NCBI GenBank assembly: GCA_965261735.1
Contig: OZ253470.1
Coordinates: 4,672,001-4,736,000 of the forward strand
Source: Alphaproteobacteria bacterium
GTDB lineage: Bacteria; Pseudomonadota; Alphaproteobacteria; SHVV01
Direction: 5' to 3'
Length of the DNA stretch: 64,000 nt
Shown: in pieces, positions 1 through 64,000 of the stretch
Layout of the letters: every line of letters begins with the position of its first letter
Numbering within the stretch: position 1 is the stretch's first letter
Notes under the pieces: generated by a model
The model's input: only the letters and a program-made list of their open reading frames with translations
Database searches by the model: none
Told to the model about the DNA's origin: nothing
Made by a program: the position numbers and the translations under genes

Positions 1-35
1 ACACCCACGGCCAGTGGGCCAGTATCGGGCATTGA

Positions 36-62
36 TTGGCACTCATTGAGTGAGAGTGCTAA
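36..62 (+). promoter_or_regulatory. CIRCE operator (HrcA binding site)
   Basis: TTGGCACTC-N9-GAGTGCTAA, one mismatch to TTAGCACTC-N9-GAGTGCTAA, 38 nt upstream of the groES start. Confidence 0.93.
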
Positions 63-100
63 CAACCAATGCCACTCTTCGCATGGAGGAGATCGCTGCG

Positions 101-2073
<1,973 letters not shown>

Positions 2074-2087
2074 TTCGGGCAACCGTT

Positions 2088-2128
2088 CGGCGATGCCAGG
2101 CCGCGGCGCGCGCGGCTCGGCATCGCCG
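2088..2128. terminator. GC-rich stem-loop after groEL (terminator or mRNA stabiliser)
   Basis: CGGCGATGCC (2088-2097) pairs with GGCATCGCCG (2119-2128) with further inner pairing; no U-tract. Confidence 0.5.
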
Positions 2129-2214
2129 GCAGCGGCCACGGCGGCCGCGGGCACGAACTACCGGAGGGGCGGCGCGCAGAACGCCGCAGGGAAGCAGACC
2201 GAGGGCAGCTCGCC

Positions 2215-3159
2215 ATGGATGTACTGATCGATGTCGCGGGCCTGACCAAGCGCTTCGGCCCGCTCACGGCCGTCGACGACGTTACCTTCACCGTCGCGCG
2301 CGGCGAGGTGCTCGGCTTTCTCGGGCCGAATGGAGCCGGGAAATCGACGACCATGAAGATGATCACGGGCTTCTTGCCACCGAGCGCCGGCAAGGTGGCC
2401 GTGTGCGGCCTGGACGTCGCGGCCCAACCCATCCAGGTCAAGCGCCGCATCGGCTACTTGCCCGAGGGCGCCCCCCTCTATGGCGACATGACGCCGCGCG
2501 ACCTCCTCGGTTTCCTCGCCGAGGTCAGGGGCTATGGCGGCCAGGAGCGGCGCCGCCGCGTCGACGAGGCCGTCGCCAAGCTCAATATCGAGGGCGTGCT
2601 GTATCAGCCGATCGAGACACTCTCGAAGGGCTACAAGCGCCGCGTCGGTCTCGCTCAGGCACTGCTGCACGATCCCGACGTCCTGATTCTCGATGAACCC
2701 ACCGACGGACTCGACCCCAACCAGAAGCACGAGGTGAGGACGCTGCTCGCCGAGATGGCCGGCGACAAGGCGATCATCATCTCGACCCATATTCTCGAGG
2801 AGGTCGACGCAGTGTGTAGCCGCGCGATCATCATCGCCCGCGGTCGTATCGTCGTCGACGAGACGCCGGCCGAGCTGCGCGCCCGCTCGGACTATCACCA
2901 CGCGGTCAGGGTCGTGCTCAAGAGCGAGCAAGCGCCCGGCGCGCAACAGGAGCTGGAGCGTCTTGGCTCGGTGGGGCGTGTCGAGGCCGATAGCCAGCTC
3001 GACGGCCGCACGGCGCTTCTCGCCCTATCGGAAGCGGGCCGGGACATTTCAGACGAGGTCAGGGCGACGTTGGCGAAAGCCTCGGTACCGTACGACGAAC
3101 TGCGCATCGAATCGGGCCATCTCGACGATGTCTTCCGCCGCATAACGTTGGCCGGCTGA
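2215..3159 (+). CDS. ABC-2 type exporter ATP-binding protein (GldA-like)
   Basis: GPNGAGKST Walker A, LSKGYKRR signature, ILDEPT Walker B. Confidence 0.9.
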   Translation: MDVLIDVAGLTKRFGPLTAVDDVTFTVARGEVLGFLGPNGAGKSTTMKMITGFLPPSAGKVAVCGLDVAAQPIQVKRRIGYLPEGAPLYGDMTPRDLLGFLAEVRGYGGQERRRRVDEAVAKLNIEGVLYQPIETLSKGYKRRVGLAQALLHDPDVLILDEPTDGLDPNQKHEVRTLLAEMAGDKAIIISTHILEEVDAVCSRAIIIARGRIVVDETPAELRARSDYHHAVRVVLKSEQAPGAQQELERLGSVGRVEADSQLDGRTALLALSEAGRDISDEVRATLAKASVPYDELRIESGHLDDVFRRITLAG

Positions 3160-3164
3160 CAACG

Positions 3165-3908
3165 GTGCTCGGAATGGCACAGACATGGGTCATCGCCAAA
3201 CGTGAGCTGCGGAGCTACTTCTCGACCCCGCTCGCGTACGTCTTTATCGTCATCTTTCTCGCCGCGGTCGGCGCCTTCACCTTCTACATCGGCGCCTTCT
3301 TCGAGCGCGGGCAGGCCGATCTGACTCCGTTCTTCACGTTTCAGCCGTGGCTCTACCTGATCCTCATCCCCGCTATCGCCATGCGGATGTGGGCCGAGGA
3401 GCGCAAAACCGGGACCATCGAGCTCCTGATGACGCTGCCGGTGTCGACCTTCGAGGCCGTGCTCGGTAAGTTCCTCGCGGCCTGGTTCGTGACCGCCATC
3501 GCGCTCGCCATGACGTTCCCGATCTGGATCTCGGTCAACCTGCTCGGCGATCCCGACAACGGTCTCATCGTCGCGAGCTATCTCGGCAGCTGGTTGATGG
3601 CGGGGGCCATTCTTGCGGTTGCCGCCTGCGTGTCGGCGCTCAACAAGAACCAGGTCATCGCCTTCATCGTCGGGGCCGCGGTGTGCTTCCTGTTCCTGAT
3701 GAGCGGAGTCGACCTCGTGCTCGGCGCCTTTCGCGCCTGGGCGCCCGACTTCGTCATCGAGCTGATCGCGTCGTTGAGCTTCCTCACCCATTTCGTCGCC
3801 ATTACTCAGGGCGTCGTCGACGTTCGCGATGTTATCTACTTCGTTTCGCTGATGGTCGCCGCGGTCTACGTCAACACCGTGATCGTCGACCTCAAGAAAG
3901 CGGCTTGA
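3165..3908 (+). CDS. ABC-2 type permease (GldF-like)
   Basis: KRELRSYFSTPLAYVF, MRMWAEERKTGTIELLMTLP; several hydrophobic segments. Confidence 0.88.
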   Translation: MLGMAQTWVIAKRELRSYFSTPLAYVFIVIFLAAVGAFTFYIGAFFERGQADLTPFFTFQPWLYLILIPAIAMRMWAEERKTGTIELLMTLPVSTFEAVLGKFLAAWFVTAIALAMTFPIWISVNLLGDPDNGLIVASYLGSWLMAGAILAVAACVSALNKNQVIAFIVGAAVCFLFLMSGVDLVLGAFRAWAPDFVIELIASLSFLTHFVAITQGVVDVRDVIYFVSLMVAAVYVNTVIVDLKKAA

Positions 3909-3911
3909 GAC

Positions 3912-5867
3912 ATGGCTGAGCGCGGCATGAATCTCGATCGCAGGGCCCTCGGCATCGGCACCATCGCGCTCGCCATCGTGCTGTTCCTGTCGGTCAACGT
4001 GTTCTCGACCGCGGTGTTTCGGACGGCGCAGCTCGATCTCACCGAGGAGGGGTTGTTCACGCTGTCGCCCGGAACCCACGAGATCCTGCAGTCGATCGAC
4101 GAGCCGATCACGCTTCGCCTCTACCTCTCCGAGCAGCTGCGTCAGGCCGACCCGACCTTTGCGCGCTACGCGACGCGGGTACAGGAGCTGCTCGAACAAT
4201 ACGAGCGCATCGCCGGCGGCCGGTTGATCCTCCAGCTCTTCAATCCCGAACCCTTCACGCAGGAGGAGGACCGCGCCGTGGGCTTCGGCCTGCGCGGCGT
4301 GCCGGTCAACGAGGTCGGTGATCTCGTTTATTTCGGTCTGGTCGGTACCAACAGCACCGACGACCAGGACGCGATCGTCTTTTTCTCACCGGAGCGCGAG
4401 CCTTTCCTCGAGTATGATCTCACGCGCCTCGTCTACAACCTGGCGAATCCGGAAAAGAAGGTGCTCGGCCTGCTCACGCCGCTGCCGCTGTCGGCCGATC
4501 CGGCCAAGCAGTACCAGCCGTGGGTCATCTATCAGCAGATGGAGCAGTTCTTCGACGTCCGTACGCTGGATTCCAAGCGACGCGAGATTCCGGAGGACGT
4601 GGACGTCTTGATGGTGGCCCAGCCCGGCGAGCTCCCCGGCGATACCCTCTACGCCATCGATCAGTACGTGATGCGCGGCGGCCGGACGCTGATCTTTGCC
4701 GATCCCCACTTCGAGGGCCAGCCCCGCGCCAACCCGATGATGCCGTCGCCGCCGTCGAACCATGGTCTCGACAAGCTGTTCGCCGGCTGGGGTATCGAGC
4801 AGCCGGCGAACCAAATCGTCGGCGACCGGCTGTCGGCGCTCAGGGTCACGGCCCAGGTCGGCAGCCGTAACGTGGTCGCCGACTATCTGCCGTGGCTGTC
4901 GCTGGGCCCGGAGCACTTCGCCGGGGACGATGTCGTGACCGGCCAGATCGCGCTCCTCAACATGATGAGCGCGGGCAGCTTCGATGAGGTCGATGGGAGC
5001 TCGAGCGGGCTCGCGCCGCTGGTCACCTCGAGCGTCGAATCCATGCGGGTCAACGCCGAAAAGGTGAGGTACGCCCCCAATCCGATCCGCCTGCTCGAGG
5101 AATTCAAATCGGGCGGCAAGAAACTCGTCCTGGCAGCCCGCCTCAACGGCACCCTGGCGAGCGCGTTCGTCGACGGTCCGCCGCCCACGGAAGCCAAGCA
5201 GGACGGGACCGAGGCCAAGCCGGCGGCGCAGGCGAGCGACTCCGATGCCACGGATAAGGCCGAAGAGGCGCCGCGCGCGCCCCACCTGGCCGCCGCCGAG
5301 GGTCCGACGCACGTCATCGTCGTCGGCGACGTCGACATGCTAACCGACCAAGCCTGGGTCAGGACGCAGGATTTTCTCGGCCAGCGGCTGTCGGTGCCGA
5401 TCGCCAGCAACGCGAGCTTCGTGCTCAATGCGCTCGATAATCTCGCTGGCGACAGCGCCGTTATCGGTCTTCGCAGCCGCGGGCTTTCGGTCCGCCCCTT
5501 CGAGCTCGTCGACAGCATCCGTCGCGAGGCCGAGCTCAAATTCAGGTCCAAGGAGCAGGAGCTCGAAGCCAAGCTGAGCGATGTCGAGAAGAAGATCAGC
5601 GACATCCAGACCGACGAGGAGGGCGGCGTCATTCTCACCGCCGAGCAGCGCGACGCGATCCAGGAGTTCCGCGCCGAAATGGTCGACATCCGGGGCCAGC
5701 TGCGCGACGTGCAGCACGCGCTGCGCAAGGACATCGAGGCCCTCGGCGCTTGGCTCCGGGTGATCAATATTGGTGCCATTCCGCTCCTGGTCGGGCTCAT
5801 CGCCATCGGTCTCGCCATCGTCCGCAGGGTTCGCTTCGGCCGCCACGTCCAGGCGCAGAGTGGTTGA
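3912..5867 (+). CDS. GldG-like ABC transporter auxiliary component
   Basis: N-terminal TM, LDLTEEGLFTLS, EYDLTRLVY, IDQYVMRGG, coiled coil and C-terminal TM. Confidence 0.85.
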   Translation: MAERGMNLDRRALGIGTIALAIVLFLSVNVFSTAVFRTAQLDLTEEGLFTLSPGTHEILQSIDEPITLRLYLSEQLRQADPTFARYATRVQELLEQYERIAGGRLILQLFNPEPFTQEEDRAVGFGLRGVPVNEVGDLVYFGLVGTNSTDDQDAIVFFSPEREPFLEYDLTRLVYNLANPEKKVLGLLTPLPLSADPAKQYQPWVIYQQMEQFFDVRTLDSKRREIPEDVDVLMVAQPGELPGDTLYAIDQYVMRGGRTLIFADPHFEGQPRANPMMPSPPSNHGLDKLFAGWGIEQPANQIVGDRLSALRVTAQVGSRNVVADYLPWLSLGPEHFAGDDVVTGQIALLNMMSAGSFDEVDGSSSGLAPLVTSSVESMRVNAEKVRYAPNPIRLLEEFKSGGKKLVLAARLNGTLASAFVDGPPPTEAKQDGTEAKPAAQASDSDATDKAEEAPRAPHLAAAEGPTHVIVVGDVDMLTDQAWVRTQDFLGQRLSVPIASNASFVLNALDNLAGDSAVIGLRSRGLSVRPFELVDSIRREAELKFRSKEQELEAKLSDVEKKISDIQTDEEGGVILTAEQRDAIQEFRAEMVDIRGQLRDVQHALRKDIEALGAWLRVINIGAIPLLVGLIAIGLAIVRRVRFGRHVQAQSG

Positions 5868-5897
5868 CAACGCTACCATCGGCAACGCCAGGTCTTG

Positions 5898-7019
5898 ATG
5901 ATGACACCGAGAAGCTTTTTCATTCTAACGGCGGTCACGGCCGTTGCCGTCCTCGCCGCCTCCGTCGCCGCGCTCGACAGGTCTCGGCCGGTCACCCTCG
6001 ATGCCGCCGGCGAATCACTGGTGCCGGGGCTCGACGCCAAGCTCGACCAGGTCGTGGCGGTCGAGGTCGCGGCCGGCGAGGAGAGGTTCACGGTAACCAA
6101 CACCGGGTCGGGATGGGCGCTCAAGGAGCGCGAGGACTACCCCGTCCCCGAGGACCGGGTTCGCGACCTGCTGGTCGGCCTCGCCGATCTCAAGCTCCTC
6201 GAGGCGAAGACCGCCCGCCCGGACCGGCACGCACGACTCGAACTCGAGAACCCGGCGGGCGAGGACGCGAAGTCGGTCGCGGTGACGCTGCGCAACGGGG
6301 CGGGCGATGCACTCGCCGGAACGGTCGTCGGCAAACGGCGCTACAGCGTGTATGCCGGTGGCAAGGGCGGCACCTACGTCCGCCGCGCGGACGAGACGCA
6401 AACTTGGCTCGCCGAGGGCGAGCTGAAGGTCGGCAAGACCCCGCGCGACTGGCTCGACCGGGAGGTGCTGCGGGTCGATGAAAAGCAAATCCAGCGCGTC
6501 GTCGTTCGCCAGCCCGACGGCACCGAGCTGACGGCCGGCAAGGAGACGCCGCTCGCTAACGACTTCGTCGTCGACGACATTCCCGAGGGGCGTAAGCTGA
6601 GCAGCGACACCGCCGGCAACCGCCTGCGCAACGCCTTCGCCTACGTTGACCTCGACGACGTTCGGCCAGCTGCCGGCCTCACCTTCCCCGAGCCGTACCA
6701 CCAGGCCCACATGACGACATTCGACGGCTTCGTCGTCACCGCCGAGATCGCGGAAATCGACGGCGAGAAATGGGCCCGCTTTACGGCCAGGGCTGAACCG
6801 ACGGGGGCCGCCGCGCAGCCGGCGGCTACCGAAGAGTCGGCCAAGGCCGAGGACGAGGGGACCGACGAAAGCAAGCCCCTGCCGCTGCCCGAGCGCGTCG
6901 CCGCGTTCAACAAGCGGACCGGGGGCTGGCTCTACCGCCTCGACGACTGGACGACCGAGACGATGAGCCTCGGCATGGAAGCCCTGCTCGAGCCGCTCGA
7001 GGGTAAGAAGGGTTCGTAA
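5898..7019 (+). CDS. DUF4340-like membrane-anchored protein
   Basis: N-terminal hydrophobic anchor; usual fourth gene of GldAFG-like operons. Confidence 0.7.
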   Translation: MMTPRSFFILTAVTAVAVLAASVAALDRSRPVTLDAAGESLVPGLDAKLDQVVAVEVAAGEERFTVTNTGSGWALKEREDYPVPEDRVRDLLVGLADLKLLEAKTARPDRHARLELENPAGEDAKSVAVTLRNGAGDALAGTVVGKRRYSVYAGGKGGTYVRRADETQTWLAEGELKVGKTPRDWLDREVLRVDEKQIQRVVVRQPDGTELTAGKETPLANDFVVDDIPEGRKLSSDTAGNRLRNAFAYVDLDDVRPAAGLTFPEPYHQAHMTTFDGFVVTAEIAEIDGEKWARFTARAEPTGAAAQPAATEESAKAEDEGTDESKPLPLPERVAAFNKRTGGWLYRLDDWTTETMSLGMEALLEPLEGKKGS

Positions 7020-7104
7020 CGAGCGGCACTCGCCGCGCTCACAGTCGTTCACCGCCGCGACACCGATTCACAGCTAGAGACGCCGCCTGCGCGACGTAGC
7101 GCCG

Positions 7105-7285
7105 TCTCGGGCTTCGTGCTAGGCTCGCTGGAGCCGAAGTGAGGGAAGCCGGTGGCGTCGTTCCGCGACCAGCCCGGCGCTGCCCCCGCAACTGTAAGTG
7201 GTGAGGTCTCGGCAACACAGCCACTGATGCTTTGGCATCGGGAAGGCGCCGGAACCGTTGACCCCGAGCCAGGAAACCTCGTCGG
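7105..7285 (+). ncRNA. Cobalamin (B12) riboswitch; boundaries approximate
   Basis: AGGGAA (7142), CCGGTG, CCGGCGCTGCCCCCGCAACTGT (7174-7195), GCCACTG (7220), GGGAAGGC (7240), B12 box GAGCCAGGAAACCT (7266-7279), directly upstream of cob genes. Confidence 0.93.
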
Positions 7286-7323
7286 CCGCCGGTCCACAGG
7301 AACCTCGGTGGGAGGACGTGTCC

Positions 7324-7866
7324 GTGGTTGAGCCGACCCGATTGCCTCCCGTCACGCTGATTCTCGGTGGCGCCCGTTCCGGTAAGAGCGATCACGCGGA
7401 GGCCCTGGTGGAGGGCCAGCCCGGCGACTGCGTCTATCTCGCTACGGCGCAGGCCGGCGATGCGGAGATGGCCGAGCGCATCGACCGCCACCGTGCCCGC
7501 CGCGGCGGGCGCTGGCGCGCCGTGGAGGTGCCCCTCGACCTCACCGGCGAACTCGGTCGGGAGGCCGGCCCCGGACGCGCGGTGCTCGTCGACTGTCTCA
7601 CCCTGTGGCTCGCCAACCTGATGGCCGCGGGCCGCTCGATCGATGGCGAGCGGGCCGCGCTAACCGACCTGCTGCCGCGGCTCGCCGGCCCCGTCGTGCT
7701 GGTGTCCAACGAGGTCGGCTTCGGCATCGTTCCCGATAACGCCCTGGCGCGCGCCTTTCGCGACCATGCCGGGCGCCTGCATCAGGCCATCGCGGAACTC
7801 GCCGAGTCGGTGATCTTCATGGTCGCAGGCCTGCCGCAGGCGCTTAAGTCTCCGGACGGCCGCTAA
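7324..7866 (+). CDS. cobU: Adenosylcobinamide kinase/adenosylcobinamide-phosphate guanylyltransferase (CobU/CobP)
   Basis: GGARSGKS, DCLTLWLAN, VSNEVGFGIVP; GTG start chosen 7 nt after GGAGGA. Confidence 0.93.
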   Translation: MVEPTRLPPVTLILGGARSGKSDHAEALVEGQPGDCVYLATAQAGDAEMAERIDRHRARRGGRWRAVEVPLDLTGELGREAGPGRAVLVDCLTLWLANLMAAGRSIDGERAALTDLLPRLAGPVVLVSNEVGFGIVPDNALARAFRDHAGRLHQAIAELAESVIFMVAGLPQALKSPDGR

Positions 7867-7868
7867 GG

Positions 7869-8903
7869 ATGTCGGCGGCCAAGATTCCGGTTACCGTCAT
7901 CACCGGCTTTCTCGGCGCCGGCAAGACGAGTCTAATCCAGCACCTGCTGCGGACGGCGGCCGGCCGCCGCTTGGCTCTGGTCATCAACGAATTCGGCGAT
8001 GTCGGGGTCGATGCCGAAATCCTCATGGGGTGCGGCCTGGAGTCGTGCGATCCGGGCAGCATCGTCGAGCTCGCCAACGGCTGCCTGTGCTGCACCGTGG
8101 CCGACGATTTTCTTCCGGTCATCGATGCCCTGCTGGGCCGCCCCGCTCCGCCCGAGCACATCGTGGTCGAAACCTCTGGGCTCGCGCTGCCCAAGCCTCT
8201 GGTCAAGGCCCTCGCATGGCCCGAGATCCGTAGCCGGATCACCGTGGACGGCGTCGTCACGGTGATCGACGGGGCCGCCGTGGCCGAGGGGCGGTTCGCG
8301 CCCGATCCCGAGGCGCTGGCCGCGCAGCGCGCCGCGGACCCGACGCTCGACCACGATAGTCCGCTCGAAGAGCTCTACGAGGATCAGCTCGCGTGCGCCG
8401 ACCTCGTGGTGCTCAATAAAGCCGATCTTCTCGATGCCGCGGCCCTGGCCGACCTCAGGCGCGCCATCGCGGCCGAGGTCAGCCCGGCGGTCAAGGTCGT
8501 GGCCACGCGGCACGGCGCCATCGCGGCCGGCGTGGCCCTCGGCCTCGGGGCGGCGGCCGAGGACGATCTCGAGCGTCGGCCCTCGCACCACGACAACGAG
8601 GACGACGACCACGGCCACGACGAGTTCGAGAGCTTCGCCGTCGAGTTCGGGCCGGTGGTCTCGCCGGCCGAGCTGATGGCGCGGCTCGCTCCCCTGATCG
8701 CTCGCCATGACATCCTGCGGGTCAAGGGATTCGCGGCCGTCGCCGGTAAGGGCATGCGCCTCGTCGTGCAGGGCGTGGGCGGGCGCCTGCAACATCACTA
8801 CGATCGCGACTGGACGAGCGGCGAGGCGCGCTGCGGACAGCTCGTGGTGATCGGCACCCGCGGCCTCGACGCCGCCGCCATCCGCGCAGCGATCGCGGCC
8901 TGA
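7869..8903 (+). CDS. cobW: COG0523 metallochaperone CobW
   Basis: TGFLGAGKT, NGCLCCT, ETSGLA, His/acid-rich segment; lies before cobN. Confidence 0.95.
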   Translation: MSAAKIPVTVITGFLGAGKTSLIQHLLRTAAGRRLALVINEFGDVGVDAEILMGCGLESCDPGSIVELANGCLCCTVADDFLPVIDALLGRPAPPEHIVVETSGLALPKPLVKALAWPEIRSRITVDGVVTVIDGAAVAEGRFAPDPEALAAQRAADPTLDHDSPLEELYEDQLACADLVVLNKADLLDAAALADLRRAIAAEVSPAVKVVATRHGAIAAGVALGLGAAAEDDLERRPSHHDNEDDDHGHDEFESFAVEFGPVVSPAELMARLAPLIARHDILRVKGFAAVAGKGMRLVVQGVGGRLQHHYDRDWTSGEARCGQLVVIGTRGLDAAAIRAAIAA

Positions 8904-8906
8904 CCC

Positions 8907-11900
8907 ATGCACCTGCTCGCCGCCCAGCCGGGCTTTATCAGCGATGGCGGTGGCGTGGTCGATCTCGCCCAAACCCCTGGGGATATCGTCATTCTCTCCG
9001 CCGCCGACACCGAGCTCGCCTGCCTCGCGGCGGCGCGGTCCAGGCTCGGCGAGTCCTTTCCCAGCGTCCGTCTCGCCAATGTCCTCCACCTGACCCACAA
9101 CCTGTCAGTCGACCTCTACGTCGACAGCGTCGTGCAGGGCGCCAGCCTGGTCATCGTGCGCCTGCTCGGCGGGGCCGGCTATTGGCCCTACGGCGTCGAG
9201 CAGCTGTGCGAGGCGTGCGACCGCCACGACGTCGCGCTCGCGCTCTTGCCGGGAGACGATCAGCCCGACGCCGAGCTCAAGGGGCTGAGCAACGTGCCCA
9301 GCGATGCCTATCATCGCCTGTGGCAATACTGCGTACATGGCGGGCCCGGCAACGCCGGGGGACTGCTCGCGTACGCGGCAAGCCTCGTCGGCCACGACGC
9401 GGACTGGCGGGAGCCGGTGCCGCTGCTGCGCGCGGGGCTCTACTGGCCGGGCTGCGATCGGCCGAGCCTCGATCGCGTGCGCGCCGAATGGTCCGCCGCG
9501 GCGCCCATCGCGGCGCTCGTTTTCTACCGCGCCCACTATCAGGCCGCCAACCTCGCGCCCGTCGACGCCTTGATTGAGGCCCTTCGCGATCATGGCCTCA
9601 ACCCGCTTCCCGTCTATGTCGGGAGCCTCAAAGATGCGCTCGCGGCCGAGATCCTGACCGCGCTGCTTGAAGAGGCGAAGCCGGACGTGGTGCTCAACAC
9701 GACGGGCTTTGCCGTCTCGAGCCCGGGCCGCGCACGCACCCCGACGCCGTTCGACGGCGCCGGCTGCCCGGTCATTCAGACGATCTTCTCGGGCGGCAAC
9801 GAGGCGGCATGGGAGGAGGGCAGTGCAGGCCTTTCGGCGCGTGACATCGCGATGAACATGGCCCTGCCCGAGGTCGACGGGCGCATCGTGGGGCGCGCGG
9901 TCTCGTTCAAGGCCGAGGCGCGCTACGACCGCGCGACCGAGATATCGCTCGGCGCCTACGCGGCGCGCGACGACCGGATCGCGTTCACCGCGGCGCTCGC
10001 CGCCAACTGGGCCCTTCTTGCGCGCACGCCGCCGTCCGAGCGCCGCGTCGCTCTCATCCTCGCCAACTACCCCAACCGCGACGGCCGGCTCGCCAACGGC
10101 GTTGGCCTCGATACCCCGGCCGGCACGATCAACGTCCTGCGGGCGCTGGCCGGCGCCGGCTATGGCGTGGGGCCCATCCCGGCCGATGGCAATGCGCTGA
10201 TCGAGCGGCTGCAGCAGGGCCCGACCAACGACCGGCGGCGCGCCCGCCACGGCGGCGCCGAGCTGTCCCTCGATGACTATCGCGCCTTCTTCGCCACCTT
10301 GCCCGAAAGCGCACGCCGCGCCGTGAGCGAGCGCTGGGGCGCGCCGGAGACGGACCCGTTCGTGACCGGCGACGCCTTTCATCTGGCGGTCCTCGAACTC
10401 AGCAACGTCATCGTCGGCATCCAGCCCGCGCGCGGCTACAACATCGATCCCCAGGCCACCTATCACGATGCCGCGCTGGTGCCGCCGCACGGCTACCTCG
10501 CCTTCTATGCGTGGCTGCGCGGCCCATTTTCGGCCCACGCGATCGTGCACATGGGCAAGCACGGCAACCTCGAATGGCTACCCGGCAAGTCGCTGGCGCT
10601 ATCCGCCGGCTGCTTCCCTGAGGCCGCGTTCGGGCCGCTGCCGCATCTTTACCCGTTCATCGTCAACGATCCGGGCGAGGGGACGCAGGCCAAGCGGCGC
10701 GCCCAGGCCGTCATCATCGATCATTTGACGCCGCCGCTGACGCGCGCCGAGTCCTACGGGCCGCTGAGCGACCTCGAGCACTTGATCGACGAGTACTACG
10801 AGGCGGCGGGGCTCGATCCCCGACGCCTCGGCGTATTGCGCGACGACATCCTCGACCTGACCCGCGCCATCGGGCTCGATCAGGACTGCGGCATCGCGCG
10901 CGCCGATGAGGACCAGGTCGCGCTCGCCAAGCTCGACAACTATCTATGCGAGATCAAAGAGTTGCAGATACGCGACGGGCTCCACATCTTCGGCGAAGCC
11001 CCGGCGGGGGCGCAGCTTGTCGATCTCCTCGTCGCCCTCACTCGCCTACCGCGCGAGGATGCGAAGGGCGCTAACGCCTCGCTCCTGCGCGCCCTCGCGA
11101 GCGACCTCGGGCTCGACCGTTTCGATCCGCTCGATTGCCCCATGGGCGCTCCGTGGACCGGCCCGCGACCCGAGGTGCTGGCGAGCGGCGTGGCGTGGCG
11201 GACGCAAGGCGACACGGTGGAGCGCCTCGAACATCTCGCGGGCGCGCTCGTGGCGGGCGAGGTCGAGGCGGCGCCCGCGTGGGCCGCGTCCCGCGCCGTC
11301 CTCGACGGGATCGAATCCAACCTGCGCCCGGCCGTGGAGGCCTGCGCGAGCGCCGAGATCGACGGCATGCTAACGGGCCTCGACGGCCGCTTCGTACCTC
11401 CGGGGCCGTCGGGGGCGCCGACCCGCGGGCGCCTCGACGTGCTGCCCACGGGCCGCAACTTCTACTCGATCGACACCCGCACGGTGCCGACGCCCACGGC
11501 CTGGCTCCTCGGCTGGAAGTCGGCGACCCTGCTGCTCGAGCGCTACCGCCAGGAGCACGGCGGCTGGCCCGCGTCGATGGCGCTCAGCGCCTGGGGCACC
11601 GCCAACATGCGCACCGGCGGTGACGACATCGCTCAGGCGCTGGCGCTGATGGGGGTGCGCCCGACCTGGGACGGCGCCTCGCGGCGGGTTACGGGCTTCG
11701 AGATCATGCCGCTCGGTGTGCTCGACCGCCCGCGCATCGACGTCACGCTGCGCGTGTCCGGCTTCTTCCGCGACGCGTTTCCGGCGCAGATCGACCTTTT
11801 CGATTCGGCCGTGCGCGCGGTCGCCGCGCTCGACGAGCCGCCCGCGGCCAATCCGTTGAGGGTGCGCGTTGCCGATGAAGCGGCGCGCCTCGTGGCGTCC

Positions 11901-12644
11901 GGGGCCCCGCCTGAGGAGGCGGCGCGGCGCGCGGCCTACCGGGTGTTCGGCGCCAAGCCCGGCGCCTATGGTGCCGGGCTCCAGGCCCTGATCGACGAGC
12001 GCGGTTGGGAGAGCGAGGCGGATTTGGCCCGCGCCTACGTCGCCTGGGGCGGCTACGCCTACGCGCCCGGCGTCGAGGGCGCGGCCGAGCACGCGCTGTT
12101 CGAGAGCCGGCTCGGTGCCGTCGACGCGGTGCTGCACAACCAGGACAATCGCGAGCACGATCTCCTCGATTCCGACGACTACTACCAGTTCGAGGGTGGC
12201 ATGACGGCTGCGGTGCGGGTCCTTTCCGGGGCCCAACCGGTGACCTACCACAACGACCACTCGCGCCCCGAGAGTCCCAAGATCCGGACGCTTCAGGAGG
12301 AGGTTGGGCGAATCGTCCGCGGCCGTGTCATCAACCCCAAGTGGATCCGCGGGGTCATGCGCCACGGCTATAAGGGTGGCTGCGAAATGGCGGCCACCGT
12401 CGACTACCTCTTCGCCTTCGCCGCCACCGCGCGCGCCGTCACGGACGCGCATTTCGATGCGGTGTACGCGGCCTATCTGGAGGACGCGGAGGTGCGCGCG
12501 TTCCTCCAGGCCAACAACCCGAGCGCCGCCCGCGAGATGGCGGAGCGCTTGTTGGAAGCGGAAGAACGCGGCCTATGGCACCCGCGCGCCAATGCCGCTC
12601 ACGGCGACCTGACCGCGCTCGCGACAGGCGAGGGGGCGGGATGA
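8907..12644 (+). CDS. cobN: Cobaltochelatase subunit CobN
   Basis: MHLLAAQPG start, HMGKHGNLEWLPGK, LPTGRNFY, DSDDYYQFEGG; 1245 aa. Confidence 0.97.
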   Translation: MHLLAAQPGFISDGGGVVDLAQTPGDIVILSAADTELACLAAARSRLGESFPSVRLANVLHLTHNLSVDLYVDSVVQGASLVIVRLLGGAGYWPYGVEQLCEACDRHDVALALLPGDDQPDAELKGLSNVPSDAYHRLWQYCVHGGPGNAGGLLAYAASLVGHDADWREPVPLLRAGLYWPGCDRPSLDRVRAEWSAAAPIAALVFYRAHYQAANLAPVDALIEALRDHGLNPLPVYVGSLKDALAAEILTALLEEAKPDVVLNTTGFAVSSPGRARTPTPFDGAGCPVIQTIFSGGNEAAWEEGSAGLSARDIAMNMALPEVDGRIVGRAVSFKAEARYDRATEISLGAYAARDDRIAFTAALAANWALLARTPPSERRVALILANYPNRDGRLANGVGLDTPAGTINVLRALAGAGYGVGPIPADGNALIERLQQGPTNDRRRARHGGAELSLDDYRAFFATLPESARRAVSERWGAPETDPFVTGDAFHLAVLELSNVIVGIQPARGYNIDPQATYHDAALVPPHGYLAFYAWLRGPFSAHAIVHMGKHGNLEWLPGKSLALSAGCFPEAAFGPLPHLYPFIVNDPGEGTQAKRRAQAVIIDHLTPPLTRAESYGPLSDLEHLIDEYYEAAGLDPRRLGVLRDDILDLTRAIGLDQDCGIARADEDQVALAKLDNYLCEIKELQIRDGLHIFGEAPAGAQLVDLLVALTRLPREDAKGANASLLRALASDLGLDRFDPLDCPMGAPWTGPRPEVLASGVAWRTQGDTVERLEHLAGALVAGEVEAAPAWAASRAVLDGIESNLRPAVEACASAEIDGMLTGLDGRFVPPGPSGAPTRGRLDVLPTGRNFYSIDTRTVPTPTAWLLGWKSATLLLERYRQEHGGWPASMALSAWGTANMRTGGDDIAQALALMGVRPTWDGASRRVTGFEIMPLGVLDRPRIDVTLRVSGFFRDAFPAQIDLFDSAVRAVAALDEPPAANPLRVRVADEAARLVASGAPPEEAARRAAYRVFGAKPGAYGAGLQALIDERGWESEADLARAYVAWGGYAYAPGVEGAAEHALFESRLGAVDAVLHNQDNREHDLLDSDDYYQFEGGMTAAVRVLSGAQPVTYHNDHSRPESPKIRTLQEEVGRIVRGRVINPKWIRGVMRHGYKGGCEMAATVDYLFAFAATARAVTDAHFDAVYAAYLEDAEVRAFLQANNPSAAREMAERLLEAEERGLWHPRANAAHGDLTALATGEGAG

Positions 12645-13273
12645 GCACGCCGAGCGAGCACGAGATCAATGCGCGCGCCAACGAGAAGGCGCGCAAGCGC
12701 AAGGCGGCGCGCGCCAAGATCCTCGCCACCAAGACGATCGAAAAGGGTCTGATGATCGTCCACACGGGCAAGGGCAAGGGCAAGTCGACGGCCGCCTTCG
12801 GTCTCGCGATGAGAGCGCTCGGCAACGGCATGCGGGTCGGCATCGTGCAGTTCGTGAAGGGTAAATGGGAGACGGGCGAGCGCAAGGTACTCGAGCGCTT
12901 CCCGGATCAGGTGACGATCCGCACGATGGGCGAGGGCTTCACCTGGGAGACCCAGGACCGCGCGCGTGACATCGCCGCGGCGCAGGCGGCGTGGGCCGCG
13001 TCCAAGGAGATGATCGAGGCATGCCGGGGCGCCGAGCCGGCCTACGACATGATCGTCCTCGACGAGCTCAACATCGTGCTGCGCTACGACTACCTGCCGC
13101 TCGACGAAATCGTCGCGTTCCTCGCGGCAAAGCCGCCCGATCTCCATGTCGTGGTGACCGGGCGCAATGCCAAGCCGGCGCTCCTCGAGGCGGCCGACCT
13201 GGTAACCGAGATGACGATGGTCAAGCACCCCTTCACCGTGGGCGTCAAGGCGCAGCGAGGCATCGAGTTTTGA
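12641..13273 (+). CDS. cobO: Cob(I)yrinic acid a,c-diamide adenosyltransferase
   Basis: [29 protein letters not shown]; ATGA overlap with cobN. Confidence 0.95.
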
Positions 13274-14736
13274 ATCCGGCGGCGCTGATGCTGCAGGGCA
13301 CGGGCTCGGACGTCGGCAAGTCCGTGCTCGCGGCCGGCCTCGGCCGTGCCTATGCGCGCCGCGGCCTGCGTGTGCGTCCGTTCAAGCCGCAGAACATGTC
13401 CAACAACGCGGCCGTCACGGCCGACGGCGGCGAGATTGGGCGCGCCCAGGCGCTGCAGGCGCGGGCCTGCGGCGTGCCGCCGAGCAGCGACATGAATCCG
13501 GTGCTGCTCAAGCCGCAGAGCGAGGTCGGGGCGCAGCTCATCGTTCAGGGGCGGCTCGTCGGCAACGCCGATGCCGCCCACTATCACGACCTCAAGCGCT
13601 CGCTCCTGCCTAAGGTACTCGAGAGCTTCACGCGGCTCGGTGAGGAAGCCGACCTGATCGTGGTCGAGGGCGCCGGAAGCTGCGCCGAAGTGAATCTGCG
13701 CGAAGGCGATATCGCCAACATGGGCTTCGCCGAGGCCGCGGGCGTGCCCGTGGTGCTGATCGGCGACATCGACCGCGGCGGCGTGATCGCCAGTCTCGTG
13801 GGCACGTGCGCGCTTCTAAGCGAGGCCGAGAGGGCGCGGCTCGCCGGTTTTATCGTCAACAAATTTCGCGGCGATGCCGCCATGTTCGCGGCCGGCCTGA
13901 CTGAAATCGGCGCGCGGACCGGTTTGCCGAGCCTCGGCCTCGTACCCTACTTCGAGCGCGCCAATCGTCTCCCGGCCGAGGACGCGGTGGCGCTGTCCCG
14001 GTTTGTCCGCCCGGCCAATGGCGCCATCCATATCGCCGTGCCGATGCTCTCGCGCATCGCCAATTTCGACGACCTCGATCCGCTCGCGGCCGAGCCCGAC
14101 GTGGCGCTCGACATGGTACCGGCGGGCCGCGCCCTGCCGGGTAATGCCGACCTCATCGTGGTGCCGGGGTCGAAGGCGACGCTGGTCGACCTCGGGTTCC
14201 TGCGTGCCCAGGGTTGGGACGTCGATATCGCCGCGCACATCCGCCGCGGCGGCGCCGTGCTCGGTATCTGCGCCGGCTACCAGATGCTCGGGCGCCGGAT
14301 CGCCGATCCCGCCGGCATCGAGGGTGCACCCGGCGATGCCGAGGGGCTCGGGTGGCTAGACGTCGAGACCGAGCTTACCGGCACCAAGACGCTCGCCCCC
14401 GTCGCCGGCCTTGAGATCGCCAGCGGAGAGCCGGTATCGGGGTATGCCATGCACGTCGGGTGCACTCTGGGGCGCGATGCGGAGCGGCCTATGTTCCGGC
14501 TCGCGGGCGCCGAGGGCGGTGCGACCTCGCCCGACGGTCGTATCCAGGGCTGTATGATCCACGGCCTTTTTTCATCGGACCGCTTTCGCGGTGCCTTTCT
14601 CGCCCGGCTCGGCACGCGCGCACCGAGCGGCGTCGCCTACGAGGCCGAGCTGGACGCCGTGCTCGATGACCTCGCCAGCCATCTCGAGCGCCATGTCGCG
14701 CTCGATCGACTCCTGGAGGTCGCTCGTGCCGGCTGA
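13270..14736 (+). CDS. cobQ: Cobyric acid synthase
   Basis: [30 protein letters not shown]; TTG start overlapping the cobO stop (ATG 13288 is an alternative). Confidence 0.93.
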
Positions 14737-14740
14737 GGGG

Positions 14741-15736
14741 CTATTTGACCAGCAGCAGGGCCGCGACCGACAGCGCGAGGGCGGCCCCGGCGGCGCGATA
14801 CAGGGTCAACGCCGCACGGATGTCGTCCGCCGTGGCATCGCGCCGGCCGCCGCCGATCCACGCGTCGTCGCGGCTGATCCCGTCGTAGCTGCGCGGACCC
14901 GCGAGCGCCACGTCGAGCGCACCGGCCATCGCCCCTTCCGGCCAGCCCGCATTGGGCGAGGCGTGCTGGCGCGCGGCCTTGAACATGACCTGGAAAGCCC
15001 GCTTGCCGTCGAAGTCCGGCAACACGTACGCGGCGAGCGCGATCAGCCGGCCGGCAATGCGCGCCGGCACCCAGTTGGCGACGTCGTCCGCGCGTGCCGC
15101 GGCACGGCCGAACGCCTCGTGGCGCGGCGTGCGATAGCCGATCATGCTGTCCATCGTGTTGACGGCCTTGTAGGCGAGGAGGCCAGGGAGCCCGAGCACG
15201 ACGTACCAGAACACCGGCGCGACGACGCCGTCGGAAAAACTCTCGGCCAGGCTTTCGATCGATGCCCGCGCGACGCCGTGGCTATCGAGCGTGTCCGGGT
15301 CGCGGCCGACGATGTGGCTCACGGCCTCGCGTCCCCCGGCGAGCGACGCCGGCAGCGCCGCCGCCACGGCGCGAACGCGGTCGTCGAGCGTACGGAATGC
15401 GATCAGGCTACTCACGAGCGCCGCCTCGACCAACCATCCCTGCGGCAGCTCGCGCAGCCCGTAGCCCGCCCCCCATCCCACGGCAAAGGCACCCGCGATT
15501 ATGGCCATCGTGGACGTAGCGCCGAGCCGCGCCCGTGCATCCTCGCTGAGGAGCGGCCTGTTCCAGCGCGCCTCGACAAACGCAATCAGGCGGCCGAGGA
15601 TCTCGACCGGATGCGGCACCCACCGATACAGCCAAGCCGGATCGCCGACGACCGCGTCGATCGCCATCGCCAGCAGCAGCACGAGAAGCGGGTCCGGCGT
15701 TTCGGCGTAGACGGGGAACCCGGGGTTGAACAGCAT
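14741..15736 (-). CDS. cobD: Adenosylcobinamide-phosphate synthase (CobD/CbiB)
   Basis: HPV, ESLAESFSDGVVAP, YKAVNTMDSMIG, SPNAGWPEGAMAGAL. Confidence 0.93.
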   Translation of the reverse strand: MLFNPGFPVYAETPDPLLVLLLAMAIDAVVGDPAWLYRWVPHPVEILGRLIAFVEARWNRPLLSEDARARLGATSTMAIIAGAFAVGWGAGYGLRELPQGWLVEAALVSSLIAFRTLDDRVRAVAAALPASLAGGREAVSHIVGRDPDTLDSHGVARASIESLAESFSDGVVAPVFWYVVLGLPGLLAYKAVNTMDSMIGYRTPRHEAFGRAAARADDVANWVPARIAGRLIALAAYVLPDFDGKRAFQVMFKAARQHASPNAGWPEGAMAGALDVALAGPRSYDGISRDDAWIGGGRRDATADDIRAALTLYRAAGAALALSVAALLLVK

Positions 15737-15819
15737 CGCGCAAGAATGGTCGCGGCGGCGGCGCCGGTCAACGCCGGTACCGGCAGGGGCGCAGGCCAGC
15801 ACGAGCACGGGGGCAGAGG

Positions 15820-16812
15820 ATGACGCGGACGGGGATCATGGTGTGCGGCCACGGCAGTCGCGACGTCGATGCGGTGCGCGAGTTCGAGGCGGTCGCCCGC
15901 GGCATGGGCGAACGGCTCCCCGAGTACGATGTCGATAGTGGCTTTCTCGAGTTCGCGCGGCCCGTGATTCGTGACGGGCTCGATGCCCTGCGAGAGCGGG
16001 GATGCCCGCGCATCCTGGCGATACCCGGCATGCTGTTCGCGGCCGGCCACGCCAAGAACGACATCCCCGCCGTGCTCAACGCCTACGCCGCCGAGCACGG
16101 CATCGACATCCGCTACGGCCGTGACCTCGGGATCGATCTCAAGCTCCTCAGGGCTGCCGGCGAGCGTATCGAAGAGGCCCTCGCGGGCGGCAGCAACGGC
16201 GTCGCGCGCCACGATACCCTGCTGATGGTGGTGGGCCGCGGCGCTTCCGATCCCGACCACAATGGCAACGTGGCCAAGGTCTGCCGCCTGTTGTGGGAGG
16301 GCATGGGCTTCGGCTGGGCCGAGACCGCTTATTCCGGCCTTACCTTCCCTGTGGTCGAGCCCGCTCTGGAGCACGCCGCCAAGCTCGGCTACCGGCGCAT
16401 CGTGGTGTTTCCCTACTTTTTGTTCACCGGCCGCCTCGTCAAGCGCATCTACGCCCACACCGACCAGGTCGCCGCACGCCACCCCGACATCGAATTCCTC
16501 AAGGCGCCCTACCTCAACGACCACCCCCTGGTACTCGATGCGTTCGCCGAGCGGGTGCGGGAGATCCTCGACGGCACCAACAACATGAATTGCCAGCTGT
16601 GCAAGTATCGCGAGCAGCTCCTGGGGTTCGAGGACGAGGTCGGCGCCCCGCAGATGAGCCACCACCACCACGCCGAGGGCGCCGGCACGGATGCCGATGA
16701 GGCGGCCACGCCTCACCACCACGGCCACGCGCACGCTCATCATCATCCCTATCCGCAGGCCGACCACCCGCTCGGCCCGCGCAGCATGGCGCGGCCCACG
16801 GGCGAGGACTGA
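15820..16812 (+). CDS. cbiX: Long-form CbiX chelatase family protein with MxCxxC motif and His-rich tail
   Basis: CGHGSR, AAGHAKNDIP, GRGASDP, PYFLFTG, MNCQLCKY, HHHH-rich C-terminus. Confidence 0.88.
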   Translation: MTRTGIMVCGHGSRDVDAVREFEAVARGMGERLPEYDVDSGFLEFARPVIRDGLDALRERGCPRILAIPGMLFAAGHAKNDIPAVLNAYAAEHGIDIRYGRDLGIDLKLLRAAGERIEEALAGGSNGVARHDTLLMVVGRGASDPDHNGNVAKVCRLLWEGMGFGWAETAYSGLTFPVVEPALEHAAKLGYRRIVVFPYFLFTGRLVKRIYAHTDQVAARHPDIEFLKAPYLNDHPLVLDAFAERVREILDGTNNMNCQLCKYREQLLGFEDEVGAPQMSHHHHAEGAGTDADEAATPHHHGHAHAHHHPYPQADHPLGPRSMARPTGED

Positions 16813-17435
16813 TGTTCGACTACCTGCGCGACCCCGAGGAGATCTATCGCCGATCCTTCGCGATCGTGCGTGCCGAGACCAATCTCCCTGACTGGCCCAC
16901 CGACATCGCCGCCATCGCCCGGCGCCTCACCCACGCCTGCGGCATGCCCGACATCGTGGCCGACCTCGCCTGGTCCGTGGATGCGGCGTCCGCGGGCCGC
17001 GCCGCGCTCGCGCGAGGCGCGCCGGTGCTGTGCGATGCGCGCATGGTGGTCGCGGGCATTGCGCAGAATCGGCTGCCTCGCGCCAATGCGGTGCTCTGCC
17101 GCCTCGACGGCGTGGCCTCCGGCGCATCCGCGCCCCGGGCGATGACACGTTCGGCGGCCGCCGTGGAGCTGTGGCGCGGCGACCTCGACGGCGCCGTGGT
17201 CGCCATCGGTAATGCACCGACCGCGCTCTTCCGGTTGATCGAGCTGATGGCCGAGGGCGCGCCCAAGCCCGCCGCGATCTTCGCCTTCCCCGTCGGCTTC
17301 GTCGGCGCGGCCGAAGCCAAGGAGGCGTTGATCGCGACCGGTGAGGTGCCCTTCATGACGCTGAGGGGGCGCCGCGGCGGCAGTGCCCTGGCGGCCGCCG
17401 CGATCAACGCACTGGCGGCCGGCGATGACCGATGA
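16812..17435 (+). CDS. cobH: Precorrin-8X methylmutase (CobH/CbiC)
   Basis: IYRRSFAIV, TRSAAAV, IGNAPTAL, PVGFVGAAEAK, GRRGGS. Confidence 0.95.
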   Translation: MFDYLRDPEEIYRRSFAIVRAETNLPDWPTDIAAIARRLTHACGMPDIVADLAWSVDAASAGRAALARGAPVLCDARMVVAGIAQNRLPRANAVLCRLDGVASGASAPRAMTRSAAAVELWRGDLDGAVVAIGNAPTALFRLIELMAEGAPKPAAIFAFPVGFVGAAEAKEALIATGEVPFMTLRGRRGGSALAAAAINALAAGDDR

Positions 17436-18628
17436 GCAAATGGCTCGGCATCGTCGGGATCGGCGAGGACGGGCTCGATGCGCTGGCGCCGGTGGCGCGC
17501 GCGATGGTTGAGTCGGCCGAGGTTCTCGTCGGCGGCGCGCGTCATCTCGCGATGGTGCCGGAAGATGGACGCGAGCGCCTGACCTGGTCGACACCCCTGT
17601 CGCGCGTGGTCGACGACGTGACCCGGCGCCGCGGCCAACGGGTGTGCGTGCTGGCGACCGGGGATCCGATGTGCTTCGGCGTCGGCGTAACCTTGGCCAA
17701 GCACGTGCCGATCGGCGAGCTCACGATCATCCCAGCGCCGTCGGCTTTCGGAATGGCATGCGCGCGGCTCGGCTGGCCGCTCGCCGAGGTCGAGACGCTG
17801 ACGCTGCACGGCCGTCCGCTCGATCTCGTCCACCTCTACATCAATCCCGGCGCCCGGCTCCTGATCCTGGCCAACGATGGCGACACGCCGGCGCAGGTCG
17901 CCGCCACCCTGTCGCGGCTCGGCTACGGCAATAGCCGGCTCGTCGTTCTCGAGCACATGGGTGGAGCCGCGGAAAGAACCGTCGAGGGCCGCGCGAACAC
18001 CTGGGCCGGGCGCGCCGCCGACTTCCACACCCTCGCGGTCGAGTGTGTGGCCGGGGCAGGGGCCGTGGTGCGCCCACGCGTTCCCGGGCTCCCGGACGAG
18101 GCCTTCGCCAACGACGGCCAGCTGACCAAGCGCGAGGTGCGGGCGGTGACGCTCGCCGCGTTGGCGCCCCTGCCGCGCGCCCTGCTGTGGGACGTCGGCG
18201 CGGGCGCGGGCTCGGTGGCCATCGAATGGATGCGCGCGGGCGGCGACGCCATCGCCATCGAAGGCGACGCCCTACGCGCCCGCACCATCGCCGACAACGC
18301 GGCCGCCCTCGGGGTGCCGAACCTGCGGATCGTCACCGGGGCTGCGCCGGCCGCGCTCGAAGGCCTCGATCCGCCCGACGCGGTCTTCGTTGGTGGTGGC
18401 CTGACGTCCGAGGGGCTGCTCGAGGCGTGCTGGCGCGCCCTCAAGCCGGCGGGCCGGCTCGTCGCCAACGCGGTCACCCTCGAGGGCGAACAGGTGCTGG
18501 CCGAGTGGCGCGCGCGCGTGGGCGGCGAACTCACGCGCATCGCCCTATCCCGCGCCGGCCCGATCGGCGGCCACACCGCGTGGCGGCCGATGCTGCCGAT
18601 CACGCAGTGGACGGCGCACAAACCATGA
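17432..18628 (+). CDS. cobL: Precorrin-6Y C5,15-methyltransferase, decarboxylating (CobL, CbiE-CbiT fusion)
   Basis: GIGEDG, LATGDPM, QLTKREVR, LWDVGAGAGSV, NAVTLE. Confidence 0.94.
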   Translation: MSKWLGIVGIGEDGLDALAPVARAMVESAEVLVGGARHLAMVPEDGRERLTWSTPLSRVVDDVTRRRGQRVCVLATGDPMCFGVGVTLAKHVPIGELTIIPAPSAFGMACARLGWPLAEVETLTLHGRPLDLVHLYINPGARLLILANDGDTPAQVAATLSRLGYGNSRLVVLEHMGGAAERTVEGRANTWAGRAADFHTLAVECVAGAGAVVRPRVPGLPDEAFANDGQLTKREVRAVTLAALAPLPRALLWDVGAGAGSVAIEWMRAGGDAIAIEGDALRARTIADNAAALGVPNLRIVTGAAPAALEGLDPPDAVFVGGGLTSEGLLEACWRALKPAGRLVANAVTLEGEQVLAEWRARVGGELTRIALSRAGPIGGHTAWRPMLPITQWTAHKP

Positions 18629-19329
18629 CCGGCAGGCTCTACGGTCTCGGGATCGGCCCCGGCGATCCCGAGCTCATCACGCTGAAGGCCCTGAAGCGCC
18701 TACGTGCCGCGCCCGTCATCGCCTATCCCGCGCCGCTCGCGGGCGACAGCCTGGCGCGCGCCATTGCCGCGCCGCACCTGCCCGGCGAACAGATGGAAAT
18801 CGCTATCCGCATGCCGATGGTAGCGGCACGCTTTCCGGCTCGCGAGGTCTACGATGACGCCGCGCGGCGCATTGGCGAACACCTCGCGGCGGGGCGCGAC
18901 GTCGCCGCGCTGTGCGAAGGTGACCCGTTCTTCTACGGCTCATTCATGTACCTCTTTGGGCGCCTTGCCGAGCGGTACCCTGTGGAGGTCGTGCCGGGGG
19001 TATCCTCCCTCACGGCCGCCGCCGCGGTCCTCGGCGCGCCCTTGGCCGCGCGCAACGATGCGCTGTCGGTACTGCCGGCGCCGCTCGGCGAGACCGAGCT
19101 GGTCAAGCGCCTCGAGGCGGTCGAGGCCGCCGCCATCATCAAGGTGGGCAAGCACATTGGCGGGGTGCGGCGGGCGCTGCGCACGCTCGGGCTCGAGGGT
19201 CGCGCCCGCTATGTCGAGCACGCGACCATGGCGAGCCAGCGCATCGTGCCGCTGTCGGAGGTCGACGAGGGCGCCGCCCCCTACTTCTCCATGGTGCTCG
19301 TACACCGTCGTGGCGACGCCTGGTCGTGA
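18625..19329 (+). CDS. cobI: Precorrin-2 C20-methyltransferase (CobI/CbiL)
   Basis: GIGPGDPELITLKA, EGDPFFYGSF, PYFS; ATGA overlap with cobL. Confidence 0.95.
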   Translation: MTGRLYGLGIGPGDPELITLKALKRLRAAPVIAYPAPLAGDSLARAIAAPHLPGEQMEIAIRMPMVAARFPAREVYDDAARRIGEHLAAGRDVAALCEGDPFFYGSFMYLFGRLAERYPVEVVPGVSSLTAAAAVLGAPLAARNDALSVLPAPLGETELVKRLEAVEAAAIIKVGKHIGGVRRALRTLGLEGRARYVEHATMASQRIVPLSEVDEGAAPYFSMVLVHRRGDAWS

Positions 19330-21125
19330 AGCCGGTGCCGGCAATCCTCGTTCTCGGCCCGAGCGGGCTCGACACGGCTCGGCGTATCGCGACCGTATTG
19401 CCGGGAGCGAAGCTGCATGGGGTGGTGAGCCGGGTGGCTGCGGATGTCGCGGTCGCTTCGGTGGCGCCACACGTGCGCGCGCTTTTCGAGGCGGGGACGC
19501 CGATCATCGGCGTGTGCGCGGCCGGCGTGCTGATCCGTGCACTGGCGCCCGTGCTCGCCGATAAGCGGCGCGAGCCTGCGGTCGTCGCCGTCGCCGAGGA
19601 TGGCAGCGTCGCGATTCCGCTCCTCGGCGGCCACGGCGGCGCCAACGATCTCGCGCGCGCCATCGCCAGCGCGCTCGGCGCTAGCGCCGCCATCACCACC
19701 GCTGGGGATCTTCGTTTCGGCGTCGCCCTCGACACGCCTCCCCAAGGCTGGCACCTCGCCAACCCTGACGACGTGAAGGCCTTCAGCAGCGCGCTCCTTG
19801 CCGGTGCCCGGGTCCGCATCGAGGGGGCCGCGCCGTGGCTCGCAGCAAGCGACCTGCCGTTCGCGGACGGGGCCGAGCTGTGTTTGACGATCGGCACCGA
19901 AGTGGCCCGCGGTGGCGCCGCCAACCTCGTCTACCATCCGCGCTCGCTCGCCGTGGGCGTGGGCTGCGAGAGCGGTGCCGATCCGGGCGAGCTCATCGCC
20001 CTGGTGCACCGCGTGCTCGACGAGGCGGGGTTGGCGGAAGCTTCGGTCGCCGGGGTCTTTTCGCTCGATCTGAAGGCCGACGAGCCCGCCGTTCACCAGG
20101 CGGCGGCAGCGCTCGGTGTCGGCGCGCGGTTCTTCGCCGCCGCCGAACTGGAAGCGCTGACGCCGCGCCTCGCCAACCCCTCGCCGGCCGTCTACCGCGC
20201 GGTCGGCTGCCACGGCGTCGCCGAGGCCGCGGCCCTGGCCGCCGTGGGCGAGGAGGGGAGGCTCGTCGTTACCAAAACCAAGTCCGCCCGCGCGACCTGC
20301 GCCGTCGCGTGGGCACCGCACGTGATCGAGGCCGTGGCGCGCGGTCGGGCGCGCGGGTCGCTGGCGGTCGTCGGTATTGGGCCGGGCGATGCGCGATGGC
20401 GGACCTTCGAGGCCGAGGCGGCGCTCGCCGCCGCCACCGACGTCGTCGGCTACGGCGCCTACCTCGACCTCGTCGACCTGCCCGGCAAGAGCCTGCACGC
20501 GTTCGCTCTAGGCGAGGAGGAAGCGCGGGTCAGGTGCGCCCTCGACCTCGCCGCAAGAGGCCGCGCGGTCGCCCTGGTCTCCTCCGGCGATGCCGGCATC
20601 TACGCCATGGCGGCCCTTGTCTTCGAGCTCTGGGAGCGCGAGGAGCGGCCCGAGTGGCGGCGGGTCGCGATTTCCGTTTGCCCTGGCATATCGGCCCTGC
20701 AGGCGGCCGCAGCCCGTGCCGGCGCACCGCTCGGCCATGATTTCTGTACGATTTCGCTATCCGATCTGCTGACGCCGTGGCCCGAGATCGAGCGGCGCCT
20801 GGTCGCGGCGGCGACCGGCGATTTCGTGGTGGCGCTGTTCAACCCGGCTTCGCGGCGGCGCTTCTGGCAGCTCGCGCGGGCGCGCGACATCCTGCTGAGC
20901 CACCGCGCGCCGCAAACGCCGGTTGTGCTCGCACGCAATCTCGGCCGCACCGGCGAAACCGTGAGGGTAACGGCGCTCGGCGATCTGACGGGGGAAGACG
21001 CCGACATGCTGACGCTCGTGCTCGTCGGTTCCTCGACGACGCGGCGCGCGGCCGGTCGCCACGATACATGGGTTTACACGCCGCGCGGCTATGCCTCCAG
21101 GATCAAGCCGGAGGACGCGGCCTGA
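19326..21125 (+). CDS. cobJ: CbiG-CobJ fusion (CbiG-like domains plus precorrin-3B C17-methyltransferase)
   Basis: N-half [26 protein letters not shown]; C-half [36 protein letters not shown]. Confidence 0.92.
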
Positions 21126-21892
21126 CCGTCCACTTCATCGGGGCCGGCCCGGGTGCCGTCGATCTCATCACCGTGCGCGGGCGCGACCTGATCCGGCGCT
21201 CGCCGGTATGCCTCTACGCTGGCTCCCTAGTGCCCGAGGCCATCGTGGCCGAAGCGCCCGAGCGTGCGCGCGTGATCGACACCGCACCTCTCACGCTCGA
21301 TGAAATCATTAGCGAGATGGCGGCCGCGGCCGAAGCCGGCCTCAATGTCGCCCGGGTGCACTCGGGCGACCCGAGCCTCTACGGGGCCATCGGCGAGCAG
21401 ATGCGCCGGCTCGATTTACTCGGCATCGGCTACGACATCACGCCCGGCGTGCCGGCCTATACCGCCGCGGCGGCCGCGCTCGGGGTCGAGCTCACTTTGC
21501 CCGAGGTGAGCCAGACGGTCGTGCTAACGCGAACGTCGATGGCGAGCTCGCCCATGCCGCCAGGCGAGGAACTTGCCGTTCTGGCCGCCTCGCGATCGAC
21601 GCTCGCCATTCACCTGTCGATCCGCAACCTCAAGAAAGTCGTCACGGAATTGCTGCCGTTCTATGGCGCGGACTGCCCGGTCGCCGTCGTCCATCGCGCG
21701 AGTTGGCCGGACCAGCGCATCCTGCGCGCAACCCTCGCCGATATCCAACGCGAGGTTCGCGCCGCCAAGATCACGCGCACCGCCCTCATTCTCGTGGGCC
21801 GGGTGCTGGCGGCGTGTGACTTCACCGATAGCCGGCTTTACGACCCGCGGCATGCCCATCTGATGCGGCCGCGCCGAGGCGCTCGGCGATAG
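21122..21892 (+). CDS. cobM: Precorrin-4 C11-methyltransferase (CobM/CbiF), apparent CTG start
   Basis: [36 protein letters not shown]. Confidence 0.93.
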
Positions 21893-22622
21893 CGGCCACC
21901 GCCCCGTCGACGTCGGCGACGCTTTCGCCCGCGGGTGCCGGCGGGCGCGCGATCATGATGACCGGGAGATGCGCCTCGCGCGCCGCCGCGATCTTGGCGT
22001 AGGTCGCGGACCCACCGCTGTTCTTGCTCACGAGTCCGGTGATGCGGTGTGCCGCGAGCAGCGCCCTTTCGCCCTCGAGCGTGAAGGGGCCGCGGCCGAG
22101 AATGAGCCGGTGGTGGGCGGGCGCCACCGGCGTCTCCGGCGGCTCGATCAGGCGGACCAGGAACCAGGCCGAATCGATGGTGGCGAACGGTGCTAACTCC
22201 TGGCGTCCAAGCGAGAGAAAGACACGCGCGCCGGCCTCAGCCACGCGAAGCGCTGCCGCGGCCGCATCCGGCACCTCGATCCAGCGATCGCCCGGCTCGC
22301 GCGGCCACGGCGGGCGGCACAGCGTCAGCCGGGGTACACGCGTCGCCGCGCACGCCGCCTCGGCATTGGCCGAAATGGTCGTCGCGAAGGGATGGGTCGC
22401 ATCGACGAGCAGATCGGTGCGCTGTTCGCGCAGGTACGCAGCTAAGCCCTCCGCGCCCTGGAAGCCCCCGACGCGCACCGAGCCGGCGAGCCGGCTCGGT
22501 GCGCGGGTGCGCCCCGCGAGCGACGAGGTAACCGCGATCGCGGGCTGCGCCGCCGCCCACGCCGCCAGCGCGGCGGCTTCCGCGGTGCCGCCAAGGATCA
22601 ACACCCGGAGCGGCTCAGCCAT
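21822..22622 (-). CDS. cobK: Precorrin-6A reductase (CobK/CbiJ)
   Basis: [27 protein letters not shown]. Confidence 0.93.
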
Positions 22623-23700
22623 CGGCACGGCCCACGAGCTCACCTCGCCGATCGAAGATCGCGACGCCCACATCGATGCCGCCGGCGAGCGTCGCCAGCG
22701 CCGTCTCGCGGGCGCACGCGGCGACGCGGTCGGCGAGGGGTAAGCCAGCAGCCCGTACGAGGGCCAGGATTTCGCCGGCGCTGGCGGCGCCCGCGATCGC
22801 GCGGACAATGCCCCCGGCACTCTCGGGATCGGCAGCCAGCGCCGCGAACCAGGCGGGATCGATGGCGCTCCGGTCCGAGTGAAGGTCGAGGTAGCCCATC
22901 CCGAGCTTGGCGATCTTGGCGAAGCCTCCCGCGATCGTGAGCCGCGGGATCGAGTGACGACGCAGATATTTGAGCGTGCCGCCGGCAAAATCGCCCATGT
23001 CGATCAACGCCTCCTCGGGTAGGCCAAGCAGGCGCTGGGCTGCCCTCTCAGACACAGATCCCGTGCACGCCGCGACATGTTCGATTCCGGCGGCCCGTGC
23101 GACATCGATCCCGCGATGGATCGAGTGTATCCACGATGCGCACGAGTAGGGGATGACGACCCCGGTCGTGCCGATGATGGACAATCCGCCCTTGATGCCC
23201 AGGCGGGCGTTGGTCGTTCGCTCGGCCAGCGTCGCGCCGCCCGGGATGGCGATTTCGACCTCGATGTCCGGCGCCGCGTCATGGCGAGCCGCTATGGCTG
23301 CGGCCGCGTCCCGCATCATGCGCCGCGGCGCCGGGTTGATGGCCGGCTCGCCGACCGCGAGTTCGAGGCCGGGCCGGGTAACGATGCCCACTCCCTCGCC
23401 CGCGCGGAACGTGGCGCCCGAGCCGGGCGCGCCCCGGCGCACGGTCGCTACGACAAGGCACCCGTGCGTGACGTCGGGGTCATCGCCCGCATCCTTGACG
23501 ACGGCGGCCATCGCCTCGTCCGGCGCGAGAGCCTCGCGCGCCAGGGCGAAGCTCGGCGCCTCGCCGCGGGGCAGGGTGATGGTGACGGGGTCGGGGAAGG
23601 CGCCGGTCAACAGAGCCTCGTAGGCGGCGCTGCTCGCCGCCGTGGCGCAGGCGCCCGTGGTCCAGCCGCGGCGCAGCGAGCCGCTCGGTTTTCGCACCAT
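22615..23700 (-). CDS. cbiD: Cobalt-precorrin-5B C1-methyltransferase CbiD
   Basis: LRRGWTTGACATAA, KDAGDDPDVTHG, GGLSIIGTTG. Confidence 0.95.
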   Translation of the reverse strand: MVRKPSGSLRRGWTTGACATAASSAAYEALLTGAFPDPVTITLPRGEAPSFALAREALAPDEAMAAVVKDAGDDPDVTHGCLVVATVRRGAPGSGATFRAGEGVGIVTRPGLELAVGEPAINPAPRRMMRDAAAAIAARHDAAPDIEVEIAIPGGATLAERTTNARLGIKGGLSIIGTTGVVIPYSCASWIHSIHRGIDVARAAGIEHVAACTGSVSERAAQRLLGLPEEALIDMGDFAGGTLKYLRRHSIPRLTIAGGFAKIAKLGMGYLDLHSDRSAIDPAWFAALAADPESAGGIVRAIAGAASAGEILALVRAAGLPLADRVAACARETALATLAGGIDVGVAIFDRRGELVGRADG

Positions 23701-23775
23701 GCGCGGAGTGTAGCGAGGCACGCGCGTCCGTGGCTAGCGGGCCCGGCGCCGCATGTGCGACAATCGTGGCCTGCC

Positions 23776-24573
23776 ATGGATCGGTTGATTCCCGACTTGC
23801 CGGAGTTCGCGCCGGGTTCGGTGTGGCTCGCGGGGGCGGGCCCCGGCGATCCTGGACTACTGACGGTGCACGCGCTCGCGGCGCTCGGAGCCGCCGAGGT
23901 GGTGATCTACGACGCGTTGGTGAGTAAGGGCATTCTCCGACTGGCGAACCCCGGGGCGGCGCTCGAGTTTGCGGGTAAACGCGGCGGGCGCCCGTCGGCT
24001 CACCAGGGCGATATCTCGGCCCGCCTCATAGAGCTTGCCCGACAGGACAAGCGGGTCTTGCGCCTCAAGGGCGGCGACCCGTTCATTTTCGGGCGCGGCG
24101 CCGAGGAGGCCGCGGCGCTGTCGGCGGCCGGCGTGCCCTTTCGCATCGTTCCGGGCATCTCGGCGGGTATCGGCGGCCTCGCCTACGCCGGTATCCCGCT
24201 CACCCACCGCGATACCAACGCCGCTGTCGCCTTTGTCACCGGGCACACCTCAGCCGGCCATGGGCCAGATCGTGTCGATTGGGCGGCTCTTGCCCGGGGC
24301 GCACCGGTTCTCGTCGTCTACATGCCGCTCCGCAACCTCGCCGCGATCGCCGACTCCCTCCTCGCGGCCGGGCGCGGTGGCGAGGAGCCCGTCGCCATCG
24401 TCTGCAACGCGAGCCTGCCGGACCAACTGGTGATAGAGACAACCCTTGGTGCCTGCGCCGAGGAGGCGGCCGCGCAGGGTGCGACGCCCCCGGCGCTCGT
24501 CGTTGTCGGCGAGGTCGTGGGGATGCGCGGGAGCCTGGATTGGTTCATCGCACCGGCGGCCGCGCACACCTGA
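23776..24573 (+). CDS. cobA: Uroporphyrinogen-III C-methyltransferase
   Basis: GAGPGDPGLLT, RLKGGDPFIFGRG, GIPLTHR. Confidence 0.94.
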   Translation: MDRLIPDLPEFAPGSVWLAGAGPGDPGLLTVHALAALGAAEVVIYDALVSKGILRLANPGAALEFAGKRGGRPSAHQGDISARLIELARQDKRVLRLKGGDPFIFGRGAEEAAALSAAGVPFRIVPGISAGIGGLAYAGIPLTHRDTNAAVAFVTGHTSAGHGPDRVDWAALARGAPVLVVYMPLRNLAAIADSLLAAGRGGEEPVAIVCNASLPDQLVIETTLGACAEEAAAQGATPPALVVVGEVVGMRGSLDWFIAPAAAHT

Positions 24574-25886
24574 TGGGGCAGAGCGCCCCAGCGTTCGTGA
24601 TCGGGGCGCCGGCGTCGGGGAGCGGTAAGACACTGCTTACGCTGGCGCTCCTGCGCCATTTCAGGAACGCCGGTCTGGCGGTGTCCTCGTTCAAGGTCGG
24701 CCCCGACTACGTCGATCCCACCTTCCACGCCGCGGCCAGCGGGCGCGCGTGCACCAACCTCGATCCCTGGGCGATGCGGCCCGAGACACTTCTCGCCCTC
24801 GCCGCGGCCGCCGGCGGCGGCGCCGACCTCCTCATCGGCGAGGGCGTCATGGGCCTGTTCGACGGTGCCCCGGACGGTACCGGGTCGACCGCCGACCTGG
24901 CGGTGCTCACCGGTTGGCCCGTGATCCTCGTCGTCGACGTGGGTGGCCAGGCGGCCTCGGCCGCGGCCGTGGTGCACGGCTTTGCCAGCTACCGTCCCGA
25001 TGTCGGCATCGCCGGTGTGGTCTTCAATCGTGTCGGCGGGTCGGGCCACGTCGAGACCCTGCGCGAAGCCTGCGCGGGGCTCGGGATTCCGGTGCTCGGC
25101 GCCATCCCCACGGCCCCCGAGGCGGAGTTGCCCGAGCGCCACCTCGGGCTGGTGCCGGCACACGAACACGGCCAACTCGACGGCATTCTCGACGGGGCGG
25201 CGCGCCTCGTCGGGCGCTACGTCGATACCGCGGCCGTGCGTGCGCTCGCCCGCCCCGCCGAGTTTGCGCCGGGGCCCCGCGACGCCCCACTGCCAGCGCT
25301 CGGCCGGCGCATCGCGGTGGCGCGGGACGCGGCCTTTGCGTTCTCCTATCCGTTCGTTCTCGAGGGCTGGCGCCGCGCAGGTGCCGAGATCATGACGTTT
25401 TCGCCGCTTGACGACGAGGCGCCTGACGCGGCGGCCGACGCCGTCTACCTCCCGGGCGGTTATCCCGAGCTTCACGCGCCGCGCCTCGCGGCGAACGCCG
25501 GCTTCCTAGGCGGCCTGCGGGCGGCCGCCGCGCGCGGGGCGACGGTGTATGGCGAGTGCGGCGGCTACATGGTCCTGGGCGAAGTCCTGATCGATGCAGG
25601 AGGGGTGCGCCACGCCATGGCAGGCTTGCTCGCGCTCGAGACGTCGTTTGCCGAGCGCAGGCTCCACCTCGGCTATCGCCAGGCACGGCTCACGGATGCG
25701 AGCGCGCTAGGTGTCGCCGGCGCCGCCTTTCGCGGCCACGAGTTCCACTATGCGGCGGTGGTCCGCGAACGCCCCGCGGCGCCCCTCTTCCAGTGCCGCG
25801 ACGCACGCGGCCGCGAGACCGGTGCGACCGGCGCCCGCCGTGCCAACGTGATGGGCTCGTTCATCCACCTGATCGACCGCGCCTAG
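24573..25886 (+). CDS. cobB: Hydrogenobyrinate/cobyrinate a,c-diamide synthase (CobB/CbiA)
   Basis: SGSGKT, KVGPDYVDP, EGVMGLFDG, YGECGGYM, GHEFHY. Confidence 0.95.
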   Translation: MGQSAPAFVIGAPASGSGKTLLTLALLRHFRNAGLAVSSFKVGPDYVDPTFHAAASGRACTNLDPWAMRPETLLALAAAAGGGADLLIGEGVMGLFDGAPDGTGSTADLAVLTGWPVILVVDVGGQAASAAAVVHGFASYRPDVGIAGVVFNRVGGSGHVETLREACAGLGIPVLGAIPTAPEAELPERHLGLVPAHEHGQLDGILDGAARLVGRYVDTAAVRALARPAEFAPGPRDAPLPALGRRIAVARDAAFAFSYPFVLEGWRRAGAEIMTFSPLDDEAPDAAADAVYLPGGYPELHAPRLAANAGFLGGLRAAAARGATVYGECGGYMVLGEVLIDAGGVRHAMAGLLALETSFAERRLHLGYRQARLTDASALGVAGAAFRGHEFHYAAVVRERPAAPLFQCRDARGRETGATGARRANVMGSFIHLIDRA

Positions 25887-25895
25887 GCGCGTTGA

Positions 25896-26576
25896 TCAGG
25901 TGGCGGCAAGCCGGCGGTAGGCGAAGCCTGCGACTCCGCCCACGGTAAGCCAGAACAGGAGATTGGTCACAAGGGTCGCCGATACGAACGCGGCCGCCAG
26001 CTCGGCCGGCACCAAGCCCGCCCAGGCCTCGGGGTGCGGCGCGCCGATGACATGCGGCAGGATGAGGAGCCCAGCGCCGAGCGCCTTGAACGCGGCGTGG
26101 CGGGCGAATACGAGGAGTGTGAGCCCGGCGGCGCTGGCGCTGACGGTGCCGAGCCACCAGATCTGCCGCGCGGCTACATCGCCGGCGGCCATGCCGGGAA
26201 GTTCCGGCGGCAGGCCGAGGGCGGGCGCGAGATGAAACGCGAGGAAGCCGCCCAGCCCCCACAGGAGCCCGCGCCGCCAGTCGACGCCGCCATAGAGCGC
26301 AAACGCGGCGACCAGCAGAAACGCGAACCCGACGCCGAGGAGGACGTTAGCGAGCACGGTATAGGCGATGCGCTCTGCGCCCTCCGCGGGCGCCCATTCC
26401 TCGTCGTCAGCGGCGTGGTCGTGGTCTTCGCTCGCGCTGCTCGCCGAGGGCGCCGCAACCTCGTAGCGCTCGGCCTCGATGATCAGCGGCGTTACCCTGG
26501 TCGCCTGCAGGGCGCTGACCAGAAGGCCACCGACGAGGCCCGCGAGCAGCGCCGAGAATACGATCTCGCGCAGCAT
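25896..26576 (-). CDS. cbtA: Cobalt transporter subunit CbtA
   Basis: TPLIIEAERYE, EWAP, APALGLPPELPG, RQIWW. Confidence 0.92.
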   Translation of the reverse strand: MLREIVFSALLAGLVGGLLVSALQATRVTPLIIEAERYEVAAPSASSASEDHDHAADDEEWAPAEGAERIAYTVLANVLLGVGFAFLLVAAFALYGGVDWRRGLLWGLGGFLAFHLAPALGLPPELPGMAAGDVAARQIWWLGTVSASAAGLTLLVFARHAAFKALGAGLLILPHVIGAPHPEAWAGLVPAELAAAFVSATLVTNLLFWLTVGGVAGFAYRRLAAT

Positions 26577-26579
26577 AGC

Positions 26580-26750
26580 TCAGTGGCAGGGAAAGCCGAG
26601 GGCGTGCCGTGAATCGTGCGCAGCGTTGTGGAGCGTCGCCGAGTTGGCGATGCCGGCACCGTAGATCAGCAGCGCGCCAAAAAGGATCGCCGCGACGATC
26701 GATCCGACCCTCATCCATGGCGTCGCGCTTAGCGCTTTTGTCGTGGCCAT
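26580..26750 (-). CDS. cbtB: Cobalt transporter subunit CbtB
   Basis: Single TM followed by HNAAHDSRHALGFPCH. Confidence 0.92.
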   Translation of the reverse strand: MATTKALSATPWMRVGSIVAAILFGALLIYGAGIANSATLHNAAHDSRHALGFPCH

Positions 26751-26818
26751 CCGCCGATCACCCTTGTTGATTTGACCGCCGCCGAATCTTAGCGCCAGCC
26801 CATCTGGGGAGCAAGCCG

Positions 26819-27607
26819 TCAAGCGCCGGCCGCGGACGCGAGGCCGGCGAGAAACAGCGCTTCGGCGGCCTGTTGGCCGGCGCCGAGCACATCGCCGGTC
26901 TGTCCGCCGAGATGGCGACGGGCGAGGGCACTGACGGCGGCGGCGGCGAGGGCCGCGACGACGACGCCAGCCACGAGGGCGCCGAAATCGAGCCAGAGCA
27001 GCGCCGCCGCGGCGATCGCCGTTGCGGCGATGGCGCGGGTACGCTCAGGCCGTCCCGCCTGGGCGCCGAGCCCATCGGCGCGGGCAGGCGCCAGGCCATG
27101 CATCATCCACACGACGGCGGCACGCGAAACGGCGCCCGCGGCAATGAGCACGCCGACCACCGCCGCCGGCTCGGCCACGGCGGCGATGGCGGCGATGCGC
27201 GCCGCGAGACCAAGCACGAGGGCGATAACGCCATAGGTGCCGATACGGGCGTCGCGCATGATCGCGAGCTTGCGCCGGCGCGTTGGCCCGCCGAGCGCGT
27301 CCGCGAAGTCGCCGAGGCCGTCCTCGTGGAGCGCCCCCGTGGCCCAAATCTGGGCTCCGACCGCGGCAATGGCGGCGAGCGGCGCGGGTGCGCCGAGCAC
27401 GTGCGCGAGGCCAAAGGCGCCGGCGCCGAGGAGGCCCACGCCCATGCCCACGAGAGGAAAAGACCAGGCGGCCGCGGCCAACCGACCGGCGGCCGGCGGG
27501 GCAACGCCAAGCGATAGCCGGGTGAGAAAGCTCGCGGCAACGCGCACATCCTCGGCCCAGCCGTCGCCGGTGGAGTCGGGCCCGTGCTCTTCGTTCTTTG
27601 TCGTCAT
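26819..27607 (-). CDS. cobS: Cobalamin synthase (CobS in enteric, CobV in Pseudomonas nomenclature)
   Basis: FLTRL, TGALHEDGLGDFAD, IMRDARIGTYG, GGQTGDVLGA. Confidence 0.93.
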   Translation of the reverse strand: MTTKNEEHGPDSTGDGWAEDVRVAASFLTRLSLGVAPPAAGRLAAAAWSFPLVGMGVGLLGAGAFGLAHVLGAPAPLAAIAAVGAQIWATGALHEDGLGDFADALGGPTRRRKLAIMRDARIGTYGVIALVLGLAARIAAIAAVAEPAAVVGVLIAAGAVSRAAVVWMMHGLAPARADGLGAQAGRPERTRAIAATAIAAAALLWLDFGALVAGVVVAALAAAAVSALARRHLGGQTGDVLGAGQQAAEALFLAGLASAAGA

Positions 27608-27678
27608 CGCGGGGTCTGCCCGAATGCGCAGGGCGCGCTGTATGATGCCGGCCATTGGGGCTCAGCTAGGGGGAAAGC

Positions 27679-28704
27679 GTGGCGCTCGCGAAGCCGGTAA
27701 ATGGCGAGGACATTCGCGCTCTCGTGGCGGCCCTGCCGGGTCCCGACACGGCGAGCGCACGCGCCGTCGAGCGTCGCGATGCGATGCTCACCAAACCCGC
27801 GGGCGCGCTCGGCCGCCTCGAGGAGATCGCCGTGTGGCTCGCGGCCTGGCAGCGCCGCCATCCGCCGGCCGTCGAGCGCGTGAAGGTGCTCGTCTTCGCT
27901 GGGAATCATGGCGTCGCCGCGCGCGGCGTGTCGGCCTACCCGGCCGCCGTCACCGCGCAGATGGTGGCGAACTTCGACGCCGGGGGTGCGGCCGTCAATC
28001 AGCTCGTTGGCGCCGTCGGCGCCGAGCTTGCGGTGCACGCGCTGTCGCTCGAGCACCCGACCGCCGACATCACGACGGCGCCGGCGATGAGCGACACCGA
28101 GTGCGCCGCGGCCGTGGCGTTCGGCATGGAACAGGTGGAGGCGGACATCGACCTGCTGTGCGTCGGCGAGATGGGCATCGGCAATACCACCGTGGCCAGC
28201 GCGCTGTGCCACGCCCTCCATGGCGGCGCGGCGGCCGACTGGGTGGGGTCGGGGAGCGGCATCGACGATGCCGGCCTCGAGCGCAAGCTCGGTGCCGTCG
28301 AGGCGGCGATCGCGACGCACCGTACCACGCTCTCCGACCCGGTGGCCGTCCTCGCGCGCCTGGGCGGGCGCGAGCTCGCGGCGATTGCGGGCGCTGTCAT
28401 TGCAGCGCGCCTCGAAGGCGTACCGGTGCTGCTCGACGGCTTCGTCGCGACCGCGGCGGTGGCGCCGCTTGCGGCCCTCAATCCGTCGGCCCTGGATCAT
28501 TGCCTGGCCGCGCATCGCTCGGCCGAGGCCGCGCACGGCCGGCTGCTCGACGCGCTCGGCAAGCAGCCGCTTCTCGATCTCGGCATGCGCCTCGGCGAGG
28601 CTTCGGGTGCTGCCCTGGCGGCATCGATCGTCAAGGCGGCGGCGGCGGTGCACGGCGGCATGGCGACGTTTGGGCAGGCCGGGGTGAGCGAGCGCTCGCG
28701 CTAG
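27679..28704 (+). CDS. cobT: Nicotinate-nucleotide:dimethylbenzimidazole phosphoribosyltransferase
   Basis: LTKPAGALGRLE, GEMGIGNTT, LGMRLGEASGA, MATF. Confidence 0.95.
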   Translation: MALAKPVNGEDIRALVAALPGPDTASARAVERRDAMLTKPAGALGRLEEIAVWLAAWQRRHPPAVERVKVLVFAGNHGVAARGVSAYPAAVTAQMVANFDAGGAAVNQLVGAVGAELAVHALSLEHPTADITTAPAMSDTECAAAVAFGMEQVEADIDLLCVGEMGIGNTTVASALCHALHGGAAADWVGSGSGIDDAGLERKLGAVEAAIATHRTTLSDPVAVLARLGGRELAAIAGAVIAARLEGVPVLLDGFVATAAVAPLAALNPSALDHCLAAHRSAEAAHGRLLDALGKQPLLDLGMRLGEASGAALAASIVKAAAAVHGGMATFGQAGVSERSR

Positions 28705-29786
28705 GCCGATACCGCGGCGGGCGCGAGCGCCTCGCGAAGCGCGGCGTCGAGGCGGCTGAGGGCGCGTCCGTCGGGGGGGAGACCGATGCGCAGCCAATCC
28801 GGCCGTTGCGCGAAGTGCCGGATCAGGATCCCACGTTGCGCGAGCCGCGCGTGTAGCGCCGGGGCCGCCGGCGTGGCGACCAGCCGGAACAGCGTCGTGC
28901 CGCCGACCACGTCAAGTCCGTGCCCTGCCAGCACCGCATCGAGCGCGACCGCCTCGCGCGCGAGCCGGCGCCGCATGGTGTGCGCCCATTCGCGATCGGC
29001 CAGGGCGATACGGCCGATTTCGAGCGCCGGGCCGGCAACGGCCCAGGGTCCGAGCCGGCTTCGTAGACGGCCGGCCAGGGTAGCGTCGGTCAGCGCGAAG
29101 CCGAGCCGCACACCCGCGAGGCCGTAGAACTTGCCGAACGAGCGCAGGACGATCAGCCCCGGGGATCCCGCCTCGGCCGCAAAGGTAAGCTCGGGCGCCG
29201 TGTCGGCAAAGGCCTCGTCGACCACGAGCCAGCCGCTCCGCGCCGCCAGATCCGACCGTAGGGCGCCAAGATCCGCCGGCGGCACGCCACGGCCATCAGG
29301 ATTGTTGGGGTTTGCCAGGACGGCCACGTCGGCTCGCGCCAAATCCGCGAGCGATGCCACCTCTTCGACCTCGTGGCCGGCTTCGCGCCAACAGCGCGCG
29401 TACTCGCCGTAGGTTGGCCCGAGGACAGCGACGCGGCCGGGCACGCGCAGGTGGGGCAGCCACTGGATCAGAGCCTGGCTCCCGGCGGCGGCGACCACCT
29501 CGGCCTCTTGTAAAACGCCGTAGCGGCGACGTGCCTCATCGAGAAGCACGGCCTCGTCGTCGCGCTGAGGTAAGCGGGTCCAGCACCGCGGAGGGAGTTC
29601 GGGTACCGGGTAGGGGTGCGGGTTGATGCCCGTGGACAGATCGAGCCAGCCACCCGCGGGCCCACCGTACAAGGCCGCCGCGCCCGCGAGATCGCCGCCG
29701 TGGGCCAAGGGTTGGGGCGGCACCGGGCTGCTGCCCCGTGGGCCGGCGTCGCGCGCCCACGGCGCGGGCGGAGGGGCGCGGCTCAT
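28701..29786 (-). CDS. cobC: Threonine-phosphate decarboxylase (CobC; CobD in Salmonella nomenclature)
   Basis: [39 protein letters not shown]. Confidence 0.92.
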
Positions 29787-31234
29787 CGCGGAAGGTTGGT
29801 CTCGCCCATAAGGAAGGCATCGACCGCGCGCGCGGCCTGCCGGCCCTCGCGAATGGCCCACACGACCAGCGACTGGCCGCGCCGCATGTCGCCGGCCGCG
29901 AAGACCTTGGCGATCGAGGTCTGGTAGGCGTCGGTGTCGGCTTCGACATTGCCGCGCCTGTCCAGCGCCACGCCGAGCTCGCTCAGCATGCCCTCGTGGA
30001 CGGGATGCACGAATCCCATCGCGAGCAGCACGAGGTCGGCGCGAATTTCGAAGTCGGTACCGGGCTGTTCGACCATGTTCATGCGTCCGTCATTGCCGGC
30101 CTGCCAGTCGACGTGCACGCAATGCAGTGCCTTGACCTCTCCGTTCTCCCCCTTGAAGGCCTTGGTGGTGACGCTGTAATCGCGCTCGACGCCCTCTTCC
30201 TGCGAGGACGAGGTGCGATATTTGAGCGGCCAGTGAGGCCATGTCAGGGCTTTGTTTTCCTCGTCCGGCGGGGTCGGCAGTATCTCGAGCTGAACGATTT
30301 GTTCGGCACGCTGGCGGTTCGCCGTGCCGATGCAGTCCGATCCGGTGTCACCGCCGCCGATGACGACGACGTGCTTTCCCTCGGCCAGGATGGTGTCTTC
30401 CGTGCCCGGCGCCGGCGCGTCGTCGCCGGCGACCCGCCGGTTCTGCTCGACGAGGTATCTCATGGCCTGATGGATGCCAGAGAGCTCGCGCCCGGGAATC
30501 GGCAGGTCGCGCGCATCCTCGGCGCCACCGGCAAGGACGACGGCATCGAAGTCATCGACGAGCTGCGCCGCCGGAACGTCGGTGCCGACATGCACGCCGG
30601 CGCGGAATTCCACGCCCTCGGCCGCCATCTGCTCCATGCGTCGGTCGATCGCCTGCTTCTCGAACTTGAAGTCGGGAATGCCGTAGCGCATGAGACCGCC
30701 GATCCGATCCTGCTTCTCGAACAGGGTCACCGCGTGGCCGGCGCGCCCGAGCTGTTGGGCGCAGGCCATGCCGGCCGGACCCGAGCCGACGATGGCGACG
30801 CGCTTGCCCGTCATTCGGGCAGCGGGCAGCGGCGTCACCCAGCCTTCCGCGAACCCGCGGTCGATAATGGCGCACTCGATCGTCTTGATGGTGACCGGGT
30901 CGTCGTTGATGTTGAGGGTGCAGGCGGCTTCGCACGGAGCGGGGCAGATGCGCCCTGTGAACTCCGGGAAGTTGTTGGTCGAATGCAGAACCTCGAGCGC
31001 GTCGCGCCAGCGATCGCGGTAAACGAGATCGTTCCAGTTGGGGATGATGTTGTTGACGGGGCAGCCGGTGTGGCAGAAGGGAATGCCGCAGTCCATGCAC
31101 CGCGCGCCCTGAGTGCGTAGCTCGTCCGGGGACAGCGGCGTGTAGAACTCGCGCCAATGCTTGAGGCGCTCGTCGACCGGCCGCGACGGACGATCGCTGC
31201 GTCCGAATTCCAGGAATCCGGTGACCTTGCCCAT
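29783..31234 (-). CDS. gltD: Glutamate synthase small subunit
   Basis: [38 protein letters not shown]. Confidence 0.97.
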
Positions 31235-31245
31235 GGAGGTCGCGG

Positions 31246-35847
<4,602 letters not shown>

Positions 35848-36202
35848 GGTCACGCGTTCCTCTTGGCCCTGAACCACACTCAACAGCGGGCATAGCGGTA
35901 ACGAATGGCCCGCACGGCGCTTGCTCCGGCCAACCTACCATAATGCCCGATTCGCACCGAATCGTGAACCGTTTGGCGGCGTACCGCCGGTAGTGGAAGG
36001 CCCCCTCGACCGCACCGCAACCGGTAGGCTGCGGGTGTTGGCGTCATTATAGGAGGGTGCGCGCGGCCAATGAACAGGGAAAGCGCCGCCCGCCGCCCGA
36101 TGCCGGCATCACCCCTGAGAGCCGCGAATGAGCCTGAAATGGACAGGCAGCGCGCCGAGGACGTAATCTTGCGGCTCACCAGGCGCTGCAAGGGAGATGG
36201 GC

Positions 36203-36604
36203 ATGGCACGGCTTCGGCATATCGCGATCGTCGTTAGCGACAAGGAGAAAGCGGCCCAGTTCTACGAGCGCGTGTTCGAGATGAAGCGGGTTGGCGAAGA
36301 GGACGTGGGCGGCGGCAGCGCCATCTACCTGTCCGACGGCGTCATCAACCTAGCGCTCCTCAACTACAGATCCGACAAGATGGCCGGCATCAAGGACGCC
36401 AAGAACTTCATCGGCACCCACCATTTCGGCTTTCAGGTGGACGATCTCGCGGACTCGCAGGCGAAGATCGAGGCGGCTGGCGGCAGTTTCCACTTCGATC
36501 TCGGCGAAGACGACGAGAAGGTCAACTTCGAGAAGAAGTTTCGCGACCCCGACGGCATCATTTTCGATATTTCGAAGAGCGGCTGGGTCGGCACCGACGG
36601 CTGA
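36203..36604 (+). CDS. VOC/glyoxalase family protein
   Basis: LRHIAIVV, HHFGFQVDDL, DPDGIIFDIS. Confidence 0.85.
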   Translation: MARLRHIAIVVSDKEKAAQFYERVFEMKRVGEEDVGGGSAIYLSDGVINLALLNYRSDKMAGIKDAKNFIGTHHFGFQVDDLADSQAKIEAAGGSFHFDLGEDDEKVNFEKKFRDPDGIIFDISKSGWVGTDG

Positions 36605-36669
36605 AAGCGGACCACGACGATCCGACGCGGCCGCCCCCGGCCGGCGCGCCACCTACCTGCGGGTCGGTC

Positions 36670-37536
36670 TCAGAAGACCGACTTCTCGCTCTTCAGGAAG
36701 TGCCACGGTATCACCCACCGCTCGATAAACGTGACCGCGAGGAACAGCGTCACCGCGATCGTCGCGAGATAGAAGATCGCGGCGAAGGTCTCGGCGGTCT
36801 TGAACGCCGCGTTGGCGGCGATGATGACCGGACCCAGCCCCTCGTGGGCGCCCACCCATTCGCCGACGATGGCGCCGATGGGAGCGATCGTCGCGGAGAT
36901 CTTGAGGCCGGTGAAAATGTAGGGGGCCGAGCCGGGGAAGCGAACCTTCCAGAAGATTTGCCATTTGCTCGCGCCGAGCGAATCCATGAGGCTGATGGTG
37001 TCGCGATCGATCGAGACGAGGCCGGCGAAGACGTTCACGAACACCGGGAAGAAGACGATGATCGCCGCAACGATCACCTTGGGCGCCATGCCGAATCCGA
37101 ACCAGATAATCAGAATCGGTGCGATCGCAATGGTCGGGATGGCTTGTGTGCTGATGATCAGCGGCAGGATGGCCTGGCGCAGCGTGCGCGAGTGAAATAC
37201 GGCGGTGCCGAGAACGAATCCGATTCCGGCGCCGTAGCTGAAGCCAAGGATGATTTCCTGCAGTGTCACCCAGGCGTTGGGCAAGAACTTGTCGAGCGCG
37301 CGGTCATAGGCCGCGTACAGGATCTGATGAAGGGGCGGCAATATGTAGTCCGGCTGGTTGAACCAAACGTTGAAGTTTTCCCAGACGAAAACGATCAGCG
37401 CGACGGCGATCATCGCGGGTACAGCTGAACGCAGCCGCTCGGCGAGCGGTCTGCGCGGCGGGCCGCTGCGCGCCGGCGGGCCGGCCGGGCCTGCCGCCGT
37501 CTCTATTTCGCGGTCCAATCGCGCAGTCTGCGTCAT
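36670..37536 (-). CDS. NitT/TauT-type ABC permease (ThiX/SsuC-like)
   Basis: QAIPTIAIAP, WFGFG, FFPV, GAIVGEW. Confidence 0.9.
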   Translation of the reverse strand: MTQTARLDREIETAAGPAGPPARSGPPRRPLAERLRSAVPAMIAVALIVFVWENFNVWFNQPDYILPPLHQILYAAYDRALDKFLPNAWVTLQEIILGFSYGAGIGFVLGTAVFHSRTLRQAILPLIISTQAIPTIAIAPILIIWFGFGMAPKVIVAAIIVFFPVFVNVFAGLVSIDRDTISLMDSLGASKWQIFWKVRFPGSAPYIFTGLKISATIAPIGAIVGEWVGAHEGLGPVIIAANAAFKTAETFAAIFYLATIAVTLFLAVTFIERWVIPWHFLKSEKSVF

Positions 37537-37660
37537 TCGTCCGCCACCCTACGGCGCCCGATCAAGGCGTCAACATGGCCGTCGCGCCGCCGCCGCCCCG
37601 GGGAGGACGATTGCCGACCCTGAGGGGAGCGAGCCCACGAAGGTTGAGCGCGCGGCCACC

Positions 37661-38683
37661 TTATGGCAGGTACTCGTTGGTGAAATACGTGGTTGCCGCG
37701 GCCGGTACGGTAATCAGCTTTTCCTGGACCGCCCAATCGAGCGATTCCTGCCAGATCGCCACGTCCTGGACGAGCATCTTGCCGTCGGCGGTGAACCAGT
37801 CACCCTTCGCGCCCTCGGCGATCTTGGTATGCTGGGCCAGCGTAAAAATCTCGTTGCCCTTGGCGATGACCTCGTTGGTTGGCCCGGGATTGGCGAAGAA
37901 GTCGCGCGCGCCCTTTTCCGTCGCCCGCAGGAAGCGACAGGTCGCGGCGGCGTTCTTCCTGACCCAGTTCTCGTTGCCAACGAGGACCTGGTAGTAGAAG
38001 GCGGGGACGCCGAAGTCGCGGTAGAGCAGCCAACGCACGGGGCCCTTGCCCTGTCCTGCCAACACCTCGTCGGCGACGATGCCCTCGCCGTACGTGATGC
38101 CGTGGGCGGCGTCGACCTTGTCCTCGACGATGAGGGCGACATGGGCGAAGCCCGGGTCGATGACCTTGACATCGTCGACGGTCAGGCCGCCCGACTTGAG
38201 GACGCTGCGCAAAAACGCCTGGGCATCGAGCTTGGGTCCGACGCCCAGCGTCATGCCCTTGAGATCGGCCGCCGACTGAATCGCCTTATCGCCCTTGAAG
38301 AACAGGCCCGACGAGATAACCCGCAACATCGCGGCGACCGAAATCACCGGAATGCCGGTATCGCGGGAGATCATGACCTCGGGCACGTAGGTCATGCTGA
38401 ACTGTACGCGCTCGCGCGCCACCAGCTTGATCGGGTCGGCCGGGTTGGCCGGCGAGATGACGTTAACCTCGAGCCCCTCGGCCTTGTAGAAGCCGTTGTT
38501 GATAGCCGAGAAAAACGGGCCCTGGACCGCCCACGGGAGCCAGTCCGCCATGACCGTGATCTTGGTTGTCTCGGCGGGCGAATCGCAGGGTCCCGCCAAG
38601 GCGTCGCGGGCCGGCACGCTAGTTGCGATCAGCGCAGCGGCGAGTGCCGCGGCGCCAAGTGTCCGAAATGAAATGTCAATCAC
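37661..38683 (-). CDS. NMT1/THI5-like ABC substrate-binding protein (ThiY-like)
   Basis: Signal peptide, DWLP, GFYKAEGLEV, ADPIKLVA, FTNEYLP. Confidence 0.85.
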   Translation of the reverse strand: MIDISFRTLGAAALAAALIATSVPARDALAGPCDSPAETTKITVMADWLPWAVQGPFFSAINNGFYKAEGLEVNVISPANPADPIKLVARERVQFSMTYVPEVMISRDTGIPVISVAAMLRVISSGLFFKGDKAIQSAADLKGMTLGVGPKLDAQAFLRSVLKSGGLTVDDVKVIDPGFAHVALIVEDKVDAAHGITYGEGIVADEVLAGQGKGPVRWLLYRDFGVPAFYYQVLVGNENWVRKNAAATCRFLRATEKGARDFFANPGPTNEVIAKGNEIFTLAQHTKIAEGAKGDWFTADGKMLVQDVAIWQESLDWAVQEKLITVPAAATTYFTNEYLP

Positions 38684-38723
38684 CTTACTCCTCCCTCTCC
38701 TCTAGTTGCCTTCAATACCAGGG

Positions 38724-39524
38724 CTAAACAGCCGCAAAGCCCGGGCTCGCGGCCTTCACGCTTTCATCGTAAATCTGATCGAGCACGATTTTTTTCAGCT
38801 CGTTGAACCGCGCCGAGGTCAGCATGGTGTGGTCCCGCGGCCGATCCAGGTCGATGACCAGCTCGCCCTTGATGCGCCCCGGACGCGCCGACATCATCAG
38901 CACCCGATCGGACAGGAACACCGCCTCCTCGATGTCGTGGGTGATGAAGATGATCGTACGGTGGTCCTTCTCCCAGATGCTAAGCAGCCACTCCTGCATG
39001 ACCGAGCGGGTGAGCGCATCGAGCGCGCCGAACGGCTCGTCGAGCAGCAGGATGCTGCGGTCGCACAGCAGCGTGCGCATAAGGGCGGCGCGCTGGCGCA
39101 TGCCACCGGAAAGCTGGCTCGGATAGTTGTCGGCGAAGCCGCCGAGTCCGAATTCATCGAGGATCCGCTGTGCGCGCTCCTGCGCCTCTTTGCGCTTGGT
39201 GCCCAGCACCTCGATGCCGAGCGCCACGTTCTCTCGGATGTTGCGCCAGGGGAACAGCAGATCCTTCTGGAACATGTAGCTGAAATGTTCGTGCCGGACC
39301 GCGACCTCACTACCGTCGATCAGGATGTGTCCCGAGGTCGGCTCGAGCAGGCCGGCGATGATGTTGAGCAAGGTCGTCTTGCCGCAACCGCTGGGCCCGA
39401 CAATGGTGAGAAACTCCTTGGCCCGGACCGACAGGTCGGTGGACTCGACGGCCACGACGTCGAGCCCGTCGCCCTGCGGCGGAAACACCTTGTGGATGCC
39501 GACCAGCGTGACCTTGTCGTTCAC
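38724..39524 (-). CDS. NitT/TauT-type ABC ATP-binding protein
   Basis: GPSGCGKT, LSGGMRQR, LLDEPFGALD, THDIEEA. Confidence 0.93.
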   Translation of the reverse strand: MNDKVTLVGIHKVFPPQGDGLDVVAVESTDLSVRAKEFLTIVGPSGCGKTTLLNIIAGLLEPTSGHILIDGSEVAVRHEHFSYMFQKDLLFPWRNIRENVALGIEVLGTKRKEAQERAQRILDEFGLGGFADNYPSQLSGGMRQRAALMRTLLCDRSILLLDEPFGALDALTRSVMQEWLLSIWEKDHRTIIFITHDIEEAVFLSDRVLMMSARPGRIKGELVIDLDRPRDHTMLTSARFNELKKIVLDQIYDESVKAASPGFAAV

Positions 39525-39636
39525 CGGCGGCGCCCCCCGTCCGCGCTCGCACGGCCCCGGAGGTGCATGGGGCGCTCGTTACCTACAGTTGTCACCGTGT
39601 CCCCCCGCAAATGCAGCGCTCGCCTACCGACGACGC

Positions 39637-40410
39637 TTAGGCGGCCTTTTTGTGCTGTGGCCAGAACGCCTGCGGAAGGTCGAGATCGGCGGCCTTGAAC
39701 ACGCCGTCCCAGCATTCCCACAGCCGGTCACGAACGAACCTGGCGTTGCCGTAGAAGCGCCGCCGCTGTAGCGGCGTATGGGCGTAGGCGCGGATCAGCT
39801 TCCTGCCCTCCGCCGCGTGCTCCATATCGCCCTCGATGTGGACGATGAAGATGTCGAGGTCGCGGTTCGTGAAGCCGAAGTGCTTCTTGAGCGGTGGCAC
39901 CAGGCGGATGTAGAAATCCGGCAGCATCGCTTCGCCGCCGACCATGCCGGCGGCCATCGCCAGCGCCGGCTCGTCGTGGATGCCGAAATGCACGATGTCC
40001 TCCATCGCGTCGCCGAGCTGGGGGTGGGGGCGCAGCCGTCCCTCGCGGTTCGCCGCCTCGATCTCGCCCCTGTCGTACCCACACGCCTCGGCAAACTCGA
40101 TCGCCAATACGTAGTGCGCGGCGTGACCACAACGCTCCTCGGTCTCTTCGTCGATGAGGTTCTCCATGATGGCGGTACGGGCGCCGAGATCCATGTTGTG
40201 CATCAGGCACGATCCGATGTTACGCACGCTATGGTTGTAGTAGTACATCATCTGATAGCAGATCTTGTTGATCTGATCGCGGGCAACCTCGCCCCGCACC
40301 AGGCGGTCGAGAAACGGGTGGTCGGCGAGCCGGCGCTGCTCGATCATGCCGGTGATCGTATCGACGAACTCATCGGGCTTCATCTCGCGGGTGACATCGA
40401 TGCCATCCAT
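39637..40410 (-). CDS. Heme-oxygenase-like diiron protein (CADD/PqqC/TenA fold) with an intact metal-ligand set
   Basis: DHPF, ENLIDEE...H, GGEAMLP, HIEGDMEH (HxxxDxxH). Confidence 0.78.
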   Translation of the reverse strand: MDGIDVTREMKPDEFVDTITGMIEQRRLADHPFLDRLVRGEVARDQINKICYQMMYYYNHSVRNIGSCLMHNMDLGARTAIMENLIDEETEERCGHAAHYVLAIEFAEACGYDRGEIEAANREGRLRPHPQLGDAMEDIVHFGIHDEPALAMAAGMVGGEAMLPDFYIRLVPPLKKHFGFTNRDLDIFIVHIEGDMEHAAEGRKLIRAYAHTPLQRRRFYGNARFVRDRLWECWDGVFKAADLDLPQAFWPQHKKAA

Positions 40411-40527
40411 GGTTGGCTCTCCCGGCTCTCTTCGGCGCCGCTCACATCGCGGCGTCGGTCTCTATCAGGTCGCTACGGTATTCCACGGGACGCGACCCTG
40501 CAACAGCCGGCGAAACTGGCGAAAGGT

Positions 40528-41235
40528 CTAGGCGGCGCGCGTGCCCTGCGCACCAACGAACAGCGAATCCCAGCATGCGTACCATTCATCGCGCAGCCGC
40601 TCGGTGTAGTACACCAGGCGCAGCCGATCGAACGTGTCGCGGCAGTGCTGGAGCGCGTGGTCGACGTCGGACGGAGCGAATAGCGCCGGCGCCTTAAAGA
40701 CGCGAAGCGCGCTCTCGGGAACCCCGTAGTGGGTCCTGAACGCCTTGGCCAGGGCACGGTTGAGGCCCTTCATCTGGGACTCGACCGCGGCGCAGGCGCC
40801 TAGCGTGACCCAGTACACGGGCCGTTCCATTGTCGCGATGACCTCGCCAAAACGGTCTTCCAGCGTCGACGAAAGAGCTGCGGCCCGGGCCGCCTTGGCC
40901 GACACGCCGAGCGCCCGCGCCAGCTCCCGCGCCAGCGCCGCATGCGCGCCCTCGCCGATGCGCAAGCTGGTGCCGTCGCCGAGCTTGATCGGGGTCAGCA
41001 TTTTGTCGACGAAGAGGCGGCGGATCGTGTAGTCGGCGCTGTTCATGTACATCGGGCCGTAGAGCTCGATGACGTTGTCGTAATAGGGGATGAGCTGCGT
41101 CGCGACATCGCGCACCTGCCGCTTCGATGCGCGACCGGTCCGGAACTGCGCCTTGAACCACGGATGATCGACGATGCGGCGTTGGAGCGCGGTGCCGTAC
41201 AACGTCTCGGCATTCACGACCGGTTCGGCGCTCAT
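40528..41235 (-). CDS. Divergent CADD/PqqC/TenA-fold protein lacking most diiron ligands
   Basis: DHPWF, HAALARELARALG, VESQM, ACWD are colinear with the neighbour; EE and HxxxDxxH are absent. Confidence 0.65.
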   Translation of the reverse strand: MSAEPVVNAETLYGTALQRRIVDHPWFKAQFRTGRASKRQVRDVATQLIPYYDNVIELYGPMYMNSADYTIRRLFVDKMLTPIKLGDGTSLRIGEGAHAALARELARALGVSAKAARAAALSSTLEDRFGEVIATMERPVYWVTLGACAAVESQMKGLNRALAKAFRTHYGVPESALRVFKAPALFAPSDVDHALQHCRDTFDRLRLVYYTERLRDEWYACWDSLFVGAQGTRAA

Positions 41236-41453
41236 CGATTCTCTCTCTCGGAGGATAACTTGGTGTCCAGGTATAGGAATCGCCTAGGCGAGTCAAGCCG
41301 GGGCCAACGCCGCATCGGGCGGGGGTGATGTAGCCTGGCCGAGGCCCGAAAACGGCCACCCGGGCGCGCCTTGCCGGGCCTGCCGCCATCCGTTATGGTG
41401 CGCGCCGCCGCACAGACATCACAATAATACGTCCCTGGGGAGGAGCCCTGAAC

Positions 41454-42305
41454 ATGCGTTTCGCCACACTCGTCGGTCCCGACCGCCAGTCCTATTTCGT
41501 GCGCGTCAAGGATGGGGTCGCGACTCCCATCGGCCGTGCCTATGAGCGGCCCGGTGCCGACCCGCTGCGCGACCTCCTCGAGGCCCGCAAGAGCCCGGCC
41601 CGCGCGCCGGCCATCGCCGATCCCTTTCCCGCCGGCCGCGCCCGCCACCACCCGGCGGTCACCGCGCCGTCGAAGATCGTCGCCATTGGCCTCAACTACC
41701 GCAAGCACGCCAAGGAGACGAACAATCCTCTTCCCAAGGCGCCAATGTCGTGGTGCAAGTACACGAGCAGCCTGCTCGGCCACAACCGGCCGATTCGCTA
41801 CCGGCGCAAGGATTCGACCAAGATCGATTACGAGACCGAGCTCGCGTTCGTCTTTGGGAGTCGCGCGCGCGACGTCAAGAAGTCCAAGGCCCTCGATTAT
41901 GTCTTCGGCTACACCATGTGCAACGACGTCACCGCGCGCGACCACCAGTTTGCGGAGGGGCAGTTCGCGCGTAGCAAAAGCTTCGACACCTTCTCGCCGC
42001 TGGGACCCGTGATCGTCACCGCGGACGAGATTCCCGATCCACAAGCCATCACCATCCGCACCCGGCTCAACGGCAAGGTGATGCAGGAGGAGACGACCGG
42101 CGACATGGTGTTCTCGTGCGCCGAGCTCATCGAGTACCTGTCGCGCTTCTTCACCTTCGAGCCGGGCGACGTGGTCAGCACGGGCACGCCGTCCGGTGTG
42201 GGCGTCGCCCGCAAGCCGCCGGTGTTTATGAAGAACGGCGATATCGTCGAGGTCGAGGGCGACAAGATCGGCACCCTGCGCAACCCCGTCCAGGTCTACA
42301 AGTAG
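41454..42305 (+). CDS. Fumarylacetoacetate hydrolase family protein
   Basis: IGLNY, DYETEL, NDVTARD, KSFDTF, TGTPSGVG. Confidence 0.92.
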   Translation: MRFATLVGPDRQSYFVRVKDGVATPIGRAYERPGADPLRDLLEARKSPARAPAIADPFPAGRARHHPAVTAPSKIVAIGLNYRKHAKETNNPLPKAPMSWCKYTSSLLGHNRPIRYRRKDSTKIDYETELAFVFGSRARDVKKSKALDYVFGYTMCNDVTARDHQFAEGQFARSKSFDTFSPLGPVIVTADEIPDPQAITIRTRLNGKVMQEETTGDMVFSCAELIEYLSRFFTFEPGDVVSTGTPSGVGVARKPPVFMKNGDIVEVEGDKIGTLRNPVQVYK

Positions 42306-42354
42306 CGCGGGACGAGCCGGCGCTGGCCCGCCCAACCTCACGGGCGGCCGAGCC

Positions 42355-43194
42355 TCAGCCCGCCTTGGTCCGGCGCGCGCGGCCCGAGCGTCCGGCGCGC
42401 CCGTGGTGCACGATCTCGGGGCCCATGAAGCCGAGGGCGGCGCCGCCGTCGATGGGAATCAACACGCCCGTCATCCAGGACGACTTCTCGGAGGCGAGGA
42501 ACGAGACCAGCTCCGAGACGTCGTCGGGCTCACCCGTCCGCCCCAGCGGATACCTTGAGTTGCGCTGCTTGAGGTCGGCCTCGTAGTCCTTGCGCGACAC
42601 GCCTTCCGGGAAATAGATCTCGCTGCGCACCAGGGCCGGGCTGATGATGTTGACGCGGACGCCGAAGGGGCCGAGCTCCAGTGCTAACGATTTCGAGAAG
42701 GCATCGATGCCGCCTTTTGAAGTCGCATAGACCATGTGCCCGAAGCCGGGGCGGTAGGACAGGCTCGACGAGATGTTGATGATCGAGCCTTTGGTCTTCT
42801 TCAGCGCCGGGATGCACGCGAGCGAGAAGTTCATCGTGCCGTAGAGGTTGATGCCCATCGTGTAGGCGATGGCTTCTTGCGTGACCTTGTCATAGGTCTG
42901 GCGGCGCACGACGCCGGCGTTGTTGACCAGCACGTCGATGCGGCCGAAGTCGGCGAGGACACTCTTGACCGTCTGCTTGACCTGCTTTAGGTCGGCGATG
43001 TCGCATACGTAGGGGTGGAGCTTCTCGCCGCGGCGCGGCTTGAGGCGGCCTGCGCGGCGGCCGATCACGGCGACCGTGAAGCCGTCGTCGACGAGCGTGT
43101 TGGCGGCGTCACGCCCGAGGCCGGTGCCACCGCCGGTGACGATCGCAACCCTCTTTGCGTTGGGGCGTCTCTTTGTTGTCGCCGTTCTCGCCAT
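42355..43194 (-). CDS. SDR oxidoreductase with basic terminal extensions
   Basis: TGGGTGLG, NNAG, YATSK, IDGG. Confidence 0.9.
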   Translation of the reverse strand: MARTATTKRRPNAKRVAIVTGGGTGLGRDAANTLVDDGFTVAVIGRRAGRLKPRRGEKLHPYVCDIADLKQVKQTVKSVLADFGRIDVLVNNAGVVRRQTYDKVTQEAIAYTMGINLYGTMNFSLACIPALKKTKGSIINISSSLSYRPGFGHMVYATSKGGIDAFSKSLALELGPFGVRVNIISPALVRSEIYFPEGVSRKDYEADLKQRNSRYPLGRTGEPDDVSELVSFLASEKSSWMTGVLIPIDGGAALGFMGPEIVHHGRAGRSGRARRTKAG

Positions 43195-43205
43195 GGTTCC
43201 TCCCC

Positions 43206-44191
43206 TTAGCTGTCGAGCGTTTCCATCATCGCCTGCGGATAGCGTGGTCCCGAGGCCGCGCCGGGCGGCAATGCCCGGTCGAGCTCGGCGAGCTCGTCGC
43301 CCGACAGGGTGAGGTCGAGGGCGGCCACGTTCTCTTCGAGATAGGCGCGCCGCTGCGTCCCCGGGATCGGAATCACGTGATCGTCGCAGTGCACGACCCA
43401 GGCGAGCGCGAGCTGCGCCGGCGTGCACCCTTGTTCCCGGCGATGTCGGCGATGGCGCGGACGAGTTCGAGGTTGCGGGTGAAATTCTCGCCTTGAAAGC
43501 GCGGATGGTTGTGGCGCCGGTCGCTCTCGGGGAGCGCGCCCACGTCCTTGACGCTGCCCGCCAGCATGCCGCGCCCGAGTGGGCTGTAGGCGACGAAGGC
43601 GACGCCGAGGGCGCGGCTCGCGGCGAGCGAACCCGACTGATTGTCGCGGCTCCACAGCGACAGCTCGCTCTGCAGGGCAGCGATCGGGCATACGGCCATC
43701 GCGCGTTCGAGCGTCGCTCCGGAGGCCTCGGAGAGGCCGACATAGCGGACCTTCCCGGCCTCGCGCAGCTTCGCCATGGCGCCCATGGAGTCCTCGATCG
43801 GGACGTTGGGATCGACCCGGTGCAGGTAGTAAAGGTCGATGGTCTCAACGCCGAGGCGTTTGAGACTGGCGTCGCACGCTTGGAGGATGTAATCGGGGCG
43901 GCCGTCGAGGGACAGGCCTTGGGCGCCGAACTTGTTGCCGCATTTGGTGGCGAGGAAGACGCCCTCGCGCCGGCCCCGGATGGCGCGGCCAACGAATTCC
44001 TCGTTCTCGCCATTGCCGTAGACATCGGCAGTGTCGAGAAAGGTGACGCCAAGCTCCAGCGCGCGCTCGATAGTGGCGCGGGCCTCGCCGTCGTCGCGCA
44101 CGCCGTACCAGCCGGCCATGCCCATGCAGCCGAGGCCGAGCGCGGAGACGAGCGGGCCGCCGCGGCCGAGCTCGCGTGTCTTCATATCCAC
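43206..44191 (-). pseudogene. Aldo/keto reductase, frameshifted (real pseudogene or sequencing error)
   Basis: GLGCMGM...YSPLGRG in one frame and TPAQLALAW...IPGT in another; one base missing at the CCC run 43428-43430. Confidence 0.8.
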
Positions 44192-44210
44192 GGTTCCTCG
44201 CTTGCTCGGG

Positions 44211-45197
44211 CTAAAGGTTGAGGCGGCCCATCATCGCCTCGGGGTAGCGCTCGCCGGCGGGCGCGCTCGGCGGCACTGCCGTATCGAGGCGGGCGAGCTC
44301 AGCCTCGGTGAGGACGATGTCGGCTGCAGCGAGATTTTCCTCGAGGTAAGTGCGCCGCTGCGTCCCCGGTATGGGCACGATGTCCTCGCCCTTGTTCAAT
44401 ACCCAGGCGAGCGCGATCTGGGCTGGCGTCACGTTGCGCTCGGCGGCGAGCGCCGCCACCTCGCCGAGCAGATCGAGGTTGCGCTCCATGTTGCCTTCCT
44501 GGAAGCGCGGGAAGCGCCGGCGTACGTCGCCCGCCGCGAGGTCGTCGATCTTGTGGATGACACCGGACAGGAGGCCCCGGCCGAGCGGGCTGTAGGCCAC
44601 GAAACCGATGCCGAGCTCGCGGCACACATCCAGGTGCCCTATTTCGGGCTCTCTGGCGAGTAATGAGTACTCGGTCTGCAGCGCGGTGATCGGATGCACG
44701 CCGTGGGCGCGGCGGATGGTCTCGGGCGCCGCCTCGGAGAGGCCGATGTGTCGCACCTTGCCCGCCTCCACGAGCCGCGCCATGGCCCCGACCGTATCCT
44801 CGATCGGGCAATTGGAGTCGACGCGGTGGAGATAGTAGAGGTCGATGACGTCGGTGCCGAGGCGGCTCAGGCTGCCCTCGCACGCCTTCGCCGCGTAGGC
44901 GGGGCTGCCATCGACGTCGACCGAGGCACCGGAGTCGTTCCACACGTGCCCGAACTTGGTCGCCAGGAACACCCGATCGCGGCGCCCGCGCAGCGCCTCG
45001 CCGACGAAACGCTCGTTGTCGCCGGCGCCATAGACGTCGGCCGTATCGAGGAAGTCGACGCCGAGCTCGAAGGCGCGTTCGAGCGTGGCACGAGCCTCGC
45101 CGTCGTCGCGCACCCCGTACCATCCGGCCATGCCCATGCAGCCGAGGCCCAGGGCCGAGACCTCGGGGCCGTCGCGCCCGAGCTTGCGTCTTTGCAT
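44211..45197 (-). CDS. Aldo/keto reductase
   Basis: [32 protein letters not shown]. Confidence 0.93.
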
Positions 45198-45377
45198 GAT
45201 CCCCCCCTTTCGTTGGCGGCTGAGTGTGCCCGCTCGCCGCCACCGGCGCAAGCCGCCGGGCGCATTGCACGCCTCCCAGGTTTGTTTTATAACCGCGTGA
45301 GGGCGGCTCGATAATGCGCGATTTTTCAATGCGTTATGAGACTCGCGCCGCCACGAAACACAGAGCCGGAGAGCACC

Positions 45378-46262
45378 ATGTCGTTCGATGATATGCCGGA
45401 CCGCGGCAAGCTGATGTTGCCCGGCGCGCAGGAGTATGCGGAGCGCGCGCTCGATGTCTCCAAGAAGGTGGCGGCCTCGACCCGCAACCTGATCGATGTC
45501 GCCTATGGCGAGGACTACTGGCAGAAGATCGACATCTTCCTGCCCGACGATGAGAGCGTGCGCGACGTACCGGTGCTCCTCTTCATGCACGGCGGCGCCT
45601 GGCGCCACGGCTTCAAGGAGTGGATGGGCTTCATGGCGCCGCAGTTCATCGATCTGCCGGCGATCTTCGTTTCCGTCGGCTATCGCCTGGCGCCCGAGGC
45701 CAAGTACCCCAAGCCGCTGGAGGACTGCTTCGCGGCGCTCGAATGGGTGTACCGGAACATCATGGCCCACGGCGGCGACAAGCGGCGCATCTTCATCGGC
45801 GGCCATTCCGCGGGCGCGCATTTGGCGGCCCTGGTGGCGCTGCGCAAGGACCTCGCGCTCGCGCGGCTCATGCCCAAGGACGTGATCAAGGGATGCTTCC
45901 CCGTGAGCGGGGCCCTCAACCTGCACCTCGATGAGGTCGAGCCGGGCGGGCGCCGCGAGATGGTCATCAACCTGCTGCTGGAGAGCCCCGAGCAGGACCG
46001 CGAGGCGAGCGCCATCGACCATGTGGACGGCAACACCACGCCCTTCTTTCTCACCTGGGGTTCGCAGGACTTACCCGAACTCATCGAGCACAATCGGCAG
46101 ATGGTGCCGCTGATGAAGGCCCAGCCCTGCGTGTTCGAACACTACGAGTTCGAGGGGGCGAACCACTTCGACACCAATGAAGCGGCCTACGACCGCGACT
46201 CTCTCTGGGTTCGCAAGGTGCGCGACTGGATGGTCAACACGCCGTCCCTGGTCACCGCCTGA
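45378..46262 (+). CDS. Alpha/beta hydrolase (HSL/arylformamidase-like)
   Basis: HGGAW, YRLAP, GHSAG, NHF. Confidence 0.85.
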
Positions 46263-46351
46263 GCGCAGGCCGCCGTGCGTAGCGCACGTTGACACCCCAA
46301 GGGGTGGCCACTAACTTCGCGCCAAATCCGTAAACCCGGGCAGGGGAGGGG

Positions 46352-47164
46352 ATGGCGCTTAGCGAGCACGATCTCGACTTCGAGGGCATCAAGGTCCATT
46401 GCTGGGAGGGCGGCACCGGCTTTCCCATCGTCATGCTGCACGGCTCCGGGCCCGGCGCCTCGACGCTCGGCAACTGGCGTCACGTCATGGACCCGCTGGC
46501 CGAGCGCTACCACGTGCTCGCCGCCGACCTCGTCGGCTTCGGCCTGTCGGGCCGCAAGCCTGCCGAGCCTTACTTCGATCTCGATCTATGGGTGCGCCAG
46601 GGCCAGTTCCTGATCGACCGGTTTCCCGATCAACCCGTCGGCCTCGTCGCCCACTCGCTGTCGGCCTACTTCGCGTTTCGCCTCGCGCTCGCGAATGTGC
46701 GCGTCACCAAGTTGTTGTTGACCGGCGCGGTCGGCCGGCCCTTCCGCATGGGCGCGGTCGGCGAGGCCGTGTGGACCTTCCCCGAGACGCGCGAGCAGCT
46801 GCGGGCGACGATGGAAGCCATCATCGCCGACCACTCGATGATCACCGAGGACTTCCTCGACAACCGCATGGCCGTTCTCAGCGACGCGCCCTACCGTGAG
46901 TACTTCTCCAAGATGTTTGCCGGCGACAAGCAGAAGTTCCTCGACGCGACGGTCATCCCCGAAGAGGAACTGGCGCAGCTCAAATGCGAGGTCACGCTGG
47001 TTCACGGCAAGGAGGATCAGGCGACGCCGTTCGAGGAGACCGCCGTGGCGCTATGCCGGGCGATTCGACAGGCGAACCTGTATGCGATCGCGCGCTGCGG
47101 GCACGGGCCCGCGCTCGAGCAGCCGGATCGATTCATGAGCGCCGCGAAGTTCTTGTTTGGCTGA
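46352..47164 (+). CDS. Alpha/beta hydrolase, meta-cleavage-product hydrolase-like (acidic paralog)
   Basis: HGSGPGAS..GNW, AHSLS, HGKED, CGH. Confidence 0.85.
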   Translation: MALSEHDLDFEGIKVHCWEGGTGFPIVMLHGSGPGASTLGNWRHVMDPLAERYHVLAADLVGFGLSGRKPAEPYFDLDLWVRQGQFLIDRFPDQPVGLVAHSLSAYFAFRLALANVRVTKLLLTGAVGRPFRMGAVGEAVWTFPETREQLRATMEAIIADHSMITEDFLDNRMAVLSDAPYREYFSKMFAGDKQKFLDATVIPEEELAQLKCEVTLVHGKEDQATPFEETAVALCRAIRQANLYAIARCGHGPALEQPDRFMSAAKFLFG

Positions 47165-47216
47165 GCGCGTTTAGCGCCGGCCACGGAAACGGCGACGCGA
47201 CAACAGGGGGGACCCG

Positions 47217-48032
47217 ATGGCGATTAAGGAATACGACGTCAAGTTCGAGGGCATGAAGGTGCATTGCTACGAGGGCGGCAAGGGCTACCCCATATTGCTT
47301 ATGCACGGCTCGGGCCCCGGCGCCTCGTCGGTCGGCAACTGGGCCAAGGTCCTGGGCCCGCTGGCGCGCCGCTATCACGTGCTGGCGCTCGACCTGATCG
47401 GGTTCGGGATGTCGGGGCGCAAGCCGAGGGAGCCCTATTTCGATAATGAGCTATGGACCCGCCAGGGCCAGTTCATGCTCAACCGGCTCGCCAAGAAGGG
47501 CCCCGTGGGGCTCATCGGCCACTCGTTGTCGGGCTACCTCGTGCTGCGCCTGGCCGCGAACAACGCGCGCGTCGACAAGGTCTTGGTGACCGGCTCGCTC
47601 GGGGCGAAATCGAAGCTCAACGGCGTCCTGCGCCGGGGCTGGACCTTCCCCGAGTCCGAAAAGGCGTTCCTCAACTTCTACCGCTCCGCCGTCGCCGATC
47701 CCTCCGTCATCACCAAGGAGTTCGTCAAGAACCGCATGGAGGTTCTGAACCAGGGCGACTACGGCGCCTACTTCACCAAGATGTTCAAGGGTGAGAAGCA
47801 GCGCTACCTGGACAAGTCGGTGCTGACCAAGGCCGAGCTCAAGCGGATCAAGTGCGAGGTCCTGATCCTGCATGGAGCGCAGGACCGGGCGGTGCCGTTC
47901 AAGCAGGCCGCGGTGCCGCTGGCCGACGCCATCCCGCAGGCCGATCTCATCCGCCTCGCCGCCTGCGGCCACGGGCCGGCGCTCGATCAATCGGGCAAGT
48001 TCGTCGACGTGGCGCGCGGGCTCTTCGGCTAA
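47217..48032 (+). CDS. Alpha/beta hydrolase, meta-cleavage-product hydrolase-like (basic paralog)
   Basis: HGSGPGAS..GNW, GHSLS, HGAQD, CGH; colinear with 46352-47164. Confidence 0.85.
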   Translation: MAIKEYDVKFEGMKVHCYEGGKGYPILLMHGSGPGASSVGNWAKVLGPLARRYHVLALDLIGFGMSGRKPREPYFDNELWTRQGQFMLNRLAKKGPVGLIGHSLSGYLVLRLAANNARVDKVLVTGSLGAKSKLNGVLRRGWTFPESEKAFLNFYRSAVADPSVITKEFVKNRMEVLNQGDYGAYFTKMFKGEKQRYLDKSVLTKAELKRIKCEVLILHGAQDRAVPFKQAAVPLADAIPQADLIRLAACGHGPALDQSGKFVDVARGLFG

Positions 48033-48180
48033 CGATTCTCATGTGCCGGAGCCGTTGCGCGTCGATTTTGACTGATGCCGACGATAGCCAGGGGTGCTAG
48101 TATCGACGCAAGAACACGGGGTCGGTAGCCCCGGAAAAGCAGAAGCGCGTCGCTCGGTGGTGGCGCAATGGAGGAAGCCG

Positions 48181-49554
48181 ATGAGAAAGCACATTCGATG
48201 CGGCAAGCTGTTCACCGGGTCGGGCGACGACGCCAAGACCGATCAGACCATCGTCATCGAGGATGGCGCGATCGCCTACGTCGGCGACACGGCGCGTGCC
48301 CCCAAGCCCAACGGCGATGAGGTTGTCGACCACTCGCAGTGGTTCGTCATGCCGGGCATGATCGACGTCCACACGCACTTGGCCTACGGCAACGCCAAGA
48401 GCGAGGAAGACATCGACATTTATGCGCCGGTCGAGTTTCGCGCGCTGCGCGGCATGTTCATGGCCCACCGCGTGCTGCTGGCGGGCGTGACGTCGATCTG
48501 CAATCCGGGCGACGCGGCACGCGTCACCCTTTCCATTCGCGACGCCATCAACGCCGGGCTCTTCGAAGGCCCCCGCATCACCACCGCCGGCCCTTACATT
48601 ACGAGCCGTCAGGGCCTGACCGACTGGTACCCGACCTGGATCGGCCAGCCGGAGACCTCGATCGGCCACGTCGTCAAGAGCCCCGAGGAGGCGATCGAGG
48701 AAATCCGCGTTCAGGTCAAGGACGGCGTCGACGTCATCAAGTTCGCGATGGACGGCGATACTGCCCTTCAGCCCAATGGCGTGTCGGCCTATACGGGCCT
48801 GCTCGCCTCCTTCAACCAGGAGGAGCTCGACCGCTACGTTACCGAGGCGCACCGTCTCGGCAAGAAGGTGATCACGCACGCGCGCGGCAAGGAGGCGACG
48901 CTCTATTCGGCGAGGTCCGGCGTGGACCTCATCTTCCACGCGTCCTTCATGGACGATGAATGCCTCGACGAGATTCTCAAGAACAACTGCGCGATCTGCC
49001 CGACGCTCACGCTCCTCGTCAACAATTACGAGTTCTCCCAGCCCACGGATGCGGCGGGCAAGGGTTGGTACGAGGCGTCCAAGGCGGAGGCCGAAGCGGC
49101 GTTCGTCAACTTGTCGAAGGCGCACAAGGCGGGCGTGCCCATGCTCGCCGGCACCGATACCGGCTTCGCCATCACGCCATACGGCGAGTGGCATGCCAAG
49201 GAGCTCGACCTCTTCGTCCGCTTCCTCGGCATGACGCCGGCGGAGGCCCTGCGCTCGGCGACCTCTCTCAACGCCTCGATCCTGACCGACGGCGAGCGCC
49301 TGGGCGCCATCGAGGTCGGCCGCCACGCCGACATTCTGGTGCTGGATGGCAATCCACTCGAGGACGTGACCCATCTGATGGACCGGTCACGGTTCAAGGA
49401 CATCATGTTGGGTGGTGAGACCGTGACGGTGACGACGCACGATATCGACACCACCAAGGTCAGCGAGTTCTCGTACAACATGTGGAACGACATGTACACG
49501 CAGGCGCGGGTTGCGGAGCTGTCGAACTCGATTCGTACGATCGCTGTCTCCTGA
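48181..49554 (+). CDS. Metal-dependent amidohydrolase (prolidase-like subgroup)
   Basis: MPGMIDVHTH, GVDVIK, THARG, FHAS, AGTDTG. Confidence 0.87.
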   Translation: MRKHIRCGKLFTGSGDDAKTDQTIVIEDGAIAYVGDTARAPKPNGDEVVDHSQWFVMPGMIDVHTHLAYGNAKSEEDIDIYAPVEFRALRGMFMAHRVLLAGVTSICNPGDAARVTLSIRDAINAGLFEGPRITTAGPYITSRQGLTDWYPTWIGQPETSIGHVVKSPEEAIEEIRVQVKDGVDVIKFAMDGDTALQPNGVSAYTGLLASFNQEELDRYVTEAHRLGKKVITHARGKEATLYSARSGVDLIFHASFMDDECLDEILKNNCAICPTLTLLVNNYEFSQPTDAAGKGWYEASKAEAEAAFVNLSKAHKAGVPMLAGTDTGFAITPYGEWHAKELDLFVRFLGMTPAEALRSATSLNASILTDGERLGAIEVGRHADILVLDGNPLEDVTHLMDRSRFKDIMLGGETVTVTTHDIDTTKVSEFSYNMWNDMYTQARVAELSNSIRTIAVS

Positions 49555-49581
49555 CGTAAGGCGCCTGCAGGCCAACGGAGG

Positions 49582-49616
49582 GGCGCGAGCCCGGACCTGA
49601 ATCCGGGGCTCGCGCC
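49582..49616. terminator. Intergenic stem-loop
   Basis: GGCGCGAGCCC...GGGCTCGCGCC after the amidohydrolase stop; no U-tract. Confidence 0.4.
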
Positions 49617-49658
49617 GCCTCTGCATCAACCTCGACCACCTGAGCCCGAAAGCCGTAC

Positions 49659-50447
49659 ATGGCCGATCTCTTTTCGCTGAAAGATAAAGTCGTGCTCATG
49701 ACCGGCGGCTCGCGCGGGCTCGGTTTTGCCATGGCGCGTGGGATGGCCGAGCACGGCGCCCACGTCGTCCTCAATGGCCGCCAGCGCCAGACGGTCGAGG
49801 CCAAGGCGAACGAGCTTTCGGCTACCGGCCTGGCAGCGTCGGCGCTGGCCTTCGACGTCGCCGACTCGGAGGCGTGCGTGGCCGGGGTCAAGAGCGTGAT
49901 CGACCAGCACGGCCGCCTCGACGTGCTCGTCAACAACGCGGGGACTGCCGAGTACTCGGCCGTGACGGAGTATCCGACCGACATGTGGCAGCGCCTGATG
50001 GACATCCACCTGACGGCGAGTTTCGTGCTGGCACGCGAGAGCGGGCGCCAGATGGTGGCCCAGGGAAGGGGCACCATCATCAATATCTCTTCGGTTGCCG
50101 GACCTGCGATCGCGCTGCCGACCATGCCGGCCTACGCCGCGGCCAAGGCCGGCCTGACCGGCCTCACGCGGGCGCTCGCGGTCGAACTCGGGCCCCAGGG
50201 CGTGACCTGCAACTGCATCGCACCCGGTTATTTTCACACCGAGTTGGGCGGCGCCTTGACGGAGGGCGAGCCGCCGCCCGAGCCGGTACGGCCGTTCTAC
50301 GACAAGGTGAGCGAGCACACGCCGCTCGGGCGTTGGGGCGACCCCAGCGAGATCGCCGGAATCGCGGTGTTCCTCGCCTCGGACGCGGCCTCCTACGTGA
50401 ACGGTAGCATCCTCACGATCGACGGCGGAATGTCCGTACTCCAATAA
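49659..50447 (+). CDS. SDR oxidoreductase (gluconate 5-dehydrogenase-like)
   Basis: TGGSRGLG, NNAG, YAAAK, IAPGYF, TPLGRWG. Confidence 0.9.
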   Translation: MADLFSLKDKVVLMTGGSRGLGFAMARGMAEHGAHVVLNGRQRQTVEAKANELSATGLAASALAFDVADSEACVAGVKSVIDQHGRLDVLVNNAGTAEYSAVTEYPTDMWQRLMDIHLTASFVLARESGRQMVAQGRGTIINISSVAGPAIALPTMPAYAAAKAGLTGLTRALAVELGPQGVTCNCIAPGYFHTELGGALTEGEPPPEPVRPFYDKVSEHTPLGRWGDPSEIAGIAVFLASDAASYVNGSILTIDGGMSVLQ

Positions 50448-50543
50448 CGAAGCGCTTGATCGCGTGCCGGCGCGAGGCGATGTAGATTGACTGAAGCAAA
50501 CATGGAAGGCCCGATGTTCGGGCATAACGACAGGGAGGTTTGA

Positions 50544-51602
50544 GTGATGATTAGGTTTTTCCAAATGGCGGCGGCGGCGGTGATCGCTTTGTCGATGACC
50601 GTGGGATTGGCCCCCGGCGGCGCCGGCGCGGCGGAGATGGATCGCCTGCGCGGCGTGGTCGAGCCCGTGAAGGCGAAAAAGCCCTACCGCGTGGGCGTGG
50701 CGCTCGTGCACTTTATCGACGACTACTGGAAGGGCGTCGCCTACGGCATCCTCGACGAGGCCAAGGAGGCCGGCGTCGAGATCGTCCGCGTGCTTGGCGC
50801 TGGCGGCTACGGCAAACTGCCCGAGCAGATCGCCAACCTTGAGCAGCTCGCCTCTCTCAATGTCGATGCCATCATCCACGGACCGGTGAGCTACGACGGT
50901 TTCGACAAGACCATCGAGCGCATCACGCAGAAGGGCATCAAGGTCATCATGGCCGACATTCCCATCAACAGTAAGCACCCGGCGATCCTCGTCGGTCAGG
51001 ACCAGTGGGCGATCGGCGCGGCGATGGCAAAGTACGTCTGTGCCGAAGGGCCGGGCGCCAAGGTGGCGACGATTCCGGGGCCGGCGGGCGCCGAGTGGAA
51101 CCGCATCCGCTTCGAGGGCTTCAAGGCGGGGGCTAAGGAGTGCGGCCTGGAGTTGCTCGGCAACACCTACCAGAAGGCGACGGCGCTAGAGGATGGCCAT
51201 TCGCAGGCTTCGGACCTGGTCATCAAATATCCCGAGGCGGAGTTCCTCTACACCGCGGCTGGCCATCTCGGCACTGGTGCGGCGATGGCCGTGAAGCAGC
51301 TCAATCGCAAGGTTCGGATCGTCGGTTCGGGTATCGTCGAGCGCGTGCCGGAGCTGATCAAGTCGGGTGACATCGATATGTACGTCTCGGAGCCGGCCAT
51401 TCTGATCGGGCGCCTCGAGCTGCAATACGCGGTACGCCTCCTCAATGGTGATCCGCTGCCGGGGATTGGAGAGACCGAGGGCATCCAGTATCCGCGGTTC
51501 TTCATTCCACCCTTCTCGGTGACCGCGGAGACGCTCAAGACGTACGATCTGAGCAAGTACGACATGCCGCCCAAGGGCTGGCAGCCGCCGGCGTCACAGT
51601 AG
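50544..51602 (+). CDS. Sugar-type ABC substrate-binding protein (TorT-like)
   Basis: Signal peptide, DDYWKGVAYG, GAGGY, PGPAGA. Confidence 0.8.
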   Translation: MMIRFFQMAAAAVIALSMTVGLAPGGAGAAEMDRLRGVVEPVKAKKPYRVGVALVHFIDDYWKGVAYGILDEAKEAGVEIVRVLGAGGYGKLPEQIANLEQLASLNVDAIIHGPVSYDGFDKTIERITQKGIKVIMADIPINSKHPAILVGQDQWAIGAAMAKYVCAEGPGAKVATIPGPAGAEWNRIRFEGFKAGAKECGLELLGNTYQKATALEDGHSQASDLVIKYPEAEFLYTAAGHLGTGAAMAVKQLNRKVRIVGSGIVERVPELIKSGDIDMYVSEPAILIGRLELQYAVRLLNGDPLPGIGETEGIQYPRFFIPPFSVTAETLKTYDLSKYDMPPKGWQPPASQ

Positions 51603-51617
51603 CGTAAGCGGCCTTTT

Positions 51618-51659
51618 TGCCCCGGTCGCACCGCCAGCACTGGCGGTGCGACCGGGGCA
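51618..51659. repeat. Perfect 20-bp inverted repeat
   Basis: TGCCCCGGTCGCACCGCCAG-CA-CTGGCGGTGCGACCGGGGCA. Confidence 0.9.
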
Positions 51660-51814
51660 CGCCGGGTGGCTCCGGGCCTCTGGGCCGCGCCCTCGCCGTG
51701 GCTTCGCGCTGGGACACGGTGCGGTTGCCGGTTCGGCGGACCGCGCTCTATACTCGCCGCCGCCCGCTCGCCGCGGGCGGATCGCAGGGGCACGAGGGAG
51801 AGGGAGAACACGTC

Positions 51815-52939
51815 ATGACGAAGCGGATGGTCATCTCCGCCGACTCTCACGTCGTCGAGCCGGACGACCTTTTCACCAAAGCGCTCGGCGCCACGTACGG
51901 CGACAAGTTGCCGCAGATTGTCCCCAGCCATGCCGGCACCGACGGCCCCTTCCTGTACACCGGACTGGAGTACGTACACCTGTCCGGGACCATGGATGTC
52001 GGCGACGACACCGCGGACAAGCTCGAGGAGGCCAACAGGGACCCCTCGATCCGGCTCTCCTGCCTCGACCAGGACGGAATCTATGCCGAGGTGCTGGTCG
52101 CCACGACCATGATGCTGGCGCTGCGCGCCCGTAACGACGACATGGTTCGGGACTGCTGTGCGGTGTTCAACGACTGGCTGATCGACTATTGCTCGCAGGC
52201 GCCCAAGCGCCTCTACGGGATCGGCATGATCCACATGGCCGATGTCGGGTGGGCGACCAAAGAGCTCGCGCGCGCCGCCGGCCGCGGCATGCGCGGCGTG
52301 ATGATCAACACCGACACGCGGCCCGAGTGGGCGCCGTATCAGGACAAGTCCTACGATCCCTTCTGGGCCCAGGCCGAGGAGGCCGGGCTTCCGGTCATGA
52401 TCCACATCGTCGGCGGCAACAAGCGCGACCCCTTCACCCTGCACGGCGCCGAGCGCAAGGATGTGGCGCGCCTTCTCATCGACCTCTTTACCGACGGCCC
52501 CATCACCCTCGCCAACGAGTTCATTTTCGGCGGCATCATGGACCGCTTCCCCAATCTCAAGATCGTTCTCGGCGAGTACGAGATCTCGTGGCTGCCCTAC
52601 TGGCTGTTCCGGGCCGAGCAGGTCCAGGACATCTTCATTCCGATGATCGGCGGCGAGGCGCGGCAGAAGACGGTGCGCGAGTACATGAGCCGTGTCCATC
52701 AGGGAGTCATCGACGAGCCCTACCTCGACAAGGTGATCGACCTCCTCAACATCGACACCCTGATGTGGGGATCCGATTTCCCGCACCCGCGCTGCACTTA
52801 CCCCAACTCCCTCAAGGTCATCGATAACAATTTCGGTCATCTCGGCAAGGACGTGGTGCAAAAGATCGCCCAGGACAACGCTGCCCGTTTCTACAATATC
52901 GAGGTGCCCGCCGAATATGTGGCCGTCGCCGCCGAATGA
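51815..52939 (+). CDS. Amidohydrolase_2 family metallo-hydrolase/decarboxylase
   Basis: SADSHVVE, FNDWL, YDPFW, MWGSDFPH. Confidence 0.87.
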   Translation: MTKRMVISADSHVVEPDDLFTKALGATYGDKLPQIVPSHAGTDGPFLYTGLEYVHLSGTMDVGDDTADKLEEANRDPSIRLSCLDQDGIYAEVLVATTMMLALRARNDDMVRDCCAVFNDWLIDYCSQAPKRLYGIGMIHMADVGWATKELARAAGRGMRGVMINTDTRPEWAPYQDKSYDPFWAQAEEAGLPVMIHIVGGNKRDPFTLHGAERKDVARLLIDLFTDGPITLANEFIFGGIMDRFPNLKIVLGEYEISWLPYWLFRAEQVQDIFIPMIGGEARQKTVREYMSRVHQGVIDEPYLDKVIDLLNIDTLMWGSDFPHPRCTYPNSLKVIDNNFGHLGKDVVQKIAQDNAARFYNIEVPAEYVAVAAE

Positions 52940-52960
52940 CGCCCGGGCACAGGCAGATAT

Positions 52961-54535
52961 ATGGCGGTGAGTGACGTGGTCGGGGACGCCGCCGAGGCGG
53001 GCCCGGGCGCGGCGGTTCTCGAAGCTGAGAACGTCGTCAAAGCCTTTGGGGCGACCCCGGCGCTGGCTGGAGCGTCGCTGTCGGTGCGCGCCGGCGAAAT
53101 CCACGTCTTGCTCGGCGAGAACGGGTCAGGCAAGTCCACGCTGGCCAAGATCGTGGCCGGAATCCACCAGATGGATGCCGGCCGCATCCTGATCAACGGG
53201 CAGCCGATCACCATCCACGATGCGCACCAGTCTCGTGAGCTCGGCGTCGCCATCGTGTTTCAAGAGCTCTCGCTCGCACCGGATCTGTCGGTCGCCGACA
53301 ATCTGTTCCTGGGCCGCGAGAATGCGGCCCACCCGTTCGCCTTCGTGCGCAGGTCCGAGGAGGCGCGGGCGTGCCGGGAGGTTCTGCGCCGCCTCGACAT
53401 CGATATCGCTCTCGATCGCAAGGTCAATACGCTGTCAATGGCGCGCAAGCAGATGCTCGAGGTCGCGAAGGCCCTGCTCCAGCAGCCCGTGATCATGATC
53501 CTCGACGAGCCTTCGTCGATGCTCACGGAGAAGGAGAAGGCGCACCTGTTCGAGGTGATCGAGCGCCTCAGGGAGGACGGCGTCGCCATCCTTTACGTGA
53601 CCCACCACCTACCGGAAGTGGCCGAGATCGGCGACCGGGTCAGCGTCATGCGCGATGGCGAGGTGGTCGTCACCTTGAACGTTACCGAAGACCTGACCGA
53701 GGCGCACCTTCTCGAACTCCTCACCGGGCGCAGCATCTCGGCGATGGTTGAGCGCGTTACGCCCGACGCCGCGACACCGATCGTCGATATCGAGAACGTC
53801 GTTATGGACGGCCGGCGCGAAGGCGTCAGCCTGCGCGTGCATCCGGGTGAGATCGTGGGTCTCTACGGCATCGTCGGGTGCGGTCGCGAGGAACTGGGGC
53901 GTGCGCTGATCGGGCTGACGCGCCCCAAGAGCGGGTCGATACGCTTGCGCGGCCGCCCCTACCACCCGCGCAGCCCGGCGCACGCGTTGTCGCTCGGCGT
54001 CGGCTATCTACCCACGGACCGCAAGGAGACCGGCATCCTGCCGGAGCGCACGATCCGGGAGAACCTCAACCTGTCGAACCTGCACGCGTTCGCGAGCGTC
54101 GGTTTCCTGTCGCGGCAGAGCGAGCGCGATCCGGCGCTGCGCCAGCTCGCCGAGCTCGGCGTCAAGTACGAATCGTCCGAGCACCCGATCATCAGCCTGA
54201 GCGGAGGCAACCAGCAGAAGGTGCTGTTCGGCCGCGCGGTGGGGCGGGGACCGGGCCTGCTGGTGCTGGAGGACCCGACCGCCGGTATCGACATGGGTGC
54301 CAAGCTCGACCTCTACCAGCAGATGAAGGCGTGGGCGGCAGACGGCATCGCGTTCCTGTGGCTGTCGAGCGATCTCGTCGAGACGCTGACGCTTTGCCAT
54401 CGCGTCTACGCCATGTATGACGGCCATATCGTCGGCGAGTTCGTCGAACCCACGCTCGACGACGAGGAGGCGATGCTGGCCGGCGTGCTCGGCCGCGGGG
54501 CGGCCCCTCAGGCGACGGCCGGATCGATGGAATGA
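52961..54535 (+). CDS. Sugar-type ABC ATP-binding protein (two NBDs)
   Basis: GENGSGKST, LDEPS, LSGGNQQK, PTAGID. Confidence 0.92.
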   Translation: MAVSDVVGDAAEAGPGAAVLEAENVVKAFGATPALAGASLSVRAGEIHVLLGENGSGKSTLAKIVAGIHQMDAGRILINGQPITIHDAHQSRELGVAIVFQELSLAPDLSVADNLFLGRENAAHPFAFVRRSEEARACREVLRRLDIDIALDRKVNTLSMARKQMLEVAKALLQQPVIMILDEPSSMLTEKEKAHLFEVIERLREDGVAILYVTHHLPEVAEIGDRVSVMRDGEVVVTLNVTEDLTEAHLLELLTGRSISAMVERVTPDAATPIVDIENVVMDGRREGVSLRVHPGEIVGLYGIVGCGREELGRALIGLTRPKSGSIRLRGRPYHPRSPAHALSLGVGYLPTDRKETGILPERTIRENLNLSNLHAFASVGFLSRQSERDPALRQLAELGVKYESSEHPIISLSGGNQQKVLFGRAVGRGPGLLVLEDPTAGIDMGAKLDLYQQMKAWAADGIAFLWLSSDLVETLTLCHRVYAMYDGHIVGEFVEPTLDDEEAMLAGVLGRGAAPQATAGSME

Positions 54536-54575
54536 CGACCATGCACAGATTGCTGCCGGGCGAGGCGAACCGGTC

Positions 54576-55562
54576 ATGACAACACCGCCGCTGGAGTCGC
54601 CAGGCATCCTGTCGCTGGCGTGGCGCCGCCTCAAGGTCAGCCAGATCGGGCTGCCCGCCTTCATCATCGCCATGGCGTTGGTCACGGGGCTCATCGAGCC
54701 CCGCTTCCTGTCCGGCGAGAATCTGCTCAACATTAGCCGCCAGCTCGCGCCGTTGATGATCCTCGTGGCGGGCCAGGTGTTCGCCGTCATCAGCGGCGGG
54801 CTCGACCTGTCGGTGGCGGCGACGCTCGCGCTCGCCGGTGTGATCGGCATCCTCGTCATGAACGCCACCGGCAGCATCGTCATCGGGCTCGCGACGATGG
54901 TCGGTGTCGGTCTCGGGGTCGGTCTCCTCAACGGCCTGATCATCGTCAGCTTCGGCGTATCACCCCTGATCGTGACGCTCGGCATGTGGTCCATCGCCAA
55001 GGGACTCGCGCTCATCCTGACTGGCGGCTCCCCGATCTACGACGTGCCCGGCGAACTCGTCGATGTCATCGGCTACGGCACCGTCGCCGGCATCCCGGCG
55101 CCGGCCGTGGTCGCCATAGCGATGCTGGCGCTAGGCGCGGTGATCCTGCGCTACACCGTGTTCGGGCGCTACGTCTACGCCATCGGCTCTAACCCCGTGG
55201 CGGCGTTCAACTCCGGCATCAACGTAAAGCTCCACACGACGCTCGTGTACGTCGTGTGCGGCGGCATGGCCGGGGTTGCGGCGGTGGTGTTCACGTCCTG
55301 GGTCAGCGCGGCGCAACCGACGGCGGCCGCCGGCTACGAGTTGCAGTCGCTGGCCGCGGTGGTGGTCGGCGGGGTCGCGCTCACCGGCGGTTCCGGGAGT
55401 ATGCTGCAGGCGTTCTACGGTGCACTGATCCTCGGCATGCTATCCAACGTGCTCAACATGGCCGGGGTCTCGTCGTTCTACCAGGTCCTGGCCGTAGGCT
55501 TGGTCATCGTGATCGCCGTGATCTTCGACCAGATGCGCCGCAGTCGCATCCCCGGGACATGA
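54576..55562 (+). CDS. Sugar-type ABC permease (RbsC-like)
   Basis: GGLDLSV, IVTLG, GRYVYAIGSN, ELQSLAAVVVGG. Confidence 0.92.
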   Translation: MTTPPLESPGILSLAWRRLKVSQIGLPAFIIAMALVTGLIEPRFLSGENLLNISRQLAPLMILVAGQVFAVISGGLDLSVAATLALAGVIGILVMNATGSIVIGLATMVGVGLGVGLLNGLIIVSFGVSPLIVTLGMWSIAKGLALILTGGSPIYDVPGELVDVIGYGTVAGIPAPAVVAIAMLALGAVILRYTVFGRYVYAIGSNPVAAFNSGINVKLHTTLVYVVCGGMAGVAAVVFTSWVSAAQPTAAAGYELQSLAAVVVGGVALTGGSGSMLQAFYGALILGMLSNVLNMAGVSSFYQVLAVGLVIVIAVIFDQMRRSRIPGT

Positions 55563-55658
55563 ACACGGACCTGGCGGCAGCCGGCCTTGCCGAGCGTCGC
55601 CCGAGCAACCATTTCCTCACCGTGCCGGTGACATGATGCCCAAGCGTGGAAGAGAGCG

Positions 55659-56636
55659 ATGGCGATAGAGACGCTCCGTGTGCGTGTTGCACGCATCATC
55701 CGTCGGGCCGACGACATCAACACCTATGAGCTCGTCGATCCCGACGGCAGGCCGCTGCCCCCTTTCAGCGCCGGCGCCCACGTCGACGTGCATGTGGATG
55801 GCGAGGTCACGACCGGTCGCATCAGGCAGTTCTCGCTCTGCAACGAACCGCACGAGACACACCGCTACCTAATCGCCGTGCTGCGCGAAAGCCACGGGCG
55901 CGGCGGCTCGGTCACCTTCCACGACAACGTGCGCGAGGGCGACATCATCGCGATCAGTCCGCCGCGCAACAACTTTCCGCTCGACGAGAGTGCGGCCCGG
56001 CATCTGCTGATCGCTGGCGGCATCGGCATCACGCCGATTCTCGCGATGATCGGGCGCCTCGCAGAAATCGGCGCCGATTACAGGCTCTACTACTGCACGC
56101 GCACGCCCGAACAGACAGCGTTTCACGATATCCTATCGCGGCCCGAATACGCCGGCCGTGTCGAGTTCATTTTCGACAACGGCGATCCCTCGCAGGGGCT
56201 CGACGTCAAGAGCCTGTTGGCCGCACGAGAGTCCGGCACCCACCTCTATTGCTGCGGGCCCGGCGGCCTGATGTCGGCGGTCAAGGACGCGGCGGCCCCC
56301 GCCTATCCGCCCGACGCGATCCACTTCGAGTACTTCTCGGCCGATCCGGCCGCGCTCACCGGCGAGGTCGGGGCCTTTCAGGTCAAGATCCAGAGCACCG
56401 AAGAGGTCATCGACATCCCCACCGACCGCACGATCCTCGAGGTGCTGCGCGAGCGCGGCTGGGACCTCGATTCGAGCTGTGAGGACGGGGTGTGCGGGAC
56501 CTGCGCAACGGCGGTGATCGAGGGCCTCCCCGAGCACCGCGACTTCTTCCTCACCGAGAAGTCGAAGAAAGAGAACAAGTGGATACTCATTTGCTGCTCG
56601 CGCTCCAAAACCCCGATCCTCACGCTCGGGCTTTAG
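55659..56636 (+). CDS. PDR/VanB family flavin-[2Fe-2S] reductase
   Basis: GAHVDV, RQFSL, AGGIGITP, YCCGP, SCEDGVCGTC...CCS. Confidence 0.92.
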   Translation: MAIETLRVRVARIIRRADDINTYELVDPDGRPLPPFSAGAHVDVHVDGEVTTGRIRQFSLCNEPHETHRYLIAVLRESHGRGGSVTFHDNVREGDIIAISPPRNNFPLDESAARHLLIAGGIGITPILAMIGRLAEIGADYRLYYCTRTPEQTAFHDILSRPEYAGRVEFIFDNGDPSQGLDVKSLLAARESGTHLYCCGPGGLMSAVKDAAAPAYPPDAIHFEYFSADPAALTGEVGAFQVKIQSTEEVIDIPTDRTILEVLRERGWDLDSSCEDGVCGTCATAVIEGLPEHRDFFLTEKSKKENKWILICCSRSKTPILTLGL

Positions 56637-56685
56637 CGGCCCCGTAGCCTCAAGGGCGCTAGCCGCCGCACCGACGAGCGCGCCG

Positions 56686-57114
56686 TCAGGGGACCTGCGC
56701 GATGACGTCGATCTCGAGCAGCATGTCCTTGTGCGCGAGCGAGGGAATCTCGATCAGCGTGCGCGGCGGCATCATCTCGCGGCCGAACAGCTCCCAGGTA
56801 ATCTCGTTGAGCACGTCTTGGTCGCGAAACACATCGACCAGATAGTGCGTCATCTTGATGATGTTGCCGAGGTCGGCGTTGCCTGCCTTGAGGATGAGCT
56901 CGATGTTCTTGAAGGTCTTGGTGCACTGGTCGCGGAAGTCGCCCTCATACCACTTGGCCTCCTCGACGGGGTCGTGGGGGTGCTTGTGATAGATCGACAC
57001 CGGGCCCATGCCCGAGAGCCAGATGGTGCGGCCGCCCTCGACCGAGAAAGCGGGAACGAACGGCATGTTGTGCTCGGGTAGCGGGGTGCCGGGGTGAACG
57101 GGCGTGATTTTCAT
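56686..57114 (-). CDS. RidA/YjgF family protein
   Basis: IWLSG, FKNIELIL, PPRTLI, LLEIDVIA. Confidence 0.85.
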   Translation of the reverse strand: MKITPVHPGTPLPEHNMPFVPAFSVEGGRTIWLSGMGPVSIYHKHPHDPVEEAKWYEGDFRDQCTKTFKNIELILKAGNADLGNIIKMTHYLVDVFRDQDVLNEITWELFGREMMPPRTLIEIPSLAHKDMLLEIDVIAQVP

Positions 57115-57254
57115 GGATGCCTCCCTTTGCTGGCTTGGCAACGACCCTGAAATTCGGCCGCGGAGATCGAATCGCGGCGCCGGTTATGTAACCCGGCACC
57201 CGGTAGGCCCGCCAGCATTTTGTGAAAGTGTCCGCCGCGCGCCGGCCGCCTCCC

Positions 57255-57659
57255 TCACCCCTTGGCTTGGGCGATCTTGGCCGCAATCCGGGCGCCCGTT
57301 TTCGCCTTGTCGACCACGAAACGGGAATGGCGCCCGCGCGCCACTTCCTCGACCGCGTCGCGCACCGCGAAGGAAAGCGCGACGCGCCGCCCCTCGACCG
57401 CGCTCACGGTCACGCTGACCTCGGCCCACAGGCCGAGCGGCGTCGCCGCCACATGGGCCAACTCGACCTCGGTGCCGACCGAGTCCTCGCCCGGATCGAG
57501 GTGCTCGAGCAGCAGGTCCCGCGCGGTGAGCTCGACATCGCGCAGTAGCGCGGGCGTTGCGTAGACCCGCAGGTCCTCGCCCATGAAGTCTATCGTGCGC
57601 GCGCGGTCGACCTCGATTCGCCGCGTCGCCGTCACTCCTGGTTTGAGCGTTGCGTTCAC
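57255..57659 (-). CDS. Hot-dog thioesterase (FlK-like)
   Basis: VYATP, SVGT, HVAATPLG, GRHSRFVV; GTG start after an AAGGG run. Confidence 0.85.
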   Translation of the reverse strand: MNATLKPGVTATRRIEVDRARTIDFMGEDLRVYATPALLRDVELTARDLLLEHLDPGEDSVGTEVELAHVAATPLGLWAEVSVTVSAVEGRRVALSFAVRDAVEEVARGRHSRFVVDKAKTGARIAAKIAQAKG

Positions 57660-57725
57660 GCCCTTCCCTTCCCCTTGTCCGCCCGTCCCCAGGCTTCCAT
57701 AGAGGCGGCGCCAGATCAATGGCCG

Positions 57726-58336
57726 CTAGACGATCAGCGAGAACAGGTCGAAGGATTGGATGGTCGGGGCGGTGATGAGCCGGATGCGCGCCAACGCGCT
57801 CTTGTAGGCCTCGATCTGCGCCAACAGGGCCGGAGAGGCGACGTCAGGGTCGGGGGTCTCGGGGGCCGGCCCCTCGGTAATGAAGGTGTAGGCCTTTTGC
57901 AGCTGCAGCAGCGCGTTGTCGATGATCACCTTGGCGTCCGCGGCGTTTGTTCGGCTGAGCAGGTCGAGGCCGGCGACCAGGCCGAGCTCGAAGACCGAAA
58001 GGGCGGCCGCCTCCTCGTCCGTTTCGTCCGTGAGCTCGCCGAAGAGGCGCGCCGACTTGAGGCCCATCCCTACGAGCGCGTCGAAGCCCTCGCTGCCGGC
58101 GCGAATCTCGACCTCGGCGCCGTTGAGCGCGGTGATCTCGAGGTGCCTCGTGCCGAGCTCGTCGACGATCTGGGCGCGCCCGTCCGTGCCGAGCGCCTGG
58201 TTGATGCGGAAGGCGAGGAAGCCGAACGTGTCGTCCTCGTCGACCGTGACCTTCTTGGCTGGGTTGCCATTGACCGACACGTAGAAGAACTGTCCCGGGC
58301 GCACCGTCGTCGCGGCCGTCACCGTGGTTGCATCCT
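57726..58336 (-). pseudogene. C-terminal remnant of a larger, possibly flagellum-associated protein, cut at the IS end
   Basis: Coding-like frame running into the IS terminal repeat; KKVTVDEDDT...FRINQALG and QIEAYKSALARI recall flagellin/hook-associated proteins (recognition only). Confidence 0.5.
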
Positions 58337-59437
58337 TGCCTATCCGGTTAACACCCATGACCGCTACATGTAGGGTGCCGCCACTCTCCCGAGTAAAGCT
58401 CGGCATAGGTTGGAGCAGAGGTGTCGCCCGCGATGCCGAGCAATGAGCGGAAGGCGTTGAACGGGTAGAACCGCCTGTTGAAGCGGAAGGTGAACTCGTT
58501 GAGGTAGGCTTGTAGGTGCTGGTGGCTAACGCCGTGGTGGATACCGATCAGCCACGTCTTCAGGTTGGCGAAAACCAGATGGATGATCGGCAGGTATTGC
58601 TCGGCAACCTCTGGATCACCACACTCGGCAACAGCGAAGTGCTCATAGCCGCGCTTACCGAGGCCAGCATAGCCGCTCCAATCGTCAGTAACGATCAGCG
58701 ATCGCGGCGCGACGGTGCTCTCGACGAACCCACAGAGCGACTCGGCGCTACGGTCGAGCACGACGGCGAGCCGAACGCGTCCGGCATAGCGTCCGTCTTT
58801 CCGGTTGTCGAGCTTGGTGCCCGGCTTTCGATGACGCACCTCGATGGCACAGGAGACGGGAACCTTGTGGTGAACACCACGGCCTTCCCCACGCGTTCGC
58901 CCGCCAACCCAGGTTTCGTCCACCTCAACATGGTTCTTGGGCTGTCCACCGATCCTGTCTTGGTTGGGCCGCACCATGCCCGAGCGGAGCTTGTGGAGAA
59001 TTTGAAAGGCCGTCTCGTAGCGCGAAAGACCAAGTTGCCGCTGAAACTGCACGGCGGACATGCCGGGCGTCTGACTGGCGACCAGATAAGCGGCCCAGAA
59101 CCAGACGTTCAGCGGAGTGTGGCTACGCTCCATCACTGTTCCCACCGTCAGCCCGGTGTTCTGGCGGCACTTGCGGCAGCGCAGGACGCCAGGGCGGTTT
59201 TCAAAGTGGAACGGCTCTCCCGCCGTGCCGCAGTGCGGGCAGGCAAAGCCGTCTCCCCAGCGGGCTTTCTCCAGGTAGGCGGCGCAGGCCGCATCATCGG
59301 GGAAAAGTCGCTGGAACTCGGGTAGCGAATGCGGGAATGGGAGATCGGCGCGGTCGAGAACATCCATGGCGCGCTCCCCTATATCCGGTTTGCGCCTATT
59401 CTAGCCCTAGTGGGTGTGGGTGTAAACCGGATAGGCA
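58337..59437. mobile_element. IS1595-family insertion sequence
   Basis: Terminal inverted repeats TGCCTATCCGGTTAACACCCA / TGGGTGTAAACCGGATAGGCA (1 mismatch; the match extends 5 bp further out) around a transposase. Confidence 0.9.
58348..59367 (-). CDS. IS1595-family transposase
   Basis: Zn ribbon CPHC...CRKC, VEVDET, IVTDDW, YLNEFTFRFN. Confidence 0.93.
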   Translation of the reverse strand: MDVLDRADLPFPHSLPEFQRLFPDDAACAAYLEKARWGDGFACPHCGTAGEPFHFENRPGVLRCRKCRQNTGLTVGTVMERSHTPLNVWFWAAYLVASQTPGMSAVQFQRQLGLSRYETAFQILHKLRSGMVRPNQDRIGGQPKNHVEVDETWVGGRTRGEGRGVHHKVPVSCAIEVRHRKPGTKLDNRKDGRYAGRVRLAVVLDRSAESLCGFVESTVAPRSLIVTDDWSGYAGLGKRGYEHFAVAECGDPEVAEQYLPIIHLVFANLKTWLIGIHHGVSHQHLQAYLNEFTFRFNRRFYPFNAFRSLLGIAGDTSAPTYAELYSGEWRHPTCSGHGC

Positions 59438-59533
59438 AGGATCGTACGTAGGTCACATGGGACGCAATATTTGGGTTGTCTGGATTCTGTATCACCGGCT
59501 AACATGTTGGTGTGGCGGAGTTAGGGAGTTCGC

Positions 59534-60799
59534 ATGACCAAGTCCGCGGGCGGTGACTCAAAGAACACCCTCTACTGCTCGTTCTGCGGCAAAAGCCAGC
59601 ACGAAGTTCGTAAACTCATCGCCGGACCCACGGTGTTCATATGCGATGAGTGCGTTGAGCTGTGCATGGACATCATCCGCGAGGAGCACAAGAGCGCTCT
59701 CGTCAAGACGCGCGACGGCGCCCCGACGCCGGCCGATATCTGCCGCGTCCTCGATGATTACGTGATCGGTCAGGATCACGCGAAGCGAGTCCTCTCCGTC
59801 GCCGTCCACAACCATTTCAAGCGCCTCAATCACGCCGCCAAGAACAACGACGTCGAGCTCGCCAAGTCGAACATCGTCCTGATCGGACCGACGGGGTGCG
59901 GCAAGACGCTGCTGGCGCAGACTCTCGCGCGCATCCTCGATGTGCCGTTCACCATGGCCGATGCGACGACTCTGACCGAAGCCGGCTACGTCGGCGAGGA
60001 CGTCGAAAACATCATCCTCAAGCTGCTCCAGGCCGCCGACTATAATGTCGAGCGCGCGCAGCGCGGAATCGTCTATATCGACGAGGTCGACAAGATCAGC
60101 CGCAAGTCCGACAACCCTTCGATCACCCGTGACGTCTCGGGCGAGGGCGTCCAGCAGGCTCTCCTCAAGATCATGGAGGGGACCATCGCCTCGGTGCCGC
60201 CCCAGGGCGGGCGCAAGCATCCGCAGCAGGAGTTCCTCCAGGTCGACACCACCAACATCCTGTTCATCTGCGGCGGCGCGTTCTCGGGGCTCGAGAAGAT
60301 CATTGCCGCGCGCGGGCGCGGCACCTCGATCGGCTTCGGTGCCGACGTGCGCGCCCCCGACGAGCGCCAGACCGGCGAGATCCTCAAGGACGTCGAGCCC
60401 GAGGACCTACTGCGCTTTGGGCTGATTCCGGAATTCGTCGGCCGCCTGCCGGTCATCGCCACGCTCACCGACCTCGACGAGGTCGCGCTCGTCGACATCC
60501 TCACCAAGCCCAAGAACGCGCTCGTCAAGCAGTACGAGCGGCTGTTCGACATGGAGGACGTGCGCCTCACCTTCTCCGAGGACGCCATGCGCGCCATCGC
60601 GCGGCGCGCCATCGCGCGCAAGACCGGCGCTCGGGGTTTACGCTCCATCCTCGAGTCCATCCTCCTCGAGCCGATGTTCTATCTGCCCTCGTTCGAGAGC
60701 GTCGAGGAGGTCGTGATCAACAGCGAAGTCGTCGAGGGACGCGCCTCGCCCCTGAAGATCCACAGCGACCGCCGTGGCGATCTTGGCTCGAGCGCTTGA
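59534..60799 (+). CDS. clpX: ATP-dependent Clp protease ATP-binding subunit ClpX
   Basis: CSFCGK...[21 protein letters not shown] loop. Confidence 0.98.
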
Positions 60800-60818
60800 C
60801 GAAGCAGCGGGGCGGCGC

Positions 60819-60847
60819 CTTGACCCGTGCCGCCGAAAGCGCCATGT
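60819..60847 (+). promoter_or_regulatory. Possible RpoH (sigma32) promoter for lon
   Basis: CTTGAC-N15-CGCCATGT upstream of lon, a typical heat-shock gene. Confidence 0.45.
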
Positions 60848-60871
60848 GTGACCGTGACCGCGGACTAGCCC

Positions 60872-60925
60872 GCCGGAACCCCTCGTTCCGCCCTTCATGC
60901 CGGAACCGCTCGTTCCGCCCTACAT
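60872..60925 (+). repeat. Tandem 27-bp direct repeat in the lon leader, each unit a small hairpin
   Basis: GCCGGAACCCCTCGTTCCGCCCTTCAT / GCCGGAACCGCTCGTTCCGCCCTACAT (25/27 identical). Confidence 0.88.
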
Positions 60926-60937
60926 ATTGAAGAGAGA

Positions 60938-63349
<2,412 letters not shown>

Positions 63350-63363
63350 CGAGTTGTCCCGCT

Positions 63364-64000
63364 AGGAGCGTGCGCCGCAGAAAGGTCCGCGCGGCAAAGT
63401 TGATAGCGGACGGGTTGTGGGTGGATTTGCGCAGGGGGAAGTATGATCCGATACGCCAGTTGCGTGTGGGAACTCCCGATGCCGACCACGTTTCGTGCCT
63501 ACCAGCCGGACCAACCCTTGCTTTTGCCGCCGGACTTGCAGGAGTGGGTTTCCCCAGGGCACCTGGCTCATCACGTCAGCGATGTGGTCGATGCACTGGA
63601 CTTGACGGCGTTCTATGCGCCCTACGAGGGGGACGGTCGACGCAACGCCCCCTACGAGCCGTCGATGATGGTCAAGGTGCTGATCTATGCCTACGCGACG
63701 GGCACATTCTCCTCGCGCGCGGTGGCGAGGAAGCTGGAGGAGGATGTAGCGTTTAGGATGCTCGCGGCGGGCAACTTCCCGCAACATCGCACGGTATGTG
63801 AGTTCCGACGCCGACATCTGGCGGAGTTCAGCGAGCTGTTTGTGGGGGTGGTGCAGGTGGCGCGCGAGATGGGACTGGCGCGGTTCGGCAAGCTCTCGGT
63901 CGACGGGACGAAGGTGCGAGCGAACGCGAGCAAGCGCAAGGCGATGAGCTATGAGCGGATGGGCAAAGAGGCGGCTCGCTTGCAGGCGGAGATCGAGGCG
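63364..64000 (+). mobile_element. IS1182-family insertion sequence, left part only; left end approximate
   Basis: CTAGGAGCGTGCGCCGCAG just after the lon stop, followed by a transposase; runs off the window. Confidence 0.8.
63479..64000 (+). CDS. IS1182-family transposase, 3'-partial (not in the ORF track)
   Basis: Own translation: MPTTFRAYQPDQPLLLPPDL...YEPSMMVKVLIYAYATG..SSR...PQHRTVCEFRRRH...VDGTKVRANASK. Confidence 0.9.
   Translation, partial: MPTTFRAYQPDQPLLLPPDLQEWVSPGHLAHHVSDVVDALDLTAFYAPYEGDGRRNAPYEPSMMVKVLIYAYATGTFSSRAVARKLEEDVAFRMLAAGNFPQHRTVCEFRRRHLAEFSELFVGVVQVAREMGLARFGKLSVDGTKVRANASKRKAMSYERMGKEAARLQAEIEA

Follow-up and report, generated by a model that had tools for sequence, protein, structure and literature searches.

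A heme-oxygenase-like protein with a complete dimetal ligand set and its ligand-poor paralogue: a predicted pair linked to an ABC importer

Two adjacent genes for heme-oxygenase-like (HO-like) proteins, HDO-A and HDO-B, stand at the head of an ABC-importer operon in an alphaproteobacterial genome, and the locus raises the question of what such a pair does there. We analyzed a window of 64,000 nucleotides that contains the operon (contig OZ253470.1, positions 4,672,001 to 4,736,000). The reading we favor, at a probability of about 0.5, is that HDO-A is catalytic, that HDO-B is its ligand-poor heterodimer partner, and that the two work on an imported small molecule. According to this reading HDO-A would be the catalytic part of a cytoplasmic oxidase or oxygenase that activates O2 at a dimetal site (Fe/Fe or Fe/Mn), and its substrate would be a free small molecule and not its own side chains. 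HDO-B, with its dimetal site lost, would pair with HDO-A as a pseudo-symmetric heterodimer, pack on the HDO-A segment bearing the first two ligands (E88 to H99), and serve as a structural or activating partner, not as a second oxidase. The substrate would enter through the importer encoded directly downstream, and such a supply would make the locus a unit for uptake-linked breakdown or salvage, not for natural-product biosynthesis. The analysis itself bears out the fold and ligand pattern, the paralogy, the conservation of the pair and its link to the importer; metal binding, O2 chemistry, the heterodimer, the part played by HDO-B and the pathway direction are predictions.

Gene order and conservation of the pair

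The original prediction placed two HO-fold genes upstream of ATPase, binding-protein and permease genes on one strand, and the ORF list together with the Pfam matches bears this out: five colinear minus-strand ORFs follow in the order HDO-B, HDO-A, ATPase, binding protein, permease (Table 1). No reductase or ferredoxin gene lies within the operon. Neither pqq nor folate families occur among the window proteins scanned with Pfam, in agreement with the claim that other pqq genes are missing. The TPP riboswitch, said not to be visible, is likewise absent from an Rfam scan of 36000-42500, which returned zero matches at E <= 1 and thereby rules out TPP, HMP-PP and xanthine (NMT1-motif) riboswitches. 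Predicted promoters (0; 0.8 expected) and terminators (4; 4.3 expected) did not rise above chance, and the spacer between HDO-B and HDO-A, aligned over nine loci, holds no conserved element (mean column identity 40%). The sole Rfam match at the gathering threshold in the whole window was a cobalamin riboswitch at 7142-7279.

Table 1. Genes of the operon and its surroundings (window coordinates)
Feature	Position	Strand	Length (aa)	Assignment
HDO-B	40528-41235	minus	235	heme-oxygenase-like, lacks a conserved set of dimetal ligands; predicted to partner HDO-A
HDO-A	39637-40410	minus	257	heme-oxygenase-like, complete 3-His/3-carboxylate set; presumed catalytic subunit
ABC transporter ATP-binding subunit	38724-39524	minus	266	ABC_tran PF00005, 3.9e-35
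Periplasmic substrate-binding protein, NMT1/THI5 family, ThiY-like	37661-38683	minus	340	NMT1 PF09084, 2.5e-45
ABC transporter permease	36670-37536	minus	288	BPD_transp_1 PF00528, 4.2e-32
FAH-family hydrolase, divergent from operon, possibly associated	41454-42305	plus		PF01557, 8.4e-76
Single-domain VOC/glyoxalase-fold protein, possibly associated	36197-36604	plus		PF00903, 6.6e-16
SDR oxidoreductase, syntenic neighbor	42355-43176	minus		PF13561, 5.7e-51

Related loci fell into 14 close ones, with an HDO-A at least 45% identical, and 23 distant ones at 27-38% identity. HDO-B lies directly upstream of HDO-A in nine of the close loci and is absent from all 23 distant loci. Since the five close loci that lack it all come from the single assembly that also contains locus L009, the pair is present in 9/9 assemblies, and these span two phyla, with loci from Alphaproteobacteria and Acidimicrobiia; conservation of the second HO-like gene with the first, proposed as a check on the pair, thus holds. 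In L009 one HDO-B is followed by five tandem HDO-A genes, and one genome carries 11 diverged HDO-A copies. Five A genes behind one B, and five of 14 close loci without an adjacent HDO-B, suggest that HDO-A may work alone. Both families stem from uncultured Alphaproteobacteria and Acidimicrobiia and comprise only 35 (A) and 19 (B) protein clusters in 5.8 billion; families this small, from such hosts, could mark a specialized substrate niche. The distant solo HDOs occupy mixed contexts, namely a cupin with MFS and AMP ligase genes, a Mo hydroxylase beside a VanA-type Rieske protein and a binding protein of LivK type, and TctC, and these neighborhoods offered no common substrate clue.

Fold and ligand positions of the two proteins

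HDO-A scores 50.3 bits against PF14518 (Haem_oxygenas_2, cut-off 28.9). Its structure model (pLDDT 86.5) is nearest in fold to CtCADD (Foldseek E 2.9e-7, TM 0.73/0.86); UndA, BesC, HrmI and PolF are also among the matches, substrate-acting HDOs appearing at E 1e-4 to 1e-3, and its sequence matches in the PDB are 4-aminobenzoate synthase/CT610 entries (E 3e-10 to 1e-9). The ENLIDEE..H, E and HxxxDxxH motifs claimed for this gene are all present, as ENLIDEE (83-89), H99, E160 and H191-x3-D195-x2-H198. Residues E88, H99, E160, H191, D195 and H198 align to the ligand columns of CADD (CtCADD chain 1rcw_A) and are invariant in 30/30 aligned family members, and so are the surrounding N84, D87, T90, R93, C94 and G95. 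HDO-A combines the seven-helix heme-oxygenase-like fold with the three histidines and three carboxylates of the HDO superfamily and is, on this sequence evidence, probably a dimetal oxygen-activating enzyme.

HDO-B only barely exceeds the PF14518 cut-off (29.5 bits vs 28.9). Among PDB folds its AlphaFold2 model (pLDDT 91.3) matches CtCADD best (E 3e-7) and PqqC next best, so that structure prediction, suggested for both proteins at the outset, gives each a fold like those of CADD and PqqC. HDO-A and HDO-B are 23% identical by BLASTP (E 5e-12) and align over 211 columns in profile-profile comparison (probability 99.6%, E 1.4e-24); on these alignments HDO-B is a degenerate paralogue descended from the HDO-A lineage. 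As described earlier, it keeps the scaffold (DHP, here in DHPW; H98; ESQ at 152-154; CWD) and lacks both the EE pair, reading DKMLTPI where HDO-A has ENLIDEE, and the first His of HxxxDxxH, whose place is taken by F186. The first carboxylate position, D87, varies within the family (D, N, V, Q, K), and so does the last His (H, R, Y). H98, E152 and D190 are nearly invariant in the 22-sequence family alignment, with H98 replaced by Q in 2/22 sequences and D190 lost in the two Acidimicrobiia sequences. Two ligands are thus missing altogether and each of the remaining four varies to some degree, which leaves 0/6 ligand positions invariant in 22 sequences. HDO-B has the fold of the HDO superfamily without its 3-His/3-carboxylate set, and the lack of a conserved site, noted at first for this one protein, extends to its whole family.

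A profile of HDO-B, run against 1.84 billion representatives, retrieved 20 proteins at E <= 0.001, two of them at E <= 1e-30, and A-family proteins (P0029, P0032) were among those ranking next, at about 1e-11. The ESM Atlas look-alikes of HDO-A and HDO-B were generic PF14518/PF03070 clusters only. No fused B-A or A-A protein occurred among 270 candidates from a search with residues 60-240, which is weak evidence.

The importer and the neighboring genes

Importer genes follow directly downstream in eight of the nine loci that hold HDO-B, and the ninth stops at a contig end. In Alphaproteobacteria the importer is NMT1-type; 2/2 Acidimicrobiia loci have a LivK-type one together with Liv-type permeases. 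ATPase orthologues (76-80% identity) come immediately after HDO-A in L002-L006 and L009; in L004-L006 the ATPase gene alone follows the pair, the binding protein and permease not being adjacent, and L009 also has a permease orthologue (65% identity). The ATPase stays under every NCBIfam equivalog cut-off, the best being SaoA (221.5 vs 360) and the taurine ATPase (220.6 vs 357). The names SaoA and SaoP for ATPase and permease, which point to a selenoprotein-linked transporter, were dropped because both proteins score far under the Sao cut-offs.

The binding protein has an N-terminal hydrophobic leader, read from its sequence. Its best solved relative is 3ix1, a binding protein for N-formyl-4-amino-5-aminomethyl-2-methylpyrimidine (E 4.5e-34, residues 42-334), and it shows, by homology only, the likeness to ThiY that characterizes formylaminopyrimidine importers of ThiXYZ type. 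NMT1-type binding proteins have also been tied to purine oxidation (PMC7373994). The pointers to the proposed "pyrimidine-like or heterocyclic" substrate are the ThiY likeness and variable neighbors only, and the Acidimicrobiia importer is LivK-type. As a guess, the substrate would be a polar molecule that contains nitrogen and is either an N-heterocycle or similar to an amino acid; through the binding protein, experiments have a direct path to its identity.

Several neighboring genes recur. The FAH protein, which among solved structures is closest to HpaG (3.4e-58) and L-2,4-diketo-3-deoxyrhamnonate hydrolase (4.5e-52), has orthologues (62-75% identity) near A copies in L002, L003, L004, L006, L008 and L009 and none in the Acidimicrobiia loci. 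Homologues of the VOC protein (50-60% identity, with tandem domains) adjoin the ATPase gene in L004-L006, and SDR homologues (55-62% identity) sit at the equivalent position in L002, L006, L009 and L013. In related alphaproteobacterial genomes the AKR-SDR-FAH neighbors travel with gltB, and their link to the pair may be shared gene order alone among related genomes. An L-rhamnonate/L-fuconate-type route for these three genes was rejected: the dehydratase is not present, and the neighbors are possibly just syntenic.

Predicted complex, rival explanations and known systems

The complex model of HDO-A and HDO-B scored 0.69, whereas the highest of three controls reached 0.00. The complex-score mark was reached by 58/80 solved complexes and 2/110 mismatched pairs, counts that apply only roughly here because our own alignments were used for the A-B model. 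Model runs shared at least 90% of their contacts, with a partner pLDDT of at least 89. Half of the HDO-B residues in the predicted interface are invariant (14/28, vs 23/207 outside; Fisher p 4.7e-6), and invariant residues of HDO-A are weakly enriched there (9/31 vs 36/226, p 0.066). The model supports binding of HDO-A and HDO-B to each other. However, CADD and PqqC crystallize as dimers, and the result may therefore reflect the generic dimer interface of the fold. Of the two-subunit claim in the original prediction, binding is a model prediction that withstood the controls, and HDO-B, which retains conserved pocket residues, is a putative pseudo-enzyme only.

Those residues bear on another explanation, which we consider rather unlikely: A and B could be separate homodimeric enzymes of one pathway, with A a dimetal oxidase and B a metal-free or mononuclear enzyme, in the manner of PqqC, TenA, FlcD or HamA, acting before or after A. 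HDO-B residues H24, P25, W26, W142, Y209, R213, R215 and E217 are conserved outside the predicted interface and might line a pocket for a ligand, or an active site, within HDO-B itself; these off-interface aromatic and Arg residues would suit a separate enzyme, and so would the near invariance of H98, E152 and D190, the PqqC and TenA structures among the fold matches of HDO-B, and the single HDO-B that can accompany five HDO-A genes. Metal-free and mononuclear members of the HO-like fold are indeed known (PMC13108848). Yet H98 and D190 are each lost in two sequences, half of the predicted interface of HDO-B is invariant compared with 11% elsewhere, and the A-B model passes its controls. In these loci the B family also lies only beside A, a count that is biased because they were picked through A.

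The remaining alternatives start from known relatives. In a variant of thiamin-pyrimidine salvage, which we regard as improbable, a ThiXYZ-like importer would take up a degraded form of the thiamin pyrimidine, which the HO-like proteins would turn into HMP in place of TenA. TenA has the same fold, 3ix1 is the nearest relative of the binding protein, tenA occurs together with thiXYZ in some Bacillus genomes, and in L014 an HDO-A paralogue (45% identity) is directly followed by a true TenA (PF03070, 7.3e-50). On the other hand, HDO-A scores 19.5 on PF03070 (cut-off 22) and HDO-B has no match at E <= 0.1, no TPP riboswitch accompanies the operon, the invariant oxidase-type ligand set of HDO-A would be needless for a hydrolase, 11 diverged HDO-A copies in one genome are odd for vitamin salvage, and both the LivK-type importer of Acidimicrobiia and the purine-oxidation link of NMT1-type proteins point elsewhere. 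The idea that HDO-A is a self-sacrificing p-aminobenzoate synthase of CADD/PabS type, or PqqC, follows from its best sequence and fold matches and from the label "PQQ biosynthesis protein C" that a source gives to some family members; we hold it to be highly improbable. HDO-A reaches 65.7 and HDO-B 32.3 bits on TIGR04305 (CADD/PabS pABA synthase, cut-off 200), and HDO-A 24.4 on TIGR02111 (PqqC, cut-off 240). The sacrificial Y27 of CADD lies in the peptide HMLEHTFYVK, and Lys152 neighbors the sacrificial residue (PMC9522330). In the alignment to 1rcw_A, Y27 pairs with L34 and the K152 position (bridging Glu +10) with L170, so both sacrificial positions are Leu, as predicted, and across the family the first position is F or L and the second L, I or M. 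The pair can therefore be kept apart from CADD, PqqC and TenA, as originally claimed, because the curated cut-offs are missed widely, neither the Tyr nor the Lys is present, and the window proteins scanned include no pqq or folate gene.

If our preferred reading, catalytic HDO-A assisted by ligand-poor HDO-B, is true, the pair would represent a new way in which the HDO cofactor, known for its lability, is controlled or assembled, and the importer link would widen the HDO superfamily to nutrient uptake and breakdown. To our knowledge, function has been validated for only about a dozen HDOs, every one of them biosynthetic. More tentatively, and with less confidence than in the preferred reading, we suggest that this could be the first HDO to form an obligate heterodimer with a ligand-deficient paralogue, an effector or assembly subunit that would steady the ligand-bearing segment as Rnr4 does for Rnr2, and the first dedicated to an imported nutrient instead of natural products, with one B in some genomes for up to 11 A subunits of different substrates. 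HDOs studied to date require no protein effector, according to a 2026 review (PMC13108848). Judging by title and abstract, papers on PF14518 contain no account of such a catalytic and ligand-poor pair, and a literature search for pseudoenzymes of the heme-oxygenase-like fold came back empty; MbnBC, met in the literature on heme-oxygenase-like diiron heterodimers, is unrelated to it.

Yeast ribonucleotide reductase offers a parallel in Rnr2-Rnr4, a diiron subunit and a paralogue minus the iron ligands that is required for cofactor assembly or stability. Ferritin-like diiron oxygenases likewise have effectors, in which a redox-inactive protein tunes the diiron site (PMC13108848). Both have a ferritin-like four-helix core and no homology to the HDO pair, and the analogy is one of working mode only. 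Within the fold, UndA, BesC, HrmI, PolF, RohS and the SznF domain share the dimetal site, and a free small-molecule substrate would be expected for HDO-A as well; their validated members are biosynthetic, whereas HDO-A is joined by a conserved paralogue poor in ligands and sits in an uptake setting. PqqC and TenA share the fold of HDO-A and HDO-B but are metal-free, whereas HDO-A carries a metal ligand set and stays under their curated cut-offs. The tenA-thiXYZ salvage cluster resembles the locus in its NMT1/ThiY-type importer adjoining an HO-like gene and differs in that no TPP riboswitch was found here (Rfam, 36000-42500). CtCADD and NePabS are closest, with the seven-helix HO-like fold, the same six ligand positions and the best sequence and fold match, but at about 21-23% identity; HDO-A, in contrast to them, lacks the sacrificial Tyr and neighboring Lys, and stands with genes for a degenerate partner and an importer, outside any folate context. 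Compared with CtCADD, it also has four extra residues (TEER) in the stretch from the EE pair to the ligand His.

Proposed catalytic and ligand-poor subunits of a probable uptake-linked operon

We put the probability at roughly 0.5 that HDO-A (A), a heme-oxygenase (HO)-like protein with a complete set of three His and three carboxylate ligands, activates O2 at a dimetal site, as an oxidase or oxygenase whose substrate is a free small molecule taken up by the importer, and that HDO-B (B), its ligand-poor paralogue, would bind A next to the first ligand segment and stabilise or gate the dimetal site of A. The pairing of Rnr4 with Rnr2 is similar.

The five colinear ORFs of the operon occupy 36670-41235 of the minus strand with intergenic gaps of 40-124 nt, and ORFs and Pfam agree with the gene order of the original prediction, two colinear HO-like genes ahead of ATPase, binding protein and permease. 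The motifs it had read in A and B were borne out, like every point of observation that could be checked. Both proteins exceed the cut-off of 28.9 bits for PF14518 (Haem_oxygenas_2), A with 50.3 and B with 29.5 bits. They share 23% identity (BLASTP, E 5e-12), their family profiles align over 211 columns at 99.6% probability (profile-profile, E 1.4e-24), and they are paralogues.

Features of the window and of related loci elsewhere
Feature	Coordinates	Strand	Details
HDO-B	40528-41235	-	235 aa; PF14518
HDO-A	39637-40410	-	257 aa; PF14518
ABC ATPase	38724-39524	-	Pfam confirmed
NMT1/THI5-family binding protein	37661-38683	-	Pfam confirmed
Permease	36670-37536	-	Pfam confirmed
565-aa ORF	42355-44052	-	spurious upstream extension of SDR gene over AKR gene; SDR domain begins near 43176
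First of two tandem aldo/keto reductase (AKR) genes	43206-44191	-	apparently frameshifted
AKR ORF	43373-44191		covers profile positions 2-237 of 291, no further
ORF encoding the C-terminus that the AKR ORF lacks	43206-43691		other frame
Second AKR	44211-45203		
Cobalamin riboswitch	7142-7279	+	90.3 bits, E 5e-21
Cobalamin biosynthesis/cobalt-uptake cluster	about 7258-28704		CobU, CobW, CobN, CobD, CbiX, CbiC, CbiG, CbiD, CobQ, CbtA, CobS, CobT
IS1595-family transposase gene	58348-59367	-	GC3 lower (0.73); just upstream of clpX and lon
A paralogue and TenA, locus L014	8001-9534		
FAH gene, locus L008	9819-10607	-	
Suc_Fer-like gene, locus L011	402-1418		
Suc_Fer-like gene, locus L012	6168-7169		

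Conservation of the pair and of its ligand positions

Scanning one genome for each species with a degenerate pattern yielded 37 loci, 14 of them with an A at least 45% identical (L001-L014). B lies directly upstream of A at nine of these (L002-L006, L009, L011-L013), and the five close loci without an adjacent B (L001, L007, L008, L010, L014) all belong to the assembly of L009, so the pair is present in 9/9 assemblies. No B was found at the 23 distant loci (A 27-38% identity), nor a second PF14518 neighbour at the 11 distant loci scanned with Pfam. In the alphaproteobacterial assembly of L009 (L001, L007-L010, L014) there are 11 A copies, 42-91% mutually identical, and five of them stand in tandem behind one B at L009. 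Transposase and integrase genes adjoin several A copies in this assembly; its most divergent A paralogue (45% identity, L014) is directly followed by a bona fide TenA (PF03070, 7.3e-50) and adjoins an Amidohydro_2 gene and an N,N-dimethylformamidase-like gene.

Within a collection of 5.8 billion proteins the A family comprises 35 clusters and the B family 19. Across 29 A clusters and the window protein (excluding P0001, 99% identical; P0003 and P0011, on contigs below 1 kb; and the fragments P0031, P0034 and P0035) E88, H99, E160, H191, D195 and H198 are invariant, as are the distinctive I86-D-E-E-T90 stretch and R93-C94-G95; from I86 to G95 the family includes a four-residue insertion, TEER, relative to CADD, the self-sacrificing 4-aminobenzoate synthase of Chlamydia. 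For B we aligned 18 clusters together with the window protein and three sequences translated from the loci (P0036, 99% identical, was excluded) and mapped positions via BLASTP and profile-profile alignments. The first-carboxylate position is D87 and variable, the first His of HxxxDxxH is F186, and the last His position varies between H, R and Y; near-invariance is seen at H98, E152 and D190, with H98 replaced by Q in 2/22 sequences and D190 lost in both Acidimicrobiia sequences. Since its ligand positions are substituted or at most near-invariant, B has no conserved dimetal site. Against 1.84 billion representatives the B profile matched 20 proteins at E <= 0.001, five at E <= 1e-10 and two at E <= 1e-30, and the next-best matches include A-family proteins, which makes B a rare and degenerate branch of the lineage of A. 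A distant relative from this search, P0065 (498 aa), has two HO-like domains fused in tandem and keeps ENRVEEE...H and HxxxDxxH in both halves, so single-chain two-domain architectures of the fold exist.

Structural models and the predicted A-B complex

AlphaFold2 models of both proteins are all-helical and confident (pLDDT 86.5 for A, 91.3 for B). The sole weak part of the A model, residues 81-100 (block means 56 and 60; below 50 at 87-89), carries E88, H99 and the family-specific insertion. For A and B alike Foldseek placed CtCADD (CT610) first and PqqC next, with UndA, BesC, HrmI, PolF, HamA, TenA and heme oxygenase among the lower matches. The complex model scored 0.69 (best of three controls, 0.00) and passed a mark reached by 58/80 solved complexes and 2/110 mismatched pairs, rates that are approximate as our own alignments were used; runs agreed in at least 90% of contacts, with partner pLDDT of at least 89. 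For the two-subunit enzyme of the original prediction, the model thus supports binding without showing it. Some caution is warranted, because dimers of the HO-like fold have already been solved and the pass may partly reflect likeness to them.

The predicted interface is pseudo-symmetric, built from residues 59-72, 75-90 and 98-101 of A and the corresponding residues 53-80 and 92-96 of B, and sets A G66 against B G60 and M64; its A side overlaps part of the low-confidence ligand segment. Invariant residues of B make up 14/28 positions at this interface versus 23/207 elsewhere (Fisher p 4.7e-6), a concentration independent of the complex model, and those of A are weakly enriched (9/31 versus 36/226, p 0.066).

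Uptake context and alternative readings

Importer genes follow the pair at 8/9 B-holding loci, the ninth stopping at a contig end. In Alphaproteobacteria an ATPase orthologue (76-80% identity) follows at L002-L006 and L009, with NMT1 binding proteins at L002 and L003, a permease at L009, and the ATPase gene alone at L004-L006. Downstream of B-A, both Acidimicrobiia loci (L011, L012) encode Liv-type permeases with a LivK-type binding protein and two ATPases, along with an SDR, an MFS protein and a regulator of the GntR/FCD type. This replacement of the NMT1 type by an unrelated importer type is the strongest sign of a functional link to uptake. Divergently upstream of B-A, both loci carry a Suc_Fer-like (thioredoxin-like ferredoxin) gene, whose product might donate electrons to the oxidase.

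Among the alphaproteobacterial loci the AKR-SDR-FAH and VOC genes are found again near the pair, as is gltB in L005, so the recurrence is partly plain shared gene order; one genome does have FAH next to A copies at two separate loci (L008, L009). At L008 the FAH gene, which adjoins two tandem A copies, is broken by a stop codon and followed by an integrase gene. Variable neighbours include a Mo hydroxylase of the xanthine-dehydrogenase type, Rieske oxygenases, Amidohydro_2 and a GST. A polar nitrogen compound is loosely suggested as the substrate by the ThiY likeness of the binding protein, by the LivK-type importer and by the nearby Mo hydroxylase, Rieske and amidohydrolase genes.

A variant of thiamin-pyrimidine salvage is unlikely. 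The best solved relative of the binding protein is the formylaminopyrimidine-binding protein 3ix1 (E 4.5e-34, full length), followed by THI5 enzymes, a match that indicates homology, not specificity; one report also ties NMT1-type binding proteins to purine oxidation (PMC7373994). An Rfam scan of the operon region matched no TPP riboswitch, as had been noted by eye, and for TenA (PF03070) A scored 19.5 against a cut-off of 22 and B had no match. It is very improbable that A is PqqC or makes pABA in the manner of CADD. CADD is the nearest NCBIfam subfamily, at 65.7 bits for A and 32.3 for B against a cut-off of 200, and the 4-aminobenzoate synthase CT610 matches A among solved structures (sequence search, E 3e-10 to 1e-9). 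CADD Y27, located in the peptide HMLEHTFYVK according to PMC9522330, aligns with L34 of A, and the Lys152 position with L170, the two Leu read by eye in the original prediction; other A-family members have F or L at the first of these positions and L, I or M at the second. PqqC (24.4 bits, cut-off 240) and BesC (19.7 bits, cut-off 500) also fell short. Outside the operon the window encodes a sugar-type ABC system, gltBD, reductases, hydrolases and a cobalamin cluster, and no pqq or folate genes turned up among the window proteins scanned. The claimed distinctness from CADD, PqqC and TenA is upheld.

The more serious competitor, still clearly less probable than a catalytic A with B as its binding and stabilising partner, is that A and B are separate enzymes for consecutive steps. 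A 2026 review (PMC13108848) describes mononuclear and metal-free variants of the HO-like fold; it also counts about a dozen validated HO-like dimetal oxidases/oxygenases (HDOs), all biosynthetic, and states that, in contrast to many ferritin-like diiron enzymes, those studied so far do not require a protein effector. In the open-access literature text searched, we found no description of a catalytic HDO paired with a ligand-poor one. The structural reading originally proposed holds as far as computation reaches, and A-B is a variant within the known HDO superfamily, not a separate kind of system; it is of note for its partner subunit and its uptake context.

Elsewhere in the window, the cobalamin riboswitch heads the large cobalamin cluster, a region with a G+C of 0.70-0.73 versus 0.62-0.68 in the rest. 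The C-terminus missing from the first AKR closely resembles that of the second, and the apparent frameshift means that the gene is a pseudogene or that the sequence contains an error.
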